Origin: a bacterium
GTDB taxonomy: Bacteria > Patescibacteriota > Minisyncoccia > Phycocordibacterales > UBA2100
Assembly (NCBI GenBank): GCA_030648265.1
Contig: JAUSHX010000010.1
Span: forward strand, 26,253 to 90,252
DNA: 64,000 nt
Reading direction: 5' to 3'
Shown here: positions 1-64,000 of the stretch, piece after piece
How the letters are laid out: each line of letters begins with the position of its first letter
Numbering within the stretch: position 1 is the first letter of the stretch
The notes under the pieces: model-generated
The model's database searches: none
What the model saw: only the letters and a program-made list of their open reading frames with translations
Told to the model about the DNA's origin: nothing
Translations under genes and position numbers: made by a program

Positions 1-103
1 AATTACAAGTTCTTTATCCCTTACCACTTTTGCCATCAGAAAGGCAAAAGTGGTAAGGGATATCAGATTTACTAAGCTCGCTACGCTCGTAACAAAAACT
101 AAC
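1..103 (+). promoter_or_regulatory. conserved leader module, copy 1 (partial at window edge), abutting the rplQ ATG
   Basis: AATTACAAGTTCTTTA + hairpin CCCTTACCACTTTTGCC/GGCAAAAGTGGTAAGGG + TTTACTAAGCTCGCTACGCTCGTAACAAAAACTAAC-ATG. Confidence 0.7.
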
Positions 104-472
104 ATGAAGCACCACAAGAAAACGCGTACACTCGGACGAAAGACGGGGCAGCGTACGGCATTACTGCGAAGTTTGGCCCGCTCTCTCCTCCTTTCCGAGG
201 GAATAACAACGACTATCGCACGCGCTAAAGAACTGCGCCCATTCGTGGAAAAGATTATTTCAGCGAGCAAGCAAAACACCGTCGCCTCACGCCGCGAGAT
301 TTCTTCACGGTTGGGCGGGGCGGCAGATGTGGTACTCAAGTTGCACGGCGACCTTGCGCCCATGTTTAAAAACCGTGTCGGCGGTTATACCCGCATCATC
401 AGACTGGGAAGAGTGGGGAAGCGCGCCATTGAATCCGCCCGTATAGAGTTAGTCTCCGCCGATGAAAAATAA
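104..472 (+). CDS. rplQ: 50S ribosomal protein L17
   Basis: N-terminus MKHHKKTRTLGRKTGQR...KELRPFVEKIIS is typical of L17. The ORF track starts at 50, but the ATG at 104 matches the L17 N-terminus and is preceded by the conserved leader module. Confidence 0.9.
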   Translation: MKHHKKTRTLGRKTGQRTALLRSLARSLLLSEGITTTIARAKELRPFVEKIISASKQNTVASRREISSRLGGAADVVLKLHGDLAPMFKNRVGGYTRIIRLGRVGKRAIESARIELVSADEK

Positions 473-488
473 TTGAAGAAATAATTGT

Positions 489-845
489 ATGGCTACAAAA
501 TCCGAATATACTATAGATGCAGCAGGGAAAAGCTTGGGGCGTATTGCCTCTCAAGCGGCAAAGACGCTCATGGGCAAGACCGAAGCAGGCTATACGCCTA
601 ATATCGCATCACAGGTGCAGGTAACTGTTATAAATGCGGCAAAATTAATTAACACCGATAAGAAAAAGCTCGGCAAGAAATACACTTCGTATTCAGGTTA
701 TCCGGGAGGTTTGAAGACGGAGGCTCTCGGCAAGCTGCAGATACGCAAGAGCCACGCAGAACCGCTGCGCCGCGCGATAGAAAGAATGCTCCCGCGCAAT
801 ACGCTTCGTGTCGGCAGAATGAAAAACCTAAGGATTGTCGTGTAG
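489..845 (+). CDS. rplM: 50S ribosomal protein L13
   Basis: 118 aa; GKSLGRIASQAAKTLMGK...YTP matches L13; adjacent to rpsI as in the conserved rplM-rpsI pair. Confidence 0.9.
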   Translation: MATKSEYTIDAAGKSLGRIASQAAKTLMGKTEAGYTPNIASQVQVTVINAAKLINTDKKKLGKKYTSYSGYPGGLKTEALGKLQIRKSHAEPLRRAIERMLPRNTLRVGRMKNLRIVV

Positions 846-849
846 AATT

Positions 850-1038
850 GGAGCGAAGCGAACAATTGTACACTTGAGAATCCTTATCCGACACCACTTT
901 TGAAACTTCAAAAAAATATGCAATACTATTACACTCAATCACTACCAGCATTTATTGGCAGGAACTGCCGGATATCAAAAGTGGTGTCGGATGTAAGAGC
1001 TTCTAAACTCATTATCATTCGTTAAGAATCTCTAACAT
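850..1038 (+). promoter_or_regulatory. conserved leader module, copy 2, abutting the rpsI ATG
   Basis: Hairpin CCGACACCACTTTTGA ... TCAAAAGTGGTGTCGG (roughly 78 nt loop) + GTAAGAGCTTCTAAACTCATTATCATTCGTTAAGAATCTCTAACAT-ATG. Confidence 0.75.
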
Positions 1039-1434
1039 ATGGCAACCAAAGAACGATACGTTGAAGCGGTGGGACGAAGAAAGACGGCAAGTGCCCGCGC
1101 CCGTCTTACGCCCGCAAAGAGTTCTTCAATGACGGTGAACGGCAAAACCGCGGCGGAATATTTCCCGCTTGAGGCGCTTGTAAAAACAGCTTTTGAATCT
1201 CTCACCACGACCGGCTCCACCTACGCGGTTTCCGTACACGTTTCCGGCGGCGGACACAAAGGACAGGCAGTTGCAGTGCGCCACGCGATTTCCCGCGCAC
1301 TCACCGAAATAACTCCGGAATTCCGTAAAGACTTGAAACAAAGAGGATTTTTGAAACGCGACCCGAGAAAGAAAGAGCGCAAAAAGTTCGGCCTCAAGAA
1401 AGCCCGCCGTGCCCCACAGTGGTCAAAACGATAG
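1039..1434 (+). CDS. rpsI: 30S ribosomal protein S9
   Basis: 131 aa; basic C-terminus KKARRAPQWSKR typical of S9; follows rplM. Confidence 0.9.
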   Translation: MATKERYVEAVGRRKTASARARLTPAKSSSMTVNGKTAAEYFPLEALVKTAFESLTTTGSTYAVSVHVSGGGHKGQAVAVRHAISRALTEITPEFRKDLKQRGFLKRDPRKKERKKFGLKKARRAPQWSKR

Positions 1435-1520
1435 TTTTTGTTTTGTATTTCCTGTTTCCGGATTTCCTGGCAGCTAGTCCCTAAAACCTAGAACCTATTT
1501 TTGTGTTATACTCCCCATCC

Positions 1521-2120
1521 ATGAGTTTGAGTAAGAAAGATGAGAAAAAATCGGATTTAACTAAAAATCCAGAAGCAACACAGGTAGAAATCAAAGAAGG
1601 TGATTTTGAATTGGAAGGCGAGGAAAATGGTTCAGCAACTCTGGCAAATAAACTCAAGAAATTGAGAGCCGAGCTGGAAAAGTGCAAAGAAGAGAAGCGG
1701 GAATATCTTGTGGGCTGGCAGAGATGCAAGGCCGATTCCATAAACGCCCGTAAGGAAGCTGCGAGCATAGCCGAGCGGGTAGGAAATCGCGCGCGCGATT
1801 TTCTTGTTGAGGACATTATTCCCGCGCTTGACAGTTTTGACATGGCAATAGCGAGCGACGCATGGGCACAGATGGACGCAAATTGGAGGACAGGAATGGA
1901 AAATGTCCGCGCGCAACTTATTACGGCACTTCTAAATCAAGGGGTGACCGCCTACGCGGAAATTGGAGATGCTTTTGACCCGACACTCCATGAGGCAGTG
2001 CAAGAAATTGATGCGGATGGGGAGTCGGGCAGTGTTGCAAGAATCTTGCGGCGCGGTTACAAATCTGCGGGCAACATAATTCGCCCCGCACAGGTTGCGA
2101 TTGTCGCTCATAAAGAATAG
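1521..2120 (+). CDS. grpE: nucleotide exchange factor GrpE
   Basis: Coiled-coil N-terminus followed by a GrpE C-terminal domain; sits upstream of dnaK. The ORF track begins at a GTG at 1503; the ATG at 1521 is the more likely start. Confidence 0.85.
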   Translation: MSLSKKDEKKSDLTKNPEATQVEIKEGDFELEGEENGSATLANKLKKLRAELEKCKEEKREYLVGWQRCKADSINARKEAASIAERVGNRARDFLVEDIIPALDSFDMAIASDAWAQMDANWRTGMENVRAQLITALLNQGVTAYAEIGDAFDPTLHEAVQEIDADGESGSVARILRRGYKSAGNIIRPAQVAIVAHKE

Positions 2121-2142
2121 AATGACTTTCTAGTTGACAAAA

Positions 2143-2276
2143 TAACTCAGAGAATTTATGTATTCAGAAATTGTTATGAGCAGAGCAAATTACAAGTTCT
2201 TAACCCAGCACCTTTCGCGAAAGGTGCTGGGTGTAAGAGCTTCTAAACTCATTATCATTCATTAAGAATCTCTAAC
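2143..2276 (+). promoter_or_regulatory. conserved leader module, copy 3, abutting the dnaK ATG
   Basis: GAAATTGTTATGAGCAGAGCAAATTACAAGTTCTTAACCC + hairpin AGCACCTTTCG-cg-AAAGGTGCT + GGGTGTAAGAGCTTCTAAACTCATTATCATTCATTAAGAATCTCTAAC-ATG. The 3' part is almost identical to copy 2. Confidence 0.8.
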
Positions 2277-4145
2277 ATGGGAAAAATAATTGGCATTGAC
2301 TTGGGAACGACGAACTCCGCAGTCGCAGTGGTGCGAAGCGGGGAACCGGAAATCATAGAGAACGCAGAGGGCGCGCGGACAACGCCGTCGGTAGTCGCAA
2401 TTTCAAAGACGGGAGAAAAGCTCGTAGGGCTTTTGGCGCGCAGACAGGGAGTTACCAACCCTAAAAATACGGTATACCAAATAAAGCGCTTTATCGGGCA
2501 TTCTTTTGACGAAAAAGCTGTTGAGAAAGACCGCGCAGCAGTGCCTTTTGAAATCCGGAAATCAGATAACGGGGGAATTGAAGTTCACATGGGCGAGAAA
2601 TGGTTCCGTCCCGAAGAAATCTCGGCGATGATTTTGCAGAAACTGAAACAGGATGCCGAGGCAAAGCTCGGTGAAACAATTACTGAAGCTGTCATTACCG
2701 TGCCCGCATACTTTAACGATGCTCAACGACAGGCTACGCGCGATGCGGGGAAAATCGCAGGACTGGACGTGAAGCGCATCATCAATGAGCCAACCGCGGC
2801 GGCGCTTGCTTACGGATTTAATAAGAAAAAGAATGAGAAAATCGTTGTATTTGATTTCGGCGGTGGAACCTTTGATATCTCTGTTCTGGAGGTTGGTGAT
2901 GACGTCATTGAGGTGCGTTCAACGGACGGCGACAGCCATCTAGGCGGAAAAGATATTGACCAGAAGATAATGACATGGATTGCGGATGAATTTAAAAAGG
3001 AATCCGGTATTGACGTGCGCAATGACCCTCTCGCGCGCCAGCGCCTTGATGAAGCGGCGGAAAAGGCAAAGATTGAGCTTTCCACGGCCAAAGAAACCGA
3101 GGTAAATATCCCTTTCATTACGTCCGACTCATCCGGTCCGCGCCACCTGCTCGTGAAAATGACACGGGCAAAATTGGAGGACCTTTCCGGTGAATTTATC
3201 CAGCAGGCGATGACAATCACGAATCGGGCAATGGACGCGTCTCCATTTAAGATAGGGGATTTGAATGAAGTGATTCTTGTGGGAGGACAAACGCGCATGC
3301 CGGCGCTCCAAAAAGCCGTTGAAGATTTCTTCCATAAGAAACCCAACATGACGGTAAATCCGGACGAAGTGGTCGCCATCGGTGCAGCCATCCAAGGTGG
3401 AATCCTTCAGGGAGACGTCAAAGATGTTCTCCTTCTGGACGTTATCCCTCTATCAATGGGAATAGAAACATTGGGAGGCGTCGCCACAAAGATAATAGAA
3501 CGCAATACGACAATCCCCACGTCACGTTCGCAGGTATTTTCCACTGCATCCGACAACCAACCATCTGTGGAAATTCACATTGTGCAGGGAGAAAGACCGA
3601 TGGCGGGAGACAACAAATCACTAGGAAGGTTTAACCTAGACGGAATACCTCCGGCTCCGCGCGGAATGCCCCAGGTTGAGGTCAAGTTTGATATAGATGC
3701 AAATGGTATTTTGAGCGTTACCGCAAAAGATAAGACTTCCGGAAAAGAGCAGTCAATCCGCATTGAAGCGCGCTCCGGCCTCACGGATGCCGAGGTTGAG
3801 AAAATGCGCAAAGATGCCGATGTTAACGCCGATGCCGACAAACAAAAACGCGAGCTCGTGGAGGCGCAAAATGCCGCGGACCAGATTCAGTACGCCGCGG
3901 AAAAAGCGCTTAAAGAACATGGTGAAAAGGTGAGCGAAGACATCCGAAAAAATGTAGAGGAGAAGATAGTGGCGCTTAAGACAGCGCGCGCGGGTACGGA
4001 CACTACTGCAATCAAAACCGCGTCCGATGCGCTCGGAACGGCCATGAGCGCGATTGGGGAGGCAATGTCAAAAAATCCCCCGCCACAGGAACCCCCACAG
4101 GGCGGAGAGCAGAAGCCGCCGGAAGAAACTCCGCCTCAAAAATAA
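2277..4145 (+). CDS. dnaK: molecular chaperone DnaK (Hsp70)
   Basis: 622 aa; [22 protein letters not shown] and the Hsp70 substrate-binding domain are all present. Confidence 0.97.
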
Positions 4146-4170
4146 AAAGTGTTCGGACAGCATATATGTG

Positions 4171-4200
4171 ACCATTAGTGTACATATGTACACTAATGGT
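4171..4200. promoter_or_regulatory. 30 bp perfect palindrome between dnaK and dnaJ (CIRCE-like candidate operator)
   Basis: ACCATTAGTGTACAT|ATGTACACTAATGGT. The TTAGTGTAC / GTACACTAA half-sites partially resemble CIRCE (TTAGCACTC-N9-GAGTGCTAA). It sits 50 nt upstream of the dnaJ -10 box. Confidence 0.4.
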
Positions 4201-4262
4201 AACTCGCGCTGACAACTTCATGAAAGACTTTTCTTTTGGAAACATTCGACTATAATCACCGT

Positions 4263-5342
4263 ATGAAGAATTACTACGATATACTTGGGATCACCAAGAC
4301 GGCAAGTGAGGAAGAAATAAAATCAGCATTCAGAAAACTCGCGCATAAATACCATCCCGATAAAAAAGGCGGGGATGAGAAGAAATTTAAAGAGGCGAGC
4401 GAGGCGTACGCGGTGCTTTCCGATAAGAAAAAGCGCGCGGAATACGATACGTATGGAAAAACATTCGCCGGTGGAGGCCAGCAGGCCGGCGGATTCGGAG
4501 GCGGATTCGATTTCTCTGATTTCGCGCAGGGGGGCGCGAACTTCGGCGATCAGGAGTTTGACCTCGGTGACATTTTCGGAGAATTTTTCGGAGGTAGTGC
4601 AAGAGGCACAGCGGGCAAAAGGCGAGGCCGCGACATTTCAGTAGACATTGAACTGCCGTTCCGCGAAGCGATATTCGGTACTGAACGCAGGATGCTAATC
4701 GCCAAAATGAGCGTGTGCGGAGCATGCGACGGCACGGGCGCCAAAAAGGGAACAAAGCGCACAACGTGCAGTTCGTGCAACGGCAAGGGTAACATTCGCG
4801 AAGCTCGAAATACGTTCTTTGGCAATTTCACAACGACGCGCACGTGCCCGCGCTGTTTAGGCCGCGGCGAGGTGCCGGAACACCAGTGCGACATCTGCAA
4901 GGGACAGGGCATCGCGAAGAGGGAAGAAGAAATCCATGTCATCGTTCCTGCCGGAGTATCAGACGGTGAAATGATACGCATGCCAGGGAAAGGCGAGGCC
5001 GCAGCAGGAGGAGTCGCCGGCGATCTCTATGTCAAACTGCATGTCAAGGCCGACAGGGCATTTACCCGCGAAGGAAACAATCTTTTGACGGTTCTTCATC
5101 TGAAGCTTACCGATGCGCTCTTGGGCGGTGAATTTAAGGTTGAGACGCTTGACGGCCCGCTCTCTGTCAGCGTCCCGCAGGGTGTCGCACACGGAGAACT
5201 TCTGCGTGTGCGTGAGCGCGGGGTCCCGCACGGCAGGGGCTCGCGCGGGGATTTATTGGTGCGGGTTGATATCCAATTTCCGAAGAAACTCTCGCGCACG
5301 GCGAGCGAACTTATTGCGCAACTGCGCAAGGAGGGGCTGTAA
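4263..5342 (+). CDS. dnaJ: molecular chaperone DnaJ
   Basis: J-domain (YYDILGI...HPDK), G/F-rich linker, and four CxxCxGxG zinc-finger repeats. The ORF track gives a TTG start at 4236; the ATG at 4263 has TATAAT 6 nt upstream. Confidence 0.95.
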
Positions 5343-5400
5343 GACTAGGGGCTAGGTTTTAGGGGATAGGGTATAGTAACACTTGAATCAAAATGGTTCA
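5343..5400 (+). repeat. intergenic repeat (family 2, degenerate) between dnaJ and the CvpA-like gene
   Basis: GACTAGGGGCTAGGTTTTAGGGGATAGGGTATAGTAAC. Confidence 0.5.
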
Positions 5401-5408
5401 TCACGAAC

Positions 5409-5894
5409 ATGGCTCCAATAAATGTTTTCTTCAGCCACATTCCAATAGATTGGATAATAATTGCTGTTTTTGCGATTATTGTTGCATTTGACGCAATGCG
5501 CTCCGGGTCTGGAAGAGCCACCTCTTTTGCGTTATCTCTACCGGCCACTCTTTTTATCGTCGCGGAACTTCCTCATGCAAAGTTCTTGTCTGGTGTCACT
5601 GAACAATTCACATCGTCCGTCCTTAAGGCTCTTCTTTTCGGGATTGTTTTTGTCGTCACATACATACTTGTGCGCAGAATGAGCGCTCCTGATGCAACCG
5701 ACAGCGGGCAAATCATACAGGCCATCGTGGCGGGTATTGCCGCAACTGCTGTCGCAATAGTAGTATGGTTGCAAGTTCCGGAGCTTCAATCAGTCTGGCA
5801 CTTCGGCGCGCAGATACAGGCGATTTTCGGCGAGGCATATCGCTTTTGGTGGATAGCCGGCTCATTCGCCGCACTTGCGTTTGTGAGAGATTAA
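5409..5894 (+). CDS. CvpA-family membrane protein (colicin V production protein-like)
   Basis: About 160 aa with four predicted TM segments; N-terminus IDWIIIAVFAIIVAFDAMRSG resembles the CvpA N-terminus. Confidence 0.5.
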   Translation: MAPINVFFSHIPIDWIIIAVFAIIVAFDAMRSGSGRATSFALSLPATLFIVAELPHAKFLSGVTEQFTSSVLKALLFGIVFVVTYILVRRMSAPDATDSGQIIQAIVAGIAATAVAIVVWLQVPELQSVWHFGAQIQAIFGEAYRFWWIAGSFAALAFVRD

Positions 5895-5935
5895 AAAAAT
5901 GGCCACCCCCCTTGCGAGAAGTGGCCATCTAGTCG
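5895..5935. terminator. hairpin between convergent genes (candidate bidirectional terminator)
   Basis: aaaaaaatggccaccccccttgcgagaagtggccat: stem ATGGCCAC/GTGGCCAT flanked by an A-run. It lies between the CvpA-like gene (+) and the FabH-like gene (-). Confidence 0.5.
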
Positions 5936-5976
5936 TTTACCGGTCGCACTTGATGGCGACATCAGTATAGTGTGCG

Positions 5977-7008
5977 TCAGAACCGGAAATATGCGAGCGA
6001 GAACGACATTCCCGCTGAGGCAACCGCGGCGAGAACTCGCATTCCACGGCGGAGTGAACCATCTTTCAGTGCGAGTGCCATCGCCGCCGGAATCGCCGCC
6101 GATACGACATTTCCGCAACTCGCGTAGATGTCGTATATCTTGTTGCCAAGTCCCATTTGTGTAGCGGCCTCCGCCCAGTCGCTCTTTGAAGAGCTATGGG
6201 TAAACAAGATGTCCACGTCCTCGGCTTTTATTCCGAACTTTTGGAACTCCTCCACGATAAAGGGAAGTCCGTAAAGTCGCAGTTCGGCCCCGTAGGAAGT
6301 AAACAGCCCTGGTCCGTCCTTGGCAATGCGTGGTGAGGATATTGGATGAGCACCGTACCACGGAGGCGTGATTGTGCATAAATCGAACAAATCATTCTGC
6401 GTCGTGTTTGAATGAAGCCAGGGATTTGAGTCCTGCACAAGAATCGTCGCCGTCGCCGCTTCTCCGATGGTGAGCGTCGGGAAACGCCATTCAAGTTGCT
6501 CGCGCGACGAAAACTTGAAGAGTTTAGCGAGGGTGTCGCTGTGCGTCAGACTAAACTCCTGGTTTACAATCATTACCCGCCGATAGCCCCCGATATTCAT
6601 CAGCGCCTCTGCCACCTTAGCAGCCTTCATCCACCCGTCGCATGCTTCTTTTAAATCGAAGCATTCAACGGTGTTTAGGCCAAGTTCGTGGGCAACAAGA
6701 TTGGCTGTTGATGGCTCGACGAGCTCGGAGTGCACTCCAGCGACAATTAGAAGGTCGATTTTGTTGTCATCGACCAACTTGTCCATCGCCTCCTTACTTG
6801 CCTGGACGGTGAGTCCAAGTGATGACTCATTGTGTCCAAGCCACATGCGAGTATCCGAACCACTGCCTTTTAATAGCCGTTCAATGAGCCTTAGAGTGGC
6901 TGGCAAATTGTCCGAAAATTCATCGCTTCTGGAACTAATTTCCTGGAGCACGTCGTGATTCGTAACCTTCCTGGAGGGAAGGGCCACTGCCACACTCTCG
7001 ACTTTCAT
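5977..7008 (-). CDS. FabH-like 3-oxoacyl-ACP synthase III family condensing enzyme (thiolase fold)
   Basis: 343 aa; C-terminal GNVVSAAIPAAMALAL...GMRVLAAVASAGMSFSLAYFRF matches the KAS III C-terminal domain; there is no flanking fatty-acid synthesis operon. Confidence 0.6.
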   Translation of the reverse strand: MKVESVAVALPSRKVTNHDVLQEISSRSDEFSDNLPATLRLIERLLKGSGSDTRMWLGHNESSLGLTVQASKEAMDKLVDDNKIDLLIVAGVHSELVEPSTANLVAHELGLNTVECFDLKEACDGWMKAAKVAEALMNIGGYRRVMIVNQEFSLTHSDTLAKLFKFSSREQLEWRFPTLTIGEAATATILVQDSNPWLHSNTTQNDLFDLCTITPPWYGAHPISSPRIAKDGPGLFTSYGAELRLYGLPFIVEEFQKFGIKAEDVDILFTHSSSKSDWAEAATQMGLGNKIYDIYASCGNVVSAAIPAAMALALKDGSLRRGMRVLAAVASAGMSFSLAYFRF

Positions 7009-7153
7009 GCTATCTCCTTACGCGGCTCTGGCCGCTCAAATGCTACACTATGAATGCCCCTGCGGGCCTACTGCGATAATGCCATGACTAAGCGATCAAG
7101 TCAAACGAACATTTAGTACGTGATACCATAACAAGACATTGTATTAGGAATAT

Positions 7154-8743
7154 ATGCTTAGCGTCACAAACAGCCTGCTTGCCATGACAGCTCTTTTTAA
7201 CTTAGGGCTGATGGTGCTGATTCTGCGCGGAAGCGGGGGAAAACCGACAAATCTATTCTTCAGCATTTTCTTAAGCGCGCTGTCTCTTTGGGCGCTTGCC
7301 CTTATAGGGTTTGAACTGGCTCTGTCCGACCAATTAGCTCTCATCTTCGGCAAAATCACTTATGCCGCAGCCCTCACAGTCGGAATGAGTTTCTACTTGT
7401 TCTCAATCGCTTTTCCTGAAGAGAGCATGCCGAGCAAATATACATTGTCTATAACTATATGTTCGTCAATTCTTTACATATTGGCGCTTTTTATACCATC
7501 GTTTTTGGCACGTAGTTTGCATGTGTACTCCTGGGGCAGGCAGATTGAACTTGGTATTCCCGAATATCTATTATTTGCTTTTATGTTCGTATCTTTTTAT
7601 GTAGGAGGACTTATCCGCACATGGACGAAGTACTTTTACGCTAAAGGAATCACGCGTTTACAGCTTCTGGTTATCTCACTCAGCGTGACTATAACCGGAC
7701 TCGGTGGAATGTATTACAACCTCGTGCTTGCATCTCCCTTCCTGCGAGACTATAGCTACTTGTGGACAGGACCGCTCTTCACCACCTCAATCGCGGTATT
7801 AATAACATATTCCGTATTTCGCTTGAAATTGTTCAACGCAAAAGTCATAGTAACTGAGCTCCTCATTTCGCTTCTTTGGATCGTTACTTTTTTGAGAACG
7901 ATGTTGGCAGTGGACCGGCAAGAACAATTATTCAACGCCCTTTTATTCTTCCTCTCTCTCATCATCGGCGCCCTGCTCATTAGGAGTGTTCGGCGTGAAG
8001 TTGCACAGCGCGAACTGATTCAAAAACAGGAGCAGGAATTGGAGGTGGTGAATCACCAACAGGAAGGGCTTTTACACTTCATCAGCCATGAGGTAAAGGG
8101 GTATCTCACGAAGAACGAAGCGGGGTTTGCCGCAATTACAGAAGGTGATTACGGGGCTGTCTCTGAACCATTGAAAACAATGGCGGCTTCGGCGCTTGTA
8201 GACACGCGCAGGGGGGTGGAGACTGTTATGGACATACTTGACGCATCCAATTTGAAAAAGGGAACTGTCGCATACGACAAAAAAGCTTTCAATCTTTCTT
8301 CCGCAATTCAGGATGTCGTGAATTCTCTCAAACCAATGGCACAGGAAAAAAGAATCTCTCTAGAATATACAAACGGCACGGGCGGTCCGGCAACAATCAA
8401 TGGAGATGAGAACAAATTACGCCGGCACGTAATACGGAACTTGATAGACAATTCTATCCGTTACACGCCTTCCGGAAACGTGAGCGTAGAGCTAACCAAA
8501 AATGGTTCTGCACTCCGAATGACCGTTACAGATACCGGCGTCGGCATTTCTCCGGAAGATATGCAAAAGTTATTTACGGAAGGCGGCCACGGCTCCGATT
8601 CAATAAAAGTAAACGTGCACTCAACCGGATACGGACTTTACATCGCCAAATCAATCGTGGAAGCGCACGGAGGCAAAATCTGGGCCGAATCGGATGGGAA
8701 GGCCAGAGGTTCAAGGTTTATTGTTGAACTTCCTGCCGTGTAG
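7154..8743 (+). CDS. sensor histidine kinase (polytopic membrane sensor + HisKA + HATPase_c)
   Basis: About 7 TM segments N-terminal; H-box HFISHEVKG; G-box region DTGVGISPEDMQKLF...GYGLYIAKSIVEAHGG. No response regulator is adjacent. Confidence 0.85.
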   Translation: MLSVTNSLLAMTALFNLGLMVLILRGSGGKPTNLFFSIFLSALSLWALALIGFELALSDQLALIFGKITYAAALTVGMSFYLFSIAFPEESMPSKYTLSITICSSILYILALFIPSFLARSLHVYSWGRQIELGIPEYLLFAFMFVSFYVGGLIRTWTKYFYAKGITRLQLLVISLSVTITGLGGMYYNLVLASPFLRDYSYLWTGPLFTTSIAVLITYSVFRLKLFNAKVIVTELLISLLWIVTFLRTMLAVDRQEQLFNALLFFLSLIIGALLIRSVRREVAQRELIQKQEQELEVVNHQQEGLLHFISHEVKGYLTKNEAGFAAITEGDYGAVSEPLKTMAASALVDTRRGVETVMDILDASNLKKGTVAYDKKAFNLSSAIQDVVNSLKPMAQEKRISLEYTNGTGGPATINGDENKLRRHVIRNLIDNSIRYTPSGNVSVELTKNGSALRMTVTDTGVGISPEDMQKLFTEGGHGSDSIKVNVHSTGYGLYIAKSIVEAHGGKIWAESDGKARGSRFIVELPAV

Positions 8744-8756
8744 TACAATCGACCTT

Positions 8757-9092
8757 ATGTTGAAAGATACAGACATCAAGAAACTGAAAGCTGTCTTTCC
8801 GACGAAAAAGGACATCCGCGGCATAGTTCAGCAAGAACTGAAAGGGACTGATGCGCGTTTTGATAGGATTGAGACCGTTGTCGTAAGTACTAATCAGCAC
8901 ATAAGTGTGCTTGTATCACGAATCGACAGTATGGAAGAAACGCTTGAACGACTGGTGCAGGGCGTAGACAAACTCGTTACGGAATTTCAGGAGCTCCGCC
9001 GAGAATATGCTGCGATGAGCGAGCAGTTAACACGCCATGAGCGTTGGATTAAACAAATCGCAAGAAAAGCTGGCGTCGTGCTTGCAGAATAA
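8757..9092 (+). CDS. hypothetical small coiled-coil protein
   Basis: ORF with a heptad-like, charged sequence. The ORF track begins at 8694 inside the kinase gene; the ATG at 8757 is the first start after the kinase stop. Confidence 0.4.
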   Translation: MLKDTDIKKLKAVFPTKKDIRGIVQQELKGTDARFDRIETVVVSTNQHISVLVSRIDSMEETLERLVQGVDKLVTEFQELRREYAAMSEQLTRHERWIKQIARKAGVVLAE

Positions 9093-9154
9093 ACCCTGGC
9101 AACAGATACTCTCCACAGTTTAGAACTGGCCTTATTTTCTGGTATATTTAACCG

Positions 9155-10096
9155 ATGCAAAAGAAACGACTTTTCACTGGTCTTCAGCCCTCCGGCGATC
9201 TCCACATAGGCAACTACTTGGGCGCGCTTCGGCCATTCGTATCTATGTATGGAGAGTACGAGAGCATGCTCATGGTTGCTGATTACCACGCGCTCACAAC
9301 GCTTAAAGACGCGCCGGAACTCCGCGAAAACATACTGAATGCTGTCAGGGATTATCTCGCTATCGGGGTGGACCCGAAGCGCGCGACTATTTTCCAGCAG
9401 TCCGCTGTTCCTGCGCACACGGAGCTCGCATGGATACTGGAGTGCATGGTTACAGTCCCATTTCTCATGCAAGCGCACGCATATAAAGACAAGGTATCAA
9501 AGGGGCTTGATGCGAACGCAGGTCTTTTTGCATACCCAATGCTCATGGCGGCCGATATCCTCATGTACGACACCGACGTGGTTCCTGTGGGGCAGGACCA
9601 GAAACAGCACGTTGAGTACGCGCGCGAGGCGGCCTCGAAATTCAACAAGGCTTACGGAGACACTTTCAAAGAGCCAAGGGAACAAATCCTCCATCCGGTT
9701 GCCGTGCCGGGTACAGACGGCAGGAAAATGAGCAAGAGCTATGGCAACACCATTCCGCTTTTTGGAACAAGGGATGAGATTCAAAAGGCCGTGATGAGCA
9801 TTCTTACCGATTCAAAAGGGGAAAGCCCCGAAAACGTGTATGCAATTCATCGGCTTGTAAAGGACGAGACAGAAATTGCATCGCTCTATAAAACAAACAA
9901 AGGGAAGTACAAGGTCGTGAAGGATGCTCTTGCCTCCGACATTGAAGCTCTCGTGGCGCCTATGCGGGAACGACGCGGGTCAATCAGCGATGCGGACGTC
10001 ATTCGTATCTTGAAAGGGGGTAAAGAGAAAGCTCGCGAACAGGCAGAGGCAAAGATGCTGGTTGTCAGGCAAAAAGTCGGCGTTTCAATCTCGTAA
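9155..10096 (+). CDS. trpS: tryptophan--tRNA ligase
   Basis: Class I HIGH-like motif (GDLHIGNYLGA), KMSKS and the TrpRS core. Confidence 0.93.
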   Translation: MQKKRLFTGLQPSGDLHIGNYLGALRPFVSMYGEYESMLMVADYHALTTLKDAPELRENILNAVRDYLAIGVDPKRATIFQQSAVPAHTELAWILECMVTVPFLMQAHAYKDKVSKGLDANAGLFAYPMLMAADILMYDTDVVPVGQDQKQHVEYAREAASKFNKAYGDTFKEPREQILHPVAVPGTDGRKMSKSYGNTIPLFGTRDEIQKAVMSILTDSKGESPENVYAIHRLVKDETEIASLYKTNKGKYKVVKDALASDIEALVAPMRERRGSISDADVIRILKGGKEKAREQAEAKMLVVRQKVGVSIS

Positions 10097-10105
10097 ATAC
10101 TACGT

Positions 10106-11506
10106 ATGTCCAGAACACTGATAAAAGATTTGCGTGACAATATCGGTAACGAGGTCACAATTTCTGGGTGGGTTTCTGTTCGCCGCAACCAGGGTAAAAT
10201 GGTCTTTTTTGATTTCCGTGATGCGACCGGCACTATTCAGGGAGTCGTCCTGCCCGCCTCCTCCGCAATGGAGGAGGCGAAAACACTGCGTACCGAATAT
10301 GTAGTTTCAGTAACAGGAGAGGTGGTGAAAAGGGGAGAAAAAAATGTCCAGCAGGGAAAGGAAAACGGCGACCTTGAACTGCGTATTGAAGGCATTGTGA
10401 CGTTAAATACCTCCGAAACCCCTCCGTTTGACGTGACATCCGACACGTCCGTCGTTGGCGAAGAAACGCGCCTTGAATACCGGTATCTTGACCTCCGCAG
10501 CGAGAGGATGCAAAAAAATATCCGCATGAGGAGCGAATTTGTACGTAGAGTCCGGGAATTCCTCTTCAGAAAATCATTCACCGAAATTGAGACTCCGCTT
10601 CTCACGGAGTCCACGCCGGAGGGCTCGCGGGATTTTGTCGTGCCGTCCCGTCTGCATCCGGGCTCCTTTTACGCGCTTCCACAGGCGCCCCAGCAATACA
10701 AGCAACTACTGATGGTTGGCGGTTTTGAGAAGTATTTCCAGATAGCGCGCGCCATGCGCGACGAAGATCTGCGCGCAGACCGCGGCTTTGAGCATTCGCA
10801 GGTGGATATTGAAATGTCCTTCGTTGAGGAAAACGATGTGATGGACCTCGTGGAGGAAATGATGATTGAGGTTTCAGAGGCGATGGGCTTTACCGTGAAG
10901 GATACGCCGTTCCCTCGATTTACCTACGCAAAAGCTATGGCGAAATTCGGCGCCGATAAATTTGACCTCCGTACGGAGGAAGAAAGGGCGCGTGGAATAC
11001 TCGCATATGCGTGGGTATACCGTTTCCCGTTCTTCGAAAAGACCGATGAGGGAACATGGACATTCACGCATAATCCTTTTTCCAAGGCGATTGATGAGCA
11101 CGCGCCACTGCTACTGAAAGGAGAAAAGATTGGCGAAATCTTAACTGGCCAATACGATCTCGTGTGCAACGGCTACGAGACCGGCGGAGGAAGTATTCGC
11201 GAACACAAACCTGAATATCTCAAAAGCGTTTACAAAATTATGGGATACACCGAATATGAGATAGAGGAGCGGGTAGGACATATGCTGAAAGCGTTTACCT
11301 ATGGTGCGCCCCCGCACGGAGGTATCGCACTGGGGATTGAGAGGATTTTGATGACGCTCACCGGAGAGAAATATCTGCGGGAGGTTCAGGCATTCCCAAT
11401 GACGCGCGGCGGCCAAACTGCCGTCATGAAAGCGCCAAAACCGCTCACGAAAGAACAACTTCTTGAACTTGGAATTAGCGTTACTAAAGCCGGAAAAAAA
11501 GCATGA
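10106..11506 (+). CDS. aspS: aspartate--tRNA ligase (short form lacking the GAD insertion domain)
   Basis: N-terminal OB fold; motif 2 FYALPQAPQQYKQLLMVGGFEKYFQIARAMRDEDLRADRGFEHSQVDIEMSF; motif 3 GGGSIR...GIERI. At 466 aa it is shorter than the roughly 590 aa bacterial type. Confidence 0.9.
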   Translation: MSRTLIKDLRDNIGNEVTISGWVSVRRNQGKMVFFDFRDATGTIQGVVLPASSAMEEAKTLRTEYVVSVTGEVVKRGEKNVQQGKENGDLELRIEGIVTLNTSETPPFDVTSDTSVVGEETRLEYRYLDLRSERMQKNIRMRSEFVRRVREFLFRKSFTEIETPLLTESTPEGSRDFVVPSRLHPGSFYALPQAPQQYKQLLMVGGFEKYFQIARAMRDEDLRADRGFEHSQVDIEMSFVEENDVMDLVEEMMIEVSEAMGFTVKDTPFPRFTYAKAMAKFGADKFDLRTEEERARGILAYAWVYRFPFFEKTDEGTWTFTHNPFSKAIDEHAPLLLKGEKIGEILTGQYDLVCNGYETGGGSIREHKPEYLKSVYKIMGYTEYEIEERVGHMLKAFTYGAPPHGGIALGIERILMTLTGEKYLREVQAFPMTRGGQTAVMKAPKPLTKEQLLELGISVTKAGKKA

Positions 11507-12240
11507 CGAGCAAATTCATCGTTGCGACCCAAAACTTCACCGGGCCGCTTGAGACCCTTTTTAATCTTATAGAAGAACGCCGGCTTTCTGTTTCCGACGT
11601 TTCTCTCGCAGAGGTGACCGACGCGTATCTTTCGTATGTGGAAAAACTTCCGTCGCTCCCCTTAGGCGAAACGGCGCAATTTGTTCTCGTTGCCTCAACA
11701 CTGCTCCTGATAAAGTCGCGCATGCTTCTGCCCTCGCTGGAGTTGTCCGAAGACGAGCGCGAGAGCGTGGAGGAACTTGAGCGGCGTCTTGCACGCTACG
11801 CCATTATTCGCAAATCCGCCAAACTCCTGCGTCGTGCGTGGGGCACGGCACCGCTCGTTTTCCCCAAACGCGCTCCGATGCCTGATCCTGTATTTTCTCC
11901 GGGGCAAATCGGTCTAACCTCTATTGTGCAGGCGATGATGCGTATGATAAACATATTGCCCAATGTCCTCCAATCCGCAAAAGTGCTTGTGTCTCCCGTT
12001 TTGGCCCTTGAAGAGGTCATTGTCCGGCTTGAGAAGCGACTGACGGGAGCCGTGCATGCCCGGTTCAGCGAATTGACACGGTCGGCCGACAGGCACGAGG
12101 TTATTGTATACTTCCTCGCAATGCTGGAACTGGTTCGCTCCGGTTCAATAAGCGCAACGCAGGAAAGGATTTTCAGCGACATCACGCTGGCGACCGAGTC
12201 GCTTATGGCGCCGAAATACGGCGCGGGGAGTAGCAGCTAG
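11503..12240 (+). CDS. scpA: segregation and condensation protein A
   Basis: ScpA N-terminal signature (LETLFNLIEERRL...DVSLAEVTDAYLSYV); followed by scpB. Confidence 0.85.
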   Translation: MTSKFIVATQNFTGPLETLFNLIEERRLSVSDVSLAEVTDAYLSYVEKLPSLPLGETAQFVLVASTLLLIKSRMLLPSLELSEDERESVEELERRLARYAIIRKSAKLLRRAWGTAPLVFPKRAPMPDPVFSPGQIGLTSIVQAMMRMINILPNVLQSAKVLVSPVLALEEVIVRLEKRLTGAVHARFSELTRSADRHEVIVYFLAMLELVRSGSISATQERIFSDITLATESLMAPKYGAGSSS

Positions 12241-12262
12241 CCACTAGGGTATAGCCACTAGC
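12233..12262 (+). repeat. intergenic repeat (family 2) between scpA and scpB
   Basis: GCTAGCCACTAGGGTATAGCCACTAGCAA: an exact copy of the atpF-atpH intergenic element. Confidence 0.7.
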
Positions 12263-12290
12263 AACTGAAATCTAGTATAGTGAAAGATTT

Positions 12291-12878
12291 ATGGAAGTAG
12301 AAACACAATCACGGACAAGCACAAATATCGTGGAATTGGCATCACAGGCCGAAGCTTTTTTGTTTACGGAAGGCGAGCCGATGGCACGAGCTCGGTTAAA
12401 AAAACTTCTTTCGTGCACAGATGAAGATCTCGCCTCGGCGCTTCTTTCTCTCTCGAGGCGGCAAGAGGGAGGCGGTGTGACGCTTGTCCTGACGGACAGG
12501 GAGGTAGCGCTGGCCGTTGCCCCTTCGTGCGCGCCGGCAATCCGTGCCGAGAACGAGAAGGAACACGAGCGCGAAATCGGAGACGCAGGGCTCGAGGTGC
12601 TTGCTATCTTGCTGTACCGTGGCCCCTCTACGCGCTCTCAAATTGATTATATTCGCGGTGTGAACACGAGTACCACCTTGCGCACGCTCCTTGCGCGCGG
12701 TCTCGCACTCCGCGCGGAAAATCCAAATGATTCGCGCGAGTACCTGTATCGGCCGACAGCTGAACTGCTCGCACACCTTGGAGCCTCAAGAATAGGGGAC
12801 TTGCCGGACTATGAAAAAATAACCGGAGAACTCGCGGCGTTTGAAACAACGAGGACGAATTCCGACGCACAGCTATGA
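12291..12878 (+). CDS. scpB: segregation and condensation protein B
   Basis: ScpB winged-helix repeats (EAFLFTEGEP..., LEVLAILLYRGPSTRSQIDYIRGV). Confidence 0.85.
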   Translation: MEVETQSRTSTNIVELASQAEAFLFTEGEPMARARLKKLLSCTDEDLASALLSLSRRQEGGGVTLVLTDREVALAVAPSCAPAIRAENEKEHEREIGDAGLEVLAILLYRGPSTRSQIDYIRGVNTSTTLRTLLARGLALRAENPNDSREYLYRPTAELLAHLGASRIGDLPDYEKITGELAAFETTRTNSDAQL

Positions 12879-13882
12879 TTGACGCGATGACGACAGGCGA
12901 GAAAGTTGAATCGGTGGTTGGGCGCGGGCTGATTCCTATCATTGCACTTTTTTTACTGTTCCTCGCGGCGATTGCGGTAGTCGTTGAACACAAGTACCCG
13001 CGTCCGATTGCACAGGCGCAACCACAGTCGCAGGCAGCATCAGCGGCCGAGACGGAGGACGCGTTCGCCGAACTGTCTCTCGTTGCAAAAGCAGCAATCG
13101 TCATTGACCTTAAAAATAACAAAACCCTATACGCCCTGAACCAGGATGCGCAACTCCCGCTGGCGTCGCTTGCAAAAGTGCCCCTCGCTCTCGTTGTGAG
13201 CGATGCCTTGCCTCCAGACACAGTGATAACGATTCCTCGCGATACGGCGCCCAAAGGAAGCGCGGAGCGCTTGGCAAAAGGCGAAAGGTGGCGCGTGCAA
13301 GACATCATTGATTTCACTCTCGTTGCCTCATCAAACGAGGGTGCGGAAATCCTTGCGAGCGCGGTCGACGAGTCAATACGAGAGAAGTACCCGAATGCGC
13401 CGGAGAATTCTGCGGCTATTTGGCGCATGAATGCGCTCGCAGAGCAACTCGGTCTTACTCGCACATACTTCCTCAACGCAAGCGGTCTTGATATCAGTAC
13501 GACTCTTTCCGGCGCATACGGTTCTGCACGAGACATTGCGGCGCTCTTTGCGTATGCCGCCACGGAACATCTTTTCATATTCAGTAAAACCGCCGATGAC
13601 GGCTTGTTATTGACGTCGGCAAACGGCAAGAATACTACCAGAGCATTCAATACCAATGAAGCGCAGGGACAGATACAGGGCATCATGATGGGAAAAACGG
13701 GCATCACGGACCTCGCAGGAGGCAATCTCGCGGTCGTTTTTGACGCGGGCTATGGGCATCCGATTGTAGCGGTGGTGCTCGGCTCAACGCGCGAGGGGCG
13801 CTTCTCGGATATGCGCCAGCTTGTGTCATATGCGAGAGTTGCGGTTGCGGAACAGAAAGAAGTTCTCGCAACTGGTCAGTAA
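12875..13882 (+). CDS. D-alanyl-D-alanine carboxypeptidase (serine-type, PBP5/6-like)
   Basis: N-terminal TM segment; SxxK (SLAK), SxN (SSNEG) and KTG (KTGIT) motifs. Confidence 0.8.
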   Translation: MIDAMTTGEKVESVVGRGLIPIIALFLLFLAAIAVVVEHKYPRPIAQAQPQSQAASAAETEDAFAELSLVAKAAIVIDLKNNKTLYALNQDAQLPLASLAKVPLALVVSDALPPDTVITIPRDTAPKGSAERLAKGERWRVQDIIDFTLVASSNEGAEILASAVDESIREKYPNAPENSAAIWRMNALAEQLGLTRTYFLNASGLDISTTLSGAYGSARDIAALFAYAATEHLFIFSKTADDGLLLTSANGKNTTRAFNTNEAQGQIQGIMMGKTGITDLAGGNLAVVFDAGYGHPIVAVVLGSTREGRFSDMRQLVSYARVAVAEQKEVLATGQ

Positions 13883-13894
13883 AGGAAGTACAAT

Positions 13895-14962
13895 GTGAAA
13901 ATGATATCAGACCTCGTACGGGTTCTTGTTCCGGCTACTACAGCTTTCGTTATCGGAATTCTCGCGACACCAATCCTCACCCATTACCTGTACAAGTACA
14001 GGGCGTGGAAAAAAAGCCCCGGGAAAACCGCGCTTGACGGCACGCAAGCTTCAGAGTTCTACCGTCTGCATGAAGAGAACGAGGTACGGGCGCCGAGGAT
14101 GGGAGGTATTGTCGTGTGGGGAAGCGTTGTGCTTACCATCATAGGAATTGCTATCGTTGCGCGATTCGTACCAAGCGCAGAAATTCTTAAATTGGATTTC
14201 CTAAGCCGCAATCAGACATGGATACCGCTCGCGGCGCTCATCGTGGGGGCGCTTGCGGGACTGATGGACGACATGATGGTCATTCGCCCAGAGAGCAGGG
14301 GAATGCCGCTGCGTCTCCGGTTGTTTATCGTCGTTGTTCTTTCTGCTTACATCGGCTGGTGGTTCTGGTCCAAACTGGGTGTTACCGCCGTAAATATTCC
14401 TTTCGGAGCGCCTTTTGAGATCGGATGGCTCATCATTCCGCTGTTTGTACTGGTGTCGCTCGCAGTGTATGCATCCGGCGTGATAGACGGAATAGACGGC
14501 TTGTCCGGAGGAGTATTCGCTTCTGTCTTTGCCTCGTATTCTCTCATTGCATTCGCGCAGAATCAAATAGACCTTTCATCTTTCTGTGCATCAGTCGTCG
14601 GCGGACTGCTTGCGTTCTTATGGTTCAATATTCCGCCCGCGAGGTTTTATATGTCTGACACGGGAACTATGGGACTTACGCTTACTATAGCGGTAATAGC
14701 GTTCATGACAGACAACCTTGGGGGCGGAGTCGGGATTTTGGTTTTGCCCATCATCGGCGGATTGCTTGTTGCAACGGTCGCCTCTGATATAGCGCAGGTT
14801 GTCTCAAAAAAGTTTCTCGGTAAGAAGCTATTTCGCATAGCGCCGCTGCACCATCACTTTGAGGCGATTGGTTGGCCAGGATACAAGGTCGTCATGCGCT
14901 ACTGGATCCTATCGGTCGTGTTCGCTTTTGCAGGAGTAATTATTGCGTTGGTTTCAATTTAG
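13895..14962 (+). CDS. mraY: phospho-N-acetylmuramoyl-pentapeptide transferase
   Basis: Polytopic membrane protein with the MraY C-terminal signature APLHHHFE..GW...V. The likely ATG is at 13901 (the ORF track gives a GTG at 13895), with TACAAT 6 nt upstream. Confidence 0.9.
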   Translation: MKMISDLVRVLVPATTAFVIGILATPILTHYLYKYRAWKKSPGKTALDGTQASEFYRLHEENEVRAPRMGGIVVWGSVVLTIIGIAIVARFVPSAEILKLDFLSRNQTWIPLAALIVGALAGLMDDMMVIRPESRGMPLRLRLFIVVVLSAYIGWWFWSKLGVTAVNIPFGAPFEIGWLIIPLFVLVSLAVYASGVIDGIDGLSGGVFASVFASYSLIAFAQNQIDLSSFCASVVGGLLAFLWFNIPPARFYMSDTGTMGLTLTIAVIAFMTDNLGGGVGILVLPIIGGLLVATVASDIAQVVSKKFLGKKLFRIAPLHHHFEAIGWPGYKVVMRYWILSVVFAFAGVIIALVSI

Positions 14963-15094
14963 AAATTGTTATGAGCAACGCGAATTACAATTTCTTAACC
15001 CTGTTAAATCCCGCCGAAGGCGTGGCGGCAAAGCCGCATTTAACAGGGTGCAAGTTGCTTCTAAGCTCGTTAACACTCGCCAAGAAGAACTAAC
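14963..15094 (+). promoter_or_regulatory. conserved leader module, copy 4, abutting the ftsW ATG
   Basis: GAAATTGTTATGAGCAACGCGAATTACAATTTCTTAACCC + hairpin TGTTAAAT...ATTTAACA + GGGTGCAAGTTGCTTCTAAGCTCG...CAAGAAGAACTAAC-ATG. It starts at the mraY stop codon. Confidence 0.75.
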
Positions 15095-16198
15095 ATGAAA
15101 AAAACTGCGCACATTGACAGACCGCTGACCTTTCTCATTTTCACGCTTCTCATCGGCGGGTGCATGATTTTCGCGTCCGCGGCGCTTGGCTATCTCGGGC
15201 GCGGAAATGGAAATGTCTCGTCAGTCGTTTTCAATCATCTTGTACTGGGAGCCGGCATTGGCGTCGTAGCACTCATCATCACGAGCATTGTGGATTACCG
15301 AGTATGGCAACGATTTGCGCCGTTTTTCTTTGTGCTGGCCATTATTGCGACTGCGTTGGTTTTTTTGCCGCAGATAGGCGTGATGCACGGCGGAGGAAAA
15401 CGCTGGATTGAATTTGCCGGAATTTCATTCCAGCCGTCGGAAACGCTGAAGCTGGGAACTGTGATAATGGCCGCGGCATATTTTTCTGCCATCCGCGCTC
15501 GCATACAATCCATGTGGTACACCATAGGCGGATTAATCGCCATCCTCGCGCTTCCGTCAGTAGTTTTAGTGCTCCAACCGGACATAGGAACACTGGGTGT
15601 CATAACCCTAGGCGCACTCGCAATATACTTCACTGCCGGCGTATCGTGGAAACACATCGCGATAATAGCATGCATCATACCAATAGTTCTTGGAGCAATC
15701 ATCATGACAAAGCCATACGTTCGCGACAGGGTAGCCACCTTCTTCTATCCGGCAAAAAACCAACAAGCTGAAGGGTATCAGATACGGCAGTCTCTCATCG
15801 CGATAGGATCCGGCGGCTTTTCGGGGCGCGGATTCGGACAAGGCGTCCAAAAATTCACGTACCTGCCGGAACCGATGGGAGATTCTATATTCGCCGTGGC
15901 CGGAGAAGAACTGGGCTTTGTCGGCAGCGCGTCTATTGTCGTGTTATTTCTTGCGTTTGCGCTCCGCGGATTTACAGTCGCTTCCCGCGCCCCCGATTTA
16001 TTCGGCGCACTCTTAGGCGTCGGGATTTCTATGTATCTTGCGAGCGAAGCTTTTATAAATATCGCCTCAATGCTTGGTGTCGCACCACTGACCGGCATAC
16101 CGCTTACATTTGTAAGCCAAGGAGGGAGTGCCATGCTCGTTTCGCTCGCAAGTGCCGGCATTCTCTTGAATATATCCAAACATTCCACCGCTCGTTAG
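15095..16198 (+). CDS. ftsW: SEDS-family peptidoglycan glycosyltransferase FtsW/RodA
   Basis: 10 TM segments; FtsW/RodA motifs (GGKRWIEF..., PSETLKL, GSGGFSGRGFGQG); lies between mraY and murG. Confidence 0.88.
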   Translation: MKKTAHIDRPLTFLIFTLLIGGCMIFASAALGYLGRGNGNVSSVVFNHLVLGAGIGVVALIITSIVDYRVWQRFAPFFFVLAIIATALVFLPQIGVMHGGGKRWIEFAGISFQPSETLKLGTVIMAAAYFSAIRARIQSMWYTIGGLIAILALPSVVLVLQPDIGTLGVITLGALAIYFTAGVSWKHIAIIACIIPIVLGAIIMTKPYVRDRVATFFYPAKNQQAEGYQIRQSLIAIGSGGFSGRGFGQGVQKFTYLPEPMGDSIFAVAGEELGFVGSASIVVLFLAFALRGFTVASRAPDLFGALLGVGISMYLASEAFINIASMLGVAPLTGIPLTFVSQGGSAMLVSLASAGILLNISKHSTAR

Positions 16199-16297
16199 CC
16201 GGAATACGGCCGCGCTTTAAAGGACGATGGCGCGGCATGCGAATTAGCAAATTCGAAACTTGGTGATTTCGCCAAAATCACGTGGTAAAATACCGTC

Positions 16298-17440
16298 ATG
16301 CGCATTGTACTCACAGGCGGAGGAACGGGAGGTCATTTTTATCCCCTAATTGCGGTGGCGGAAGCTATTGAGGACATATCAAAAGAACGAACACTGATAG
16401 AGCCGGAACTCTACTATATAGGTCCCGGCGCTTTTGATGTTGAGGCATTGCGCGAGCACGATATTATCCATATCGCAACTTCCGCGGGGAGAATGAGACG
16501 GTACGGAAGTATCCTGAACTTTTTTGATATTTTCAAAACCATTTGGGGAATACTGACCACTACCGCACGGCTTTTCAGCCTGTATCCGGACGTTGTGTTC
16601 TCAACGGGCGGCTTTGCCGCATATCCGGCATTGTTTGCGGCACGCGTGCTCGCAATTCCGGTCATCATATACGATGCGGACGCCACTCCGGGAAGAGTTT
16701 CTCTGTGGTCGGCGAAATTTGCGCTCTGGATTGCACTCGCTCATCCTGATGCCATCTCGCAATTTCCCGAACGAGTACGGGATAGGATCGCAAGAACAGG
16801 CCACCCCATACGAAAAGAGATAGAAAAGCCAACCAACGAAGGCGGGCACGAGTTCCTCAAGCTTGAATCATCCGTACCGACCATATTTGTCATGGGCGGT
16901 TCGCAAGGTTCTGTAGCAATCAACAACGTCGTTTTAAGCGCCCTGCCGGAACTGGTAAAGAAATACAACGTTGTGCATCAGGTGGGAACTGCGAATCTGG
17001 AGGAGACGGCAAAAATATCAAAACTGATATTGCGGAATTCTTTCTTTGACAAGAGGTACCGCGCGTTTGGGCTTTTGAATACGCTCGCGCTTCGAATGAC
17101 AGCGGGAATATCTTCTCTCATAGTTTCAAGGGCCGGAAGCGGCTCCATTTTTGAGATTGCTTCGTGGGGAATACCTGCAATCCTTATTCCGATACCCGAG
17201 GATATTTCGCATGACCAAAAAGAAAACGCGTATTCGTACGCGCGCTCGGGTGCCGCTGTCGTACTGGAACAGCGCAATGTGACGCCGCACCTGCTTATCG
17301 CCGAGATTGACCACATCGCAGGTAATCCTGAAATAGAAAAGAAGATGTCCGCTGCTGCGCTTGAATTCGCGCGCCCCGAAAGCGCGCGGAAGCTGGCAAC
17401 AATAATCATCGAAACAGCGCTGGAACATGAACCCCGTTAG
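16298..17440 (+). CDS. murG: undecaprenyldiphospho-muramoylpentapeptide beta-N-acetylglucosaminyltransferase
   Basis: GT28 N-terminal signature GGGTGGHFYPLIAV. TAAAAT sits 6 nt upstream of the ATG. Confidence 0.93.
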   Translation: MRIVLTGGGTGGHFYPLIAVAEAIEDISKERTLIEPELYYIGPGAFDVEALREHDIIHIATSAGRMRRYGSILNFFDIFKTIWGILTTTARLFSLYPDVVFSTGGFAAYPALFAARVLAIPVIIYDADATPGRVSLWSAKFALWIALAHPDAISQFPERVRDRIARTGHPIRKEIEKPTNEGGHEFLKLESSVPTIFVMGGSQGSVAINNVVLSALPELVKKYNVVHQVGTANLEETAKISKLILRNSFFDKRYRAFGLLNTLALRMTAGISSLIVSRAGSGSIFEIASWGIPAILIPIPEDISHDQKENAYSYARSGAAVVLEQRNVTPHLLIAEIDHIAGNPEIEKKMSAAALEFARPESARKLATIIIETALEHEPR

Positions 17441-17582
17441 AAGTCTGGACATATGCAAAAATCCTGCGAAACAATAGAGACGCCAATGACATATCGCTCG
17501 TATGTTGGGCACGTAAAAGATAATTTCTTAAATTATCTTTTACACCTGACTTCTAACGGGGGAACCCCCGGAGAGTCTCGTT

Positions 17583-18941
17583 ATGACTGAAAGAGACGTC
17601 AGGGTTCGCATTCCGCCCAGTCCGACGGGGAACTGTCACGTCGGTACCGCAAGAATGGCGATAATTAATTTCCTGTTTGCCAGAAGGCACAGCGGCACAG
17701 TTATATTTCGTAGTGAAGATACGGATAAAGAGCGCGGTAAGCAAGAATTTGAAGACGACATCGTAATCTCTCTGCATTGGCTCGGACTTGATTGGGATGA
17801 ATTCTATCGGCAATCAGAGCGCACGGATATGTACCGCGAAGCGCTCCGGTCTCTGATAGATTTGGGCAAGGCTTACGTTTCCGAAGAAGAAAGCAAAAAG
17901 GAAGCCGGACGCATGATACGCGTAGTTCGTTTGAAAAACCCAGGCACTAACGTTACATTTACCGACCTCATACGGGGCGATATAACATTTGATACGACCG
18001 AGCTTGGCGATTTTGTTATTGCGCGAAGCGTGGACGATGCGCTCTATCACTTTGCAGTCGTTGTAGATGATGCTCTAATGAAAATTACGCATGTGATTCG
18101 CGGAGACGACCATATTTCAAACACTCCGCGTCAAATTCTCATTCAGGAAGCACTAGGATTTGAGCGCCCAAAATATGCACATTATCCGCTGCTTTTGGGT
18201 GCAGACAAGTCAAAACTTTCCAAACGAACAGGGGACACTGCAGTGAGAAGTTACAAAGAAGAGGGCTATATTCCGGAAGCATTTCTTAATTACATAGCAA
18301 TACTCGGCTGGACGCCTGCGTCGCAGAGAGAAATTCTTTCACTTCCCGAAATGATAGAAGAATTTGATATCAAAGATTTGCATAAAAGCGGGGCAGTATT
18401 TGATATTGAGAAATTGCGTTGGTTCAACCGTAATTATCTTCAAAAGATTCCGGCGGAAGAATTTGGACAGGCAGCTCTCGGCATCATGGAAGAAATGGTT
18501 TCGGAACGCGGATTGAAATGGAGCTCCGGCACGGGCGCACAGCTCTACGGCATGGTCCGTGAGAGAATTTCCGTATGGAAAGACCTGCGTGTATTAATTG
18601 ATGATGGGGAATTGGACTACTTCTTTTCTGAACCAAGGTATAACACTATAGATATACCGGGGAAGAAAAGTGCTCCTGAATCAGCAATAAAACATTTGAA
18701 CTCTTTGCGGGAAATTCTTGCGAATATTTCGGAAACACAATTCAGAAATCAGGAAACAATAAAAGCATCGGTCTGGAATTACGCGACGAAAGAGGGGACT
18801 GGGGCGGTTTTGTGGCCGTTCCGGTATGCTCTCTCTGGACTAGCCCGTTCGCCGGACCCGTTTTTCATCGCCTCCGTCCTCGGCAAAGAGTGTGTTATTA
18901 AACGCGTGGCGTCGGCAATTAGAGCACTCTCTGCGGTATGA
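17583..18941 (+). CDS. gltX: glutamate--tRNA ligase
   Basis: RVRIPPSPTGNCHVGTAR (HIGH region) and KLSKR (KMSKS); GluRS catalytic core. Confidence 0.92.
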   Translation: MTERDVRVRIPPSPTGNCHVGTARMAIINFLFARRHSGTVIFRSEDTDKERGKQEFEDDIVISLHWLGLDWDEFYRQSERTDMYREALRSLIDLGKAYVSEEESKKEAGRMIRVVRLKNPGTNVTFTDLIRGDITFDTTELGDFVIARSVDDALYHFAVVVDDALMKITHVIRGDDHISNTPRQILIQEALGFERPKYAHYPLLLGADKSKLSKRTGDTAVRSYKEEGYIPEAFLNYIAILGWTPASQREILSLPEMIEEFDIKDLHKSGAVFDIEKLRWFNRNYLQKIPAEEFGQAALGIMEEMVSERGLKWSSGTGAQLYGMVRERISVWKDLRVLIDDGELDYFFSEPRYNTIDIPGKKSAPESAIKHLNSLREILANISETQFRNQETIKASVWNYATKEGTGAVLWPFRYALSGLARSPDPFFIASVLGKECVIKRVASAIRALSAV

Positions 18942-20218
18942 CGGTGGGTTTTGCCAAATATGCCGCGTCTGTGGCCATCGCGTTAATCGTCGTACCGGGC
19001 TTGGTCTTTGCTCAATCAACCGACGAATTGCAAAAACAGATAGATGAGCACAATTCACAGATTACAACGCTCAATAAAGAGATAGCACAATACCAGGCAC
19101 AGCTGGACACGACGTCCCAAAAGAAACAGACGCTCCAGAATGTATTGTCGCAATTGGATATCTCGCGAAAAAAGATTACCGCTTCAATTACGGTAACGAA
19201 AAAACAGATCAGTTCCACTCAACTGCAAATCCAGCAACTTGCCAGCGGCATTCACAGCAAGGAAGCTTCCATCAGCGGATACCAGGCATCTCTCGGGGAA
19301 TCACTCCGGGGGCTTAATCAGACAGAGATAGTACCGTTTGCGGAATCATTGCTTTCCACTGATTCAATTTCAGATGCATGGGGTGACGCGGAAGCTATTT
19401 CCCAGCTTCAGACAGCAGTACGGGACGATATCGCGCGCCTTGCAGGCGAAAAAGCATCCCTGTCAAAAACAAAGACAACCGCCGAGCAAAAACGCGAGCA
19501 ATTGCTAAAACAGCAGAAGACGCTCGTCGTACAGCAAGGTTCTCTTGATGCGACGGTCAAGGCGCAAAAAGAGCTTCTGGCACAAACCAAAGCCCAGGAA
19601 TCCACGTACCAAAACATCATTGCGCAAAAAATGGCGCAAGAAGCCGCGTTTGAACAGGCCTTGAGCGACCTGCAGTCAAAATTACAGTACACGGTCAGCC
19701 AGGCGGATATCTTGAAAGCCGGAAAAGGAATCATAAGGTGGCCATTGGATGCAGTCAGGATTACTCAACATTTTGGAAATACGGCTTTCGCTAGAGCCGG
19801 CGCATACAACGGCAAAGGTCATAACGGCATTGACCTTGCTGCACAAATCGGGACGCCCGTCAAAGCGGCGTTATCCGGCGTCGTCGTTGGCACTGGCAAC
19901 ACCGATTCTGTGAGAGGATGCTATTCCTTCGGCAAATGGGTGCTTATAAAACACAACAATGGACTTGATACTATTTACGCCCACCTTTCGCAAATCGGCA
20001 TCTCGGCCGGGCAATCCGTTGCAACAGGACAAGTGATAGGGTATAGCGGACAAACAGGATACGCTACCGGCCCGCATCTGCATTTTGGCGTGTACGTATC
20101 TTCCGCGACGCAAGTTATGAAATTGGGAGATGCAACGAACAAGAAAACTCCATGCTACAGCGCCGTAATGCCAATTGCGCCTCTGTCCGCTTATTTGAAT
20201 CCGGAGAACTACCTCTAG
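18938..20218 (+). CDS. M23-family peptidase with N-terminal coiled-coil (EnvC-like murein hydrolase activator/endopeptidase)
   Basis: Signal/TM segment, a long Q-rich coiled coil, and a C-terminal LytM domain (GHNGIDLAA...HLHFGVY). Confidence 0.85.
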   Translation: MTVGFAKYAASVAIALIVVPGLVFAQSTDELQKQIDEHNSQITTLNKEIAQYQAQLDTTSQKKQTLQNVLSQLDISRKKITASITVTKKQISSTQLQIQQLASGIHSKEASISGYQASLGESLRGLNQTEIVPFAESLLSTDSISDAWGDAEAISQLQTAVRDDIARLAGEKASLSKTKTTAEQKREQLLKQQKTLVVQQGSLDATVKAQKELLAQTKAQESTYQNIIAQKMAQEAAFEQALSDLQSKLQYTVSQADILKAGKGIIRWPLDAVRITQHFGNTAFARAGAYNGKGHNGIDLAAQIGTPVKAALSGVVVGTGNTDSVRGCYSFGKWVLIKHNNGLDTIYAHLSQIGISAGQSVATGQVIGYSGQTGYATGPHLHFGVYVSSATQVMKLGDATNKKTPCYSAVMPIAPLSAYLNPENYL

Positions 20219-20227
20219 GCAGAGTTG

Positions 20228-20890
20228 CTAGCCTCTAGCAGGGGAAGGCCACTCGGTGTTATTGATTGCCCTCACTTCCAAATTTGAGGCCTTACGGAGC
20301 TTCCTGATTGCCTTTTGCGGGGCGACATCAAAATGCCTGCTTCCGTCAAGCGCCTCTACCAGCCAATCTAATTCCTTTTCTTCCGTGACCCATTTCTCCG
20401 GAGCGTACCGGCTTAAATCAAACGGTTTAGAAAATCGCCGTAATGATTTCGTTCCGTCATCCATTATGTATTCATGGAAATATGACATCGCAAGTTCGCG
20501 CACACTTTTGTAAACAGGGTCTCTGTATCGGAGTATCGGGTGATTCGTCTTGCTTATAGCACCCCAGAGGCCATTCTCGGTGAAAAGAGCCACAACGTGG
20601 TCCTCGTCGCGGTCTATTGTGACAAGGTCCAGCAAAAGCGGTTTCTGGCCGTGGTAACAAAATGCCGCGGCCGCCAAAAGCGCGCCCTCAAAACAATGCG
20701 CAGTTTTATGTTGTATCAAGCGCCTCGGCGACATGTACGTTTCTTTTCCAATCTCAAAATTTATCGGAAGCGTATCCAAATAATCTTGTATCTTTTTCGG
20801 AGAATTAAGTTTAGCCAAAATTTTCCGCTCGGCAGGGGATAGCACGGCTTTTAATCTGTCGCGGTAGGCCATATGCCGTAGAATGTTCAT
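20228..20890 (-). CDS. hypothetical protein, transglutaminase-like/papain-like Cys-His fold (tentative)
   Basis: HKTAHCFEGALLAAAAFCYHGQKP...DHVVALFTENGLWGAISKT resembles a transglutaminase-like core (C...A..., H.W, D). It is the last gene of the four-gene xer operon. Confidence 0.35.
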   Translation of the reverse strand: MNILRHMAYRDRLKAVLSPAERKILAKLNSPKKIQDYLDTLPINFEIGKETYMSPRRLIQHKTAHCFEGALLAAAAFCYHGQKPLLLDLVTIDRDEDHVVALFTENGLWGAISKTNHPILRYRDPVYKSVRELAMSYFHEYIMDDGTKSLRRFSKPFDLSRYAPEKWVTEEKELDWLVEALDGSRHFDVAPQKAIRKLRKASNLEVRAINNTEWPSPARG

Positions 20891-21441
20891 TGTGTATTTC
20901 GGATCAACTTCTTGATTTTGTTCCTCTCTTCGGCTTCTAAGAACGTCAAAAAATCATTCAAATCCTTGCCAGCCGCAAAACAGTATCCGAAAACTGTCGT
21001 ATCGTCCACATCAGGGTAGGGAATCTGAATGCATTCCTGTACCCCACCTTGTTTGAAGTAAACGAGTGTTTTCTCGGGATTTTGGGTATGTCCACACTCC
21101 GCCACTATTGTATGGTCAGCGGTTAATACATCAGGGAAATATCCACAAAACTCATGTTCGTATACTACATCCCGGCTTCGTTGCTGTTTTAGATAAGTCC
21201 CGACGAGCATCTTTAGTGCTACGTGCGTGGAGCCGCCGCCAGCGGCTAAATCTGCGCGTTCTATCATCGTATTATTACTAGCGAGCGCAAGATATTCGCT
21301 CTTACGAGCGATAGAAACCGTTTGGTATTTCAAATAACCTTCGTTAACAAGAAATGCTATTTCGTTGATAGAATCAAGGTTGCCCGTAAAGGCGTGGCCG
21401 CCGGAGTAGAAAATATCGCGTATAGTTCCGAAAACGTCCAT
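20887..21441 (-). CDS. hypothetical protein (possible PD-(D/E)xK-like nuclease fold)
   Basis: 184 aa; YFPDVLTADHTIVAECGHT is loosely PD-(D/E)xK-like; overlaps its neighbours by 4 nt, suggesting an operon. Confidence 0.3.
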   Translation of the reverse strand: MDVFGTIRDIFYSGGHAFTGNLDSINEIAFLVNEGYLKYQTVSIARKSEYLALASNNTMIERADLAAGGGSTHVALKMLVGTYLKQQRSRDVVYEHEFCGYFPDVLTADHTIVAECGHTQNPEKTLVYFKQGGVQECIQIPYPDVDDTTVFGYCFAAGKDLNDFLTFLEAEERNKIKKLIRNTQ

Positions 21442-21444
21442 AAA

Positions 21445-22128
21445 TTACTTGTTGCCAATGTCCTTCCCGCCGTGAAATTTCTCATGGATATCTCTGCCAG
21501 CCGATTGCACGAGAGGATCGGGATAGGATTCTTTCCTTTTGAGCAGGGCTAACAAAGTTTCCATCGTTACGATTTTAGTAGTATTCGGGAGAGGATTGAG
21601 TTTGGCATTCGCATAACGATTAATATCGTCTTGTTTCAAATTCTTATTTGCTACAACCAGAAATAATTCAACCGGAAAATTGCGGTATTTGCTCATCTTT
21701 ATGTTGATATTAGACTGCAGATATTTCATTGTCTCTGTATAGAAAACGTCAATGCCGAAATTTCCATCAGGTGAATAGACATAGAAATCAACACGATTCT
21801 TTGAAGACTCAAAAAACTTCTCCGTATGGACAAAGACCTCGCCGAATTTCTCGCGCAAGACTTTTTCCAGTGCGAGCTCCGCTTTGCGGCCTCTGATATT
21901 TACGCGAGTGGCGATATCACTTCTGAAAACACCTTTTCCGAAATGAACGTCCGAATATCCGAGTTGGCTACGCAACCGCGCGAGACCGCCGAATCGCATT
22001 TGAATGTTCCGGGAAGAGGGCAGGTATTCAAGCTTGTCAATTTCCGGGGCGCGCGGAAGCCGCCCGTGTTCATTTTTAAACCGCTCAAAGCCTTCTTTAA
22101 TCTTTTCAATTGTCCAAATTTCCCTCAT
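21445..22128 (-). CDS. hypothetical protein (possible Vsr/DUF559-like PD-(D/E)xK endonuclease fold)
   Basis: 227 aa; NRVDFYVYSPDGNFGIDVFYTETMK resembles the DUF559/Vsr core (vDFy...lvIEvDG); immediately downstream of xer. Confidence 0.3.
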   Translation of the reverse strand: MREIWTIEKIKEGFERFKNEHGRLPRAPEIDKLEYLPSSRNIQMRFGGLARLRSQLGYSDVHFGKGVFRSDIATRVNIRGRKAELALEKVLREKFGEVFVHTEKFFESSKNRVDFYVYSPDGNFGIDVFYTETMKYLQSNINIKMSKYRNFPVELFLVVANKNLKQDDINRYANAKLNPLPNTTKIVTMETLLALLKRKESYPDPLVQSAGRDIHEKFHGGKDIGNK

Positions 22129-22164
22129 AAGTACATTACGATTTACGATGATATACTGTTTTTA

Positions 22165-23121
22165 CTATTTAAGTGGATGAAATTTCTTATGGGTGCTTTC
22201 GGCGTATTTATCCGAAGCATGAACATATCTAGTGGTCGTTTCCAGCGACTCATGGCCGAGTAGAACCTGAATAGCAGCAGGATTCGCTCCTTGTTCGGCA
22301 AGATAAGTGGCAAATCCGTGCCTAAGAGAATGGGCGCTCGTAGGCACATTTATGCCGAGAAGTTCACGGTATTTCTTAATTTTCATTTGAAGATAATTGG
22401 GCGAAATATGTTTGCTCTTATCTCTAGCATTGCTTCCTCGTTTTGGGATAAAGAGAAAAGGGGAGTCATCGGCGCGGTCTTTAAGGTAATTGTCTATATG
22501 TTTTTTGGCACGCCCTGTGAGATACACAAAGCGTTGTTTCTTACCCTTACCCAGTATAAAAATCCTGCCCGTTTTATCTATCTGAGTTTTTTTAATACTA
22601 ATGAGTTCCGAAATGCGCATACCGGACGCAAATAGCATTTCCAGCGCAGCGCGATTACGTAAAGCGACCATTTTATTTTTCTCAAATTTCATCGGCGCCT
22701 CAATTAACCTTTTTAACTCTTCCAATTCCGACACTTGAGGGTGTTTTTTTTCCATACGGAGCAACTTAATAGACTCGGGCGCAATCGGTGTCACGGTATC
22801 CATGTCAATCAAGTACGACAGGAAGCGCCTTAAAGAGGTCAGCGTACGGTTTATAGACCCGCTCTTGAGCTCTTTTTGTGCGACCGCACCCTTGGCCGTT
22901 TTGCGGTCACGAGAGTTCAAGTACGCTTTAAATTGCTCGATTGTGCGTTTTGTAATGTCTGAAAAAGGAATGTTATCCATTTCTTGAGAGAGGAAGCGCT
23001 CAAAAGTCATTAGATCTCTCTCGTAGTTATACAAAGTTTCCTTCGAATAATTATTAGCCTGAATGTGCAAGAGAAAATCCTCAAGAAAGGGGAGTCTGGA
23101 TTTTGGTTGATTTGTGGACAT
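22165..23121 (-). CDS. tyrosine recombinase, XerC/XerD family
   Basis: 318 aa; N-terminal core-binding domain and the C-terminal catalytic R..HxxR..Y region (HSLRHGFATYLAEQG...LLGHESLETTTRYVH). Confidence 0.88.
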   Translation of the reverse strand: MSTNQPKSRLPFLEDFLLHIQANNYSKETLYNYERDLMTFERFLSQEMDNIPFSDITKRTIEQFKAYLNSRDRKTAKGAVAQKELKSGSINRTLTSLRRFLSYLIDMDTVTPIAPESIKLLRMEKKHPQVSELEELKRLIEAPMKFEKNKMVALRNRAALEMLFASGMRISELISIKKTQIDKTGRIFILGKGKKQRFVYLTGRAKKHIDNYLKDRADDSPFLFIPKRGSNARDKSKHISPNYLQMKIKKYRELLGINVPTSAHSLRHGFATYLAEQGANPAAIQVLLGHESLETTTRYVHASDKYAESTHKKFHPLK

Positions 23122-23124
23122 AGT

Positions 23125-23156
23125 TAACTGAGTATAATAACTCTAATACTCAGTTA
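23125..23156. promoter_or_regulatory. dif-like palindrome adjacent to the xer start (candidate recombination site or operator)
   Basis: TAACTGAGTAT-aataactcta-ATACTCAGTTA: 11 bp inverted arms with a 10 bp spacer, 4 nt upstream of the xer ATG. Confidence 0.4.
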
Positions 23157-23378
23157 TTATAGCATAAACCTGTAGTCATGGGGGAACGCTGTGGATAACG
23201 CATTTAGATCCTGTTTAATCCATTTCTGACGCTTAATCACTAACATAAAGGTCAGACAACGGGTATCGCTCGCGTTTTTCTACGTCGCGGAGAAAATTAA
23301 AAAGATACTACGGAGAATTAGTCACGCAATACGCGATACTCCATACACGATATAATATGCGTTTTCACTACCCCTCCC

Positions 23379-23969
23379 CTATTTCCAAGGAATTGGGAAT
23401 TCTTCAAATTCGGGCAAAAGTTTTCTTCCGTACAAAAGCCGTGCAATTACTTCTGCGTGTGATAAAGCACCTGTGAGCGCGTTGTGCGGACTGGGTTCCT
23501 CGGGAATCCCGCAATAGTTTAGAACTGCATCAAGGTCAAGCGCAGACCGGCGGTGCTTCACAGGCGGTTGAATCCCCCGCTCTATCATATGCATATAGCA
23601 GAGCGTGTGCGTATCTATAGTGCGATATGCAAATTGCCAATCTGTGTGTCCCGCACGCTCCGCGGCCGCCTTCAGAAAATCGCGGTCAAACGAAACATTC
23701 TGCCCCGCCAATGTCCTCTCCTCCACGCTCTCGCTCCAGTGTAAAAAAGCGTGTATCAAATCGCCTTCGCTTTGTTTCTTTGCGTCGGTGATCTGACTTT
23801 TGGTAAATCCGTTCACCTCAAGAGCTTCGTCCATAATATGTGCGCCGTCCCACACGCGACATTCTTCGTAGAACCGGTTTGTTGGATTCGAAAAATCAAG
23901 CGCGCCCACCGATACGATAGAGTGCTTTTTCGCCTCGGTTCCTGATGCTTCTACGTCAACGACAATCAT
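23379..23969 (-). CDS. DEDDh 3'-5' exonuclease (DnaQ-like/RNase T/oligoribonuclease family)
   Basis: VVDVEASGTE (Exo I), the Exo II/III motifs and H..ALTGALSHAE; preceded by the leader module. Confidence 0.75.
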   Translation of the reverse strand: MIVVDVEASGTEAKKHSIVSVGALDFSNPTNRFYEECRVWDGAHIMDEALEVNGFTKSQITDAKKQSEGDLIHAFLHWSESVEERTLAGQNVSFDRDFLKAAAERAGHTDWQFAYRTIDTHTLCYMHMIERGIQPPVKHRRSALDLDAVLNYCGIPEEPSPHNALTGALSHAEVIARLLYGRKLLPEFEEFPIPWK

Positions 23970-24150
23970 GTTAGAGATTCTTAGTGAGCGGTAGCGAGCT
24001 TAGAAGCTCTTACATCCCTCCCCAATTTAGTATCCGTTCTCATGTGTTAATTTTGCGATTTCGCTGAGACCGTCTCAACAGTATATCAAATTTGAGAGGC
24101 GATTGTGTGATACCAAATTGGGGAGGGATTAGAAAAATATAGTCGCTTCG
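23970..24150 (-). promoter_or_regulatory. conserved leader module, copy 6 (minus strand), abutting the exonuclease gene ATG
   Basis: Minus-strand reading: hairpin ATCCCTCCCCAATTT ... AAATTGGGGAGGGAT (roughly 75 nt loop) + GTAAGAGCTTCTAAGCTCGCTACCGCTCACTAAGAATCTCTAAC-ATG. Confidence 0.75.
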
Positions 24151-24154
24151 CTTC

Positions 24155-24574
24155 TTATTTTCCTAATCCTTTGCAATTTTTGGCGGGAGAATATCCTGCA
24201 GAACGAGCATTCGCCTCGCTCGTAAACCACACCTGATTTTGCGGAGCGATTTTAGCGGCTGAAGCGCACCATGGGAAATAGTATGCACTACCCGTTCGGG
24301 ATGCCACTATGAGGCCTCCTATACTCATTCCCCGCGGTTCTGCGACGGTAGGCGCATTTGTGATTGATACAGTGGCACGAACACTCTCCAATACAGACAA
24401 ACGCCCTAGTCCGAACGAGCCCAAAGCGACCAATAGCACAATAAGAAGCAGTCCCCACTCTCCTATCGCAACATCCGCCCAATTCTTGATTTTATTAGTA
24501 AAATCACGAAGCATAGCGTAGTAGATTTTACTATACCCTGTTAAATCCCGTTCTGCATCCTGCAGACGGGACAA
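24155..24574 (-). CDS. membrane-anchored protein with Ada-like Cys zinc-binding-type C-terminal domain
   Basis: One TM segment; the C-terminus YYFPWCASAAKIAPQNQVWFTSEANARSAGYSPAKNC resembles the Ada N-terminal metal-binding motif (F.RPSC...NV.F..S..EA..AGFRPCKRC). The start may be at the internal Met (24514). Confidence 0.4.
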   Translation of the reverse strand: MSRLQDAERDLTGYSKIYYAMLRDFTNKIKNWADVAIGEWGLLLIVLLVALGSFGLGRLSVLESVRATVSITNAPTVAEPRGMSIGGLIVASRTGSAYYFPWCASAAKIAPQNQVWFTSEANARSAGYSPAKNCKGLGK

Positions 24575-24721
24575 CTTGAATTATATCGGCGCATAATGTA
24601 TATTACTGGGAACTTGAGTAGGGATGCTGATACGGCTATCACATTTCATAGCATTTCAAGTTGTATTTAACAGGGTGTAAGTTGTTTCTAAACTCGCTTA
24701 CGCTCATTAAGAAAAACTAAC
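24530..24721 (+). promoter_or_regulatory. conserved leader module, copy 5, abutting the rpmA ATG
   Basis: ACCCTGTTAAAT (24536) ... roughly 125 nt loop ... ATTTAACAGGG (24683) + TGTAAGTTGTTTCTAAACTCGCTTACGCTCATTAAGAAAAACTAAC-ATG. Confidence 0.7.
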
Positions 24722-24994
24722 ATGGCCCATACAAAAGCAGGAGGAACAGCGCATAACCTGAATGACTCAAATCCTAAGTATTTAGGGGTTAAGCGCGCGG
24801 ATGGCCAGAAGGTTGGAGTGGGCGAAATTATTGTCCGCCAGAGAGGGACAAAAATCCTGCCCGGCAAGAACATCGGCGTAGGCACAGACCACACCCTTTT
24901 TGCGATGTCTGCAGGCGTTGTTCACTTCCGCTCAAAAAGAAAGATGGATTTTGACGGACGTTCTAACGTGCGTAGAGTTGTTGACGTTGTCTAA
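24722..24994 (+). CDS. rpmA: 50S ribosomal protein L27
   Basis: MAHTKAGGT...[27 protein letters not shown] is the L27 signature. Confidence 0.93.
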
Positions 24995-25434
24995 ACCACA
25001 ACTACCTTGACAGTTACAATAGCTCGGTATTTCCCGAGTTTTATTTCTACACTCCTCTCCCCTGCTTGTTTGATTGGCTCATCCAAAATCACGGAGCTGT
25101 CACTAATTTCTTGTTTATATTTCCTAGTAATCTCACTCGCTATTTTTTTTGCGGAAATACTTTCATATAAATGCCCTGTTTTGTTTGCCTTAACGCGAAG
25201 AATGATTTTGTCCGCAGAAAGGTTGCGGGCTAATTCTTGAAACTGTGCGTCCTGTTCCTGTGCAATTGTTTCAGAGACCTTTTGCCGTTTATCGTGCTCG
25301 GCAATATTTTTAACCGACGCCTCTTGCGCTAGTCCGCGCGCGATAAGAAAATTTAGGGCGTAGCCGTCTGCGACTTCTTTCATCTGATCCTTCTTCCCTA
25401 CCCCTCCCACATCTTTGAGTAAAATTACCTTCAT
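24991..25434 (-). CDS. rplI: 50S ribosomal protein L9
   Basis: [31 protein letters not shown] matches the L9 N-domain. The ATG at 25434 is used; the ORF track extends to a TTG at 25470. Confidence 0.85.
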
Positions 25435-25569
25435 ATGGGCAATCCTACTTGAATTCCCCGTTTCCAGCAAAAGACGCCGTGTTAGAGAATGTGTTAGAGA
25501 ATTTTGTGCAGAAATTTGTCTACACCTTCGCGAGTATGGAAATAATACTCTGCGGCACTTGAGGCGGAT

Positions 25570-26364
25570 TTACCAACACGGGGCGAGAGCGCCCCAGAGG
25601 CCTGCCGCATCTTTGAGCTCCGCGAGACGAAGTTCAGGAAGCTTCGGATAAGGCGAGGAAAAGCGCTTGAGCGCCGACGCGACATCGGCAAGCCGGTAGC
25701 CGTTGTCTTCGTTCATCATTCCGCCTCCGAGCACGAAGATTTCAGGCGACCAATGCAGTATCATATTGTAAATTCCCGCCGCGAGGACGGGCGTCATTTC
25801 CGCGTAGCCTTCGCGCGGCGCCTTGCTTGGGTGAACTCCGTAGCGCTTCTCAAAAGCTCGTCCGGAAACAAGTTCTTCCAATTCCCTGCCCTCTTTCGCA
25901 TCCACGATTTGGTGTCCCGCTTCAAAGTCGTAGACGCCGCCGTCTATGCGCCCATCAACGACGCGGCCGCATCCGATGCCGGTGCCGACGCCGGCATACG
26001 CAACGATGCGCGCGCCGCGGCCTGCGCCATACGCCGCCTCTCCGAGAGCCGCGAAATCTCCGTCGTTCAGCACTTCCGCAGGCGCCCCAAGCGCGTGCGT
26101 AAGCTCCTCGGTGAGCGCGACGCCCTTCCATTCCGGAAGGTTCGGCGCGTACTGTATAACGCCCTTGCCCATTACGCCCGGAAAACCGCCCGCCGCGGCC
26201 TCTATTCCTTCTGCGCCCGCGCACTCGCGCGCGAGATTTGCGAGCGCTTTAACTCCCTCTTTCGGATTTTTAGGAGTCGGTATCTTGCGCACTTCGCCCA
26301 ATCCATCCTCTAATGCGCGCGCCGCGCGCATTGAGGTACCGCCTATGTCAAATACGATTTTCAT
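25570..26364 (-). CDS. ROK-family sugar kinase (glucokinase-like)
   Basis: MKIVFDIGGTSMRAA and a GxGxG ATP-binding region of the ROK/actin-like ATPase fold. The start was chosen at the MKIVFDIGG Met. Confidence 0.7.
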   Translation of the reverse strand: MKIVFDIGGTSMRAARALEDGLGEVRKIPTPKNPKEGVKALANLARECAGAEGIEAAAGGFPGVMGKGVIQYAPNLPEWKGVALTEELTHALGAPAEVLNDGDFAALGEAAYGAGRGARIVAYAGVGTGIGCGRVVDGRIDGGVYDFEAGHQIVDAKEGRELEELVSGRAFEKRYGVHPSKAPREGYAEMTPVLAAGIYNMILHWSPEIFVLGGGMMNEDNGYRLADVASALKRFSSPYPKLPELRLAELKDAAGLWGALAPCW

Positions 26365-26424
26365 CCCGTTAAAGCCAATTTTTGCCATAGTATCTGTTAT
26401 ATATCGCAACATTTCTAACGGGAC

Positions 26425-27618
26425 TCATTCTTCCATCATATCAAGAACGAGAGCGCCCCATGTGAAGTTGTGCGCCCCAATCCCCGTTCCTGTTTCCGGA
26501 TTGAAGCACTCGCGGAAGCCGGAGCGTTCAAGAAGCGCGATGCTTTTCTTGCGGATATCCTCGGCCTCTGCGGTAAAACCGTATCGCATGAGCCCATGGT
26601 AGATGAACCAGTGCGATCCTATCCACACCGGTCCCCGCCACGAAAAATCTTCCGCTTCCGGCCGGTACGACATTTCCCGAATGGATGTCGTGCGGATGCC
26701 GAACGGCGCCGCGAACGTGTCGGGGTTTTTGAGATGTTTTGAAACGACCTCCTCGGCTTCCTCCTTTGTATAAAGACCGGCGAAGAGCGGGATGAAGTGC
26801 GCCCATGTCGCGACTTTAAGCTTCGTGAAATCGGCGCCCATGGCGGACCAGTAGACGCCGTCTTCAAACATCCGCTCGCGCATCGCGCCAGCGACCGCAT
26901 CGGCTTCGCGCTTGAGCGAACTCTCGTACTCATCGCGTTTGAGGTATGCGGCGATTTTTGCGAGCACGCGCAGATTCTCCGCCAAAACCGCGTTAAAGAG
27001 CACGTCTTTTACCCAAAAGAAATTGCGCATGCATCGCCCCGCGTCAAAATCGCATTCTCTGTTTTTGTCCACAAGCTCCGTGCGCTTCGCGAGATGGTCC
27101 TTGAGCGAGACGGCGGACGGCACCCCGAGAGGAATATCAAAGCGCGGCGAGTTGTCCTCACCCGACTCATCCGGACTGATGATGCTCGCAAGATGATGCC
27201 CGTACGGGTCGCGCTCGGAAAGAAGATAATTGTAGTACGCGACGAGTGCGGGAAAAATAGAGGCGAGGAACGATGTGTCCGGCTCGCGGCGGTGTATCTC
27301 CCACGCGGCGTACGCGAGCATCGGCGGCTGCGTGAGAGAGCTCGTGCCATCCGTGCCCCAGTGAAAGAGGTGAAGGATTCCAGGCGTCCAATAAATTATG
27401 TGTGGCACAAGGCCGTTTGAGAATTGTTTTGAAAGAAGCGACTGTATCTCGGCCTTCGCGGATTCCACATCGTACCGCGCGAGGACGATGGCGTGGAAGC
27501 ACGAATCCCAAAGCCACTGATACGGATAGTGGTCGCCGGAGGGGACGGTGTATTGGTGGCCGTCCGTTGTGCGGCGATTTTCTTCAAGGAGTTTGCGCGA
27601 CTCGCGATAGACATCCAT
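26425..27618 (-). CDS. (alpha/alpha)6-barrel glycoside hydrolase, GH63/GH37/GDE_C-like (putative trehalase/glucosidase)
   Basis: 397 aa; YPYQWLWDSCFHAI and downstream acidic residues are typical of six-hairpin glycosidases; adjacent to otsB/otsA. Confidence 0.5.
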   Translation of the reverse strand: MDVYRESRKLLEENRRTTDGHQYTVPSGDHYPYQWLWDSCFHAIVLARYDVESAKAEIQSLLSKQFSNGLVPHIIYWTPGILHLFHWGTDGTSSLTQPPMLAYAAWEIHRREPDTSFLASIFPALVAYYNYLLSERDPYGHHLASIISPDESGEDNSPRFDIPLGVPSAVSLKDHLAKRTELVDKNRECDFDAGRCMRNFFWVKDVLFNAVLAENLRVLAKIAAYLKRDEYESSLKREADAVAGAMRERMFEDGVYWSAMGADFTKLKVATWAHFIPLFAGLYTKEEAEEVVSKHLKNPDTFAAPFGIRTTSIREMSYRPEAEDFSWRGPVWIGSHWFIYHGLMRYGFTAEAEDIRKKSIALLERSGFRECFNPETGTGIGAHNFTWGALVLDMMEE

Positions 27619-27630
27619 AATTTCAGTATA

Positions 27631-28473
27631 TCAGAGGGCGCGTGAACGGAACGCGGCAAGCCCCGTTAGAGACCGCGAGGGCTCGCAGCGCATATTCGTC
27701 TCTAACGGGGCAAGCCACAGGAGAAATTTCCGCACGCTTTCCGTATTATTGAGCGTATAGCTGGCCGCCGTCTCGGCGTTTTTTCCGTTCTTCACGCGAA
27801 TTGTGATGCCGCGCCGGAGAGCCCGAAACGCACCCTCGTCTGTCTCATCATTGCCGATAAAGATAGGGACGGCGTTCTTTGAGCTCTTAATGCAGGAGGC
27901 CATCATTGCCGCCGCTCTTCCTTTGTCCCATCCGGCTTTCGGAAGAATGTTGAGAACAAGGATGCCGCCAATGATGTGGAGGCGCGAGGCACCAAAGCGG
28001 CGCGCGATGCGCCGCACTTCGCGCTCTACCGCCCTAGGGTGCACGCGGGCGCGCCTGAAGTGGACGCTTATGGAAAGCTTTTTATCCTCCACATAGACGC
28101 CCTTGTAGCGCTTCTCCAGAGCTGTGAGCCCCTTTCGTGCCGCGCGAAGCGCGCGCATCATCGCGGGAGATACGGCAATCCGCTTTTGCTTTCCCGCGAC
28201 GAACCATTCAAGCCCGTGATTGCCGGCGATTGATACATTGCCGAGGCGGATGCGCTTTTTTACATCCGCGAGCGCGCGGCCCGTAACGATTGCAAGAGGC
28301 ATGCGCCGCGCGCATAGAGAGAGCGCGCGGCGCATGCCCGCGCTCATCCTTGCTTTGTCGGGCTTACTGACGATTGGAGCGAGCGTGCCGTCAAAATCAA
28401 GCATCACGACCGCGCCTCCCGCGCGCTCTATGCGCCGTGCGATTCTGGAGCGATTGGCGAGCGCGTCCCGCAT
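27631..28473 (-). CDS. otsB: trehalose-6-phosphate phosphatase
   Basis: HAD motifs (MLDFDGTLAPI, GNDETDEGAF); precedes otsA. Confidence 0.8.
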   Translation of the reverse strand: MRDALANRSRIARRIERAGGAVVMLDFDGTLAPIVSKPDKARMSAGMRRALSLCARRMPLAIVTGRALADVKKRIRLGNVSIAGNHGLEWFVAGKQKRIAVSPAMMRALRAARKGLTALEKRYKGVYVEDKKLSISVHFRRARVHPRAVEREVRRIARRFGASRLHIIGGILVLNILPKAGWDKGRAAAMMASCIKSSKNAVPIFIGNDETDEGAFRALRRGITIRVKNGKNAETAASYTLNNTESVRKFLLWLAPLETNMRCEPSRSLTGLAAFRSRAL

Positions 28474-28476
28474 ACG

Positions 28477-30687
28477 CTAGCCGATGAGCGCGAGCGCCTT
28501 TATCAATTCCGCCGACCAGCGGTATATGTTGTAATCGCGCACGGAAGCGCGCATTGTCTTCATGCGGCGATGTTGTTCCGCCTTCGGCATGATAAGCGCG
28601 GCATGGAGCGCGGAAGAAGTTTCCTCGGCGCTGTACGGATTGATAAGAATCGCGCCTTTGAGGTCGCGCGACGCTCCGGCAAACTGGCTCAAAACGAGTA
28701 CGCCCGATTCGTCGCTGCGCGCGGCCGCGAACTCCTTCGCGACCAAGTTCATGCCGTCGTGCAAAGATGTGACGAGGCAAACGTCCGCAAGCTGGTAAAG
28801 GTTTATGAGTTCGTCGTGTGAGTGATTCCGCTTTTCCAGCATAATCGGCTTCCAATCCTTCGCGCCGAATTTCTTATTGATGCGCTCCGCTTCCCCGGTC
28901 ACTTGAGCGGCATACTCGCGGTATTTCTCCACGGACTCGCGGGTCGGCGCCGCGATTTGCAGCATCGTAAGATTGCCCCTGTATTCGGGATGCGCGTCCA
29001 GTAAGAATTCTATCCCCTTGAATCTCTCCAGTATCCCCTTCGTGTAATCAAGCCGGTCCACGCCGAGCACCAAATGCCTGCTTGTGATGCCAAGGTCTTC
29101 CAGAACTTTCCTACTCGGTTCTTTATGCGCTTCGGCGCTCCCCGGAAACGCGATTGAGATGGGAAACGGCCGTATCAGCGTGCGGTACTCGTTTCTGTAT
29201 ATTGAATACTGCTCGTAATCTATGCGCGATTCAATTTCCTTTCCGACCGTGTCAATAAAATTGTTGCAGTACTGTTGCGTGTGGAATCCGATGAGGTCGG
29301 CCCCGAGCATGCCCTGCAGAATCTCTTTTCGCCACGGGCAAATGCTGAATTGCTCCGCGCTCGGCCACGGAATGTGCCAAAAAAGCGACACTTGGGCATC
29401 GGGGCGGCTTTTCTTAATGAGCGCCGGCAAAAGCGCTAGGTGATAGTCCTGAACCAGAATAATCGGCCGTTCAACATTGCGTATTTCATCAAGAACGGTT
29501 TTTGCGAACAGTCCGTTTACCTTGCGGTACTCCCGCCAATCTTCGGCGCGGAAAAGTGGGCGCACGTGCGCCATGTGGCACAGCGGCCAAAGCGCCTCGC
29601 TTGAGAGACCGCTGTAATATCCCCTCACCTCTTTCGGGGTAAGCCAAACGCGCTTCAGAGTGTACTTCGGCTCCTCCGGCGGGACCGCTATTTTGTCGTC
29701 GGCGTCCACGACCGACTTGTCGGCGTCTCCGCTCCCGTGCGCTATCCACGTCCCTCCGCACGCCTCCATCACGGATTCAAGCGCCGTCACGGCGCCTCCC
29801 GCGGGCACGGACCATTTTGTGCCATTTTTAGTTTTCGTGTGCACGTACGGCTCGCGGTTTGAAACGACAAAGATGGGCCGGTCTTTCAGATACATACGAA
29901 TAAATTCTTTCAGGCGTTCCGCTGTCCACGGCGAATCAATTTTCTCAAGGCGCATGCGGGCCTCCTCGCTCGCCGCATGGCGCGCCTGATGCAGGCTTCT
30001 CGCCACTTTTGATATTTCTCCCGCGAGTGGCTCAAAGAAGCTTGAGCTAGGTTCCGCGTCAATGCCGAAATTTCCCCTGCGCGCCGCCTGCAGAGACGCG
30101 ACCATCCTCGTGATGGCCCGGTAAAAAACCAATCGTACAAGAATGAAAATCGCGATGGCGAATATTAAAATCTGGGAAAATCCCCGAAGCAGGTTGTTGC
30201 GCCAGATATCCGATATGCTCTCGTCTATATACGTGGCGTCTTGAGCGACAGCAAGCGCGCCGATGACGCGCCCGTCTTCGTGAAGCGGCGTCACGTGCAC
30301 GTAGTATGTGCCGTCACTGCGGCGCACAAAGCTTCCGCCTGATTCATCACTGTCCATCACCGTCGTTACGAGTTCGCCGCCGTCTTTAGAAATCGGCACG
30401 TTTGCCGACCCGGCGACCATGGCACCCGAGCTGTCAAAAACGCTTAAACCGGCGAGCCGCTCACTGCTGACAAATCTGTCTATAATTCTCTGCACGGTGC
30501 TCGTCGCGCGCGTGTTGTACGCCGGTTCTATGCTTTCCGCGAGGCTGTCGGCCAATACTTGGCTGCGGGATTGCAGGCGCGATGTAAGTTCAATCTGTTC
30601 TTGGCTCGCCTGATTCAAAGAAAAAAGCCCGACAATAAGGCCTACAACGAGAACGACGCCGCCTGTAATGAGGATGACCTGCCGCAT
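28477..30687 (-). CDS. otsA: trehalose-6-phosphate synthase (GT20) fused to an N-terminal two-TM extracytoplasmic sensor-like domain
   Basis: C-terminal approx. 480 aa with GT20 signatures (ILVQDYHLALLPALIKK..., FWHIPWPS, GxDxLDYxKG). The N-terminal approx. 250 aa has a TM segment, a roughly 150 aa non-cytoplasmic domain, and a second TM segment. Confidence 0.8.
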   Translation of the reverse strand: MRQVILITGGVVLVVGLIVGLFSLNQASQEQIELTSRLQSRSQVLADSLAESIEPAYNTRATSTVQRIIDRFVSSERLAGLSVFDSSGAMVAGSANVPISKDGGELVTTVMDSDESGGSFVRRSDGTYYVHVTPLHEDGRVIGALAVAQDATYIDESISDIWRNNLLRGFSQILIFAIAIFILVRLVFYRAITRMVASLQAARRGNFGIDAEPSSSFFEPLAGEISKVARSLHQARHAASEEARMRLEKIDSPWTAERLKEFIRMYLKDRPIFVVSNREPYVHTKTKNGTKWSVPAGGAVTALESVMEACGGTWIAHGSGDADKSVVDADDKIAVPPEEPKYTLKRVWLTPKEVRGYYSGLSSEALWPLCHMAHVRPLFRAEDWREYRKVNGLFAKTVLDEIRNVERPIILVQDYHLALLPALIKKSRPDAQVSLFWHIPWPSAEQFSICPWRKEILQGMLGADLIGFHTQQYCNNFIDTVGKEIESRIDYEQYSIYRNEYRTLIRPFPISIAFPGSAEAHKEPSRKVLEDLGITSRHLVLGVDRLDYTKGILERFKGIEFLLDAHPEYRGNLTMLQIAAPTRESVEKYREYAAQVTGEAERINKKFGAKDWKPIMLEKRNHSHDELINLYQLADVCLVTSLHDGMNLVAKEFAAARSDESGVLVLSQFAGASRDLKGAILINPYSAEETSSALHAALIMPKAEQHRRMKTMRASVRDYNIYRWSAELIKALALIG

Positions 30688-30814
30688 CCGGATAATGATA
30701 CCCTTGCCGCCCCTTTAATTCAACTGGCAAAAAACAATGCAATATCGGCTCTGTCGCGTACCGCGCCCCCGATGAATCGTCGGCGACGATTTGGTCTGGA
30801 ATTATTCCCATCGC

Positions 30815-30850
30815 AAACATTCCAACATTCTTGAGAATGTTGGAATGTTG
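30815..30850 (-). terminator. 13 bp inverted repeat downstream of the P-type ATPase gene (candidate intrinsic terminator)
   Basis: CATTCCAACATTC-ttga-GAATGTTGGAATG. On the minus-strand transcript it is followed by UUUGCG. It could alternatively be an operator for otsA. Confidence 0.35.
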
Positions 30851-30885
30851 CTATCAGACCAGCGACTGCGCGTCAAACCCGCTCC

Positions 30886-33573
30886 TCATGCTATGGCCAT
30901 GGTCTTCCTTCTATTGAAGAATTTGCGTATTTCCTCAACCAGCACGACAGATGCTGCGACTGGCACGATGATCAGCCACTCGGAGAGCTCAAGAGACGTT
31001 GTCTTGAGAAGTCCCTGCATCGTGGGATTATAGACGACGAGAAACTGCAAAGAGATAATAATCGCCGTGGCCGCGAACAAGAATTTGTTGGAGAACGGAT
31101 TTGTTTGGAATATAGATTTTGATTCGTGCCGGCAGTTCCAGGCGTTGAACCAATGCCCGACCGCGAGGGTCGTCAACGCGACCGTCCACGCTTTCACCAT
31201 GTCGGTTTCATAATACAAGCTGAATAACGCGAGCGTTCCAATCGCGAGAGGGGCGGCCATAAGCACAATCCTTTTAATCATGGCTTCGTCTATCAAGTAT
31301 TTTTTCGGCCGCTCAAAATCGCCCTTTAGCAACCCGTCCTCTTTCGGCTCCATGGCGAGCGATACGTCCAAAAACCCGTCGGTGACAAAATTCAGCCAGA
31401 TGATTTGAGCCGCAAGCAACGGAAGAGGAAAGCCGAGAAACAGAGCCCCCGATATGGTTAAGACCTGGCTCAAACTACCCGCAAAGAGATACATGAGTAC
31501 TTTCTTGATGGTTTTGTATATGCTCCTGCCCTCTTCCACGGCCGACACGATGCTCCCGAAATTATCGTCCAGTAGAATAATGTCCGCGGCCTCCTTTGCC
31601 ACCTCGGAGCCGATTTTTCCCATGGCCACTCCGAGGTCGGCGGCGACGAGGGACGGGGCGTCGTTTACTCCGTCTCCGGTCATGGCCACGATTTCCCCCC
31701 GCGCCTTGTATGCTTTTATAATTCTCAATTTATGTTCGGGCGTCACTCGCGCAAACACCGAGGTTTTGGATAATTTTGCGGAAAGCTCGGCATCAGAAAA
31801 AGCGTCAATATCAAGTCCCTCCAGAATGGTGTCTCCTTCTTGATAAATGCCGGCCTCTTTCGCTACCGCTTGAGCCGTGGCTCTGTGGTCTCCCGTAATC
31901 ATCACTACCCTGATGCCGGCGGAGGCGGCTTTTTGCATGGCCTCCGCCACTTCCGGACGAAGCCCGTCTTTCATGCCGAAAAATCCGACAAAGGTAAGGG
32001 ACCCAACGTTTTCGGGTTTGATTATCTCGGGCACCTCGCCGGTTTCAGAGAAAGCGATAACCCGCAACCCTTCCCGCGACAGGGAGAGAAAGACGGCTTC
32101 CAATTCTTGCTTTTCTTCTTTTGACAAAAAGTAGCTTTTTCCGCCGCGCCACACTTTGTGAGAAAGGCGCAAAACCTCTTCCGGCGCGCCAACGACGGTC
32201 AGCATTTTCTGGCCGTCAGTTTTATGAACCATCGCGTGATACTTCAGTTTGTAATCAAAGGGAATCTCGCCGACAGGCGGCGATTCGCGCTCCAAATCGC
32301 CCTTGTTGAATCCAAGTTTCTCGGCGAGCACAAGCATCGCCGCTTCGGTCGGGTCGCCGGCAACGCGCCACGCCTTTTCTTCTTCCGAAAACATCACGCG
32401 GGCGCTGGCGCAAAAAGCCGCGATTTTCCCCGCGAAAAGCAGTTCCTGGTGATTGGCCGGGTCAATCACGCTGTTATGCAGTTGAATCTCTCCTTTCGGC
32501 TCATAACCGACGCCGCCGACCTCAAAAAATTTCCCGTCTATATATACCCTTTGAATCACCATCTCATTTTTTGTAATGGTGCCTGTCTTGTCCACGGCAA
32601 TTACCCGCGCTTGTCCCAGTGCTTCCACGGCCTGGAGCTTTTTTACCAATGCATTGCGTTTTGACATTCTCCACACGCCGGTTGCCAAAACAAGAGTCAT
32701 CACAATCGGGAGTCCTTCAGGAATTATTGACACGGAAAGCGAGACCACGGTAGTGAACATTTCTTTTATTGATTTCCCGTACAAGATGCCGATGAGAAAC
32801 AGCGTGGTGCTTATGCCCGCGGTAGCGATGACGATAAGCCGTGAAAGATCCCGCACATTGGTTTTTAGGGGGATTTCGGTATCAATCGCCCCGATTTCTT
32901 TGGAAATTTTGCCGATGACCGTATCAAGGCCGATTTCCGTCACAATCGCCCTCCCGTTTCCGGCAAGAACGTGCGTCCCTTTAAATACCATGTTTTTTTG
33001 CTCTGCGGTTGCGCGGCCGGCCGTCTCAAGGGCATCGGGAATTTTGCGCACCGGTTCTGATTCTCCGGTAAGAGCCGCCTCGTCAACTTTGAGATTCGTA
33101 GCCGCAATAACTCGCGCGTCCGCCGGGACTTTCTCGCCCTCCTGAAGAATTATGATGTCTCCGGGCACCGTTTCGCTATCGGCAACGATGAGCTCGTTTC
33201 CCCCGCGCAGAACTGTCGCTTTTGTTTCAACAAACTTCTTGAGCGCGAGAAGCGTGTTTTGCGCTTTGCCCTCCTGAATTGTCCCGACAGCGGCATTGAA
33301 AAGAAGCACGGCAAAAATAATAAGACCGTCCACAGTTTCCCCAATGGCAAATATGACCGCCGCGGCGGCAAGGAGAATGTAAATCAGGGGACTCTGGAAT
33401 TGACGGAGGAAAATAACGGGCACACTGTCCGCCGTGCCTTCCGGCAGCTTGTTTGGGCCGTATTCCCTTAGACGGCGCTCCGCTTCTTCTTTCGTTAAAC
33501 CGCGTTCGTGCGAGCGCAGCGCCGCAAGAACTTCGGCGGTTGTTTGGGTATACAATGGAATTTGTCGTGTCAT
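30886..33573 (-). CDS. cation-transporting P-type ATPase (type II, Ca2+/Mg2+-ATPase-like)
   Basis: 895 aa; phosphorylation motif DKTGTIT, TGDHRATAQAVA, GDGVNDAPSL, and 10 TM segments. Confidence 0.92.
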   Translation of the reverse strand: MTRQIPLYTQTTAEVLAALRSHERGLTKEEAERRLREYGPNKLPEGTADSVPVIFLRQFQSPLIYILLAAAAVIFAIGETVDGLIIFAVLLFNAAVGTIQEGKAQNTLLALKKFVETKATVLRGGNELIVADSETVPGDIIILQEGEKVPADARVIAATNLKVDEAALTGESEPVRKIPDALETAGRATAEQKNMVFKGTHVLAGNGRAIVTEIGLDTVIGKISKEIGAIDTEIPLKTNVRDLSRLIVIATAGISTTLFLIGILYGKSIKEMFTTVVSLSVSIIPEGLPIVMTLVLATGVWRMSKRNALVKKLQAVEALGQARVIAVDKTGTITKNEMVIQRVYIDGKFFEVGGVGYEPKGEIQLHNSVIDPANHQELLFAGKIAAFCASARVMFSEEEKAWRVAGDPTEAAMLVLAEKLGFNKGDLERESPPVGEIPFDYKLKYHAMVHKTDGQKMLTVVGAPEEVLRLSHKVWRGGKSYFLSKEEKQELEAVFLSLSREGLRVIAFSETGEVPEIIKPENVGSLTFVGFFGMKDGLRPEVAEAMQKAASAGIRVVMITGDHRATAQAVAKEAGIYQEGDTILEGLDIDAFSDAELSAKLSKTSVFARVTPEHKLRIIKAYKARGEIVAMTGDGVNDAPSLVAADLGVAMGKIGSEVAKEAADIILLDDNFGSIVSAVEEGRSIYKTIKKVLMYLFAGSLSQVLTISGALFLGFPLPLLAAQIIWLNFVTDGFLDVSLAMEPKEDGLLKGDFERPKKYLIDEAMIKRIVLMAAPLAIGTLALFSLYYETDMVKAWTVALTTLAVGHWFNAWNCRHESKSIFQTNPFSNKFLFAATAIIISLQFLVVYNPTMQGLLKTTSLELSEWLIIVPVAASVVLVEEIRKFFNRRKTMAIA

Positions 33574-33800
33574 GGGTTATTTAATCAAATCGTCGGTTCT
33601 CCAAGAATCAGATTCCGCCGGACAATCAATTTCCCCGCGGCAAGACGCGGGGAAATGCCTGCGGCGGGCCACGGGAGAATACCTGCGGCTATTATATATT
33701 ATCCGCGCGTTGCACTCGGCCCGGAGTTTTTTACGAGGCAAGGAATGAGCGCATAGGAATATTTTAAGATCTTAGAAAATGCCGTGTCCCGCCCGCCACG

Positions 33801-34436
33801 TCATAGTGTTTTGGCGATTGACCCTATCAATAAAATGCCGATGCAGTTGAATGTAAAGGAGAGAGGAATAAACCAGGACATTTTCATTTTTGAGAAGCCC
33901 AAAAGGCTGATTCCCAACTCGTCGGGAAGTGGAGAGGCGATAATTAAACCGCCGACAACGAATGTAAACCATCTGAAGAACCGTAGGTGGAGGAGTGTGC
34001 TTACTCTTCTCCCCGCTCTCCGGTGCCCGACGAGCTCCATCAGGTGCTCTGAAAACCTGTCCCGGATAAACCGGAAAATTATCAAGTCTCCGAGTACAGC
34101 CCCCATTGCTCCGAAAATGGCCGTCAGAAACACCGAGTTGGCCTGGGCAATCTCGCCTAGAGCGACTATTGCCGGAGCAGTTGTAAAAACTGAAGTGAAA
34201 AACATCCCTGCGATAAAGCTTCCCAGTAACTCCCGTTCATGGGTAGCGGTTAGTATATTTACTAAGACTTCTGTTTTTACCAAAATTACAGCGATAAGAA
34301 CGCTGAATGCGATGATAGATATATCCCGTAGAAAGAAATTGTTCTTGCGTTTCCTTGTTTTCATTTGAGTACAATGACCCGAGTACATGTATTTTGTATC
34401 TCGTATTTTGTATTTAGTATGAATACAAGATACCAA
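33801..34436 (-). CDS. hypothetical integral membrane protein
   Basis: Multiple hydrophobic helices. The real start is probably an internal Met (MKTRKRK...). Confidence 0.4.
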   Translation of the reverse strand: MVSCIHTKYKIRDTKYMYSGHCTQMKTRKRKNNFFLRDISIIAFSVLIAVILVKTEVLVNILTATHERELLGSFIAGMFFTSVFTTAPAIVALGEIAQANSVFLTAIFGAMGAVLGDLIIFRFIRDRFSEHLMELVGHRRAGRRVSTLLHLRFFRWFTFVVGGLIIASPLPDELGISLLGFSKMKMSWFIPLSFTFNCIGILLIGSIAKTL

Positions 34437-34446
34437 ATACCATATA

Positions 34447-35718
34447 CTACATACTTTTTATTATTTCTACTGCTTTATCCATCTGTGGGTCATTCTTCGC
34501 TTTTACATCTTCCTCCGTCATCTTGACCTCCACATCGGGCACAATGCCGGTATTCGGGATTTGCTTTCCATCGGGTCCGAGCCATCGTGCAATCGTCAGT
34601 TTCAACGCCGTATCAGATGTTATGTCCACAAGTTCTTGCACGGAGCCCTTGCCGAATGTCGTTTCTCCAACAAGTTTTGCTTTTCCATAATACCGCAGCG
34701 CGTCGGCAAGAATCTCGGAAGCTGAAGCCGAGCCGTGGTCAACAAGAATAACCATTTTTAGATTCTGGTTGAAAATGTCATACCCACGGGAACGATGCAC
34801 GATATTTTGCGCATGGCCAGCATAATCTTCCGTGACTACCACCTTCCCCGCAGGCAAAAACCAACTTGCCATATCCACCGCGGCGTCTAAATATCCGCCT
34901 GGGTTTCCGCGCAAATCAAGAATAAGTTTAGTATCCCCCGATTTGATTAAATCGCGCAGGCCATTTCTGAAAAGGTCGGACGAATTTGCCGTAAAACTCA
35001 TCAGCGAGATGACAAAGACTCCGCCTGGAAGCTCTTTTGTCGTAATGGTCGGAACATCGATGACACCACGCGTCACTTTTATATCTCTTGGCGTAGTCCA
35101 ACCGTCGCGAAGGATTGTCAGAGCAACACTGCTCCCGCCAGGTCCGCGGATCTTCTTCACCGCGGTTGTGATATCCATGCCGTGCGTATCAGTACCGTTT
35201 ATTTTCAAAACCTTATCTCCGCTTTTAATCCCGGCTCTTTCGGCCGGAGACCCTTTTAGAGGCGAGACAACAGTAAGCACTTGGTCGCGCACGGCGATTT
35301 CCATTCCGACACCTTCAAAACTGCCGCTCATGTCGTCAGAAAAGAGCTTGTTATCGCTCGGTGGAAGGAAATATGTATACGGATCATTAAGAGATCCTGC
35401 AAGGCCCGTTATCATCCCCCATACGCGTTCCTGATTTAATTCCGATGTGCTTGTTGCCATCGGCGTGCTTGTAGATACCGCCGCCGGAACAAATTTCTCA
35501 TTGATGATGTTCCATGCCTTCCAAACGGGTGAAAAATCCACATCGGCAGGCTGTGTTCCGGAGGCGGTCAGTTGAGAGGCGATTGACGCGGGAATGTAAG
35601 CGGAAAGCATCCCGCGTATACCGATGGCGTACCCTAAGAGCGCGCACACCACTCCAAGCGCCAGAGCGCCAATGACGGCATTCCGCATGCTTGGAGATTT
35701 ACTGTGCTCTTCCCACAT
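34447..35718 (-). CDS. carboxyl-terminal processing peptidase (S41 family, with PDZ)
   Basis: S41 signatures LDLRGNPGGYLDAAVD and DHGSASASEILA; N-terminal TM segment. Confidence 0.88.
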   Translation of the reverse strand: MWEEHSKSPSMRNAVIGALALGVVCALLGYAIGIRGMLSAYIPASIASQLTASGTQPADVDFSPVWKAWNIINEKFVPAAVSTSTPMATSTSELNQERVWGMITGLAGSLNDPYTYFLPPSDNKLFSDDMSGSFEGVGMEIAVRDQVLTVVSPLKGSPAERAGIKSGDKVLKINGTDTHGMDITTAVKKIRGPGGSSVALTILRDGWTTPRDIKVTRGVIDVPTITTKELPGGVFVISLMSFTANSSDLFRNGLRDLIKSGDTKLILDLRGNPGGYLDAAVDMASWFLPAGKVVVTEDYAGHAQNIVHRSRGYDIFNQNLKMVILVDHGSASASEILADALRYYGKAKLVGETTFGKGSVQELVDITSDTALKLTIARWLGPDGKQIPNTGIVPDVEVKMTEEDVKAKNDPQMDKAVEIIKSM

Positions 35719-35802
35719 TGGGAGGATTATCGCACATTACGATTCAACCCCAAAGTTGCATTGGTATACACCTACCCTGCGCGGATACGTTATAATACGG
35801 CG

Positions 35803-36714
35803 ATGCGCACGAACTATGAGCATAATGGGGTACTCTGGATAGACCTTGAATCTCCGACACAAGACGAAATAAAAGCAATCGTAGACCAGTTCGGAATCAC
35901 GACGATAGTCGCGGAGGAATTGCTGCTACCCTCAACAAAACCACGCGCGGAACTCTATCCGACATTCGCATACATAGTTCTTCACTTCCCGTCTCTGCGC
36001 CGCGCACATAAATCAGTGGAGCAGGAAGTTGATTTCGTGGTCGGCCGCAACTTTATAATCACCGCCCACTACGACATCATTGACCCCCTTCATAAATTCT
36101 CAAAAATCTTTGAGGTCAACTCTATATTGGACAAAAGCAATATGGGAAACCATGCGGGGTTCTTCTTCTTTTACATGCTCAAAAAGCTATATAAAGGAGT
36201 TGAGTACGAGGTGGAGCGCGTCCGGCATCATTTGAGCACGATAGAAGGCGATATTTTTTCCGGCCACGAGGTGGGTATGGTTGAGGCCATATCCAATACC
36301 TCGCGCGACCTCCTGAATCTCCGGCAAACGATAGAACCACACCGGGAGATTCTGCACACCATTGAATCGGAGGGTGCAAAATTGTTCGGCGATGATTTCG
36401 CGCCGTATTTGCGAGCGCTGTCCAATGAATACTACCGGGTTCACAACCACATCATGCGCAACACGGAATCGCTCCACGAACTGCGGGAAACCAATAATTC
36501 GCTCCTCTCAACCAAGGAAAATGAGACGATGCGGGTTCTTACCATCATGGCGCTCCTTACCTTCCCTCTTGCGTTAGTAGTGGCGATTCTGGGGCTTGAC
36601 AGCCCCTACAATCCCATACACGGACAACCCTATGATTTTTGGATAATCGTCGGCATCGTCGTTGTACTCGGTACATGCATGGTCACTTACTTCAAGCACA
36701 AAAACTGGTTTTAG
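35803..36714 (+). CDS. CorA-family divalent cation transporter (variant GMN motif)
   Basis: Cytoplasmic alpha/beta domain plus two C-terminal TM segments; the loop GLDSPYNP sits where GMN normally is. A perfect TATAAT lies 6 nt upstream of the ATG at 35803 (the ORF track begins at a GTG at 35704). Confidence 0.7.
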   Translation: MRTNYEHNGVLWIDLESPTQDEIKAIVDQFGITTIVAEELLLPSTKPRAELYPTFAYIVLHFPSLRRAHKSVEQEVDFVVGRNFIITAHYDIIDPLHKFSKIFEVNSILDKSNMGNHAGFFFFYMLKKLYKGVEYEVERVRHHLSTIEGDIFSGHEVGMVEAISNTSRDLLNLRQTIEPHREILHTIESEGAKLFGDDFAPYLRALSNEYYRVHNHIMRNTESLHELRETNNSLLSTKENETMRVLTIMALLTFPLALVVAILGLDSPYNPIHGQPYDFWIIVGIVVVLGTCMVTYFKHKNWF

Positions 36715-36724
36715 TGTAATAGGT

Positions 36725-38260
36725 ATGCGTATCCCCTTCTGGCACACACTGCGGTACAGTTTTGGGCGCAAGACGCCGGTATTTCTGTACAACACATTGG
36801 GGGCGGAGAAACAGGAGTTTACGCTTCCAGCATCGGCAAAAACCGTCCGGATGTACAACTGCGGGCCGACCGTGTACGACACCCAGCATATCGGGAACCT
36901 GTCAATGTTCGTGTTTACCGACACTATTCGGAAAGTTCTTGAGTATAATAATTTCAAGGTAAAACAGGTCATCAACATAACCGACGTCGGACACCTCACA
37001 TCAGACAGCGACGAAGGTGAAGACAAAATGACGAAGGGGCTTGAGCGCGAAGGACGCGAACTGACGCTTCAAAACATGTTGGAGCTCGGCGAGCGGTATA
37101 CGAACACCTTTTTGGGAAATCTGCGGGAACTGAATATCAATACTGAACACATTATTTTTCCAAGAGCGAGCGGATATGTTCCCGCCCAAATCGCTATGGT
37201 TGCAACGCTCGTAGAGAAAGGATTCGCATATAAAGCCCCAGACGGAATATATTTCGACACAGCCCGATATCCCGCATACGGGGCTCTCGGCGGAATACAA
37301 GAGAATGCCCACAGTGAGGGCGCGCGGGTTGCCGCAAACAAGCACAAGCACAGCCAGGCAGATTTTGCCTTGTGGAAATTCTCCGCCTCCTCCAAGGGAG
37401 GATCGTCCTCCGGAGGAAAAGGCGGACCCGCCTCGGGCGGAAATATACTCGGCTGGGACAGTCCGTGGGGAAAGGGTTTCCCCGGGTGGCACATTGAATG
37501 TTCGGCTATGGCCCGTGCGGTTCTCGGAGAACAGATTGATATTCATACCGGCGGAATTGAGCACATACCGATACACCACAACAACGAGATAGCACAGTCG
37601 GAGTGTGCGACGGGGCGGAAACCTTTTTCCCGTTTTTGGATCCATCGCGCCCATATACAGATAGAAAGCAAAAAGATAGCCAAGTCTGTTGGAAACGTCA
37701 TATATCTTTCCGACATAATCGCACGCGGGTTCCACCCCATCTCCTTCCGCTACCTTCTTTTGGGGGCACATTACAGGACACCGCTTAATTTCAGCTGGGA
37801 AGCGCTTAGTGCGGCGGAAAAGGCATATTTGCGTTTGCGCTTAATGACCGACAATTATCCCGCCGGTGGCGAAATACATCTGCAATACCAAAAACGTATG
37901 CGGAAACGATTTAACGATGATTTGGACACTGCCGGTGCTCTCGGCGTTTTGTGGGAAATGGTCAGAGACAATACTCTTTCTCATGCGCAGATACGCGCCG
38001 GCATTATGGATGCCGATAAAGTGCTTGGACTGAACCTTGGGAGTATTGATGAGAAAGCTACGGCGGCTTGCATAAAACAATTCGGAAAGAAAGTGGAACT
38101 CGCTCACTTGCCTGATAACGTGCAAGCTATGATAGATGAGAGAAATATCGCACGAGCGGAAAAGAGCTGGGAACAAGCTGACCTTTTGCGCAAGAATCTT
38201 GAAGGAATGGGGTATATTCTGGAAGATTCCGCTAAAGAAACTACTATTTTTAGGAAGTGA
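36725..38260 (+). CDS. cysS: cysteine--tRNA ligase
   Basis: MYNCGPTVYD...HIGN (HIGH), KIAKSVGN (KMSKS), and WHIECS. It contains a Gly/Ser-rich low-complexity insertion ([18 protein letters not shown]). Confidence 0.9.
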   Translation: MRIPFWHTLRYSFGRKTPVFLYNTLGAEKQEFTLPASAKTVRMYNCGPTVYDTQHIGNLSMFVFTDTIRKVLEYNNFKVKQVINITDVGHLTSDSDEGEDKMTKGLEREGRELTLQNMLELGERYTNTFLGNLRELNINTEHIIFPRASGYVPAQIAMVATLVEKGFAYKAPDGIYFDTARYPAYGALGGIQENAHSEGARVAANKHKHSQADFALWKFSASSKGGSSSGGKGGPASGGNILGWDSPWGKGFPGWHIECSAMARAVLGEQIDIHTGGIEHIPIHHNNEIAQSECATGRKPFSRFWIHRAHIQIESKKIAKSVGNVIYLSDIIARGFHPISFRYLLLGAHYRTPLNFSWEALSAAEKAYLRLRLMTDNYPAGGEIHLQYQKRMRKRFNDDLDTAGALGVLWEMVRDNTLSHAQIRAGIMDADKVLGLNLGSIDEKATAACIKQFGKKVELAHLPDNVQAMIDERNIARAEKSWEQADLLRKNLEGMGYILEDSAKETTIFRK

Positions 38261-38267
38261 TGCTTAA

Positions 38268-41200
38268 TTAAACCTTTTCGGATACGACAAAATTGACGAG
38301 CCGGCCGGGAACGACAATCGTGCGTGAGATTTTCTGGCCCACGAGGCGCGCGTCCACGGTCGCGCGCGCGGCTTTCTCCACGGCGCTCTTGTCTGAATCG
38401 GAAGGCACTTGAACTTCCCCGCGCGTTTTGCCGTTTATCTGAATTACGATGGTAACGTTTTCGTCTTTCAGAAGCGCCGGGTCAAACTCCGGCCACTCTT
38501 CCAAGTGTATTGACGTGCTGTTGCCGGCCTCACGCCACAATTCTTCCGCTATGTGCGGGGCAAACGGCGATAACAGCTTCAAAAATATGCTCCACTGTTT
38601 TACGGTTATGCCACCGCTCTTTTCAATGGCATTCAACAATACCATGAGAGCGCTAATGGCCGTATTAAATTTTAAAGCGGAGATATCTTCCCCCACTTTC
38701 TTAATAGTCCTGTGCAACAACGGCTCAATGTTCGCATTTTCTGTTGACTGTAGACTCCCTGCTGTAAACTGACCCACTTTCCAGACCCGCTCAAGAAATC
38801 GCCTCACGCCGACAACGCCATTCGGATTCCACGGATAGCTTGAGACTTCGCTGTATGGCCCGATAAAGGCGAGATACATGCGCACCGTGTCCGCGCCGAG
38901 GCGCGCCACCACTTCGTCCGGGTCAACGACATTACCGCGGGACTTGCTCATCTTCTGGCCGTCGGGGCCCAAAATCAGACTGCGATTCATGCGCCGTGTG
39001 TACGGCTCTGAATCACTCACGAGCCCCATATCAAAGAGTGCTTTGTGCCAGAAACGCGAGTAGAGAAGGTGCATAGTGGTGTGTTCCGCGCCGCCCGAGT
39101 ACAAGTCTACCGGCATCCAGTTCTTTTGTTTATCTTTTGATGCGAATTCTTTTTTGTTCTTCGGGTCTGTGTAGCGCAGGAAATACCAGGATGAATCAAC
39201 AAATGTATCCAGCGTATCGGTCTCGCGCTCCGCCGCGCCTTTGCATTTCGGACATTTCACAGTAACCCATTTTTTAGCTTTCGCGAGCGGAGATTTACCG
39301 CTTCCCTCGGGCAGATAATCTTTGATGTCCGGCAACTTCACTGGCAAATCTTTGTCGGGCACCGCGACATCTCCGCACTTTTCACAATGGATTATCGGTA
39401 TCGGTACGCCCCAGTATCTTTGTCGCGAGACTATCCAATCGCGGAGTTTGTATGTTGTTTTCTTGCTGCCGAGTTTTTCAGTGACCGCTTCCTTTCCCTC
39501 TGCAACAGTCTTGCCGTTGAATGCGCCGGAATTCATCATGACACCATCGCCGGTGTATGCACCCTCCAACTCCCCGACGAATTTTCCCGCGGGCGTAATT
39601 ACCTGTCTGATCGGCAAATCATATTTCTTTGCAAACGCAAAGTCGCGTTCATCATGTGCTGGCACTGCCATGATTGCCCCTGTGCCGTAGTGCCCCAGCA
39701 CATAATCGGCGATATAAACAGGAATCTTTTCTCCCGTCGCCGGATTAATTGCTTCAACACCCTCTAACCTCACACCCGTTTTTTCTTTATTCGTCTGCCG
39801 GTCCATATCAGTTTTCTTTGCGGATAGTGCGATATATCGCACTACTTCCTCCCTATTGTCCAACAAATCTACCCAAGCCTGCCCTCCGAAGCCTTGGCGA
39901 AGGAGGGGATGTTCCGGTGCGAGCACAAGGTATGTGGCGCCGAAGAGCGTGTCGGGGCGGGTGGTGAAGACAGTAATATGCGGTGTAAGCTGTGCAAACA
40001 CTAGCGGTTCTTCTGTGCCGTTGAAATGCTCTTTTTTGGCCTGCCCTTCAATGAATTGGGCGTCAAGTTTCTCGCTTAGTTGCTTTAAGTATGCTCCTCG
40101 ATGCGCTTTTTCCAATGTATCGGAAAGAACCACGCGAAAACTGCACAGCTTCTTAAGATTTTCATAATCAATATCCCAAGAGAAATCCTTCCAAAACGGC
40201 CGCTTTTCTGCGCCCGGAAACGCAGAGTCAATCGCCGGAGCGACCAAGACCAATCCCGCTATGGGACGGTTTATTTTCTGAAGAATTTTCATCGCTACGG
40301 TTCCACCAAGACTGTGGCCGACTATGATGGTGCTTTCATCTATCTGACAATTATCGATTATGTATTGCACTTGCTCGGATTCTTTTGGCTCGGCCGAATT
40401 TGGCATATCGGGCAACTGAACGTTGTAACCCATTTTCTCTAATTCTTCCTTAAGCCATGGCTTGAATGAGCCCTTCGCACTGCCTTTGTATCCGTGCAGA
40501 AGCAAGAAATTTGGCTTGGGGATATCTTTTTTCGCAAATTCCAAAGGGAAATTAATTTCTGCGCCTTCGCTCCTGCCTATCCAATTTCTTTGTGATTCTT
40601 TTATCTGCTCCGGCCAATTTAACGGCGCTAGGTCATCTATCAACCTGTCGGCGTAATCCGTAATCTTGATATTCCACTGAAGCATTTCTTTCTGCACCAC
40701 TTCAGAATCACAGCGCTCGCACCTTCCATCCACTACTTGCTCGTTGGCAAGCACCGTTTTGTCTTTTGGACACCAATTAACCGGAGTGTTTTTCTGGTAT
40801 GCAAGCCCCCTCTTAAAAAGCTGGAGAAAGAGCCACTGCGTCCACTTATAGTAATCCGGATTACAAGTGATAACCTCGCGCGACCAGTCAAACGAAGTAC
40901 CCATTGAGGATATTTGTTTCTTCATGTAGGCAATATTTTCTTCCGTCCATGTACGCGGATTGAGTTTGTTTTTTATCGCCGCATTCTCGGCGGGCAAACC
41001 GAATGCATCAAATCCTATGGGGTATAAAACGTTCTTGCCCCGCATCCGCTCGGCTCGCGCCAAAATATCGGGCAGAGCAAACGCATACCAATGCCCCACG
41101 TGGAGGTTGCCCGACGGATACGGGAATTCTACGAGCAGGTGAAAATTCTCCTTGCCCTTAATAGAATCAGGCGTTTTATATAGTCCGGCCTTAGACCACT

Positions 41201-41276
41201 CCTTCTGCCACTTACGTTCAATAGCCAGATGGTCGTATTTCTTCATATGTTCCATGGTCGCCTGCCCCGTAGCCAA
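38268..41276 (-). CDS. leuS: leucine--tRNA ligase carrying an inserted alpha/beta-hydrolase (serine hydrolase) domain
   Basis: 1002 aa; LeuRS HMGH-like region (PYPSGNLHVGH), the CP1 editing domain (TVFTTRPDTLFGATY), KMSKS (KMSKSRGN) and the anticodon-binding domain. Residues approx. 250-430 form an extra domain (LLLHGYKGS...IIVGHSLGGTVAM). Confidence 0.9.
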   Translation of the reverse strand: MATGQATMEHMKKYDHLAIERKWQKEWSKAGLYKTPDSIKGKENFHLLVEFPYPSGNLHVGHWYAFALPDILARAERMRGKNVLYPIGFDAFGLPAENAAIKNKLNPRTWTEENIAYMKKQISSMGTSFDWSREVITCNPDYYKWTQWLFLQLFKRGLAYQKNTPVNWCPKDKTVLANEQVVDGRCERCDSEVVQKEMLQWNIKITDYADRLIDDLAPLNWPEQIKESQRNWIGRSEGAEINFPLEFAKKDIPKPNFLLLHGYKGSAKGSFKPWLKEELEKMGYNVQLPDMPNSAEPKESEQVQYIIDNCQIDESTIIVGHSLGGTVAMKILQKINRPIAGLVLVAPAIDSAFPGAEKRPFWKDFSWDIDYENLKKLCSFRVVLSDTLEKAHRGAYLKQLSEKLDAQFIEGQAKKEHFNGTEEPLVFAQLTPHITVFTTRPDTLFGATYLVLAPEHPLLRQGFGGQAWVDLLDNREEVVRYIALSAKKTDMDRQTNKEKTGVRLEGVEAINPATGEKIPVYIADYVLGHYGTGAIMAVPAHDERDFAFAKKYDLPIRQVITPAGKFVGELEGAYTGDGVMMNSGAFNGKTVAEGKEAVTEKLGSKKTTYKLRDWIVSRQRYWGVPIPIIHCEKCGDVAVPDKDLPVKLPDIKDYLPEGSGKSPLAKAKKWVTVKCPKCKGAAERETDTLDTFVDSSWYFLRYTDPKNKKEFASKDKQKNWMPVDLYSGGAEHTTMHLLYSRFWHKALFDMGLVSDSEPYTRRMNRSLILGPDGQKMSKSRGNVVDPDEVVARLGADTVRMYLAFIGPYSEVSSYPWNPNGVVGVRRFLERVWKVGQFTAGSLQSTENANIEPLLHRTIKKVGEDISALKFNTAISALMVLLNAIEKSGGITVKQWSIFLKLLSPFAPHIAEELWREAGNSTSIHLEEWPEFDPALLKDENVTIVIQINGKTRGEVQVPSDSDKSAVEKAARATVDARLVGQKISRTIVVPGRLVNFVVSEKV
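39989..40529 (-). other. inserted alpha/beta-hydrolase domain within leuS (RBBP9/YdeN-like serine hydrolase fold)
   Basis: About 180 aa between NWIGRSEGAEINFPLE and TPHITVFTTRPDT, where E. coli LeuRS has only NDYDNT. Contains GHSLGG in a nucleophile-elbow context. Confidence 0.7.
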
Positions 41277-41379
41277 TGCGTAGCATTGTGGTACCGGGGT
41301 AAGCTTTCATATAATTACCATATCATACCGCAAATATGCAGAAAACCCCGCATATTGGGCGGGGTTTTCTGCGATTACG

Positions 41380-42354
41380 TTACTGAACTCTCATTTTTGT
41401 GAACGGTGGATATAATTCCGGATCAATGGTCCTATCAAAGCAAACATTTCCTACGCTATGCTTCCATGTAGATTGTTCTAATCCAAGTCCTCCCCCTTTC
41501 CCACCCATGGGCGCAGCAGGGACAGCCCTTGTCATTTCCCGCGAATTTGAATCTGCTTGGGTTTCTGCGTTGAAGGTCGCACAGAGCTTGAAGGAGAGTG
41601 TCCCCGTTGTCTCGTAGACGTACGGCATCTTTGACTGCACGTCCACTGGTGCAATGTAACCACTGATAGAATCGTTCAAGTCTGTAAGCGTTGTTGGGAG
41701 CTTTTCTTTCTGCTGATAATAATTCACGATTTGCCATTGGATGCTCGTAAGATCGTTGATTTTCTGATCATCGTAGCGATACGTACGCAGAGCATTGGGA
41801 GAACCCATTATGAAGAACCCGGACACTATCGCAACGAGAACCACAACGGCGACAGCATATCCGAGCATATTCGCACGCTTCGGGAATTCAACCCAGTATC
41901 CGCGTACATCTGCGATGAAGTGCAGGAATGCTCCGCCTGCGACGAGAAGTACCACAAGCACCTTGAGAATAAACGGGGTCGTAAGATCACCTCCGAGAAA
42001 GTAATTTATGAGAGTAATTAGGTCAATAATGACTGTCGCACCTGCTACGAACACCGTAACAAACAAAGCCCAGCGACGCACCCACAAATCGCGCTTTTCC
42101 GGAATTTGTGCGATGTCTCCTCGGATAAAACGCATAATAACGAGAAAGACCGGGAACAAAACGAGAAGCGATGCAATGGCGAAACGAATAGACCCAGAGT
42201 ATGGGTCAACGTAGTTGTAGTTCAGGACATCCGGATAGGCACGGTTTATGTATTCAAATAATAGAGTGATGAACGAGTAAATGCTGACATAAAACGCCAC
42301 CATCGCACCTACCCACAGGAAGAAATCCTTCGGAGTTACTTTAGGTTTGTCCAT
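41380..42354 (-). CDS. hypothetical polytopic membrane protein
   Basis: 4-5 TM helices, with no recognisable catalytic motif. The start is set at MDKPKVTPKDFF, so the adjacent small ORF no longer lies entirely within this gene. Confidence 0.4.
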   Translation of the reverse strand: MDKPKVTPKDFFLWVGAMVAFYVSIYSFITLLFEYINRAYPDVLNYNYVDPYSGSIRFAIASLLVLFPVFLVIMRFIRGDIAQIPEKRDLWVRRWALFVTVFVAGATVIIDLITLINYFLGGDLTTPFILKVLVVLLVAGGAFLHFIADVRGYWVEFPKRANMLGYAVAVVVLVAIVSGFFIMGSPNALRTYRYDDQKINDLTSIQWQIVNYYQQKEKLPTTLTDLNDSISGYIAPVDVQSKMPYVYETTGTLSFKLCATFNAETQADSNSREMTRAVPAAPMGGKGGGLGLEQSTWKHSVGNVCFDRTIDPELYPPFTKMRVQ

Positions 42355-42358
42355 ATTT

Positions 42359-42637
42359 TTATTGTACAGCTTCACGCTTTTCAATTCTAGCAATCCGCTT
42401 TTCGAAGTCGAGAACCGCTAGGGAATCTTTGTCAACGGCACGACCAAGCGCTCGAACCTCAAGTCGTACTTCATTTATTCTTTCTTCAATTTTATTTCTC
42501 ATATAATCCAGATTGTCTTTCGTAGCCATATCTGACAGCCGCTCCTCGATATTTGTAATGCGAGCGTCTATCGATACCAGCATCTTGAATATGCGATCGT
42601 TACTGGCTCCCTTTTTATCCTCATTACTTTTACCCAT
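42359..42637 (-). CDS. hypothetical small coiled-coil protein
   Basis: 92 aa, charged, with a heptad pattern; resembles the small ORF at 8757-9092 in overall character. Confidence 0.35.
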   Translation of the reverse strand: MGKSNEDKKGASNDRIFKMLVSIDARITNIEERLSDMATKDNLDYMRNKIEERINEVRLEVRALGRAVDKDSLAVLDFEKRIARIEKREAVQ

Positions 42638-42679
42638 GCTCCCAATAATACCACACTTTTTCGGGGGTCAAAAAGCGGG

Positions 42680-43780
42680 CTAGCTGTGTTTAAACTCCAC
42701 AACGTCCCCGTCTTGAACTACATACTCCCTGCCCTCGGAGCGCAGGAGCCCCAGTTCGCGGGCTTTGGCGAACGAGCCGACCTCAAGCAATTTATCGGCC
42801 TGGATTACATCAGCGCGTATGAATTTGTCGCGAAAATCCGTGTGAATCGCGGCGCCTGCCTCGGGCGCGGTTGCGCCACGGGTTATGGTCCATGCGCGCG
42901 TTTCATCTTCTCCTGTCGTGAAGAAAGAAATCAGATTTAGCATTCTGTAACCCGCTTTGATGAGCCCGTTTAATCCGTCATCCGGCACCCCGAGTTCGCG
43001 GCGGAAATTGTCGCGCTCGTCGTCGTGCACGTCTCGCAGTTCTCCTTCCACTCCCGCATCAACAAATACCCACTCCGCTTTTGAATCTTCCAGAAATCTC
43101 TGAAGCGCCTTCCACGTATCCCCTCCTTCCGCATCCACATTCACCGCCCCGCTCTTGCGATTGAGGACATATAACACCGGCTTCAACGTCAAAAGATGCA
43201 AAGATTGCGCGGCTTTCTTTTCTTCATTGGAAAGTTCAACCATTCTCGCTGGCTTGCCCTGCTTCAGAACTGGCACGATTTTCCGCAACACATCCCTCTC
43301 GGCAATTACTTCTTTATCCCCTCCTTTTGCATCGCGCTCCGTGCGTTCAAGACTCTTCTCGGCGGTCTGCATATCGGCAAGCACCAATTCAAGATTAATT
43401 ACTTCAATATCGCTCACGGGGTCAATTTCTCCCGACACATGGAGTACGTCATCGTCATGAAATATCCGAACCACTTCTGCAATTGCATCAACTTCGCGAA
43501 TGTGCGACAAAAATTGATTGCCCAAACCCTCGCCCTCCGAGGCGCCCTTAACAAGCCCCGCAATATCCACAAATTGGACGGCGGCCGGAATTGTTTTGGC
43601 CGAATGCGCCATTTCGGTCAATCTTTTGAGCCGCACATCAGGCACTTCAACAACCCCCACCGATGGGTCAATTGTGCAGAACGGATAATTTTCCGCCGGC
43701 ACGCCCTTAAGGGTGAGCGCATTAAACAGCGTTGATTTCCCCACGTTAGGGAGTCCAACTATTCCGATTGAAAGCGACAT
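42680..43780 (-). CDS. ychF: ribosome-binding ATPase YchF (Obg-family GTPase)
   Basis: [17 protein letters not shown] (G1), [10 protein letters not shown], and a C-terminal TGS domain. Confidence 0.92.
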
Positions 43781-43833
43781 GGTGCGAAAAGCGAGTATAT
43801 CAGACCAAGGCGCTATAATGCGAGCGATTAAAA

Positions 43834-44448
43834 CTAATCTCCCGCTTTCTCATTGAATGTCGGCTTGTGCGGCGGAGGATCGTCATCATCGCCAATAATA
43901 GCCCCCTCTAAGACGCGCTTTATTTGCGATGCCGTGTCATCTACAAAATCCATCGGGTGTTCGGAAGAAGCTCCTGAAAACTCCTCTGGTGACGCTCTTT
44001 TCCCTATCTGATGCAAGAGCATTGCCCGAACAGTTTTCACGCTGAAGTAAAAAGCGAACATGAAGATTATGGAAACGGCCTCGCGAAAAACGAAAGCGGT
44101 GTAACTGGCGATACCATATCCGTTGAGCGCCCATGCCTGATAGACGACCATGCCGACACCGGCGACAATGGCGTCCGCAGTAAGAATCGATTTCTTCCAT
44201 GGATTAGTGAGCGCGGCCAAACACACAACAATAAGAGCGCCGGCAACCTCAAATGGAAACTCTGCACGAACTTCATCGCCATAAAATGGAGCGGCAAACA
44301 GCATAACCGCCGCAGCGCCGAGGAAGAATTCCCTCACGAGGTCGCCGTAGTAATGGGAAACGGTCTCACCGGCACCGTTATACCCGTATCTATCGCCGTA
44401 AGGCACGTGTCCTCCGTGCTGTCCCCTTCCCACATTGCCAATTGCCAT
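43834..44448 (-). CDS. hypothetical membrane protein
   Basis: Four hydrophobic helices and an acidic C-terminal tail; no recognisable family. Confidence 0.35.
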   Translation of the reverse strand: MAIGNVGRGQHGGHVPYGDRYGYNGAGETVSHYYGDLVREFFLGAAAVMLFAAPFYGDEVRAEFPFEVAGALIVVCLAALTNPWKKSILTADAIVAGVGMVVYQAWALNGYGIASYTAFVFREAVSIIFMFAFYFSVKTVRAMLLHQIGKRASPEEFSGASSEHPMDFVDDTASQIKRVLEGAIIGDDDDPPPHKPTFNEKAGD

Positions 44449-44557
44449 CCGTCAATGATGGCACGAGCATCAAATTCGCGCAATCTTCCACACACAGCTA
44501 GCCCGTCGCACAGACTGACGGTATATCTGTGGGACGAGACTGGATTTGAGTCGTGCC

Positions 44558-44890
44558 TCACGACGCATGTTTTGCAATGCCTTCCGCGGCATCCCTCGCT
44601 ATAGCAAGGATGGCCTCAATGCTGTCATATTTCCCGAAAATATTTCTTGCCTCCGCCCCACATCGTACACACTCATGGATTATGAAATACTTTGCGACGG
44701 TCCCTTCAGTGCGTACCGGCTTCATCATCCCCACGCACGTATTGGCCCGGTCGCCCGGATTGATGTCAACGTGTTTACTCCAGAGGCATTTTGTGCAGTG
44801 ATTGGTATAGCCGTCGCCTTTTACGGACGTTCCGCAGTGTTCGCATGTGAAGTCTTCAATTCGCCTTTGAAATCTCTTCATAAGTTCCAA
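44558..44890 (-). CDS. RNHCP-domain zinc-ribbon protein
   Basis: FTCEHCG...YTNHCTKC...CVRCG: Cys clusters matching the RNHCP domain pattern. Confidence 0.5.
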   Translation of the reverse strand: MELMKRFQRRIEDFTCEHCGTSVKGDGYTNHCTKCLWSKHVDINPGDRANTCVGMMKPVRTEGTVAKYFIIHECVRCGAEARNIFGKYDSIEAILAIARDAAEGIAKHAS

Positions 44891-44985
44891 TCTGCAAATG
44901 ATGCGAATTCAACGAATGGCTACAAATGCGAGCATCCGTTATTCGTAGTTATTTGTAGATTGGGATGCATTTGTAGATTGGCGCT

Positions 44986-45231
44986 CTACAAAAGTACGAC
45001 GGCGCGATTGCCGGAGAATTCCAGAATTCCATTTTCTGTTTTAAACGTTTTCACTTCGTCATCCGGAAGCTTGACGGTGATTGAGCCCGTGCGAAGCGCT
45101 GTCACAAACGGCTCGTGATTGGCTAATACCGTGAGCTCGCCATCAGAACCGGGAAGAGTTGCGGAAACCGCCTTGCCGTCAAAATACGTCTCTCCGACGC
45201 TTGAAATTACAAGATGAAAAGTTTTTGACAT
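44986..45231 (-). CDS. atpC: ATP synthase F1 epsilon subunit (N-terminal beta-sandwich only)
   Basis: 81 aa; MSKTFHLVISSVGETYFDGKA...LTVLANHEPFVTAL matches the epsilon N-domain; lies downstream of atpD. Confidence 0.8.
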   Translation of the reverse strand: MSKTFHLVISSVGETYFDGKAVSATLPGSDGELTVLANHEPFVTALRTGSITVKLPDDEVKTFKTENGILEFSGNRAVVLL

Positions 45232-45283
45232 AGGGTTTAGGGTTTAGGGTTTAGGGTTTAGTGAATTCCCTATACCCTAACCA
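45232..45283 (-). repeat. intergenic repeat (family 2) upstream of atpC, including a (CCCTAAA)4 tandem repeat on the minus strand
   Basis: Plus strand AGGGTTT x4, then AGTGAATTCCCTATACCCTAACCACTAGTGGCTAAC. It contains the 10 bp palindrome CCACTAGTGG. Confidence 0.7.
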
Positions 45284-46729
<1,446 letters not shown>

Positions 46730-47131
46730 CTATTGCTTTATTTTCTTATATATAATCCACGCTACCCATAGATATGCGAGGTATGAGCCCACAAGGCCAA
46801 TATCACCTGCAGGTCCTGAAAAATCCGCTATTTCTGGAAAAAGATAAATCTGTATAACCGAGCCCAGACTGAGTACGGCCACCACATAAATTCCAAGGAA
46901 TAGGGTGACAGGGGTTTGTCCGATTTCCGGTATCACATTAGGAGTTACCTTATGAGTGCGCCGGGAGAAAATAAAGAAACCACACACTAAAATTGTAATT
47001 ACAAAAAGCTTTACGAGCGTTTGCCAGAAATCGCTAAGATTGGGGAATAAATCGGAAATGATAGCATTCCCAAAAAATGAAGCTAATAAAAATACACCAA
47101 AAAATATCCATGCCTTGTTGAGGTTGCTCAT
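46730..47131 (-). CDS. hypothetical small membrane protein (inserted in the atp operon)
   Basis: 133 aa with four hydrophobic helices; lies between the NUDIX gene and atpD. Confidence 0.4.
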   Translation of the reverse strand: MSNLNKAWIFFGVFLLASFFGNAIISDLFPNLSDFWQTLVKLFVITILVCGFFIFSRRTHKVTPNVIPEIGQTPVTLFLGIYVVAVLSLGSVIQIYLFPEIADFSGPAGDIGLVGSYLAYLWVAWIIYKKIKQ

Positions 47132-47541
47132 ACGTTGAAAGGATTATACCCGCTATCTACTAAATTTCTAGTGGAGATAAATAATGGTTGCGGAAGCGAA
47201 TCCCATCTTGACCATCTCCATTCTTCACATTTATCCGGCTCCAACACCTGCGGCTCGCCGGCTTTCCAATCTGCTTCATAAAACAGTGTCAGGTAATGCA
47301 TTCCCGAGTCTTTGGCAATGTCATTTGTAAAAGTTATAAAGCGCACGTTTTTGATCTCTATACCTGTTTCTTCCAGAATTTCGCGAATAGCGCATACCTC
47401 CAGCTCTTCATACATATCCAATTTACCGCCAGGAATAGCCCATGTCCCGGACATAAGACCACCTCTACGCTTTCCCATCAATACTTTCCCGTCTTTGCGA
47501 ACGCAAACTCCTATCCCAACTCCCGGTCGTGCTTGTTCCAT
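47128..47541 (-). CDS. NUDIX hydrolase
   Basis: Nudix box GGKLDMYEELEVCAIREILEETGIE. Confidence 0.8.
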   Translation of the reverse strand: MEQARPGVGIGVCVRKDGKVLMGKRRGGLMSGTWAIPGGKLDMYEELEVCAIREILEETGIEIKNVRFITFTNDIAKDSGMHYLTLFYEADWKAGEPQVLEPDKCEEWRWSRWDSLPQPLFISTRNLVDSGYNPFNV

Positions 47542-47584
47542 GTTTCTAGTCGCTATACCCTATTCGCTAATCGCTACCCCCTAC

Positions 47585-47647
47585 TTCATCGCCTCCATGC
47601 CGCTCGTAATTTCTGAAACTTCGCGCGTAATCGCCGCATGTGGATAG
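47585..47647 (-). pseudogene. diverged duplicate of the atpG 3' end (last approx. 18 codons)
   Basis: The minus-strand reading gives ...AAITREVSEITSGMEAMK*, identical in amino acids to the true atpG C-terminus (48133-48190). Nucleotide identity is roughly 85%, with the differences mostly at third positions. Confidence 0.7.
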
Positions 47648-47683
47648 TTCATTGACTTCTTATTGTACATTGATATCATGTGC

Positions 47684-48136
47684 TTACAAACGCCCTCGGG
47701 CCTCCCCGCTTCGGCGGGGTTTAAATTTCCTGATTCTGTCTGTCCCGTCAATAAGGCCTTTTATCTTCTCTTTCAGTTTTTGAAAATCTTTCTCCGGGCA
47801 AACTCCGATTTTGTATTTCATACGCTTAGCGTCAAAAAGCCGTATCTGTGAGAGTATCGCTATATTGCGTCTGCTATTGATGTCAGGAAGTTGGTGATAA
47901 TAGGGGCCTTTCTTTTCCGATCCCGTCATCGGTACTCCCCAAAACACTCGTGTATTGAATTTCTTAAATACGATTATCGGCCTCAAGAATTCGGTTCCTT
48001 TCCCGTCCTGTTCAAAGCCGACGTTTTTGCCCATTTTCAGGAACCATAATTCACGCTCTTTGAACCCGGGTATTTCTTCATTCGTATCTGCTTTCTTTTT
48101 CTGCTTATTCCAATCATCAAAAACATTCATACTCAC
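47684..48136 (-). CDS. MazF/PemK-family endoribonuclease toxin-like protein (no cognate antitoxin seen)
   Basis: RELWFLKMGKNVGFEQDGKGTEFLRPIIVF...VFWGVPMTGS...NIAILSQIRLFDAKRM aligns with the MazF/EndoA core ([25 protein letters not shown]...AITAQ...ILLEQIRTIDKQRL). The start overlaps the atpG stop by 4 nt. Confidence 0.6.
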   Translation of the reverse strand: MSMNVFDDWNKQKKKADTNEEIPGFKERELWFLKMGKNVGFEQDGKGTEFLRPIIVFKKFNTRVFWGVPMTGSEKKGPYYHQLPDINSRRNIAILSQIRLFDAKRMKYKIGVCPEKDFQKLKEKIKGLIDGTDRIRKFKPRRSGEARGRL

Positions 48137-49053
48137 TTCATCGCCTCCATGCCGCTCGTGATTTCGGAAACCTCGCGCGTGATGGCCGCCTGTCGCACCT
48201 TGTTGAACGTGCGCGTGTAGGTGCTTGCCATTTCGTTCGCCTTATCAGTCGCGCTTTTCATCGCAACCATGCGCGCGGAATGTTCAGAGGCCTTTGACTC
48301 AATGTGCGCGTGAAAAACGGCAATGTTGAGCAACTTCGGCAATAGAACCCGCAAAACGTTGTCTGCATCCGGCTCTATCGTGTACACGCTCGGAACAGCC
48401 ACCTTCTCATCAACAGGTATGGGTGAATACTTGCCCTTTGCGGGCCTGATGCGCGCGACCATAAGCGCGAACATTTCAGGATTAATCGGAACTATCGGGC
48501 GGACAACCGGCTCCTGTTCAAAGGTAGATATAAAATTTGTGTATACGACAATACAGGACGAAACTTCTCCATCCTCATGCCACTCCAGAACCTTGTCGGT
48601 AACCATCCGCATTTCTTCTTCGGAAACGCCATCGGCTACGTTCTCAAACTTCAATTTCACCTCATAACCGCGTGAGGCGAAATATTCCCCTCCGCGACGC
48701 CCTGCAGCGATAACCACTACATCTCCTTTATTGAGGTTTAACCTCAATATTTCGGCTTCAGCCTTGCGTATTACGGCGCTGTTCAAAGAGCCCGCAAGTC
48801 CTTTGTCGCTGGTGATTATGACAAAACATGTTTTGCCGGGTTTCGTCTGTAATAGCGCGTGGCGCTTTACATCCGAGGTGCCCGATAAACGCTGCAAAAT
48901 TGAAAGCGAGGTGGCCGCGTAAGCGCGACCGGACAGTGCACGTTCCTGTGCTTTGCGCATCTTCACGGCGGAAACCGCCTGCATCGCCTTAGTTACCGTG
49001 CCAGTTTTCTTGTACGAGTGGATTTTAACCTTGAGACTCTTTAGAGAGGCCAT
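48133..49053 (-). CDS. atpG: ATP synthase F1 gamma subunit
   Basis: 306 aa; conserved N- and C-terminal helices (C-terminus RQAAITREVSEITSGMEAMK). Confidence 0.93.
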   Translation of the reverse strand: MASLKSLKVKIHSYKKTGTVTKAMQAVSAVKMRKAQERALSGRAYAATSLSILQRLSGTSDVKRHALLQTKPGKTCFVIITSDKGLAGSLNSAVIRKAEAEILRLNLNKGDVVVIAAGRRGGEYFASRGYEVKLKFENVADGVSEEEMRMVTDKVLEWHEDGEVSSCIVVYTNFISTFEQEPVVRPIVPINPEMFALMVARIRPAKGKYSPIPVDEKVAVPSVYTIEPDADNVLRVLLPKLLNIAVFHAHIESKASEHSARMVAMKSATDKANEMASTYTRTFNKVRQAAITREVSEITSGMEAMK

Positions 49054-49148
49054 AAAAATAGCTAGTGGCTTGTAGCTTGCAGCTTGTAGCCACTCAAAAA
49101 CAATTCTCTTTTAACAACGATGTGCGTGGTATTTCGCATGGCTACAGG
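49054..49148 (-). repeat. intergenic repeat (family 2 variant) between atpA and atpG
   Basis: CTAGTGGCTTGTAGCTTGCAGCTTGTAGCCACTC ... GGCTACAGGCTACTTGCTACTGGCTACGGGC: GCTAC/GTAGC-rich, with CCACTAGCTATTTTT-ATG immediately before atpG (minus-strand reading). Confidence 0.5.
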
Positions 49149-50735
49149 CTACTTGCTACTGGCTACGGGCTGGGAGCCAAATAGCTCCCCGTGTGCCAGC
49201 CGGAACTCCTCAAGCGCGCGGTCCAGTTTCTTTTTCAGAGCTTCGGACATGACGCCAGACTTCCTTATTTCAGCAAGCTCTTTTGCATATTGACCATCTA
49301 CGAATTCAAGCAAAAGCGCCTCAACTTCGCTGACGCGCGTAATCGCGACGTCCGCAAAAAATTTCTTATCAGCAGCGTATAAAACGGCAACCTGCTTTTC
49401 AACAGAAATCGGCGAGCCGTTTCTCTGCTTCAGAATTTCAACCATTCTTCTGCCCGATTCAATTCTATCGGCAGTCATCTTGTCCAAGTCCTGCGCGAAT
49501 TGCATAAATGCTTCTAATTCTCGGAATTGCGCGAGAACCAGGCGCAAAGTGCCAGCCACTGACTTCATCGCTTTGGTCTGCGCGGCTGAACCCACGCGGG
49601 AAACGGAAATACCGACATCAATCGCAGGACGTACTCCTTTGTTGAACAGAGATGAGTCTAAGAATATCTGGCCGTCCGTAATTGAAATAACGTTAGTCGG
49701 AATGTATGTAGCAACATCGCCATCCTGTGTTTCAATAATAGGCAATGCGGTAAGGGAACCGCCGCCTTTTTCTTCGCTTAAACAAGCCGAGCGTTCAAGC
49801 AAGCGGGAGTGTAAATAGAAAATGTCGCCTGGATACGCCTCGCGTCCCGGCGGACGGCGCAAGAGCAAGGAAAGTTGGCGATACGCTGTCGCCTGTTTGG
49901 AAAGGTCGTCGTAAATCACGAGTACGTCTTGCCCGCGGTCCATGAAATATTCGCCCATGGCCACTCCCGCATACGGCGCCAAGAATTGCAGAGCCGCCGG
50001 CGTAGATGCCGGAGCGTCAACGATTATCGTATACGGCATCGCCCCCGCTTCCGTGAGCTGTTGAGCGATGCGCGCAGTTTTTGATTCCTTCTGACCGATA
50101 GCAACATAAATACAAATCGGCCGTTTCTCTGCCGGCTCGTTCTTCTGGTTGATTATCGTATCAATCGCAATCGTCGTCTTTCCCGTGGAGCGGTCGCCGA
50201 TGATGAGCTCGCGCTGTCCGCGCCCGATCGGAATCATGGAATCAATCGCTTTGATACCGGTCTGGAGCGGGACGGACACTGATTTTCTGTCTATGACTCC
50301 GTATGATTCCCGTTCAACGGGCATCATGGTCGCTTTTGTGAAAGGCCCTTTGCCGTCCAGCGGCTCGCCCAAGGCACTCACAACCCTGCCCAAAAGTTCG
50401 TCGCCGGAGGGAACTGAAAGAATCCTGCCGGTTGATTTGACTGTCATTCCTTCGTTCACTCGCGCGGAGTCGCCCAAAATCGTCGCCCGCACGCCATCCT
50501 CCTCCAAGTTGAGAACGAGACCGTGGAGAGCGCCGGCCGCTTCCATTCCCTTGGAAAGCGGCCTCCCCGCGGTTTCTTCAAACTGGATGATTTCACCCAT
50601 GACCGCGCGGGAAAGTCCGTCAATCGCAACAACACCGTCGCCGACAGACGTCACGCGCCCGACATGCTCCACACCCGCTTTCGGCGTATAGTGTTCAATT
50701 TCGTTTATTATCTTTTGTACGATTGATTGGTCCAT
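49149..50735 (-). CDS. atpA: ATP synthase F1 alpha subunit
   Basis: P-loop [13 protein letters not shown]. Preceded by the leader module. Confidence 0.97.
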
Positions 50736-50903
50736 ATTAGATTTTGTTACGAGCGAAACGAGTTAGAAAATCTTATACCCAGCACCTTTTAATTTTAAAA
50801 CGGCGTGTGGTGACTGAGTATACAGCATAAGTTAATTTTGATGAAAAAGATGGAGTTTACAGTGAAAGGTGCTGGGTCAAGAAAAACATAGTCACGGTGT
50901 TCC
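50736..50903 (-). promoter_or_regulatory. conserved leader module, copy 7 (minus strand), abutting the atpA ATG; starts at the atpH stop
   Basis: Minus-strand reading: CTTGACCC + hairpin AGCACCTTT ... AAAGGTGCT (roughly 70 nt loop) + GGGTATAAGATTTTCTAACTCGTTTCGCTCGTAACAAAATCTAAT-ATG. Confidence 0.75.
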
Positions 50904-51293
50904 TTATTTTTCTAAGACTCTTTCATATATATCCAGCAATTGTCTCTTGTAGCTCGCATCATGGAGAAGTTCACGGCCTTCCAGCCGCCAGCCGCCTATC
51001 AGATTCTCATCAATGTTTATTTTCACATCGTCCGTTTTGATTGTGGAATCCTTTAGCAGTTCTCTTGCCTCTTTGAGCGCGCGCTTTCCGTCGGCATAGC
51101 GCGCGACTTTCAGCACCACGACATTCTTTGCTTCCGCGCGAGCGGCAAGAAGCGAAAACGCCCGCGCAATTTTAGGCAGAAGACCGAGACGCCCGCGCGC
51201 GCCCAGCGCCTGACACAGCGTCTTCACTGCACCCCTGGGATTTGCCCCGTCTTCAATAATTCTCCACAGTGCTTGTGCATAGGCCTTGTCCAT
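50904..51293 (-). CDS. atpH: ATP synthase F1 delta subunit (OSCP)
   Basis: 129 aa (short form); its operon position between atpF and atpA and its helical character fit delta. Confidence 0.7.
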   Translation of the reverse strand: MDKAYAQALWRIIEDGANPRGAVKTLCQALGARGRLGLLPKIARAFSLLAARAEAKNVVVLKVARYADGKRALKEARELLKDSTIKTDDVKINIDENLIGGWRLEGRELLHDASYKRQLLDIYERVLEK

Positions 51294-51367
51294 AATAATA
51301 GGTGGTAGGTTTTAGGGTATAGGGTTTAGTGAATTCTTAAAGGCATTTCTTTGCTAGTGGCTATACC
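51294..51367 (-). repeat. intergenic repeat (family 2) between atpF and atpH
   Basis: GGTTTTAGGGTATAGGGTTTAGTGAATTC...GCTAGTGGCTATACCCTAGTGGCTAG. The 27 nt CTAGCCACTAGGGTATAGCCACTAGCA (minus-strand reading) is identical to 12233-12260. Confidence 0.7.
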
Positions 51368-51817
51368 CTAGTGGCTAGTTCCTTTCAATATTTTCTCCGC
51401 CGCAAGCATTGCAGCTCTCGTAATCTCTTTCTCGCTTTGCTTTATTGCCAGCCGTTTCGCTTCCTCCGCGCGCGCTGCCGCATCAGCGAGAACCCCCTGC
51501 GCCTGCGATTCCGCGGATTTTACGATTTCAGCGCCTTTCTCTTCGGCACGAGCTCGCGCAGTCTTTACAAGCGCCTCCGCCTCCCGCGAGGCGTCTCCCA
51601 TAATTCCGTCTCCCTTCTTTTGCGCTTCCGCAAGACTGCGCGCCGCCCTCTCCGCCGTCTTCACGCCTTCCGCGATTTTCTCCCGCCGTTCGTCTATCAT
51701 TTTCAGAACCGGCTTGTATAGGAAGTAGCTCAATATCGCCAAAAGGAGCGCAAAGTTAATCCCCTGCGCAAGCAGAAGCTTCCAATTGACGCCGAAGACT
51801 GAAAGAAGGGGTTCCAT
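51368..51817 (-). CDS. atpF: ATP synthase Fo b subunit
   Basis: N-terminal TM helix followed by a long charged coiled coil (AEAQKKGDGIMGDASREAEALVKTARARAEEKG). The ATG at 51817 is directly preceded by the leader module; the ORF track over-extends to 51982. Confidence 0.8.
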   Translation of the reverse strand: MEPLLSVFGVNWKLLLAQGINFALLLAILSYFLYKPVLKMIDERREKIAEGVKTAERAARSLAEAQKKGDGIMGDASREAEALVKTARARAEEKGAEIVKSAESQAQGVLADAAARAEEAKRLAIKQSEKEITRAAMLAAEKILKGTSH

Positions 51818-51935
51818 CTTAGAATTTCTTATTGAGTGCGCGAGTTTAGAAATTCTTAGACCTAGCACCTTTGTTTCATAAAGAAACGAAGGTGCTGGGT
51901 TAAGTACAACTAATTCGCTACGCTCATAAGTCCTA
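51818..51935 (-). promoter_or_regulatory. conserved leader module, copy 8 (minus strand), abutting the atpF ATG; starts at the atpE stop
   Basis: Minus-strand reading: TATGAGCGTAGCGAATTAGTTGTACTTAACCC + hairpin AGCACCTTCGTTTC...GAAACAAAGGTGCT + AGGTCTAAGAATTTCTAAACTCGCGCACTCAATAAGAAATTCTAAG-ATG. Confidence 0.75.
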
Positions 51936-52238
<303 letters not shown>

Positions 52239-52637
52239 TCAATCCTTCGGTCTTAGCTTATTATCCCAAACCTTCGCTTCAAGACGAAGGAAAACGTCTC
52301 CTATTTCCTTGAATTCTGGTACGGAGTCTGGGTCTTGATGCAATCGTTTCCAACGCATAATCTCCTGACCAAGAATTTCCTTTGCTTTCTTTATTACATC
52401 TCCAAGCGGCATGTTTGGTTTGCTGTTCACGAATTCAATCATCCGTTTTGTTCTTTCTGACAGCATGCCTTTATGTATTTTCATCACTGATTCCACTGCC
52501 ATATGATCTCGCCATGCCTTCTCTGGATTGTCTTCCAGGTCAATGCCGACATTCGGATGTTCTCTCTTCCATTGAGCAAAAGAGGTGCCACGAAAAGTAT
52601 CTGAAACCGGTTTTATTTTATCCTGCTTCCCTGGCAT
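52239..52637 (-). CDS. hypothetical soluble protein encoded between atpB and atpE
   Basis: 132 aa, charged, with no TM segment and no recognisable family. It occupies a position that is normally empty in atp operons. Confidence 0.4.
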   Translation of the reverse strand: MPGKQDKIKPVSDTFRGTSFAQWKREHPNVGIDLEDNPEKAWRDHMAVESVMKIHKGMLSERTKRMIEFVNSKPNMPLGDVIKKAKEILGQEIMRWKRLHQDPDSVPEFKEIGDVFLRLEAKVWDNKLRPKD

Positions 52638-52677
52638 ACATGAATAGTATTACGGCGTGCCAAGAAGTACAGTTTGG

Positions 52678-53439
52678 CTAATGTGCCTCGGTGATAGCAA
52701 TCTTTATAAAGAAGAGGGTCAAAAGCGCGAAAATCGCCGCTTGTATGAAGCCGACAAATACCTCAAACATCATAAGGGGCACCGGCAGGATATACGGCAC
52801 AAAATGGCTAACTACGAGAATCAGGACTTCCCCCGCGAAAATGTTGCCGAAAAGACGGAATGAGAAGGAAATCAATCGCGCGATTTCAGAGAACAGCTCA
52901 ATGATGCCTACGGCAAACCCCATTACCGATTTGAATGAGATGAATTTTTGCGAGTATTTAAATATGCCGATAGTTACAATACCGGTTATTTCAATTACCA
53001 AGAATGAAATGATTGCGAGCGCCAATGTCGCGTTCAGGTCTGTGTTTGCACTTCGGAAAAGCGGTGAAAATTCTCCGCCTCCGGCGGAAAAGAACCCGAC
53101 GCTTCCGATTCCTGGCGTGAACTCCAGCATGTTTGCTGTAAATACGAAAAGGAAGATGGTGAGGAGCAGGGGGAAGAATTTCCGCGCCATATCCCTGCTC
53201 TCAAGGATTTCAGCGATGTAGTCGTAGACGAAGCTGAAGAGCTCTTCCAGAAGCGTTTGGAAACGGCTCGGTATGAGTTTCACGTTTTTGCCGACAAAAT
53301 ATGCGAGCGTGCCAAGCACGATGATGACCGCCCAGCTCATGAGGAGCGTGTTGGTTATGGGAAGCCCCCACAGGTTGCCGATGACTTCCGGCGCCAGCGC
53401 AACTTTTATACCCTCTTCCATTGCGCGACAGTTTAACAC
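52678..53439 (-). CDS. atpB: ATP synthase Fo a subunit
   Basis: 5-6 TM segments; conserved helix FRLFGNIFAGEVLI containing the essential Arg. Confidence 0.9.
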   Translation of the reverse strand: MLNCRAMEEGIKVALAPEVIGNLWGLPITNTLLMSWAVIIVLGTLAYFVGKNVKLIPSRFQTLLEELFSFVYDYIAEILESRDMARKFFPLLLTIFLFVFTANMLEFTPGIGSVGFFSAGGGEFSPLFRSANTDLNATLALAIISFLVIEITGIVTIGIFKYSQKFISFKSVMGFAVGIIELFSEIARLISFSFRLFGNIFAGEVLILVVSHFVPYILPVPLMMFEVFVGFIQAAIFALLTLFFIKIAITEAH

Positions 53440-53549
53440 AGGTTATGCATCAAATTCCAGACGTCTCATTATGTTTGCTTTTCTGTTCTGAAGCCGTACA
53501 GTGGGCAGAGTTGTGGGAGCTGTTCCCACGTCACCAATTGAGGTGTAGC

Positions 53550-53795
53550 ATGCCAGGCATCAAAAGGTTTAAACTGACGAACTTTCCGCTCACGCCAGCA
53601 CAGAGTGAAGAATTTCACAGTAGCTTTGCGATCAAGATTCAACTGCTCAAGGGACATGAATATCTCGATATTAAAAAGGATAACGTGTACAGAGCGCACA
53701 TCAACGGGAGCGACAGGCCGCCGATAACTGTAAAGATTAAAAAGGTGTCCAAAGATGGCACCGTGGTGACCCTGGAGCGGAAGCGTCGTGGGTGA
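53550..53795 (+). CDS. hypothetical small protein
   Basis: About 81 aa ORF (MPGIKRFKLTNF...); the ORF track over-extends 5' into the atpB region. Confidence 0.3.
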   Translation: MPGIKRFKLTNFPLTPAQSEEFHSSFAIKIQLLKGHEYLDIKKDNVYRAHINGSDRPPITVKIKKVSKDGTVVTLERKRRG

Positions 53796-53857
53796 ACGAA
53801 TCCGCATTGCCGCCGGAGGCCGTCGTGCTCCCGGCGGTCTCTCATTTTCAGGTATGT

Positions 53858-54736
53858 CTAATTCTCAACAATCCACTTTTTTATTGCCGACGCGACTTGA
53901 ATCTCCTTCCCCCGAAAACTATGCGTGGCGCTCGGCACTATAAGTGTTTCCAGATTTGCGCCGGTATTCCTTTCAAACCACTCGGTGATTTTCCTCGCGG
54001 GCCTGTCCGCATATTCATCTTTCTCTGCCCACACGACGAACATGGGCAACATTACAGACTGCAATGTCCTCGGATTCTTTTTCGGTTGTTCGTAGGAAAA
54101 GATGGTTTCCGGACTGTCTGGCGTGTACAAACTTAGAAAACGCTGAGCGTCATTTATAAACGGCGTCTTATCAAGAGTCTTCGGCATTAGCTCATGCTTC
54201 TTGCCCGCCTTGATCATTGTCCTTGCAAACTTTACAGCTTTTGCCAATTGTCCGTTCTTATCATCTTTTTTTGCAGCGGCATAATCGCTGACCGGAGCGA
54301 GAAGAATTAGTCCGACAACGAGCGGCCGTTTCCGCAACTTCGACGCGTAATAAACAGATTTCTGACAACCTGTTGAATGACCGACAAGATAAATATTCTT
54401 TGCGCCCGTCCTTCGCGCAAAATTCACCGCTCCGCGGATATCGTCAACACAATCGGTGAATACTTCGTGGGCGCCGCCGGCCACGATTGCTCGCTTGTTT
54501 CTGCGCGCTTTGCTCACGATATCGTGTCCTCTGTTATTGAACGAGAGTACGGCAGTGTCCCGATTTATTATGAATGCTGGCAACTCCAGCGGCACGCGGC
54601 TGAAAATACTGCTTGCAAGACCGTGCACGATAATGAAAACGTTCCGAGCTTTCTTCGGCCCGAACCACAGACCGTTTAAAAGCACCCTCTTTGGTGTAAC
54701 AATTTCTATGGTTTCGCAGGAGGCCATGCGAATCAA
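53858..54736 (-). CDS. alpha/beta-hydrolase fold protein
   Basis: NVFIIVHGLASS...YLVGHSTGCQ nucleophile elbow; 292 aa. Confidence 0.6.
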   Translation of the reverse strand: MIRMASCETIEIVTPKRVLLNGLWFGPKKARNVFIIVHGLASSIFSRVPLELPAFIINRDTAVLSFNNRGHDIVSKARRNKRAIVAGGAHEVFTDCVDDIRGAVNFARRTGAKNIYLVGHSTGCQKSVYYASKLRKRPLVVGLILLAPVSDYAAAKKDDKNGQLAKAVKFARTMIKAGKKHELMPKTLDKTPFINDAQRFLSLYTPDSPETIFSYEQPKKNPRTLQSVMLPMFVVWAEKDEYADRPARKITEWFERNTGANLETLIVPSATHSFRGKEIQVASAIKKWIVEN

Positions 54737-54754
54737 TATACCAGATATCAGGAA

Positions 54755-55321
54755 TTAATTTCTGACCGAGAGTGGCGTCGCAAACCCGACAGCTCGCATA
54801 AGTTCAATCTGGCTTTTCGGCATTTTCTTCACATCTACACGGCCTACGACGCGGATGCTCACGTTGCTGCACTTCCCTAGCGTTATGGCGGGGTTCATTG
54901 CTTTGCCTCCCACGCGCGCGGATACATCCGAATCAAAAAGAATGTCTATCTGGTTTCGTTTGCGCGAATGCATAGAGTCTGCAATGACGCGATAGCCGAT
55001 AAACGGTTCCACATTGGAAATTCCGCAATTGTCGGATGATGTCGCCGAAAACGGCACAACCTCTATGACCGTCCCGAACGGAAGCTCATCCGCAAGGTCA
55101 GCCGAGCGGGCGGCGACAATATCGGGATTAGAAAATGCACCGCTTGCCGTTGTGCTCGGTTCGCCATCGGTCTGTTCAGGGACGGCGTTATAGCCGGTCA
55201 TGGCAACAGAATACGTTTTGGGAGTTTCCACCTCCATGTCCGGTAAATTGACGGGGGTGTTGGTTAATGCGGAGCCGGACAAAAGAAATAGGCCCAAGGC
55301 CGTAGTAATTATTGAGTACAT
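54755..55321 (-). CDS. 3D-domain (MltA/YuiC-like) cell-wall-associated protein
   Basis: Signal/TM segment; AMTGYNAVPEQTDG...FGTVIEV matches the 3D-domain pattern with conserved Asp residues. Confidence 0.55.
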   Translation of the reverse strand: MYSIITTALGLFLLSGSALTNTPVNLPDMEVETPKTYSVAMTGYNAVPEQTDGEPSTTASGAFSNPDIVAARSADLADELPFGTVIEVVPFSATSSDNCGISNVEPFIGYRVIADSMHSRKRNQIDILFDSDVSARVGGKAMNPAITLGKCSNVSIRVVGRVDVKKMPKSQIELMRAVGFATPLSVRN

Positions 55322-55430
55322 ATGTGATGCAGGGGAACTTCCTCTACGCTTTCCATACTAGCATACCTGACCCGATTTGTCAATGGGCTTATGTGGCCCA
55401 ACAGAGCCGTATAATATGCGTGACGTACCC

Positions 55431-55517
55431 AAGGTCTCACCTTAAATACCGAATCCCAAAGGTGAGACCTTGAGGATTTTCCCTCTACACCCTATTCGCT
55501 AGTCGCTAAACGCTGTC
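55431..55517. repeat. hairpin repeat (family 3) copy A plus CGCTA-rich tail
   Basis: AAGGTCTCACCT-taaataccgaatcccaa-AGGTGAGACCTT, then ...CCCTCTACACCCTATTCGCTAGTCGCTAAACGCT. Confidence 0.6.
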
Positions 55518-55518
55518 T

Positions 55519-56832
<1,314 letters not shown>

Positions 56833-56923
56833 TTATAAATCACTCGTATATGATAAGAGTCTCAGTGCCGCGCCACCGAGACTCTTTTCATCCTTTCCGG
56901 TTGGACAATAGTTTCTCGAAAGA

Positions 56924-57223
56924 CTACCTCTTCGGTAGCCTCCATGCCCGCATTTTGCGCGCCTGAGATTGACCTTCTATCTCCTGAACGATGACATCGG
57001 CTCCAAGCGGCCGATCAAGCATTCGGAACTCCTCGGATGACACGGGGGTGAGGCCCTCGTATATCTTCAATGCAGGGTTTCTGTGCATAAACTTTACTTT
57101 TTTCGTTGCCTGGTTCAGGGCGTGTCGCAACTTCATATACGCTGGGCAGTCCATACTGTATGCCCTTCCCGCGCCAAGAGGAACAACCAAAAGAGTTTTC
57201 ATGATGCCGTTCGTGCCGTTCAT
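56924..57223 (-). CDS. hypothetical protein
   Basis: 99 aa ORF upstream of ahcY with no recognisable motifs. Confidence 0.3.
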   Translation of the reverse strand: MNGTNGIMKTLLVVPLGAGRAYSMDCPAYMKLRHALNQATKKVKFMHRNPALKIYEGLTPVSSEEFRMLDRPLGADVIVQEIEGQSQARKMRAWRLPKR

Positions 57224-57859
57224 GATGATGCCTCCATTTGCCGTTGGAAAAAGATAACTGAAGCATGCAAAGTCCGATTAAAGGCCTCAAATCAGGCTCT
57301 CTATGCTTCAGCAATCTCCGTTTGTATGACAAGGAACAACAAACTCAATACTTAAAGACCACGGGGCAAACATACTGCATTTTTGATTTTTTGCCAATAC
57401 GGGGGTTAATTCTAGTAGAATATCCGCTTGTTTATAAAAAAGCTACCGGCCACGCGAGGGGCGGCCGGTAGCGATTGCGAGTGATGCTCGCTCACCCGGA
57501 TGTTTTCTTTGCGTTCCGGATAAAGCGACCCGAAAATCCGGGGCATTCCGCCAAAGCGTCCAGAACCGTTTTCGGTGGAGGCGTCACCCAAATTGCGGGT
57601 GGCGAGCGATCCTCGGATGCCCCGCGGAAAGGTAACATGCTGAACTCCTGCGATTGTTGAACCAGGGCACGCTCGCGCCCCTCCCTCTCCGGCGTTGTAG
57701 CCGATGTCAACTTTGCCATTTGCGCTCTCCTTTAATTACGTTTATCGGTCGTACCCGACCTCAACGATGTTCTGTAAAGGTCAGGCAGACCGTAACGTAT
57801 CACAACGGCTCGTTTTGTAAATCCTTTTCGTGGGGATTATTCCTTTGGAGAAAATACTC

Positions 57860-57965
57860 AAGGCCTCACCTCAAATACAGAATCCCCGAGGAGAGGCCTT
57901 AGAATGCGTGACACCTCGCACATGCTGAGGAGTCACCTCGGGAATTCCTCTAAACGCTAAACGCT
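57860..57965. repeat. hairpin repeat (family 3) copy B plus CGCTA-rich tail
   Basis: AAGGCCTCACCTC-aaatacagaatcccc-GAGGAGAGGCCTT (compensatory T/C-A/G change in the stem, conserved loop), then ...CCTCTAAACGCTAAACGCTATTCGCTATATCTC. Confidence 0.6.
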
Positions 57966-57970
57966 ATTCG

Positions 57971-58927
57971 CTATATCTCTAGTTTCTCCCCGTATGATTT
58001 TTTGTACCTCTCCGCGACTTCCTGAATCGTGAAACGGTGCGTTTGCGTGCCGTAGGTTTCCACCGCATACGCGGCCACGACACTGCCGAGCTTCGCGCAC
58101 GATTCCAGCGGCAGCGCGAGCATCATTCCTTTGATGAACCCGGCGCGGTATGCGTCGCCCGCGCCCGTCGGGTCTTCCTCATTCTTTACAGGGGTCGCTT
58201 CTATTTTCCACTCGCCATCCTTTGTTAAGACTCTGGAGCCCTTCGCGCCGTATGTGATGACCAGATTTGTGACGCGCTCAAGTATCGGACCGTCCGCCCA
58301 TCCTGTTTTCTGCGCGATGAGGCCAAGTTCGTAGTCGCTGGCAAATAGTGTATGCGCGCCGGTAATTCCGTCCATAAGTTGGCCGGCGGTCAAGGCGGAA
58401 ATCTGCTGTCCGGGGTCATAGCAATAACGCATTCCCTTCCTCCTGAAATACGACGGCAGAGTCGTCATATCTTTTGTATTTCCGGGTGAAATAATCGCAA
58501 GCGCGCGCCCATCCGTCTCCACTGGCGTATCATACGGAAACTTCCCCGCGCCAGGATGAAACGCGCTGATTTGGTTATCGCCTTTATCCGTGAATACAAC
58601 AGCCGACGCCGTAAGTTCGCCTTCCACGACTTTGATTGACGTCGGATCAACGCCGGAAAGCAAAAGGTGCGAGCGGTACGGGCCGAAATCGGTGCCTGCT
58701 GTCGCGATTATTTCGGGCGATTCGCGGAGAAGCGCCAGATTGTAGGCGATATTGCCAGCCGTACCGCCGAATTCTACGGAGAGTTTGTCCACAAGAAAAC
58801 TCAAATTGATGCTGTGTATCTTGTCCGGCACAATGTGCTCGGCGAACAAGCCGCCATAATCCATAATGCGATCAAACGCAACTGAACCGGATACGATTAT
58901 CTTTCTCTTGATATTTTCTTCTGCCAT
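57971..58927 (-). CDS. PfkB-family carbohydrate/nucleoside kinase (ribokinase-like; possibly adenosine kinase)
   Basis: GG dipeptide region and the C-terminal DPTGAGDA anion hole motif; lies near ahcY. Confidence 0.75.
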   Translation of the reverse strand: MAEENIKRKIIVSGSVAFDRIMDYGGLFAEHIVPDKIHSINLSFLVDKLSVEFGGTAGNIAYNLALLRESPEIIATAGTDFGPYRSHLLLSGVDPTSIKVVEGELTASAVVFTDKGDNQISAFHPGAGKFPYDTPVETDGRALAIISPGNTKDMTTLPSYFRRKGMRYCYDPGQQISALTAGQLMDGITGAHTLFASDYELGLIAQKTGWADGPILERVTNLVITYGAKGSRVLTKDGEWKIEATPVKNEEDPTGAGDAYRAGFIKGMMLALPLESCAKLGSVVAAYAVETYGTQTHRFTIQEVAERYKKSYGEKLEI

Positions 58928-58932
58928 ATACG

Positions 58933-60012
58933 TTATGCCGCTGGGTACAGTTCCTTAATTTCTTTTGCGAGATAGGGATTCCACATGGCGCCTGTGGCCG
59001 TCATAACGACATCCGCTCCCACTTCACGATACTCTTTGAAATCCGCGGGCACCGTGACGCCGCCACAGCCGATAATTCCATAGTGCAGATTCAGTTCTTC
59101 GCGTAGCGCTTTTAGCCGGCGCGTCATGTCAAGCCCCGCCCACTTTACCGCGTGCCCGCAAATCCCGCTTTTGACGCGATGCGCACCCGGAAGCGCCTGC
59201 GTGCCGTCGGGATTTACCACGGGCGCGGGAATCGTATTAATCGCCGAGTAGCCATCTACAATGTTTCCCGTTTCTTTTACGAGCTCGCGCAGTTCCTTTT
59301 CGCCGAAATATGCGATTTTAATAACGAGGGGCGTGTCGCCGATTTTGTTTTTTATCGCGCTGGCTACGAGCTTCACTTTCGGAACATCAAAACACAGCAA
59401 TTGTGCCGCACCCTCGTTGGGACAACTGAAATTCGTCTCAACAACTTTAACGCCCGTGCTTTTTATCATCTCCGCGCCGCGCACCCAATCATTGATGTAG
59501 TCCTCCGCGGAAAATCCATCCCACTTCGTGCCTTCAAAACTGCACATCACGAGCTGGCCCTGTTTTGCGTACGCTACCGATTCGCGCAAATCTTTCATCC
59601 ACACATCGGATTCATATGAGGGGTTGCCGAACGAATTTGTGATGGAGAGCGGTTCTTTATATTCGTTGCGGACGATTATCGGCTTTTGTGCCATCTCAAG
59701 CGTGAGGTCATCTTTGATATCGGCACCCAATACATTCGGCCACTCGTTGCACGCGCGGACACGGCTTCGGACTGTCTTGTGAACCGGCACGTCAAAACCT
59801 TTGTCCAATGCCGCTTTCACGAATTTCCCGTTAAGAAGAGGCCCCGCCGGAATTCCGAGCGGATAGGAAAGCTTCTGTCCGAGAAAATCAAACTGCGGTT
59901 TTCCCGCGGGCAATACTACGCCATCGGCAAAACCGTTAAACGGACCTTGTTCCCAATTTTCTTCATACGTTTTATTCGGGTCAAAAAAAGGCTCCTGTAA
60001 CATGCGCGTCAC
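58933..60012 (-). CDS. dihydroorotate dehydrogenase-family flavoprotein (PyrD/PreA-like TIM barrel)
   Basis: NFSCPN active-site loop and IIGCGGV...VMTATGAMWNP FMN-binding C-terminus. Confidence 0.7.
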   Translation of the reverse strand: MTRMLQEPFFDPNKTYEENWEQGPFNGFADGVVLPAGKPQFDFLGQKLSYPLGIPAGPLLNGKFVKAALDKGFDVPVHKTVRSRVRACNEWPNVLGADIKDDLTLEMAQKPIIVRNEYKEPLSITNSFGNPSYESDVWMKDLRESVAYAKQGQLVMCSFEGTKWDGFSAEDYINDWVRGAEMIKSTGVKVVETNFSCPNEGAAQLLCFDVPKVKLVASAIKNKIGDTPLVIKIAYFGEKELRELVKETGNIVDGYSAINTIPAPVVNPDGTQALPGAHRVKSGICGHAVKWAGLDMTRRLKALREELNLHYGIIGCGGVTVPADFKEYREVGADVVMTATGAMWNPYLAKEIKELYPAA

Positions 60013-60021
60013 TATACCACC

Positions 60022-60651
60022 CTAAGTTAAACTTATCCCCAGCTCCTTCAAATCAGCCTTCAGTTGCTCGTTACTCTTAAACAGAACCGGGATGTATCCG
60101 ATTTCATCGGCTTTTTCCAGACTCCTCGGCGTGTCATCTATAAAGACTACTTCCTCGGGTTTGAGTCCCAGTTTCTCAAACAATACTTGAAACGCCTCTT
60201 TGTGAGGCTTCTGGTGTCCTATCTCGCCGGAAATAACGAGGACATCGGCCAGCTCCAACAAGCCCAGTTCTTTCAACCGTTCTCTCAACAAAGAATTTGA
60301 GTTGCTGAAAATCCCGGTCTTCAATCCCGACTTCTTTAATTGAGGAAAGTATGAGAGCAATTCAGTGTTGATAGTTCTCTGTAAGGCCTTATCGCGTATT
60401 ATCTTCCTGACCTCATGCTCTTTCGCTTTGTCTGTATTGAAAACAGAAATAACCCTGAGGAGCATGTCTTCCCATGTGATATTTTTAACATTGGCCAGAT
60501 GATTATGCTGAAAGTAGGTAGCTCTGAAGTCGCCGATCGGGATACCAAGGTGCGTGGCAATAGCCGGCAAAAGACCTCCTCCCTCGTACAACTCAATAAC
60601 CCCGCCGAAATCAAACGCAACGGCCTTGATTCTGTTTTTGTCCGGCGGCAT
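60022..60651 (-). CDS. HAD-superfamily hydrolase (subfamily IA)
   Basis: Motif I AVAFDFGGV, and motif III/IV K...VVFIDDTPRSLEKADEIG. The start was set at MPPDKNRIKA so that it just overlaps the upstream NUDIX stop. Confidence 0.65.
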   Translation of the reverse strand: MPPDKNRIKAVAFDFGGVIELYEGGGLLPAIATHLGIPIGDFRATYFQHNHLANVKNITWEDMLLRVISVFNTDKAKEHEVRKIIRDKALQRTINTELLSYFPQLKKSGLKTGIFSNSNSLLRERLKELGLLELADVLVISGEIGHQKPHKEAFQVLFEKLGLKPEEVVFIDDTPRSLEKADEIGYIPVLFKSNEQLKADLKELGISLT

Positions 60652-60655
60652 GACG

Positions 60656-61243
60656 TTACATTTCCGGACTGAATAATTTTCGTAGTTCCTCTTTCTTTCC
60701 GGCATTGAATTTTGCTTCGCGTAACGCAGGAATAATCTCGTTTTCTCTAAATCTGTCATTTGTGCCCATCTCCAGAAATTCATCAAACGTCATGGGCTTA
60801 AGAGTGATTTTCTCCCCCGCATCAAGGTGAATGTCTGCAACTTTCTTTAGCCCTTTTGCAATAAATGTGTAAATAGCCCAGTCAATTTTACCGATTGGCT
60901 GTTGTGAATCCCACAATATAAATTTCTCCGCCTCGTATCCGCTTTCCTCTAGAAGTTCTCTTTTTGCCGCTTCAAGAATTCCCTCTCCCTCGTCCACTCG
61001 TCCGCCCGTGGCACCAATGAAAGGCTCTTTTCCCGGCTGTTCCTGCTCTGTCAAAATAATTCTGCCATCGGGGAGCACGGGGTATACGACAACGGTGTCC
61101 GGCCGTTTTAATTTCTCAAAAATCTCGGTCGTGCCGTCAAACATTTCTTGCTCCCACTGGTACACGTCAAAAATCTGCCCCCTGAATACCCGCTTTGCGT
61201 GAGGGGGAATCGGTTGCGTTGATTTTGGCCGTTCTATGTCCAC
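60656..61243 (-). CDS. NUDIX hydrolase (ADP-ribose pyrophosphatase-like)
   Basis: Nudix box GGRVDEGEGILEAAKRELLEESGYE. Confidence 0.8.
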   Translation of the reverse strand: MDIERPKSTQPIPPHAKRVFRGQIFDVYQWEQEMFDGTTEIFEKLKRPDTVVVYPVLPDGRIILTEQEQPGKEPFIGATGGRVDEGEGILEAAKRELLEESGYEAEKFILWDSQQPIGKIDWAIYTFIAKGLKKVADIHLDAGEKITLKPMTFDEFLEMGTNDRFRENEIIPALREAKFNAGKKEELRKLFSPEM

Positions 61244-61303
61244 GCGCCAAGTATATCAGTTTGAATGTCCAACTCCTGTTGAGCAGGGGTCCTATTGGAT
61301 TTT

Positions 61304-61759
61304 CTACTTCCACATTCCCAAAATCAGACCGAAGATAGCAAACATCACCAACTGATATCCGGATTGTATCAGAAATCGCGCCCACGATACCTTGGCCGAA
61401 TCATTGTTCCACATCGCTCCGCCTGCGATTATCGGCACCACAAACGCCGCCCATATCCACAGTGAGTTTTCAAGTCCGGACGCATCCTTCCACCCCTGTA
61501 TATAGTATGCAAGCACCCACACCTGAAAGAGTGTGAGCAAAAACTGTACCGCGTAGAGCGGCATCGCCCTCTTCTGCATTTGATTTTGCGAAATCATGTC
61601 GCCCCCACGTCCTTTGAGGGGCGACCGCGCCTCCAAGTCTGTAGCATCCGCGCCCATTATCTCCGCCCATTTCTTTCCGAACAAAGGCCCGTACCAAACA
61701 TATCCGACAATCATGGAAAGCACCGCGCACACAAGCACCGCCCAATAATTTATTTCCAT
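61304..61759 (-). CDS. hypothetical membrane protein (DUF1761-like)
   Basis: 151 aa with four TM helices; W/Y-rich loops similar to the DUF1761 family. Confidence 0.35.
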   Translation of the reverse strand: MEINYWAVLVCAVLSMIVGYVWYGPLFGKKWAEIMGADATDLEARSPLKGRGGDMISQNQMQKRAMPLYAVQFLLTLFQVWVLAYYIQGWKDASGLENSLWIWAAFVVPIIAGGAMWNNDSAKVSWARFLIQSGYQLVMFAIFGLILGMWK

Positions 61760-62057
61760 ACTATGTACATTAATGGTTATTAAAGACCCTGATTATTATA
61801 ATTCCGCTTCATGCGGACAGAAAGAACCAAAGTCTGATATCGCCTTGGCATTCCGTTATTTGTTACTCTTTCCCGTGTTCCTTATTACCCACGACCGTTA
61901 TGAATAAGGAACACGGGAAAGCAAGAAAAATCATGGGGGTTACGCGCTCCTGCCTCAAAAGCGAACCGCCGAATGCTTAGCCTCCCATATCGGGAGTTAC
62001 GAACTCCCGATATGGGGAAATGTCCGGTTTCAACCGCCCCGTGATATCGTTTAAGGG

Positions 62058-62711
62058 ATGACTGGCTTTGACGATTCAAACGAGCCTTTAAGCAGCGCAA
62101 CTCATTTTGTTGCCACGCTTCTTTCTGTTGCGGGGCTTTCTCTATTGGTTACTCTGGCCGCTTTGCGCGGCACGGCAACGCATGTCGTCAGTTTTTCAAT
62201 CTTCGGCGCATCGCTTGTTCTTCTTTACCTCTTCAGCACTCTCTATCATTTTCTTTCAAAAAATCATCCCGCAAAAGATTTGTTCCAAATTCTTGACCAC
62301 GCAGCTATCTATATTCTCATTGCCGGTACATACACGCCTCTTGTTCTCATTGTCCTTCCAACCGCATGGGGGTGGAGTATGTTTGGCGTCATTTGGGGTC
62401 TTGCCCTATCCGGTGTTTTAATAAAAGTATTGCGGCCTGTTCAACGGTGGGTTTCCGGCGGCTTATATCTCCTGATGGGCTGGCTTATCGTAATCGCTTT
62501 CGTTCCCCTGAAAGACGCACTGCCGCTTGAGGGAATACTATGGCTTCTTGCGGGAGGGATCTTTTATACGGTAGGAACAATATTTTGCGCACTGGATGAT
62601 GTAAAAAAACTGAACGCGTGGTATTCGTTCCACGATATATTCCACATCTTCGTGATGCTCGGCAGCTTCTGCCACTTCTGGTTCATGTATAAATTCGTTC
62701 TTCCGGCATAA
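62058..62711 (+). CDS. hemolysin III/PAQR-family membrane protein
   Basis: 7 TM segments; conserved His-rich motifs (YHF...H, HDIFHIFVMLGSFCHFW). Confidence 0.8.
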   Translation: MTGFDDSNEPLSSATHFVATLLSVAGLSLLVTLAALRGTATHVVSFSIFGASLVLLYLFSTLYHFLSKNHPAKDLFQILDHAAIYILIAGTYTPLVLIVLPTAWGWSMFGVIWGLALSGVLIKVLRPVQRWVSGGLYLLMGWLIVIAFVPLKDALPLEGILWLLAGGIFYTVGTIFCALDDVKKLNAWYSFHDIFHIFVMLGSFCHFWFMYKFVLPA

Positions 62712-62720
62712 AATGAGCCG

Positions 62721-63767
62721 TTATGGATAGTTTCTTCCGTCTCCGGTGATGGGGATTTTCTCTCCTAAATATTTCGGCTTTCTCTGGAACATGAGGTCAA
62801 GAATTGCTTTCTCATTGGCTAGCGCTTCACGGATATAGTTGCGGGAAAAGATGCGGCCGACATCGGCGTTCATACCGGAGGCATTCATCCCAAGCTGGCG
62901 GGCGATAAAAACGGCGCGGGGCAGATGGAATGATTGGGTAGTAATAAGAACTGAAGAAACTCCGAAAATATCACGGGCGCGGTACATGGTGCTGTAGGTA
63001 TCAAAGCCCGCGTGGTCTAGGAAGATATCCTCGTCCGGAATTCCTTTCGCAAGAAGATAATTGCGGACAGGATTTACTTCATTATGGCTAAGAGTGCTGT
63101 TGTCACCGGAGACGATAATCTTTGAAACTTTCTTCGCTTCATACAATTTGATGGTCATATCCACCCTATCAACAAAAATAGGCGAGAGTCCACCGTTTAA
63201 GAGAATCGCCGCCCCCGGGATTAAAGCCACTTCAGCGTTCGGCACGCTCGCAATATTATTGTATATATATGGTTTCGTCTCTTGATGAATCGTTACGTTC
63301 ACGGCAACAACAAAAACAATCAGACATCCCAAACTCCATCCGAGAAAACGGTACAGACGAATCCGAAACACGAGCTGTTTAACCTTCTTCAATATCATAT
63401 CCCGAGCTCCGGCAGTGGTGATTTGTCCGTAGCCGGGGTCGGGTATATGCCATATTTGGAGTTTTTTTGAATTCTTCAGATATTCGGGTATTGGCCCGCC
63501 CATTATCGGTTCCATGAGGATTATTCTGTCGGCATCTTCTACCATAGCGTGGGTCAGCCGTGTTACCCTGTTTAAGCTCATATCAAAACCACGTTCTCTC
63601 ATGGCAGTAATTCCTTCTTCTATCACCTCAGAAACAAGCTTCCCCGCATTGTCGGCAATCGTGCCTGCCGTCTGAATATTCGCGCGTGGGAGAAAATGTT
63701 TGAACATAGTGCCAGCCATTTGGCTCCGGTTCACATTCCCCTCGCACACAAAAAGAATTTTCATCAT
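62721..63767 (-). CDS. fusion protein: LMW phosphotyrosine-phosphatase-like domain + TM + DUF218 (SanA/YdcF-like) domain
   Basis: N-terminal CX5R(S) P-loop VCEGNVNRSQMA, a central hydrophobic helix, and a C-terminal DUF218-like region (IIVSGDN...LITTQSFHLPRA). Confidence 0.55.
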   Translation of the reverse strand: MMKILFVCEGNVNRSQMAGTMFKHFLPRANIQTAGTIADNAGKLVSEVIEEGITAMRERGFDMSLNRVTRLTHAMVEDADRIILMEPIMGGPIPEYLKNSKKLQIWHIPDPGYGQITTAGARDMILKKVKQLVFRIRLYRFLGWSLGCLIVFVVAVNVTIHQETKPYIYNNIASVPNAEVALIPGAAILLNGGLSPIFVDRVDMTIKLYEAKKVSKIIVSGDNSTLSHNEVNPVRNYLLAKGIPDEDIFLDHAGFDTYSTMYRARDIFGVSSVLITTQSFHLPRAVFIARQLGMNASGMNADVGRIFSRNYIREALANEKAILDLMFQRKPKYLGEKIPITGDGRNYP

Positions 63768-63786
63768 GGGATGTTTTTGGGCACCG

Positions 63787-63996
63787 TCATTTTGAAAGCA
63801 CGCCCGTCCACTCTACAACTAAAAGAGACTCCGGAGAAACTTTACATGCGATAGCTCCTTCTATAAACCGCACTTGAGCATCAGTGAATCTGTCTTTGCC
63901 CGTACGTTTTGCTTCGCAAAATAGTATCTGGCCGTTATGCCACGCGAGAACATCAAAGCACGCGGTGGTTTGTGCCGTTTTCCAGATGTTCTGCAA
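63787..63996 (-). CDS. hypothetical protein, VRR-NUC-like (possibly truncated by the window edge)
   Basis: ILFCEAKRTGKDRFTDAQVRFIEG resembles the VRR-NUC ExK...Q motif. The Met at 63996 is 4 nt from the window end, so the N-terminus may lie outside the window. Confidence 0.3.
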   Translation of the reverse strand: MQNIWKTAQTTACFDVLAWHNGQILFCEAKRTGKDRFTDAQVRFIEGAIACKVSPESLLVVEWTGVLSK

Positions 63997-64000
63997 TAAC

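Follow-up and report, generated by a model that had tools for sequence, protein, structure and literature searches.

A YdeN/RBBP9-type serine hydrolase nested in the CP1 domain of leucyl-tRNA synthetase in Kaiserbacteria-like CPR bacteria

Aminoacyl-tRNA synthetases are among the best-studied enzymes, and new catalytic domains are not expected in a bacterial leucyl-tRNA synthetase (LeuRS). The initial annotation of the window (the whole stretch of DNA analysed, 64,000 nucleotides long) proposed just such a domain in the product of leuS: an embedded alpha/beta hydrolase of RBBP9/YdeN type, placed immediately before the CP1 editing core, that might provide an extra deacylase/proofreading activity or a moonlighting function. 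The locus raises the question of whether a genuine hydrolase lies inside this essential enzyme and, if so, what it might be doing there.

The host synthetase and the borders of the insert

The leuS open reading frame and the parts of its product are as follows:

38268..41276, minus strand: leuS open reading frame, 1002 aa if started at TTG
40548..41246, minus strand: N-terminal half of the class I catalytic domain and first strand of the CP1 hairpin, aa 11-243, aligning to residues 1-242 of 1h3n
41091-41102, minus strand: HVGH motif, aa 59-62 (H59 and G61 invariant)
39981..40547, minus strand: nested YdeN/RBBP9-type serine hydrolase cassette of type 'alpha' (SD..E..R), aa 244-432, placed by Pfam and PDB matches, AF2, Foldseek and cassette typing
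39447..39980, minus strand: CP1 editing domain proper, aa 433 to ~610 (PF13603, 200 bits)
39948-39965, minus strand: T-rich motif TTRPDT, aa 438-443, intact
39642-39656, minus strand: HDERD, aa 541-545, intact
39555..39590, minus strand: CP1 surface loop, aa 563-574, 12 residues long here and the site of a NUDIX domain in relatives
38271..39446, minus strand: C-terminal half of the catalytic domain, anticodon-binding domain and C-terminal domain (Pfam, 1h3n alignment, conservation)
within 38271..39446, minus strand: Cys4 knuckles C631/C634/C675/C678
38940-38954, minus strand: KMSKS motif, aa 775-779

Because orthologues start at MKKYDH in the alignment of leuS relatives, we take M11 (ATG, 41244-41246) as the start of the gene, the protein thus probably comprising 992 aa. 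The whole reading frame scores 997.6 bits against the TIGR00396 leuS_bact profile (cut-off 548.4) and, judged by its sequence, the protein is apart from the insert a canonical bacterial LeuRS, with HVGH, KMSKS and the CP1 editing residues all intact. It is colinear along its entire length with the enzymes of T. thermophilus (1H3N/2BYT) and E. coli (4AQ7), sharing with them the HIGH-type and KMSKS motifs, the T-rich and Asp residues of CP1, the Zn knuckles and the anticodon-binding and C-terminal domains. It differs from them in having 189 more residues at the tip of the first CP1 hairpin, and the leucine-specific insertion of the T. thermophilus enzyme (~residues 594-637, unaligned) is missing from it. 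In an alignment of 65 sequences, the CP1 residues T439, R440, D442, T443, D542 and D545, the last of which we take to be the equivalent of E. coli D345, are invariant.

Using the alignment with T. thermophilus LeuRS, residues 1-242 of 1h3n were matched to residues 11-251 of the query, and residue 242 was picked up again at query residue 433, giving an insertion of about 181-189 aa at a point where the T. thermophilus protein has ~8 residues (PVEGKEVR). The borders first proposed, aa ~250-430 (nt 39989-40529), were essentially right and are refined here to aa 244-432 (nt 39981-40547), at the tip of the first beta-hairpin of CP1 and, as had been noted, immediately before the editing core.

We give next to no credence to the idea that this architecture is an artefact, be it a chimera of the assembly, two genes joined by a frameshift or an intein. 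The same in-frame arrangement, with both junctions, is present in more than 120 independent assemblies (NCBI, JGI, ENA and Logan), syntenic orthologous loci with the gene order DUF5671, leuS, CysRS, CorA also hold an insert-bearing leuS, and no compositional break is seen at the insert borders, which together refute a chimera. An intein, already discounted by the initial annotation, was likewise rejected: there is no Hint/intein match in Pfam, and the insert starts with PLEF and ends with LTP followed by HITV, with neither Cys/Ser at the N-terminal junction nor HN plus Cys/Ser/Thr at the C-terminal one.

Fold and predicted active site of the nested domain

Searched alone, the insert matches PF06821 Ser_hydrolase, the former DUF1234, with an E-value of 4.7e-11 (43.3 bits, cut-off 22), and this profile is still found with the whole protein as query (38.6 bits, cut-off 22); PF00561 also matches the insert alone (E = 3.8e-11), as do the PDB entries of YdeN (1uxo, E = 4.4e-11) and RBBP9 (E = 1.9e-7). 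At the sequence level the match to this family lies far beyond chance. Searches of Pfam, NCBIfam and PDB returned for the insert only alpha/beta-hydrolase families and none of the aminoacyl-tRNA synthetase editing or trans-editing families (CP1, INS/YbaK, AlaX, DTD). The AF2 model of the insert alone has a pLDDT of 94.8 and a pTM of 0.91 and, in the model of the full-length LeuRS, the insert is the best-predicted region (pLDDT 91-96), bracketed by the hairpin strands 236-247 and 433-438. The top seven Foldseek matches are all RBBP9 or YdeN (TM 0.78-0.83, rmsd 2.6-3.2 A). Profile matches and predicted models together show that aa 244-432 make up a complete alpha/beta hydrolase of the YdeN/RBBP9 family, one that folds independently and has no lid, and both the profile search and the structure prediction by which the initial annotation had proposed to check its claim bear that claim out.

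The residues of the predicted active site were counted in an alignment of 121 LeuRS (that of the window and its 120 nearest relatives):

40491..40496, minus strand: HG motif H261-G262, after strand 1 (H261 in 121/121, G262 in 116/121)
40305..40319, minus strand: nucleophile elbow G320-H-S322-L-G324, Ser322 codon at 40311-40313 (G320, S322 and G324 each in 121/121)
40200..40202, minus strand: Arg359 of the RPF motif, conserved as a basic residue (Arg in 111/121, Lys in 8/121)
40110..40121, minus strand: acid motif D386-T-L-E389 (D386 in 120/121)
40026..40028, minus strand: putative catalytic His417 of the HF motif (121/121), aligning to GGHF of YdeN

The signatures on which the first proposal was built are all recovered here, FLLLHGYKGS corresponding to H261-G262, IIVGHSLGGTVAM to S322, and the downstream acid and His candidates to D386/E389 and H417. 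From the fold, H261-G262 would occupy the oxyanion-hole position of alpha/beta hydrolases. The elbow lies in the AF2 model at the junction of strand 316-321 and helix 323-335, and aligns to the GHS of YdeN and RBBP9. E389 aligns with the catalytic Asp of these two proteins (SxxD-P motif) at a position that is always acidic (Asp in 84 and Glu in 37 of the 121, Glu in the window), D386 ends strand 378-386, and E423 is conserved in all 121 sequences. A triad of Ser322, His417 and an acid at 386 or 389 is thus plausible and, since the nucleophile, the His, the acid pair and the HG motif are conserved among the 121 LeuRS, the nested domain is apparently an active serine hydrolase under purifying selection.

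YdeN of B. subtilis (PDB 1UXO; PF06821) has the same minimal lid-less fold of ~185 aa (TM 0.81, rmsd 2.6 A over 186 columns) and has in common with the insert the HG, GHSxG and HF motifs and the acid after the penultimate strand. YdeN is free-standing, whereas the window domain is nested in another enzyme; the insert is also a member of a CPR subfamily distinguished by E301-Q302, R359-P-F and E423-P424, in which YdeN differs. In the window cassette type, Glu-Lys (SDTLEK) replaces the usual Asp-Pro of the family acid motif, and this substitution could speak for a non-catalytic role in which the hydrolase fold would just have been co-opted, for instance as a structural spacer, as a binding platform or to regulate how CP1 moves. 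We regard such a role as very improbable, as alpha/beta hydrolases are known to use Glu, too, as their catalytic acid, the triad, HG motif and nucleophile elbow are invariant, and free-standing homologues keep the same residues.

Distribution, exchange and partners of the cassette

All of the 120 nearest LeuRS, from public assemblies of Kaiserbacteria-like CPR bacteria, carry the insert, some of them being auto-annotated as 'leucyl-tRNA synthetase/predicted esterase' or 'alpha/beta fold hydrolase'. A literature search found no publication describing a hydrolase nested in LeuRS. The literature that could be searched contains no bacterial LeuRS with a domain of alpha/beta-hydrolase fold; among public sequences, the architecture extends well beyond this genome.

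Three deeply diverged types of hydrolase cassette share the CP1-hairpin site, each of them occurring with and without NUDIX, and for one type a free-standing protein is a closer match than either of the others. Across the 7260 pairs of the 121 LeuRS, the identity of the insert hardly follows that of the backbone (r = 0.10), and among the 144 pairs with a backbone identity of at least 80%, half (72/144) have an insert identity of 40% or less. Compared with an orthologous syntenic locus, nucleotide identity falls from ~80% to 40-54% exactly over aa 235-430. These sequence comparisons show that cassette types have been exchanged at this loop, independently of the LeuRS backbone, in Kaiserbacteria-like CPR bacteria.

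The same hydrolase subfamily is nested in LeuRS at at least four sites, namely the CP1 hairpin, the CP1 loop at ~563-574, a point after the first Cys knuckle (~635) and the inside of the anticodon-binding domain (~834-854). Further probable hosts are ValRS, AlaRS, Fmt, TsaD, SecA and UvrA, each represented by a single 50%-identity cluster representative. Free-standing proteins of this subfamily, 180-195 aa long, are abundant in Patescibacteria; two of seven adjoin or are near aminoacyl-tRNA synthetase genes, and one copy is adjoined by a GIY-YIG gene. Other domains occur as well: the relative P0195 has both a GNAT domain and the hydrolase in its LeuRS, and in P0180 the CP1 hairpin carries an in-frame Y1 transposase domain of IS200-like type.

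Such mobility could be that of a selfish or near-neutral passenger, spreading into loops of essential proteins that tolerate it, by recombination or by some mechanism of in-frame insertion, and kept because precise loss is rare. This would agree with the cassette being always nested and never terminal, with its many unrelated essential hosts, with the sharp boundaries of its replacement, with the transposase domain of P0180 and with the GIY-YIG gene beside one free-standing copy. We nevertheless consider it quite improbable. The catalytic residues are invariant in 121/121 sequences over three cassette types, which indicates selection on enzymatic activity itself, and the cassette is kept by all 120 nearest LeuRS; moreover, no direct or inverted repeats flank the insert and no target-site duplication lies at its borders in the window, and a Pfam search found no endonuclease or splicing motif inside the cassette.

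A recurrent companion of the hydrolase is a NUDIX domain of ~150 aa, present in the loop corresponding to aa 563-574 in 83 of the 120 relatives, with a strict Nudix box (GX5EX7REUXEEXGU) in 79 of the 83. The two are also linked outside LeuRS: P0198 is a NUDIX-hydrolase fusion located in a Ham1/NUDIX gene cluster, and one free-standing hydrolase gene overlaps a downstream NUDIX gene. The LeuRS of the window has no NUDIX domain at aa 563-574, and the two NUDIX genes elsewhere in the window are just distant kin of the nested NUDIX; the absence from this LeuRS is counted against a hydrolase working autonomously in a pathway with NUDIX.

Possible roles in and beside the synthetase

Hydrolytic editing modules of aminoacyl-tRNA synthetases include CP1 (Leu/Ile/ValRS), INS/YbaK (ProRS), AlaX or the second additional domain (Ala/ThrRS) and DTD-like domains (archaeal ThrRS). 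They resemble the present case in being hydrolase domains in or with a synthetase that act on aminoacyl esters; to our knowledge, however, neither the alpha/beta-hydrolase fold nor a Ser-His-acid triad occurs in any of them, and the window hydrolase coexists with an intact CP1. A precedent for an unrelated catalytic domain embedded in a class Ia synthetase is NF040702 (isoleucine--tRNA ligase, N-acetyltransferase domain-containing), which differs in domain family, host and insertion point; the window protein is not a member (85 bits for the whole protein, cut-off 1999).

Human RBBP9 (PDB 2QS9, 7OEX, 9FCR), of the same family and fold as the insert (TM 0.78-0.83) at 23-24% identity, is, as far as we know, the only member of PF06821 with a known activity; it is fused to nothing, whereas the window hydrolase sits inside LeuRS. 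It is a serine aminopeptidase that needs a free alpha-amine, anchored by Glu108, and forms an aminoacyl-enzyme (PMC8866121), and it is described as activating the valyl-ester prodrug valacyclovir (Shenoy 2020, as cited in PMC7730578). The alpha/beta hydrolase BPHL, a human valacyclovirase, also hydrolyses homocysteine thiolactone efficiently and is specialised for this compound and for esters of alpha-amino acids (PMC4198189); it would be a functional analogue for by-product detoxification, by analogy alone, being larger, lidded, of another subfamily and not among the top sequence or structure matches of the insert. Homocysteine is misactivated in vivo by MetRS, IleRS and LeuRS (PMC3309450).

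These activities are counted in favour of a hydrolase coupled to synthetase chemistry, which would cleave an aminoacyl (thio)ester made or held by the synthetase. It could be a second deacylase for mischarged tRNALeu, as the initial annotation had proposed, or it could detoxify editing by-products (homocysteine thiolactone, stray aminoacyl-adenylate, aminoacyl-thioesters), in which case NUDIX would clear the nucleotide part or Ap4A. Most hosts are indeed tRNA or aminoacyl-tRNA enzymes, LeuRS having been entered independently at at least four sites, two of them in CP1, and synthetase genes adjoin or are near two of seven free-standing homologues. We find this coupling somewhat unlikely all the same. 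The adjacency of two in seven is within chance expectation (an estimate, with no formal test), and, with the CP1 editing residues fully conserved, no editing defect is left for the hydrolase to compensate. The scattered sites, including the anticodon-binding domain, and the SecA and UvrA hosts speak against a required tRNA 3'-end geometry, and cassette types swap freely with no co-variation with the backbone. Finally, the position of the amine-anchoring Glu108 of RBBP9 is taken in the insert family by the conserved Arg359, in a loop where the alignment is uncertain, and for this reason substrate recognition probably differs between RBBP9 and the nested hydrolase.

The explanation that we favour, tentatively and at slightly less than an even chance, is that the hydrolase would be an autonomous active enzyme tethered to LeuRS and not an integrated step of its editing cycle. 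LeuRS would offer it a surface loop that tolerates insertion, constitutive expression and perhaps locality, and the hydrolase would have its own small substrate, turned over by way of an acyl-enzyme at Ser322. By analogy with the family, this substrate may be an alpha-aminoacyl or similar ester, thioester or amide, in a pathway that would be shared with the NUDIX pyrophosphohydrolase, its recurrent partner both free-standing and nested. Taken more widely, the evidence speaks rather against a close mechanistic link with LeuRS editing, because the CP1 catalytic residues are intact, SecA, UvrA and other LeuRS sites also act as hosts, the hydrolase is common in free-standing form with NUDIX, and cassettes are exchanged independently of the backbone. 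Of the two functions first suggested, moonlighting fits better than an extra deacylase/proofreading module; an additional tRNA deacylase is possible but has less support than an autonomous tethered module. Against autonomy, RBBP9 cleaves alpha-aminoacyl amides and esters with a free amine (PMC8866121; Shenoy 2020, as cited in PMC7730578), and this is the chemistry by which aminoacyl-tRNA is deacylated. In addition, the hosts are enriched for tRNA and aminoacyl-tRNA enzymes (LeuRS at at least four sites, ValRS, AlaRS, Fmt, TsaD) as against SecA and UvrA, which hints at a link to tRNA/aminoacyl chemistry rather than pure hitch-hiking.

A broader and, in our opinion, unlikely reading is that the exchangeable catalytic cassettes in loops of CPR tRNA enzymes are a class not recognised before and jointly make up a system, associated with the synthetases, that clears aminoacyl (thio)esters or aminoacyl-nucleotides. 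Such a system would consist of a YdeN-type hydrolase, often with NUDIX and sometimes with GNAT, and be hosted by class I and II synthetases and other tRNA enzymes. Its targets might be mischarged tRNA, homocysteine thiolactone, stray aminoacyl-adenylates or aminoacyl-nucleotide toxins. If true, translational quality control or self-protection would have a further, new layer with an unrelated fold, and rapid cassette swapping would mirror shifting substrate or toxin pressure.

On present sequences, a whole CPR lineage thus retains an apparently active serine hydrolase, mostly with NUDIX, within the editing domain of an essential enzyme. Should its substrates be aminoacyl esters or by-products of the synthetase, this hydrolase would represent translational quality control of a new kind; as an autonomous passenger, it would provide a clear natural case of nested-domain 'hosting' and cassette exchange in essential genes of genome-reduced symbionts, and a tractable context for the bacterial YdeN family.

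The leuS gene and its inserted domain

The leuS gene of the window is a single long ORF that encodes a leucyl-tRNA synthetase (LeuRS) of 1002 aa when read from a TTG codon. As the orthologues at syntenic loci begin with MKKYDH, at the position of M11, this TTG is probably not used and the true start is probably the ATG at 41244-41246; residue numbers are those of the 1002-aa ORF from TTG. The protein scores 997.6 bits against TIGR00396 (cut-off 548.4) and has Pfam matches to tRNA-synt_1, to the LeuRS editing domain (CP1; PF13603) and to Anticodon_1. When it is aligned with the T. thermophilus LeuRS (1h3n), residues 1-242 of the latter pair with query residues 11-251 and pairing restarts at query residue 433, which equals residue 242, so that an extra block takes the place of a turn of about 8 residues.

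38268-41276, minus strand: leuS ORF, 1002 aa from TTG
39981-40547, minus strand: extra block in LeuRS (aa 244-432), from the alignment to 1h3n

The initial annotation had placed this block essentially correctly. GC content and skew run without a break across its borders in the window sequence, and no flanking direct or inverted repeats, as signatures of mobile elements, were found there; that the block is a selfish passenger is one of the less likely readings. Outside the gene, a GC-rich hairpin followed by a T-run (aaaaccccgcccaatatgcggggtttt) lies at 41341-41368 of the window (minus strand), 3' of the upstream DUF5671 gene.

Taken alone, the block matches PF06821 (Ser_hydrolase; E = 4.7e-11, 43.3 bits, cut-off 22) as well as generic alpha/beta-hydrolase families, and its sequence matches in the PDB include B. 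subtilis YdeN (1uxo, E = 4.4e-11, nearly full length) and human RBBP9 (E about 2e-7). An AlphaFold2 model of the full LeuRS, built on a 65-sequence alignment, has a mean pLDDT of 82, with the insert as its best-predicted part (pLDDT 91-96). On either side of the insert runs a long strand (236-247 and 433-438), and the two are predicted to form the first CP1 hairpin, the hydrolase domain emerging from its tip. Modelled alone, the insert reaches a pLDDT of 94.8 and a pTM of 0.91 and has the beta-alpha-beta order of a minimal alpha/beta hydrolase. In a Foldseek search of the PDB, RBBP9 or YdeN structures take all of the first seven ranks (TM 0.78-0.83, rmsd 2.6-3.2 A), and ordinary lidded esterases rank after these with far weaker E-values. 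Sequence and structure searches thus agree on the RBBP9/YdeN family, as had been proposed from the sequence, and the prediction is of an independent domain carried by the CP1 hairpin. An intein, already discounted in the initial annotation, is ruled out: there is no Hint-domain match and the junctions read PLEF... and ...LTP followed by HITV.

Distribution and conservation of the architecture

The inserted block, with its catalytic Ser and His, is found by alignment in 120 of the 120 best full-length matches (961-1159 aa), most of which also have precomputed alpha/beta-hydrolase Pfam matches. Their named sources are Candidatus Kaiserbacteria, Paceibacterota or Parcubacteria group, within the Patescibacteria, and some bear automatic names such as "leucyl-tRNA synthetase/predicted esterase", "alpha/beta fold hydrolase" or "NUDIX domain-containing protein". 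The underlying assemblies come from NCBI, JGI, ENA and Logan, and the window shares with two orthologous loci the gene order YchF, DUF5671, leuS, then convergent CysRS, CorA, S41 peptidase and P-type ATPase. The LeuRS-hydrolase architecture is therefore clade-wide and not a single case; an assembly chimera, which the initial annotation had considered, is ruled out by the many assemblies, the shared synteny and the smooth composition at the borders, and artefact in general is a less likely explanation. A word-index search with the insert alone returned only 8 proteins and a contig scan by exact peptide words from the insert and its junctions only one distant cyanobacterial hydrolase, which is uninformative as to lineage, and the window protein has no exact match in the contig index; the distribution rests on the full-length search and on an exhaustive search of representatives.

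Two features of the neighbouring CysRS gene were also observed:

36662-38260, plus strand: CysRS ORF; its listed TTG start at 36662 lies in an overlap with the CorA gene, and the true start is probably further downstream
37379-37444, plus strand: Gly/Ser-rich low-complexity stretch of 22 residues in the CysRS catalytic domain

To assess conservation, the window protein and its best 120 LeuRS matches (56-79% overall identity) were aligned with MAFFT.

Conserved positions of the insert in 121 LeuRS
H261 (HG motif): 121/121
G320, S322, G324 (nucleophile elbow): each 121/121
H417: 121/121
E423: 121/121
D386: 120/121
Position 389: acidic in 121/121 (D 84, E 37)
R359: R in 111/121, K in 8/121

Position 389, a Glu in the window, pairs with the catalytic Asp of YdeN/RBBP9 (SxxD-P motif). 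Since the rest of the insert is far more variable than the backbone (mean identity to the window 41% for the insert vs 73% for the LeuRS backbone), the invariance of these residues points to selection on catalysis; the hydrolase domain looks catalytically alive, and a purely non-catalytic role is less likely. On the LeuRS side, HVGH, KMSKS, the four zinc-knuckle Cys, the T-rich TTRPDT of CP1 and the HDERD aspartates are invariant or nearly so, and the synthetase shows no apparent decay. Compensation for a dead CP1 is ruled out by the invariance of the CP1 editing residues. The CP1 hairpin of a fully equipped LeuRS thus carries a folded, selection-maintained, predicted Ser-His-acid hydrolase.

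NUDIX partners, other hosts and cassette exchange

In 83 of the 120 closest LeuRS (homologous proteins P0013-P0128 of our searches), a further CP1 loop holds a second insert, a NUDIX domain of about 150 aa, and 79 of these 83 have a strict Nudix box; classification with NCBIfam and the PDB gave no specific subfamily. The window LeuRS is devoid of it and has only a 12-residue loop at the corresponding site (aa 563-574, nt 39555-39590). A neighbour-joining tree of LeuRS backbones gives about 17 NUDIX gains or losses, an unreliable figure given the crude method and likely recombination. Two free-standing NUDIX ORFs of the window are only distantly related to the nested domain (26-29% identity over short stretches):

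47128-47559, minus strand: free-standing NUDIX ORF with strict Nudix box
60656-61243, minus strand: free-standing NUDIX ORF with strict Nudix box

At other loci, P0198 is a NUDIX-hydrolase fusion (L002:3686-6014) within a Ham1/NUDIX/alpha-beta-hydrolase gene cluster, and a free-standing hydrolase gene (L006:5001-5991) shares 20 nt with the NUDIX gene downstream of it.

When 1.84 billion cluster representatives were scanned exhaustively by HMMER, the insert had 1447 relatives, 258 of them at E <= 1e-10. The position of the domain in larger proteins was determined by BLAST against the window LeuRS and with Pfam, and the host census covers the best 150 representatives.

Insertion sites in LeuRS and other hosts of the hydrolase (one cluster representative for each other host)
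LeuRS, CP1 hairpin: same site as in the window
LeuRS, CP1 loop at about 563-574: P0250, P0212, P0248
LeuRS, after the first Cys knuckle (about aa 635): P0156, P0200 (Taylorbacteria), P0179, P0160, P0225, P0180
LeuRS, inside the anticodon-binding domain (about aa 834-854): P0236 (Peregrinibacteria)
ValRS: P0182
AlaRS: P0169
Fmt: P0206
TsaD: P0192
SecA: P0177
UvrA: P0202

Further domains accompany the hydrolase in two LeuRS: P0195 (1318 aa, JGI) has a GNAT acetyltransferase domain and the hydrolase in front of CP1, and in P0180 (a partial protein of 998 aa from Candidatus Parcubacteria) the CP1 hairpin site is occupied by an in-frame IS200-like Y1 transposase domain (PF01797, E = 5e-14), the hydrolase lying after the first Cys knuckle. 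A profile search with the hydrolase domains of the non-LeuRS hosts found almost only free-standing proteins and did not recover the query hosts. P0202 and P0206 have Trp in place of conserved Gly (WHSLWW vs GHSLGG), which suggests an origin in lineages where UGA encodes Gly (code 25), with UGA having been read as Trp in the translation.

Free-standing proteins of 180-195 aa from the same subfamily (E301-Q302, HF and E423-P424 being common to both) are abundant in Patescibacteria. Seven of their neighbourhoods revealed no consistent operon beyond the NUDIX link, and aaRS genes were near in two of the seven, not above chance by a rough estimate. One such gene (L004:4635-5564) directly follows a small GIY-YIG gene, 1.5 kb from pheST.

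At the hairpin site itself, three types of insert can be distinguished among the 121 LeuRS, with 52-62% identity within and 33-42% between types. All three keep the catalytic residues, and each is seen with and without NUDIX.

Cassette types at the CP1 hairpin site
alpha: motif SD..E..R, n = 37, window included
beta: motif HD..D.A[IV]S, n = 50
gamma: motif YD..D..VP, n = 34

Insert and backbone identity are essentially uncorrelated (r = 0.10, 7260 pairs): among pairs whose backbones are at least 80% identical, the inserts are at most 40% identical in half of the cases, and P0080 and P0095 have a backbone identity of 92% and an insert identity of 31%. The gamma type scores a median of 169 bits to a free-standing protein vs 116-122 bits to the alpha and beta types. 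In a codon alignment of the window leuS with its syntenic orthologue (L013:1116-4100), nucleotide identity is about 76-91% in the flanks on both sides and 40-54% over precisely aa 235-430; in the comparison with L014:6001-9087, which has the same cassette type, identity stays at 60-74%. The uncoupled similarities and the sharp drop mean that the cassette has its own evolutionary history, and it appears to have been replaced by recombination or repeatedly re-acquired. Some inserts, such as that of P0018, look like mosaics of two cassette types.

Precedents and possible function

In open-access papers and bioRxiv, papers on aaRS architecture and AARS Online included, we found no mention of a LeuRS with an alpha/beta-hydrolase or NUDIX domain; such LeuRS-hydrolase sequences have for years been publicly available, with generic names from automatic annotation. 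Among curated families, the nearest precedent for a class Ia synthetase that holds a foreign catalytic domain is the IleRS with a GNAT domain (NCBIfam NF040702). The LeuRS described here is a known kind of arrangement, a synthetase with an added domain, in a new form, and the domain itself is a so far undescribed member of a known hydrolase family.

The enrichment of tRNA- or aminoacyl-tRNA-binding enzymes among the hosts and the colonisation of LeuRS at at least four sites make it plausible that the hydrolase is linked to synthetase chemistry, as a second deacylase, which the initial annotation had proposed, or by clearing synthetase by-products. MetRS, IleRS and LeuRS all misactivate homocysteine (PMC3309450), and BPHL, another alpha/beta hydrolase and valacyclovirase, is an efficient homocysteine thiolactonase (PMC4198189), so that by-product clearance may be envisaged by a chain of analogies only. 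Tight coupling to LeuRS is opposed by the intact CP1, the scattered insertion geometry, the presence of SecA and UvrA among the hosts and the free swapping of cassettes, and we consider this link, the main rival reading, plausible but less likely than not.

Our preference, held tentatively and with slightly less than even confidence, goes to an autonomous enzyme tethered to LeuRS, because free-standing homologues are common, the domain is inserted at many sites and in many hosts, the cassette evolves independently of the LeuRS backbone and NUDIX is the recurrent partner. RBBP9, the sole characterised relative, is an aminopeptidase whose substrates must have a free alpha-amine (PMC8866121), and it is cited in PMC7730578 as activating the valyl-ester prodrug valacyclovir (Shenoy et al. 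2020); by analogy with this chemistry, an alpha-aminoacyl ester, thioester or amide is our best guess for the substrate. The amine-anchoring Glu108 of RBBP9 corresponds, in a loop where the alignment is uncertain, to a conserved Arg in the present family, a hint that the substrate may bear an anionic group. As an autonomous tethered enzyme, the domain would hydrolyse a small substrate of its own through a Ser322 acyl-enzyme intermediate, and LeuRS would supply it with a permissive loop and constitutive expression.

Follow-up and report, generated by a model that had tools for sequence, protein, structure and literature searches.

The analysed stretch of DNA, 64,000 nucleotides long and referred to below as the window, carries part of an ATP synthase operon on its minus strand. 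There atpG, encoding the F1 gamma subunit (48133-49053; Pfam PF00231, E = 3e-80), is intact and is followed by a gene for a PemK/MazF-like endoribonuclease (47684-48136; Pfam PF02452), a NUDIX hydrolase gene (47128-47541; Pfam PF00293, E = 5e-22), a gene for a 133-aa membrane protein that has no Pfam match (46730-47131), atpD (45284-46726) and atpC (44986-45231). The ORF list and Pfam confirm the order from atpG to atpD that had been given in an earlier, sequence-only reading of this DNA. That reading also had the toxin gene overlapping the atpG stop codon at an ATGA; the overlap stands, but the tetranucleotide is GTGA, with a GTG start at 48136, and the ATG common to homologues lies at 48130, 2 nt past the atpG TGA. 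The Shine-Dalgarno sequence found in homologues is deleted in the window, which suggests that the toxin is translated by termination-reinitiation, and a strong sense promoter of its own was found upstream of the toxin gene in just 3 of 110 family loci. An independent assembly (L005) shows the identical arrangement, which is therefore not an assembly artefact.

The last 59 nt of atpG (48135-48193, minus strand, copy A of repeat D1) recur as a direct repeat at 47583-47641, 90% identical and at a spacing of 552 nt, within a relic of the atpG tail (47581-47641, minus strand, copy B). Read in frame from 47640 to 47581, the relic encodes HAAITREVSEITSGMEAMK and a stop, compared with QAAITREVSEITSGMEAMK and a stop in atpG. 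Six in-frame differences separate the two tails, with 0, 0 and 6 at first, second and third codon positions, respectively; five are synonymous and one is a Q to H change. The previous description gave the second tail as identical in amino acids, with mostly synonymous nucleotide changes. The ORF containing it, put at 31 codons, has 32 when counted from the ATG at 47679. The stop codons of the two copies differ (TGA versus TAG), and both copies resemble alleles of relatives, at different sites. Base differences between the copies (G/T, C/G, C/T, G/A, C/A and C/T) are not adenine-specific, and no ORF of reverse transcriptase size occurs in the surrounding region of atp, NUDIX and YchF genes; a diversity-generating retroelement was rejected on these two grounds.

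Cassette-free relatives delimit what was inserted. Five relatives whose atpG is 88-94% identical to that of the window have the order atpG-NUDIX-atpD, with neither PemK nor relic, and the loci of all six relatives without PemK have the NUDIX gene in this position; one such locus (L148) also has a 133-aa membrane protein ORF of the same size at the same place. Since the closest relatives have them without PemK or relic, the NUDIX and membrane protein genes are resident, and the proposal that the whole block 47128-48136 had been inserted was rejected: the real insertion amounts to about 491 nt (47642-48132, minus strand) plus one tail copy. In L146-L151 a single atpG tail is followed by the same spacer and NUDIX gene, without the cassette, and alignment A7 places the relic, spacer and NUDIX gene of the window collinear with the native tail, spacer and NUDIX gene of these relatives. 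Copy B therefore appears to keep the original genomic position, contiguous with the native spacer and NUDIX gene, and the single tails of the cassette-free relatives support the view of the duplicated tail as the footprint of an insertion.

According to the ORF list and Pfam, the insert holds the PemK ORF and an RNA module alone (an antisense RNA gene with its promoter, described below), with no transposase, integrase or other mobility gene. A composition profile gives the cassette a GC content of 42-46%, compared with about 51% in atpG. By pairwise atpG identity the nearest relative of the window is the cassette-free L146 (94%), and L149 and L151 pair at 97%; these identities suggest one gain or else about three losses. 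Judged from these sequence comparisons, the cassette was probably inserted recently, just past atpG, in this genome of Candidatus Kaiserbacteria (CPR), and the terminal 59 bases of atpG were duplicated in the process. Other kinds of element were considered and rejected. A self-splicing intron or homing endonuclease does not fit an atpG that is complete with its own stop, the lack of an Rfam intron RNA and an RNase fold, and an integron cassette or site-specific integration does not fit the lack of an integrase and repeats that are host-derived and differ from locus to locus.

Pfam, PDB profiles and Foldseek agree in placing the 150-aa protein in the MazF/PemK family, as had been proposed from sequence. 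The ORF matches PF02452 over residues 43-126 at 28.4 bits (gathering score 23.1, E = 2e-6), and a PDB profile search returned EndoA (7e-5), PemK (1.5e-4) and MazF (2e-3). An AF2 model of the protein (pLDDT 83, pTM 0.74) was compared with the PDB using Foldseek, and the top 50 matches were all MazF, PemK, MoxT or YdcE at probability 1.0, with TM-scores of 0.62-0.79 (normalised to target length). Across 87 homologues R52 is invariant and T71 nearly so; in the PDB profile alignment they coincide with an Arg and a Thr of B. subtilis EndoA, positions that we take to be the catalytic Arg and Thr of the MazF RNase site. The toxin is thus modelled as a MazF/CcdB-type SH3-like barrel that retains the catalytic Arg and Thr, and we infer from its sequence that it has RNase activity and is toxic. 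The last 20 or so codons of the toxin gene (...KPRRSGEARGRL) read through the hairpins of the predicted antisense RNA, and the C-terminal 20 residues have a pLDDT of only 50-60 in the AF2 model; this 20-residue extension, found in a subgroup of 150-aa proteins, is a by-product of reading through the RNA gene. The toxin was unmatched by the PADLOC defence-system models.

No MazE/PemI-like ORF accompanies the toxin, in agreement with the earlier observation: a search on both sides found the atpG relic as the sole small ORF. The same holds for the family, in which no antitoxin-sized ORF adjoins the toxin gene in 124 loci from very different genomes. A median of only 73 nt separates the toxin gene from its upstream neighbour (101 loci) and 105 nt from its downstream neighbour (116 loci), which leaves no room for a protein antitoxin; with gaps this short and no conserved flanking ORF, a protein antitoxin beside the toxin was rejected. 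What had been regarded as a missing antitoxin is instead probably a predicted antisense small RNA gene, rather than an ORF.

The predicted RNA (47686-47730, plus strand) is preceded by a sigma-70-type promoter on the same strand, antisense to the toxin gene (47652-47679; TTGACT, a 16-nt spacer and TG-TATCAT), which matches the consensus at 10 of 12 positions and has an extended -10 TG. Of 111 family loci, 81 have this antisense promoter in the same position; the sense strand has it in 2 of 111, and shuffled sequence gives 6. Its spacers are mostly 16-18 nt, and the TG of an extended -10 is present in 42 of 82. Over its whole length the RNA would pair with the 3' end of the toxin message. It has a conserved 5' UACAAAUGG, and in the window its hairpins are GCC-CUCG-GGC (47692-47701) and CCCCGC-UUCG-GCGGGG (47704-47719), followed by UUUAAAUUU; the second hairpin with its U-run was flagged as terminator-like. 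The window RNA folds at -18 kcal/mol, which is unremarkable by itself (z = -1.6).

Stronger evidence comes from the family as a whole. A covariance model matches about 95 loci, always opposite PemK and over its stop codon. In the alignment fitted to this model, 97.3% of cells are paired, all 20 pairs show compensatory change, and 459 cells are changed on both sides; shuffles gave 101 such cells, and slid partners no more than 91. From the raw MAFFT alignment RNAalifold recovered the terminator hairpin only, and the other two helices required a structure given by hand and realignment to the covariance model. Strand-specific features point to the antisense strand alone: G-U pairs outnumber A-C pairs by 92 to 13, and loops are UUCG in 77 of 112 and GCAA, GAAA or GUAA in 60 of 112. 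The window RNA itself is unmatched by model R1 at E <= 0.01, and its subgroup relatives in L001, L012 and L017 are matched; support for the window RNA therefore comes from the family and from the promoter and hairpins that appear conserved in the 150-aa subgroup. A cmscan search against all Rfam 15 families gave no match at the RNA position in the window (E <= 10), none in L109 (E <= 1) and none at the gathering score in 20 loci, and the CPR RNA is on this basis a different, uncatalogued motif. The 'pemK RNA' motif of Rfam is likewise a structured RNA tied to pemK genes, but it is among the families unmatched at the position of the CPR RNA. An RNA-guided element resembling IS110 or omega-RNA systems was rejected, as the RNA shows no unpaired segment that varies, only low-complexity linkers and closed hairpins with tetraloops.

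Cassettes of the same kind were found across the CPR/Patescibacteria, including one in the cultured Minisyncoccus archaeiphilus PMX.108, which lies at about 965.2-965.7 kb of NZ_AP038758.1 (positions 3992-4439 of L103). No family member occurs in 2.9 million viral contigs, and carriage by phages was rejected on this basis. Direct repeats of at least 40 nt flank 15 of 116 distinct PemK family members, compared with 2 of 166 control ORFs from the same loci (Fisher p = 5e-5), so the 59-nt repeat in the window is not a chance feature. The duplications, at about 13% of family members, repeat the tail of the gene that lies upstream or else the head of the one downstream; they vary from locus to locus and are derived from the host. 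A protein-level search for older relics added almost none beyond the cases detected at the DNA level.

These duplicated gene ends match, by analogy, a process described for restriction-modification units under the name of insertion with long target duplication (Nobusato et al. 2000; Furuta et al. 2010, PMC2853133) and reported mostly from naturally competent bacteria (PMC2853133). In both cases a direct repeat of more than 30 bp surrounds the insert (59 nt at 90% identity in the window), a relative with an empty site has the repeat just once (here L146-L151), and the insert is an addiction-type unit without transposase or integrase, toxicity being presumed for the CPR cassette. The repeats of restriction-modification units also often overlap the 3' end of a gene, as the repeat in the window does. 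On the other hand, the cargo in the window is a 0.5-kb toxin/small-RNA cassette, the hosts belong to the CPR, and the CPR duplications consistently have a start or stop codon as a boundary.

Several alternative explanations bear on the relic, the hairpins and the history of the locus. The sequence-only reading had held that the relic was under coding constraint, which could mean that the ORF with the atpG tail is translated, that its product mimics the C-terminal helix of the gamma subunit as an antitoxin or a modulator of ATP synthase, and that selection has left only synonymous differences. The pattern itself is real: the amino-acid sequence is retained by the tail relics of three lineages, whose 6, 2 and 7 nucleotide differences all fall at third codon positions, and both the window and L001 retain an open frame and an ATG (at 47679, or one inside the -35 region). 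However, duplicated heads, which would give different, truncated peptides, show the same pattern, both for atpG in L012 (11 of 11 differences at third positions, 30 identical codons) and for an unrelated gene in L110. In addition, L008 has two stop codons before its relic, with the sole remaining ATG embedded in the -35 box, the segment upstream of the tail varies non-synonymously, and about 87% of cassettes have no relic. A functional relic peptide is thus very improbable, and the third-position pattern is better explained if the two copies represent alleles of functional genes, or by gene conversion. Another possibility is that the toxin is an orphan of type II whose MazE/PemI partner was lost or is encoded elsewhere. 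The hairpins would then be only a transcription terminator or part of a 3' UTR, and what resembles an antisense promoter would have no function. Membership in the PemK family by Pfam and fold agrees with this, as does the resemblance of hairpin 0 and its flanking A- and U-runs to a bidirectional terminator. We nevertheless regard it as unlikely: a terminator leaves unexplained the TTGACN, 16-18 nt and TG-TATAnT pattern fixed on the antisense strand at 81 of the 111 loci, as well as two more covarying hairpins whose UUCG or GNRA loops and G-U pairs suit that strand only, and the missing partner adjoins the toxin in none of the 124 loci.

The history and placement of the cassette can also be read in other ways. 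There may have been a single entry, in an ancestor shared by L001, L008 and the window, followed by repeated loss through the direct repeats, with gene conversion keeping the tails alike. The junction codon is indeed identical in these three lineages, each relic is closest to the tail of its own genome, precise loss would be easy with 59-nt direct repeats, and the PemK identity between the window and L001 (66%) is near that of atpG (69%). This history would, however, require about three independent losses among the closest relatives of the window, as gauged from pairwise atpG identities, and differences arising after conversion should not all be at third positions unless selection works through the conversion. 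Moreover, L001 and L008 share 85% identity in PemK but 72% in atpG, and L101 and L108 share 66% and 44%, respectively; we count this apparent disagreement between cassette and host divergence in favour of mobility. Ancient vertical descent with repeated loss is accordingly somewhat doubtful, though it retains a real share of our expectation. The position beside atpG could instead mean that the RNase has been domesticated and kept in the atp operon to tune atp mRNA or couple growth arrest to energy. The atp operon accounts for 10 of 124 distinct family loci, always adjoining atpG on either side, atpG is the most frequent single neighbour of the family, and the related cassettes L101 and L108 lie near atpG in very distant hosts; with 2% as the expected share, a rough binomial test on a sample biased towards relatives of the query yields p = 2e-4. 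Yet family members are surrounded by about 160 different gene contexts or neighbour families, elsewhere including ftsW-murG, dnaJ, an ftsX-like gene and GAPDH, and more than 90% lie in unrelated contexts. The five closest relatives manage without a cassette, and an insertion scar brackets a gene of lower GC. A domesticated regulator of ATP synthase is for these reasons decidedly unlikely, and the earlier suggestion that growth arrest is coupled to energy state is speculation that this range of contexts does not support, even with atpG as the commonest neighbour.

The reading that we consider probable is that a compact, promoter-less cassette of a MazF-fold toxin and a predicted antisense RNA, belonging to a CPR-wide family, was inserted at the 3' end of atpG. 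Transcripts of the atp operon would read through into the toxin gene, whose translation would start beside the atpG stop. From a strong sigma-70 promoter of its own, the small RNA gene would be transcribed convergently with the toxin gene, giving an RNA able to pair with the 3' end of the toxin message. This RNA could lower toxin expression as an RNA antitoxin in place of the missing MazE, through duplex-dependent degradation or transcriptional interference, in the manner of the B. subtilis type I systems with overlapping 3' ends. The insertion would have duplicated a 59-nt target, leaving atpG intact and its original tail downstream as a relic. During transfer by recombination, the duplicated gene end may give the cassette a portable homology arm, and toxin-based addiction could guard the cassette against deletion between its direct repeats.

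Such an arrangement would share features with three types of toxin-antitoxin system. MazF toxins are the textbook case of a toxin paired with a protein antitoxin (type II), and the CPR toxin has the same sequence family, fold, catalytic Arg and Thr and small single domain as MazF, PemK, Kid and EndoA. It differs from these in having neither an upstream MazE/PemI gene nor room for one, in lacking a promoter of its own, in an extra N-terminal helix and, in the 150-aa subgroup, in the disordered 20-residue tail that comes from RNA gene read-through; at 15-24% identity to solved MazFs, it forms a separate CPR-wide subfamily. The B. subtilis txpA/RatA and bsrG/SR4 pairs are type I systems with 3'-overlapping convergent antisense RNAs; as is predicted for the CPR cassette, a separate promoter drives the small RNA gene towards the toxin gene, and the transcript overlaps the toxin mRNA at its 3' end. 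Type I toxins are small, hydrophobic, membrane-active peptides, whereas the CPR toxin is a soluble MazF-fold RNase of about 130-150 aa (148-150 aa in the window), and the predicted CPR RNA has a conserved three-hairpin architecture of its own. In type III systems (ToxIN, CptIN and TenpIN) an RNase toxin is under RNA rather than protein control, as is predicted here, and ToxN is structurally related to MazF/Kid. In contrast to these systems, the CPR RNA is antisense and downstream and the protein belongs to PF02452, not to ToxN/AbiQ; upstream of the toxin gene in the window, which is atpG coding sequence, there are no tandem or short-period repeats.

We tentatively propose, as a possibility that we would not yet favour, that the family represents a new toxin-antitoxin architecture, in which a MazF-fold RNase is neutralised by a structured, 3'-overlapping antisense RNA encoded in cis, instead of by MazE, in a promoter-less cassette of about 0.5 kb that spreads by recombination. 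With the same reserve, the cassette may borrow the transcription and translation signals of housekeeping genes, most often those of atpG, and have spread in the CPR and some Campylobacterota by means of gene-end homology arms. If so, a MazE-less MazF subfamily with a conserved antisense RNA gene would blur the borders between types I, II and III, and an RNA family would be added to the CPR/Patescibacteria, in which, to our knowledge, almost no regulatory RNAs have been described. For genome annotation, small ORFs beside these toxins are to be read as relics of gene ends, not as antitoxins. The cassette also takes insertion with long target duplication beyond restriction-modification units, to toxins, and the family, with its duplicated gene heads and tails of different ages, offers many natural examples for working out the mechanism of insertion.

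The atp operon of the window carries a toxin-like gene between two copies of the atpG tail. Gene order from ORF calls, overlaps read from the sequence and Pfam domains place on the minus strand atpA (49149-50735), an intact atpG (48133-49053), a 150-aa PemK/MazF-like ORF (47684-48136), a NUDIX gene (47128-47541), a gene for a 133-aa membrane protein (46730-47131), atpD (45284-46726) and atpC (44986-45231). The final 59 nt of atpG (48135-48193) recur as a direct repeat at 47583-47641, 90% identical and at a spacing of 552 nt. This relic reads HAAITREVSEITSGMEAMK followed by a stop in the atpG frame; the six differences between the two tails all fall in third codon positions, with TGA as the stop of atpG and TAG as that of the relic. 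An ATGA overlap at the atpG stop, proposed in the sequence-only reading, is absent: the bases are GTGA, with a GTG toxin start at 48136, and the toxin ATG common to homologues is at 48130, 2 bases past the atpG stop. The same atpG-toxin-relic layout is found in an independent assembly.

Loci of close kin define what was added. The close relatives of the window's atpG are in Candidatus Kaiserbacteria, and five distinct genomes with atpG 88-94% identical (loci L146/147, L148, L149/150 and L151) have the order atpG-NUDIX-atpD-atpC, L148 with the membrane protein gene as well; neither a PemK gene nor a second atpG tail was found in these loci. When the window is aligned with these cassette-free relatives, its relic tail, TAGCGA-rich spacer and NUDIX start are collinear with their native tail, spacer and NUDIX gene. 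From this collinearity, the NUDIX and membrane protein genes are resident, the relic occupies the original position of the tail, and the added DNA amounts to 552 nt, with the cassette (47642-48132) contributing 491 nt and a single tail copy the other 59 nt at the repeat. An insertion at the 3' end of atpG had been proposed before and stands, but the block 47128-48136 is not its extent, since NUDIX is present in relatives that have no PemK gene. The insertion, with its 59-nt target duplication, is recent. Judged by pairwise atpG identities alone rather than by a tree, the window groups with these genomes and is nearest to L146 (94%), then L148 (91%), then L149 and L151 (97% identical to each other), and the simplest reading is one gain on the window lineage, or else about three precise losses.

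Other parts of the operon also vary. A 122-123-aa ORF without a Pfam match lies between atpA and atpG in L146 (3626-3997) and L148 (3630-3998) and is absent from the window and L149, marking another variable slot. A NUDIX gene between atpG and atpD is kept across the window's Kaiserbacteria clade. In PADLOC, the window's NUDIX gene hits the candidate defence model PDC-S07 (E = 9e-14), and for the membrane protein there is a weak match (E = 1e-5) to 'CARF, 2 TMs'. Intergenic spacers of GTAGC/TAGCGA-type repeats occur at 49141-49165(-), 47545-47580(-) and 12231-12262(+), with 4 TAGC motifs within ~30 nt against ~0.2 expected per 45 nt; that between atpA and atpG is also a 40-nt imperfect inverted repeat (49060-49171), and that between the relic and NUDIX is kept in the aligned relatives. 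In L001 (5450-6650), a Paceibacterota locus with the same atpG-PemK-relic layout, the operon ends past the relic, followed by a 48-aa ORF and dprA on the opposite strand, with atpD and atpC not adjacent.

Several lines of evidence assign the 150-aa ORF to the MazF/PemK family. It scores above the Pfam PemK_toxin threshold (28.4 against 23.1 bits), and a PDB search with a 19-homologue profile gave matches spanning the entire domain (best E = 7e-5) to B. subtilis EndoA/YdcE, B. anthracis PemK/MoxT and the MazF proteins of S. aureus and E. coli. An AlphaFold2 model (87 homologues, mean pLDDT 83) was compared with the PDB by Foldseek; its 50 best matches are MazF-family chains throughout (TM-scores, normalised by target length, of 0.62-0.79), leaving no indication of a fold outside MazF/PemK/Kid. 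Across the 87 homologues R52 is invariant and T71 nearly so, and both align with the EndoA Arg and Thr. Pfam, profile and structure searches thus agree with the initial assignment to the MazF/PemK family. Its final ~20 residues (...KPRRSGEARGRL) are modelled with low confidence, and this tail is found only in a subgroup of ~150 aa (P0001-P0008).

The window element belongs to a widespread family of cassettes. Most members of the large toxin subfamily are 127-135 aa long, and their hosts include Paceibacteria, Nomurabacteria, Kaiserbacteria, Gracilibacteria, other CPR groups and some Campylobacterota. Comparison of the DNA past the toxin stop codon, in 133 loci from the family search plus those from exact-protein look-ups, revealed a non-coding module common to nearly all family loci. 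On the toxin strand it consists of a hairpin that spans the stop codon and has A- and T-run flanks, a GC-rich hairpin of variable sequence, GGGCCGAAGCC followed by TTTGTA, and ..TATAGCA..(~20 nt)..GTCAA. On the opposite strand this last part reads TTGAC(A/T), a 16-18-nt spacer and (TG)nTATAnT, a predicted sigma-70 promoter directed at the toxin 3' end. It was found in 81 of the 111 distinct loci, while the sense strand of these loci gave 2 matches and shuffled sequence 6 (Fisher p = 1e-31 for 80/110 versus 2/110), and about half of the copies have a TG extended -10; a promoter of like quality lies upstream of the toxin in only 3 of 110 loci.

A covariance model (R1; 20 sequences, structure supplied by hand) matches ~95 loci, in every case antisense to PemK and over its stop codon. 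In the model alignment 97.3% of cells are paired, 20 of 20 pairs show compensatory changes, and both sides change in 459 cells (shuffles give 101, and slid partners no more than 91), figures that lean towards the structure because the alignment was fitted to the model; compensatory stems are plain in the raw sequences too. Read on the antisense strand, the module has 92 G-U against 13 A-C pairs, UUCG loops in 77 of 112 cases and GNRA loops (GCAA, GAAA or GUAA) in 60 of 112. Since these pairs and loops exist in one orientation only, the predicted RNA strand is settled as antisense. A typical member folds into three hairpins followed by a U-run (-38 kcal/mol, z = -6.3), and the module matched none of the Rfam 15 families, including a motif named after pemK.

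In the window, the predicted antisense promoter (TTGACT, 16-nt spacer, TG-TATCAT; 47652-47679, plus strand) matches at 10 of 12 positions, the best across 2.8 kb, and accounts for the conserved "spacer" ahead of the relic. It is followed by the hairpins GCC-CUCG-GGC and CCCCGC-UUCG-GCGGGG, the latter with UUUAAAUUU and terminator-like in the scan. The 150-aa subgroup has lost the usual toxin stop codon and its ORF reads through these hairpins, which explains both the disordered C-terminal tail and the unusually high DNA conservation at the toxin 3' end between the window and L001. R1 is based on the 130-aa type, and the window copy falls short of E <= 0.01 with it; the subgroup relatives L001, L012, L015 and L017 do reach this threshold.

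Cassettes also occur in tandem, as seen from extra RNA modules away from query-type PemK genes (L085 3732-3829(-), L128 1508-1604(-), L136 2307-2373(-), L030 358-428) and from PemK-like paralogues adjoining PemK in L085, L139, L034 and L119. In Sulfurimonas indica NW8N (L121, 2970-4448) and in four other Campylobacterota loci (L094, L102, L106, L124), a single ORF of 443-492 aa joins a PemK domain (residues 40-127) in frame to an NAD-dependent epimerase/dehydratase; apparently the toxin stop codon was lost in a cassette lying at the head of a sugar-nucleotide gene. One member with an RNA-model match of 57.5 bits (L103, 3992-4439) is in the cultured CPR bacterium Minisyncoccus archaeiphilus PMX.108 (NZ_AP038758.1), a practical organism for antisense-RNA work.

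Duplicated gene ends recur across the family. A blastn search of the upstream against the downstream flank of every member showed that strong direct repeats bracket many of them and, read in frame, are gene ends, although some "repeats" (L030, L085) stem from tandem cassettes. Tails of the upstream gene are duplicated in the window, L001 and L008 (atpG) and in L139 (another gene); heads of the downstream gene in L012 (101 nt), L017 and L101 (atpG), L110 (an ftsX-like gene), L082 (dnaJ) and L076, L140 and L046 (other genes). Each has a start or stop codon as one boundary, and most are 56-72 nt. Under a stricter search range, flanking repeats were found for 15 of 116 PemK genes against 2 of 166 control ORFs, one of the latter a PIN/VapC toxin gene. 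Such a gene in L008 (3215-3616; Pfam PIN, E = 1e-15; also in L009 and L010, the last with a 55-aa partner ORF ahead) lies between 68-nt direct repeats (2940-3007 and 3633-3700, 90% identical), the downstream copy being the 3' end of a minus-strand gene, so that PemK cassettes are not alone in these genomes in having duplicated gene ends.

In young pairs, differences at first, second and third codon positions number 0/0/6 in the window, 0/0/2 in L001, 0/0/7 in L008, 0/0/11 in L012 and 1/0/6 in L110; 26 of 26 at third positions has a probability of 4e-13 under a uniform expectation. The coding-constraint signal noticed earlier is therefore real, but constraint on the relic itself does not follow, because head relics, which would yield unrelated truncated peptides, show the same pattern; we do not attribute the bias to selection on the relic peptide. 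That leaves two explanations. The copies may have diverged while both were in functional genes of different genomes, in which case the cassette would have arrived by recombination with a piece of the donor gene; alternatively, bidirectional gene conversion may expose the relic to selection on the gene.

Cassette and host divergence disagree: PemK and atpG identities are 85% and 72% between L001 and L008, and 66% and 44% between L101 and L108. Neighbours comprise ~160 families, ~81% co-directional with the toxin, and no members were found on viral contigs. Family cassettes insert at gene ends in a way that matches the insertion with long target duplication described by Kobayashi's group for restriction-modification units: repeats exceed 30 bp and are present once at the empty site, mobility genes are lacking, the 3' end of a gene is often overlapped, and most cases are from naturally competent species (PMC2853133). 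Lying between two copies of a conserved gene end, a cassette could recombine homologously into a naive genome regardless of the downstream sequence there, since the relic would serve as the right-hand homology arm.

Cassettes in the atp operon (10 of 124 distinct loci) all adjoin atpG, on either side, and atpG is the largest neighbour cluster. This is more than chance under a rough 2% expectation (p = 2e-4), but the sample is enriched for relatives of the query. Given this enrichment, and given that the cassette is missing from the genomes nearest to the window, a physiological tie to energy metabolism, as the sequence-only reading envisaged, is unproven.

The window thus holds a MazF-fold gene without its own promoter directly past the atpG stop, and, opposite it, a conserved predicted gene for a structured small RNA that has a promoter. 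Toxin expression would depend on transcription of the atp operon and on translational coupling, the antisense RNA may repress the toxin as a putative RNA antitoxin, and addiction would guard the cassette against deletion between the repeats that flank it. MazF toxins, antisense RNA antitoxins and long target duplication are each known, and their combination is new. A family pairing a MazF-like toxin with a predicted antisense small RNA appears to be undescribed so far; the window finding is real and of more interest than a one-off.
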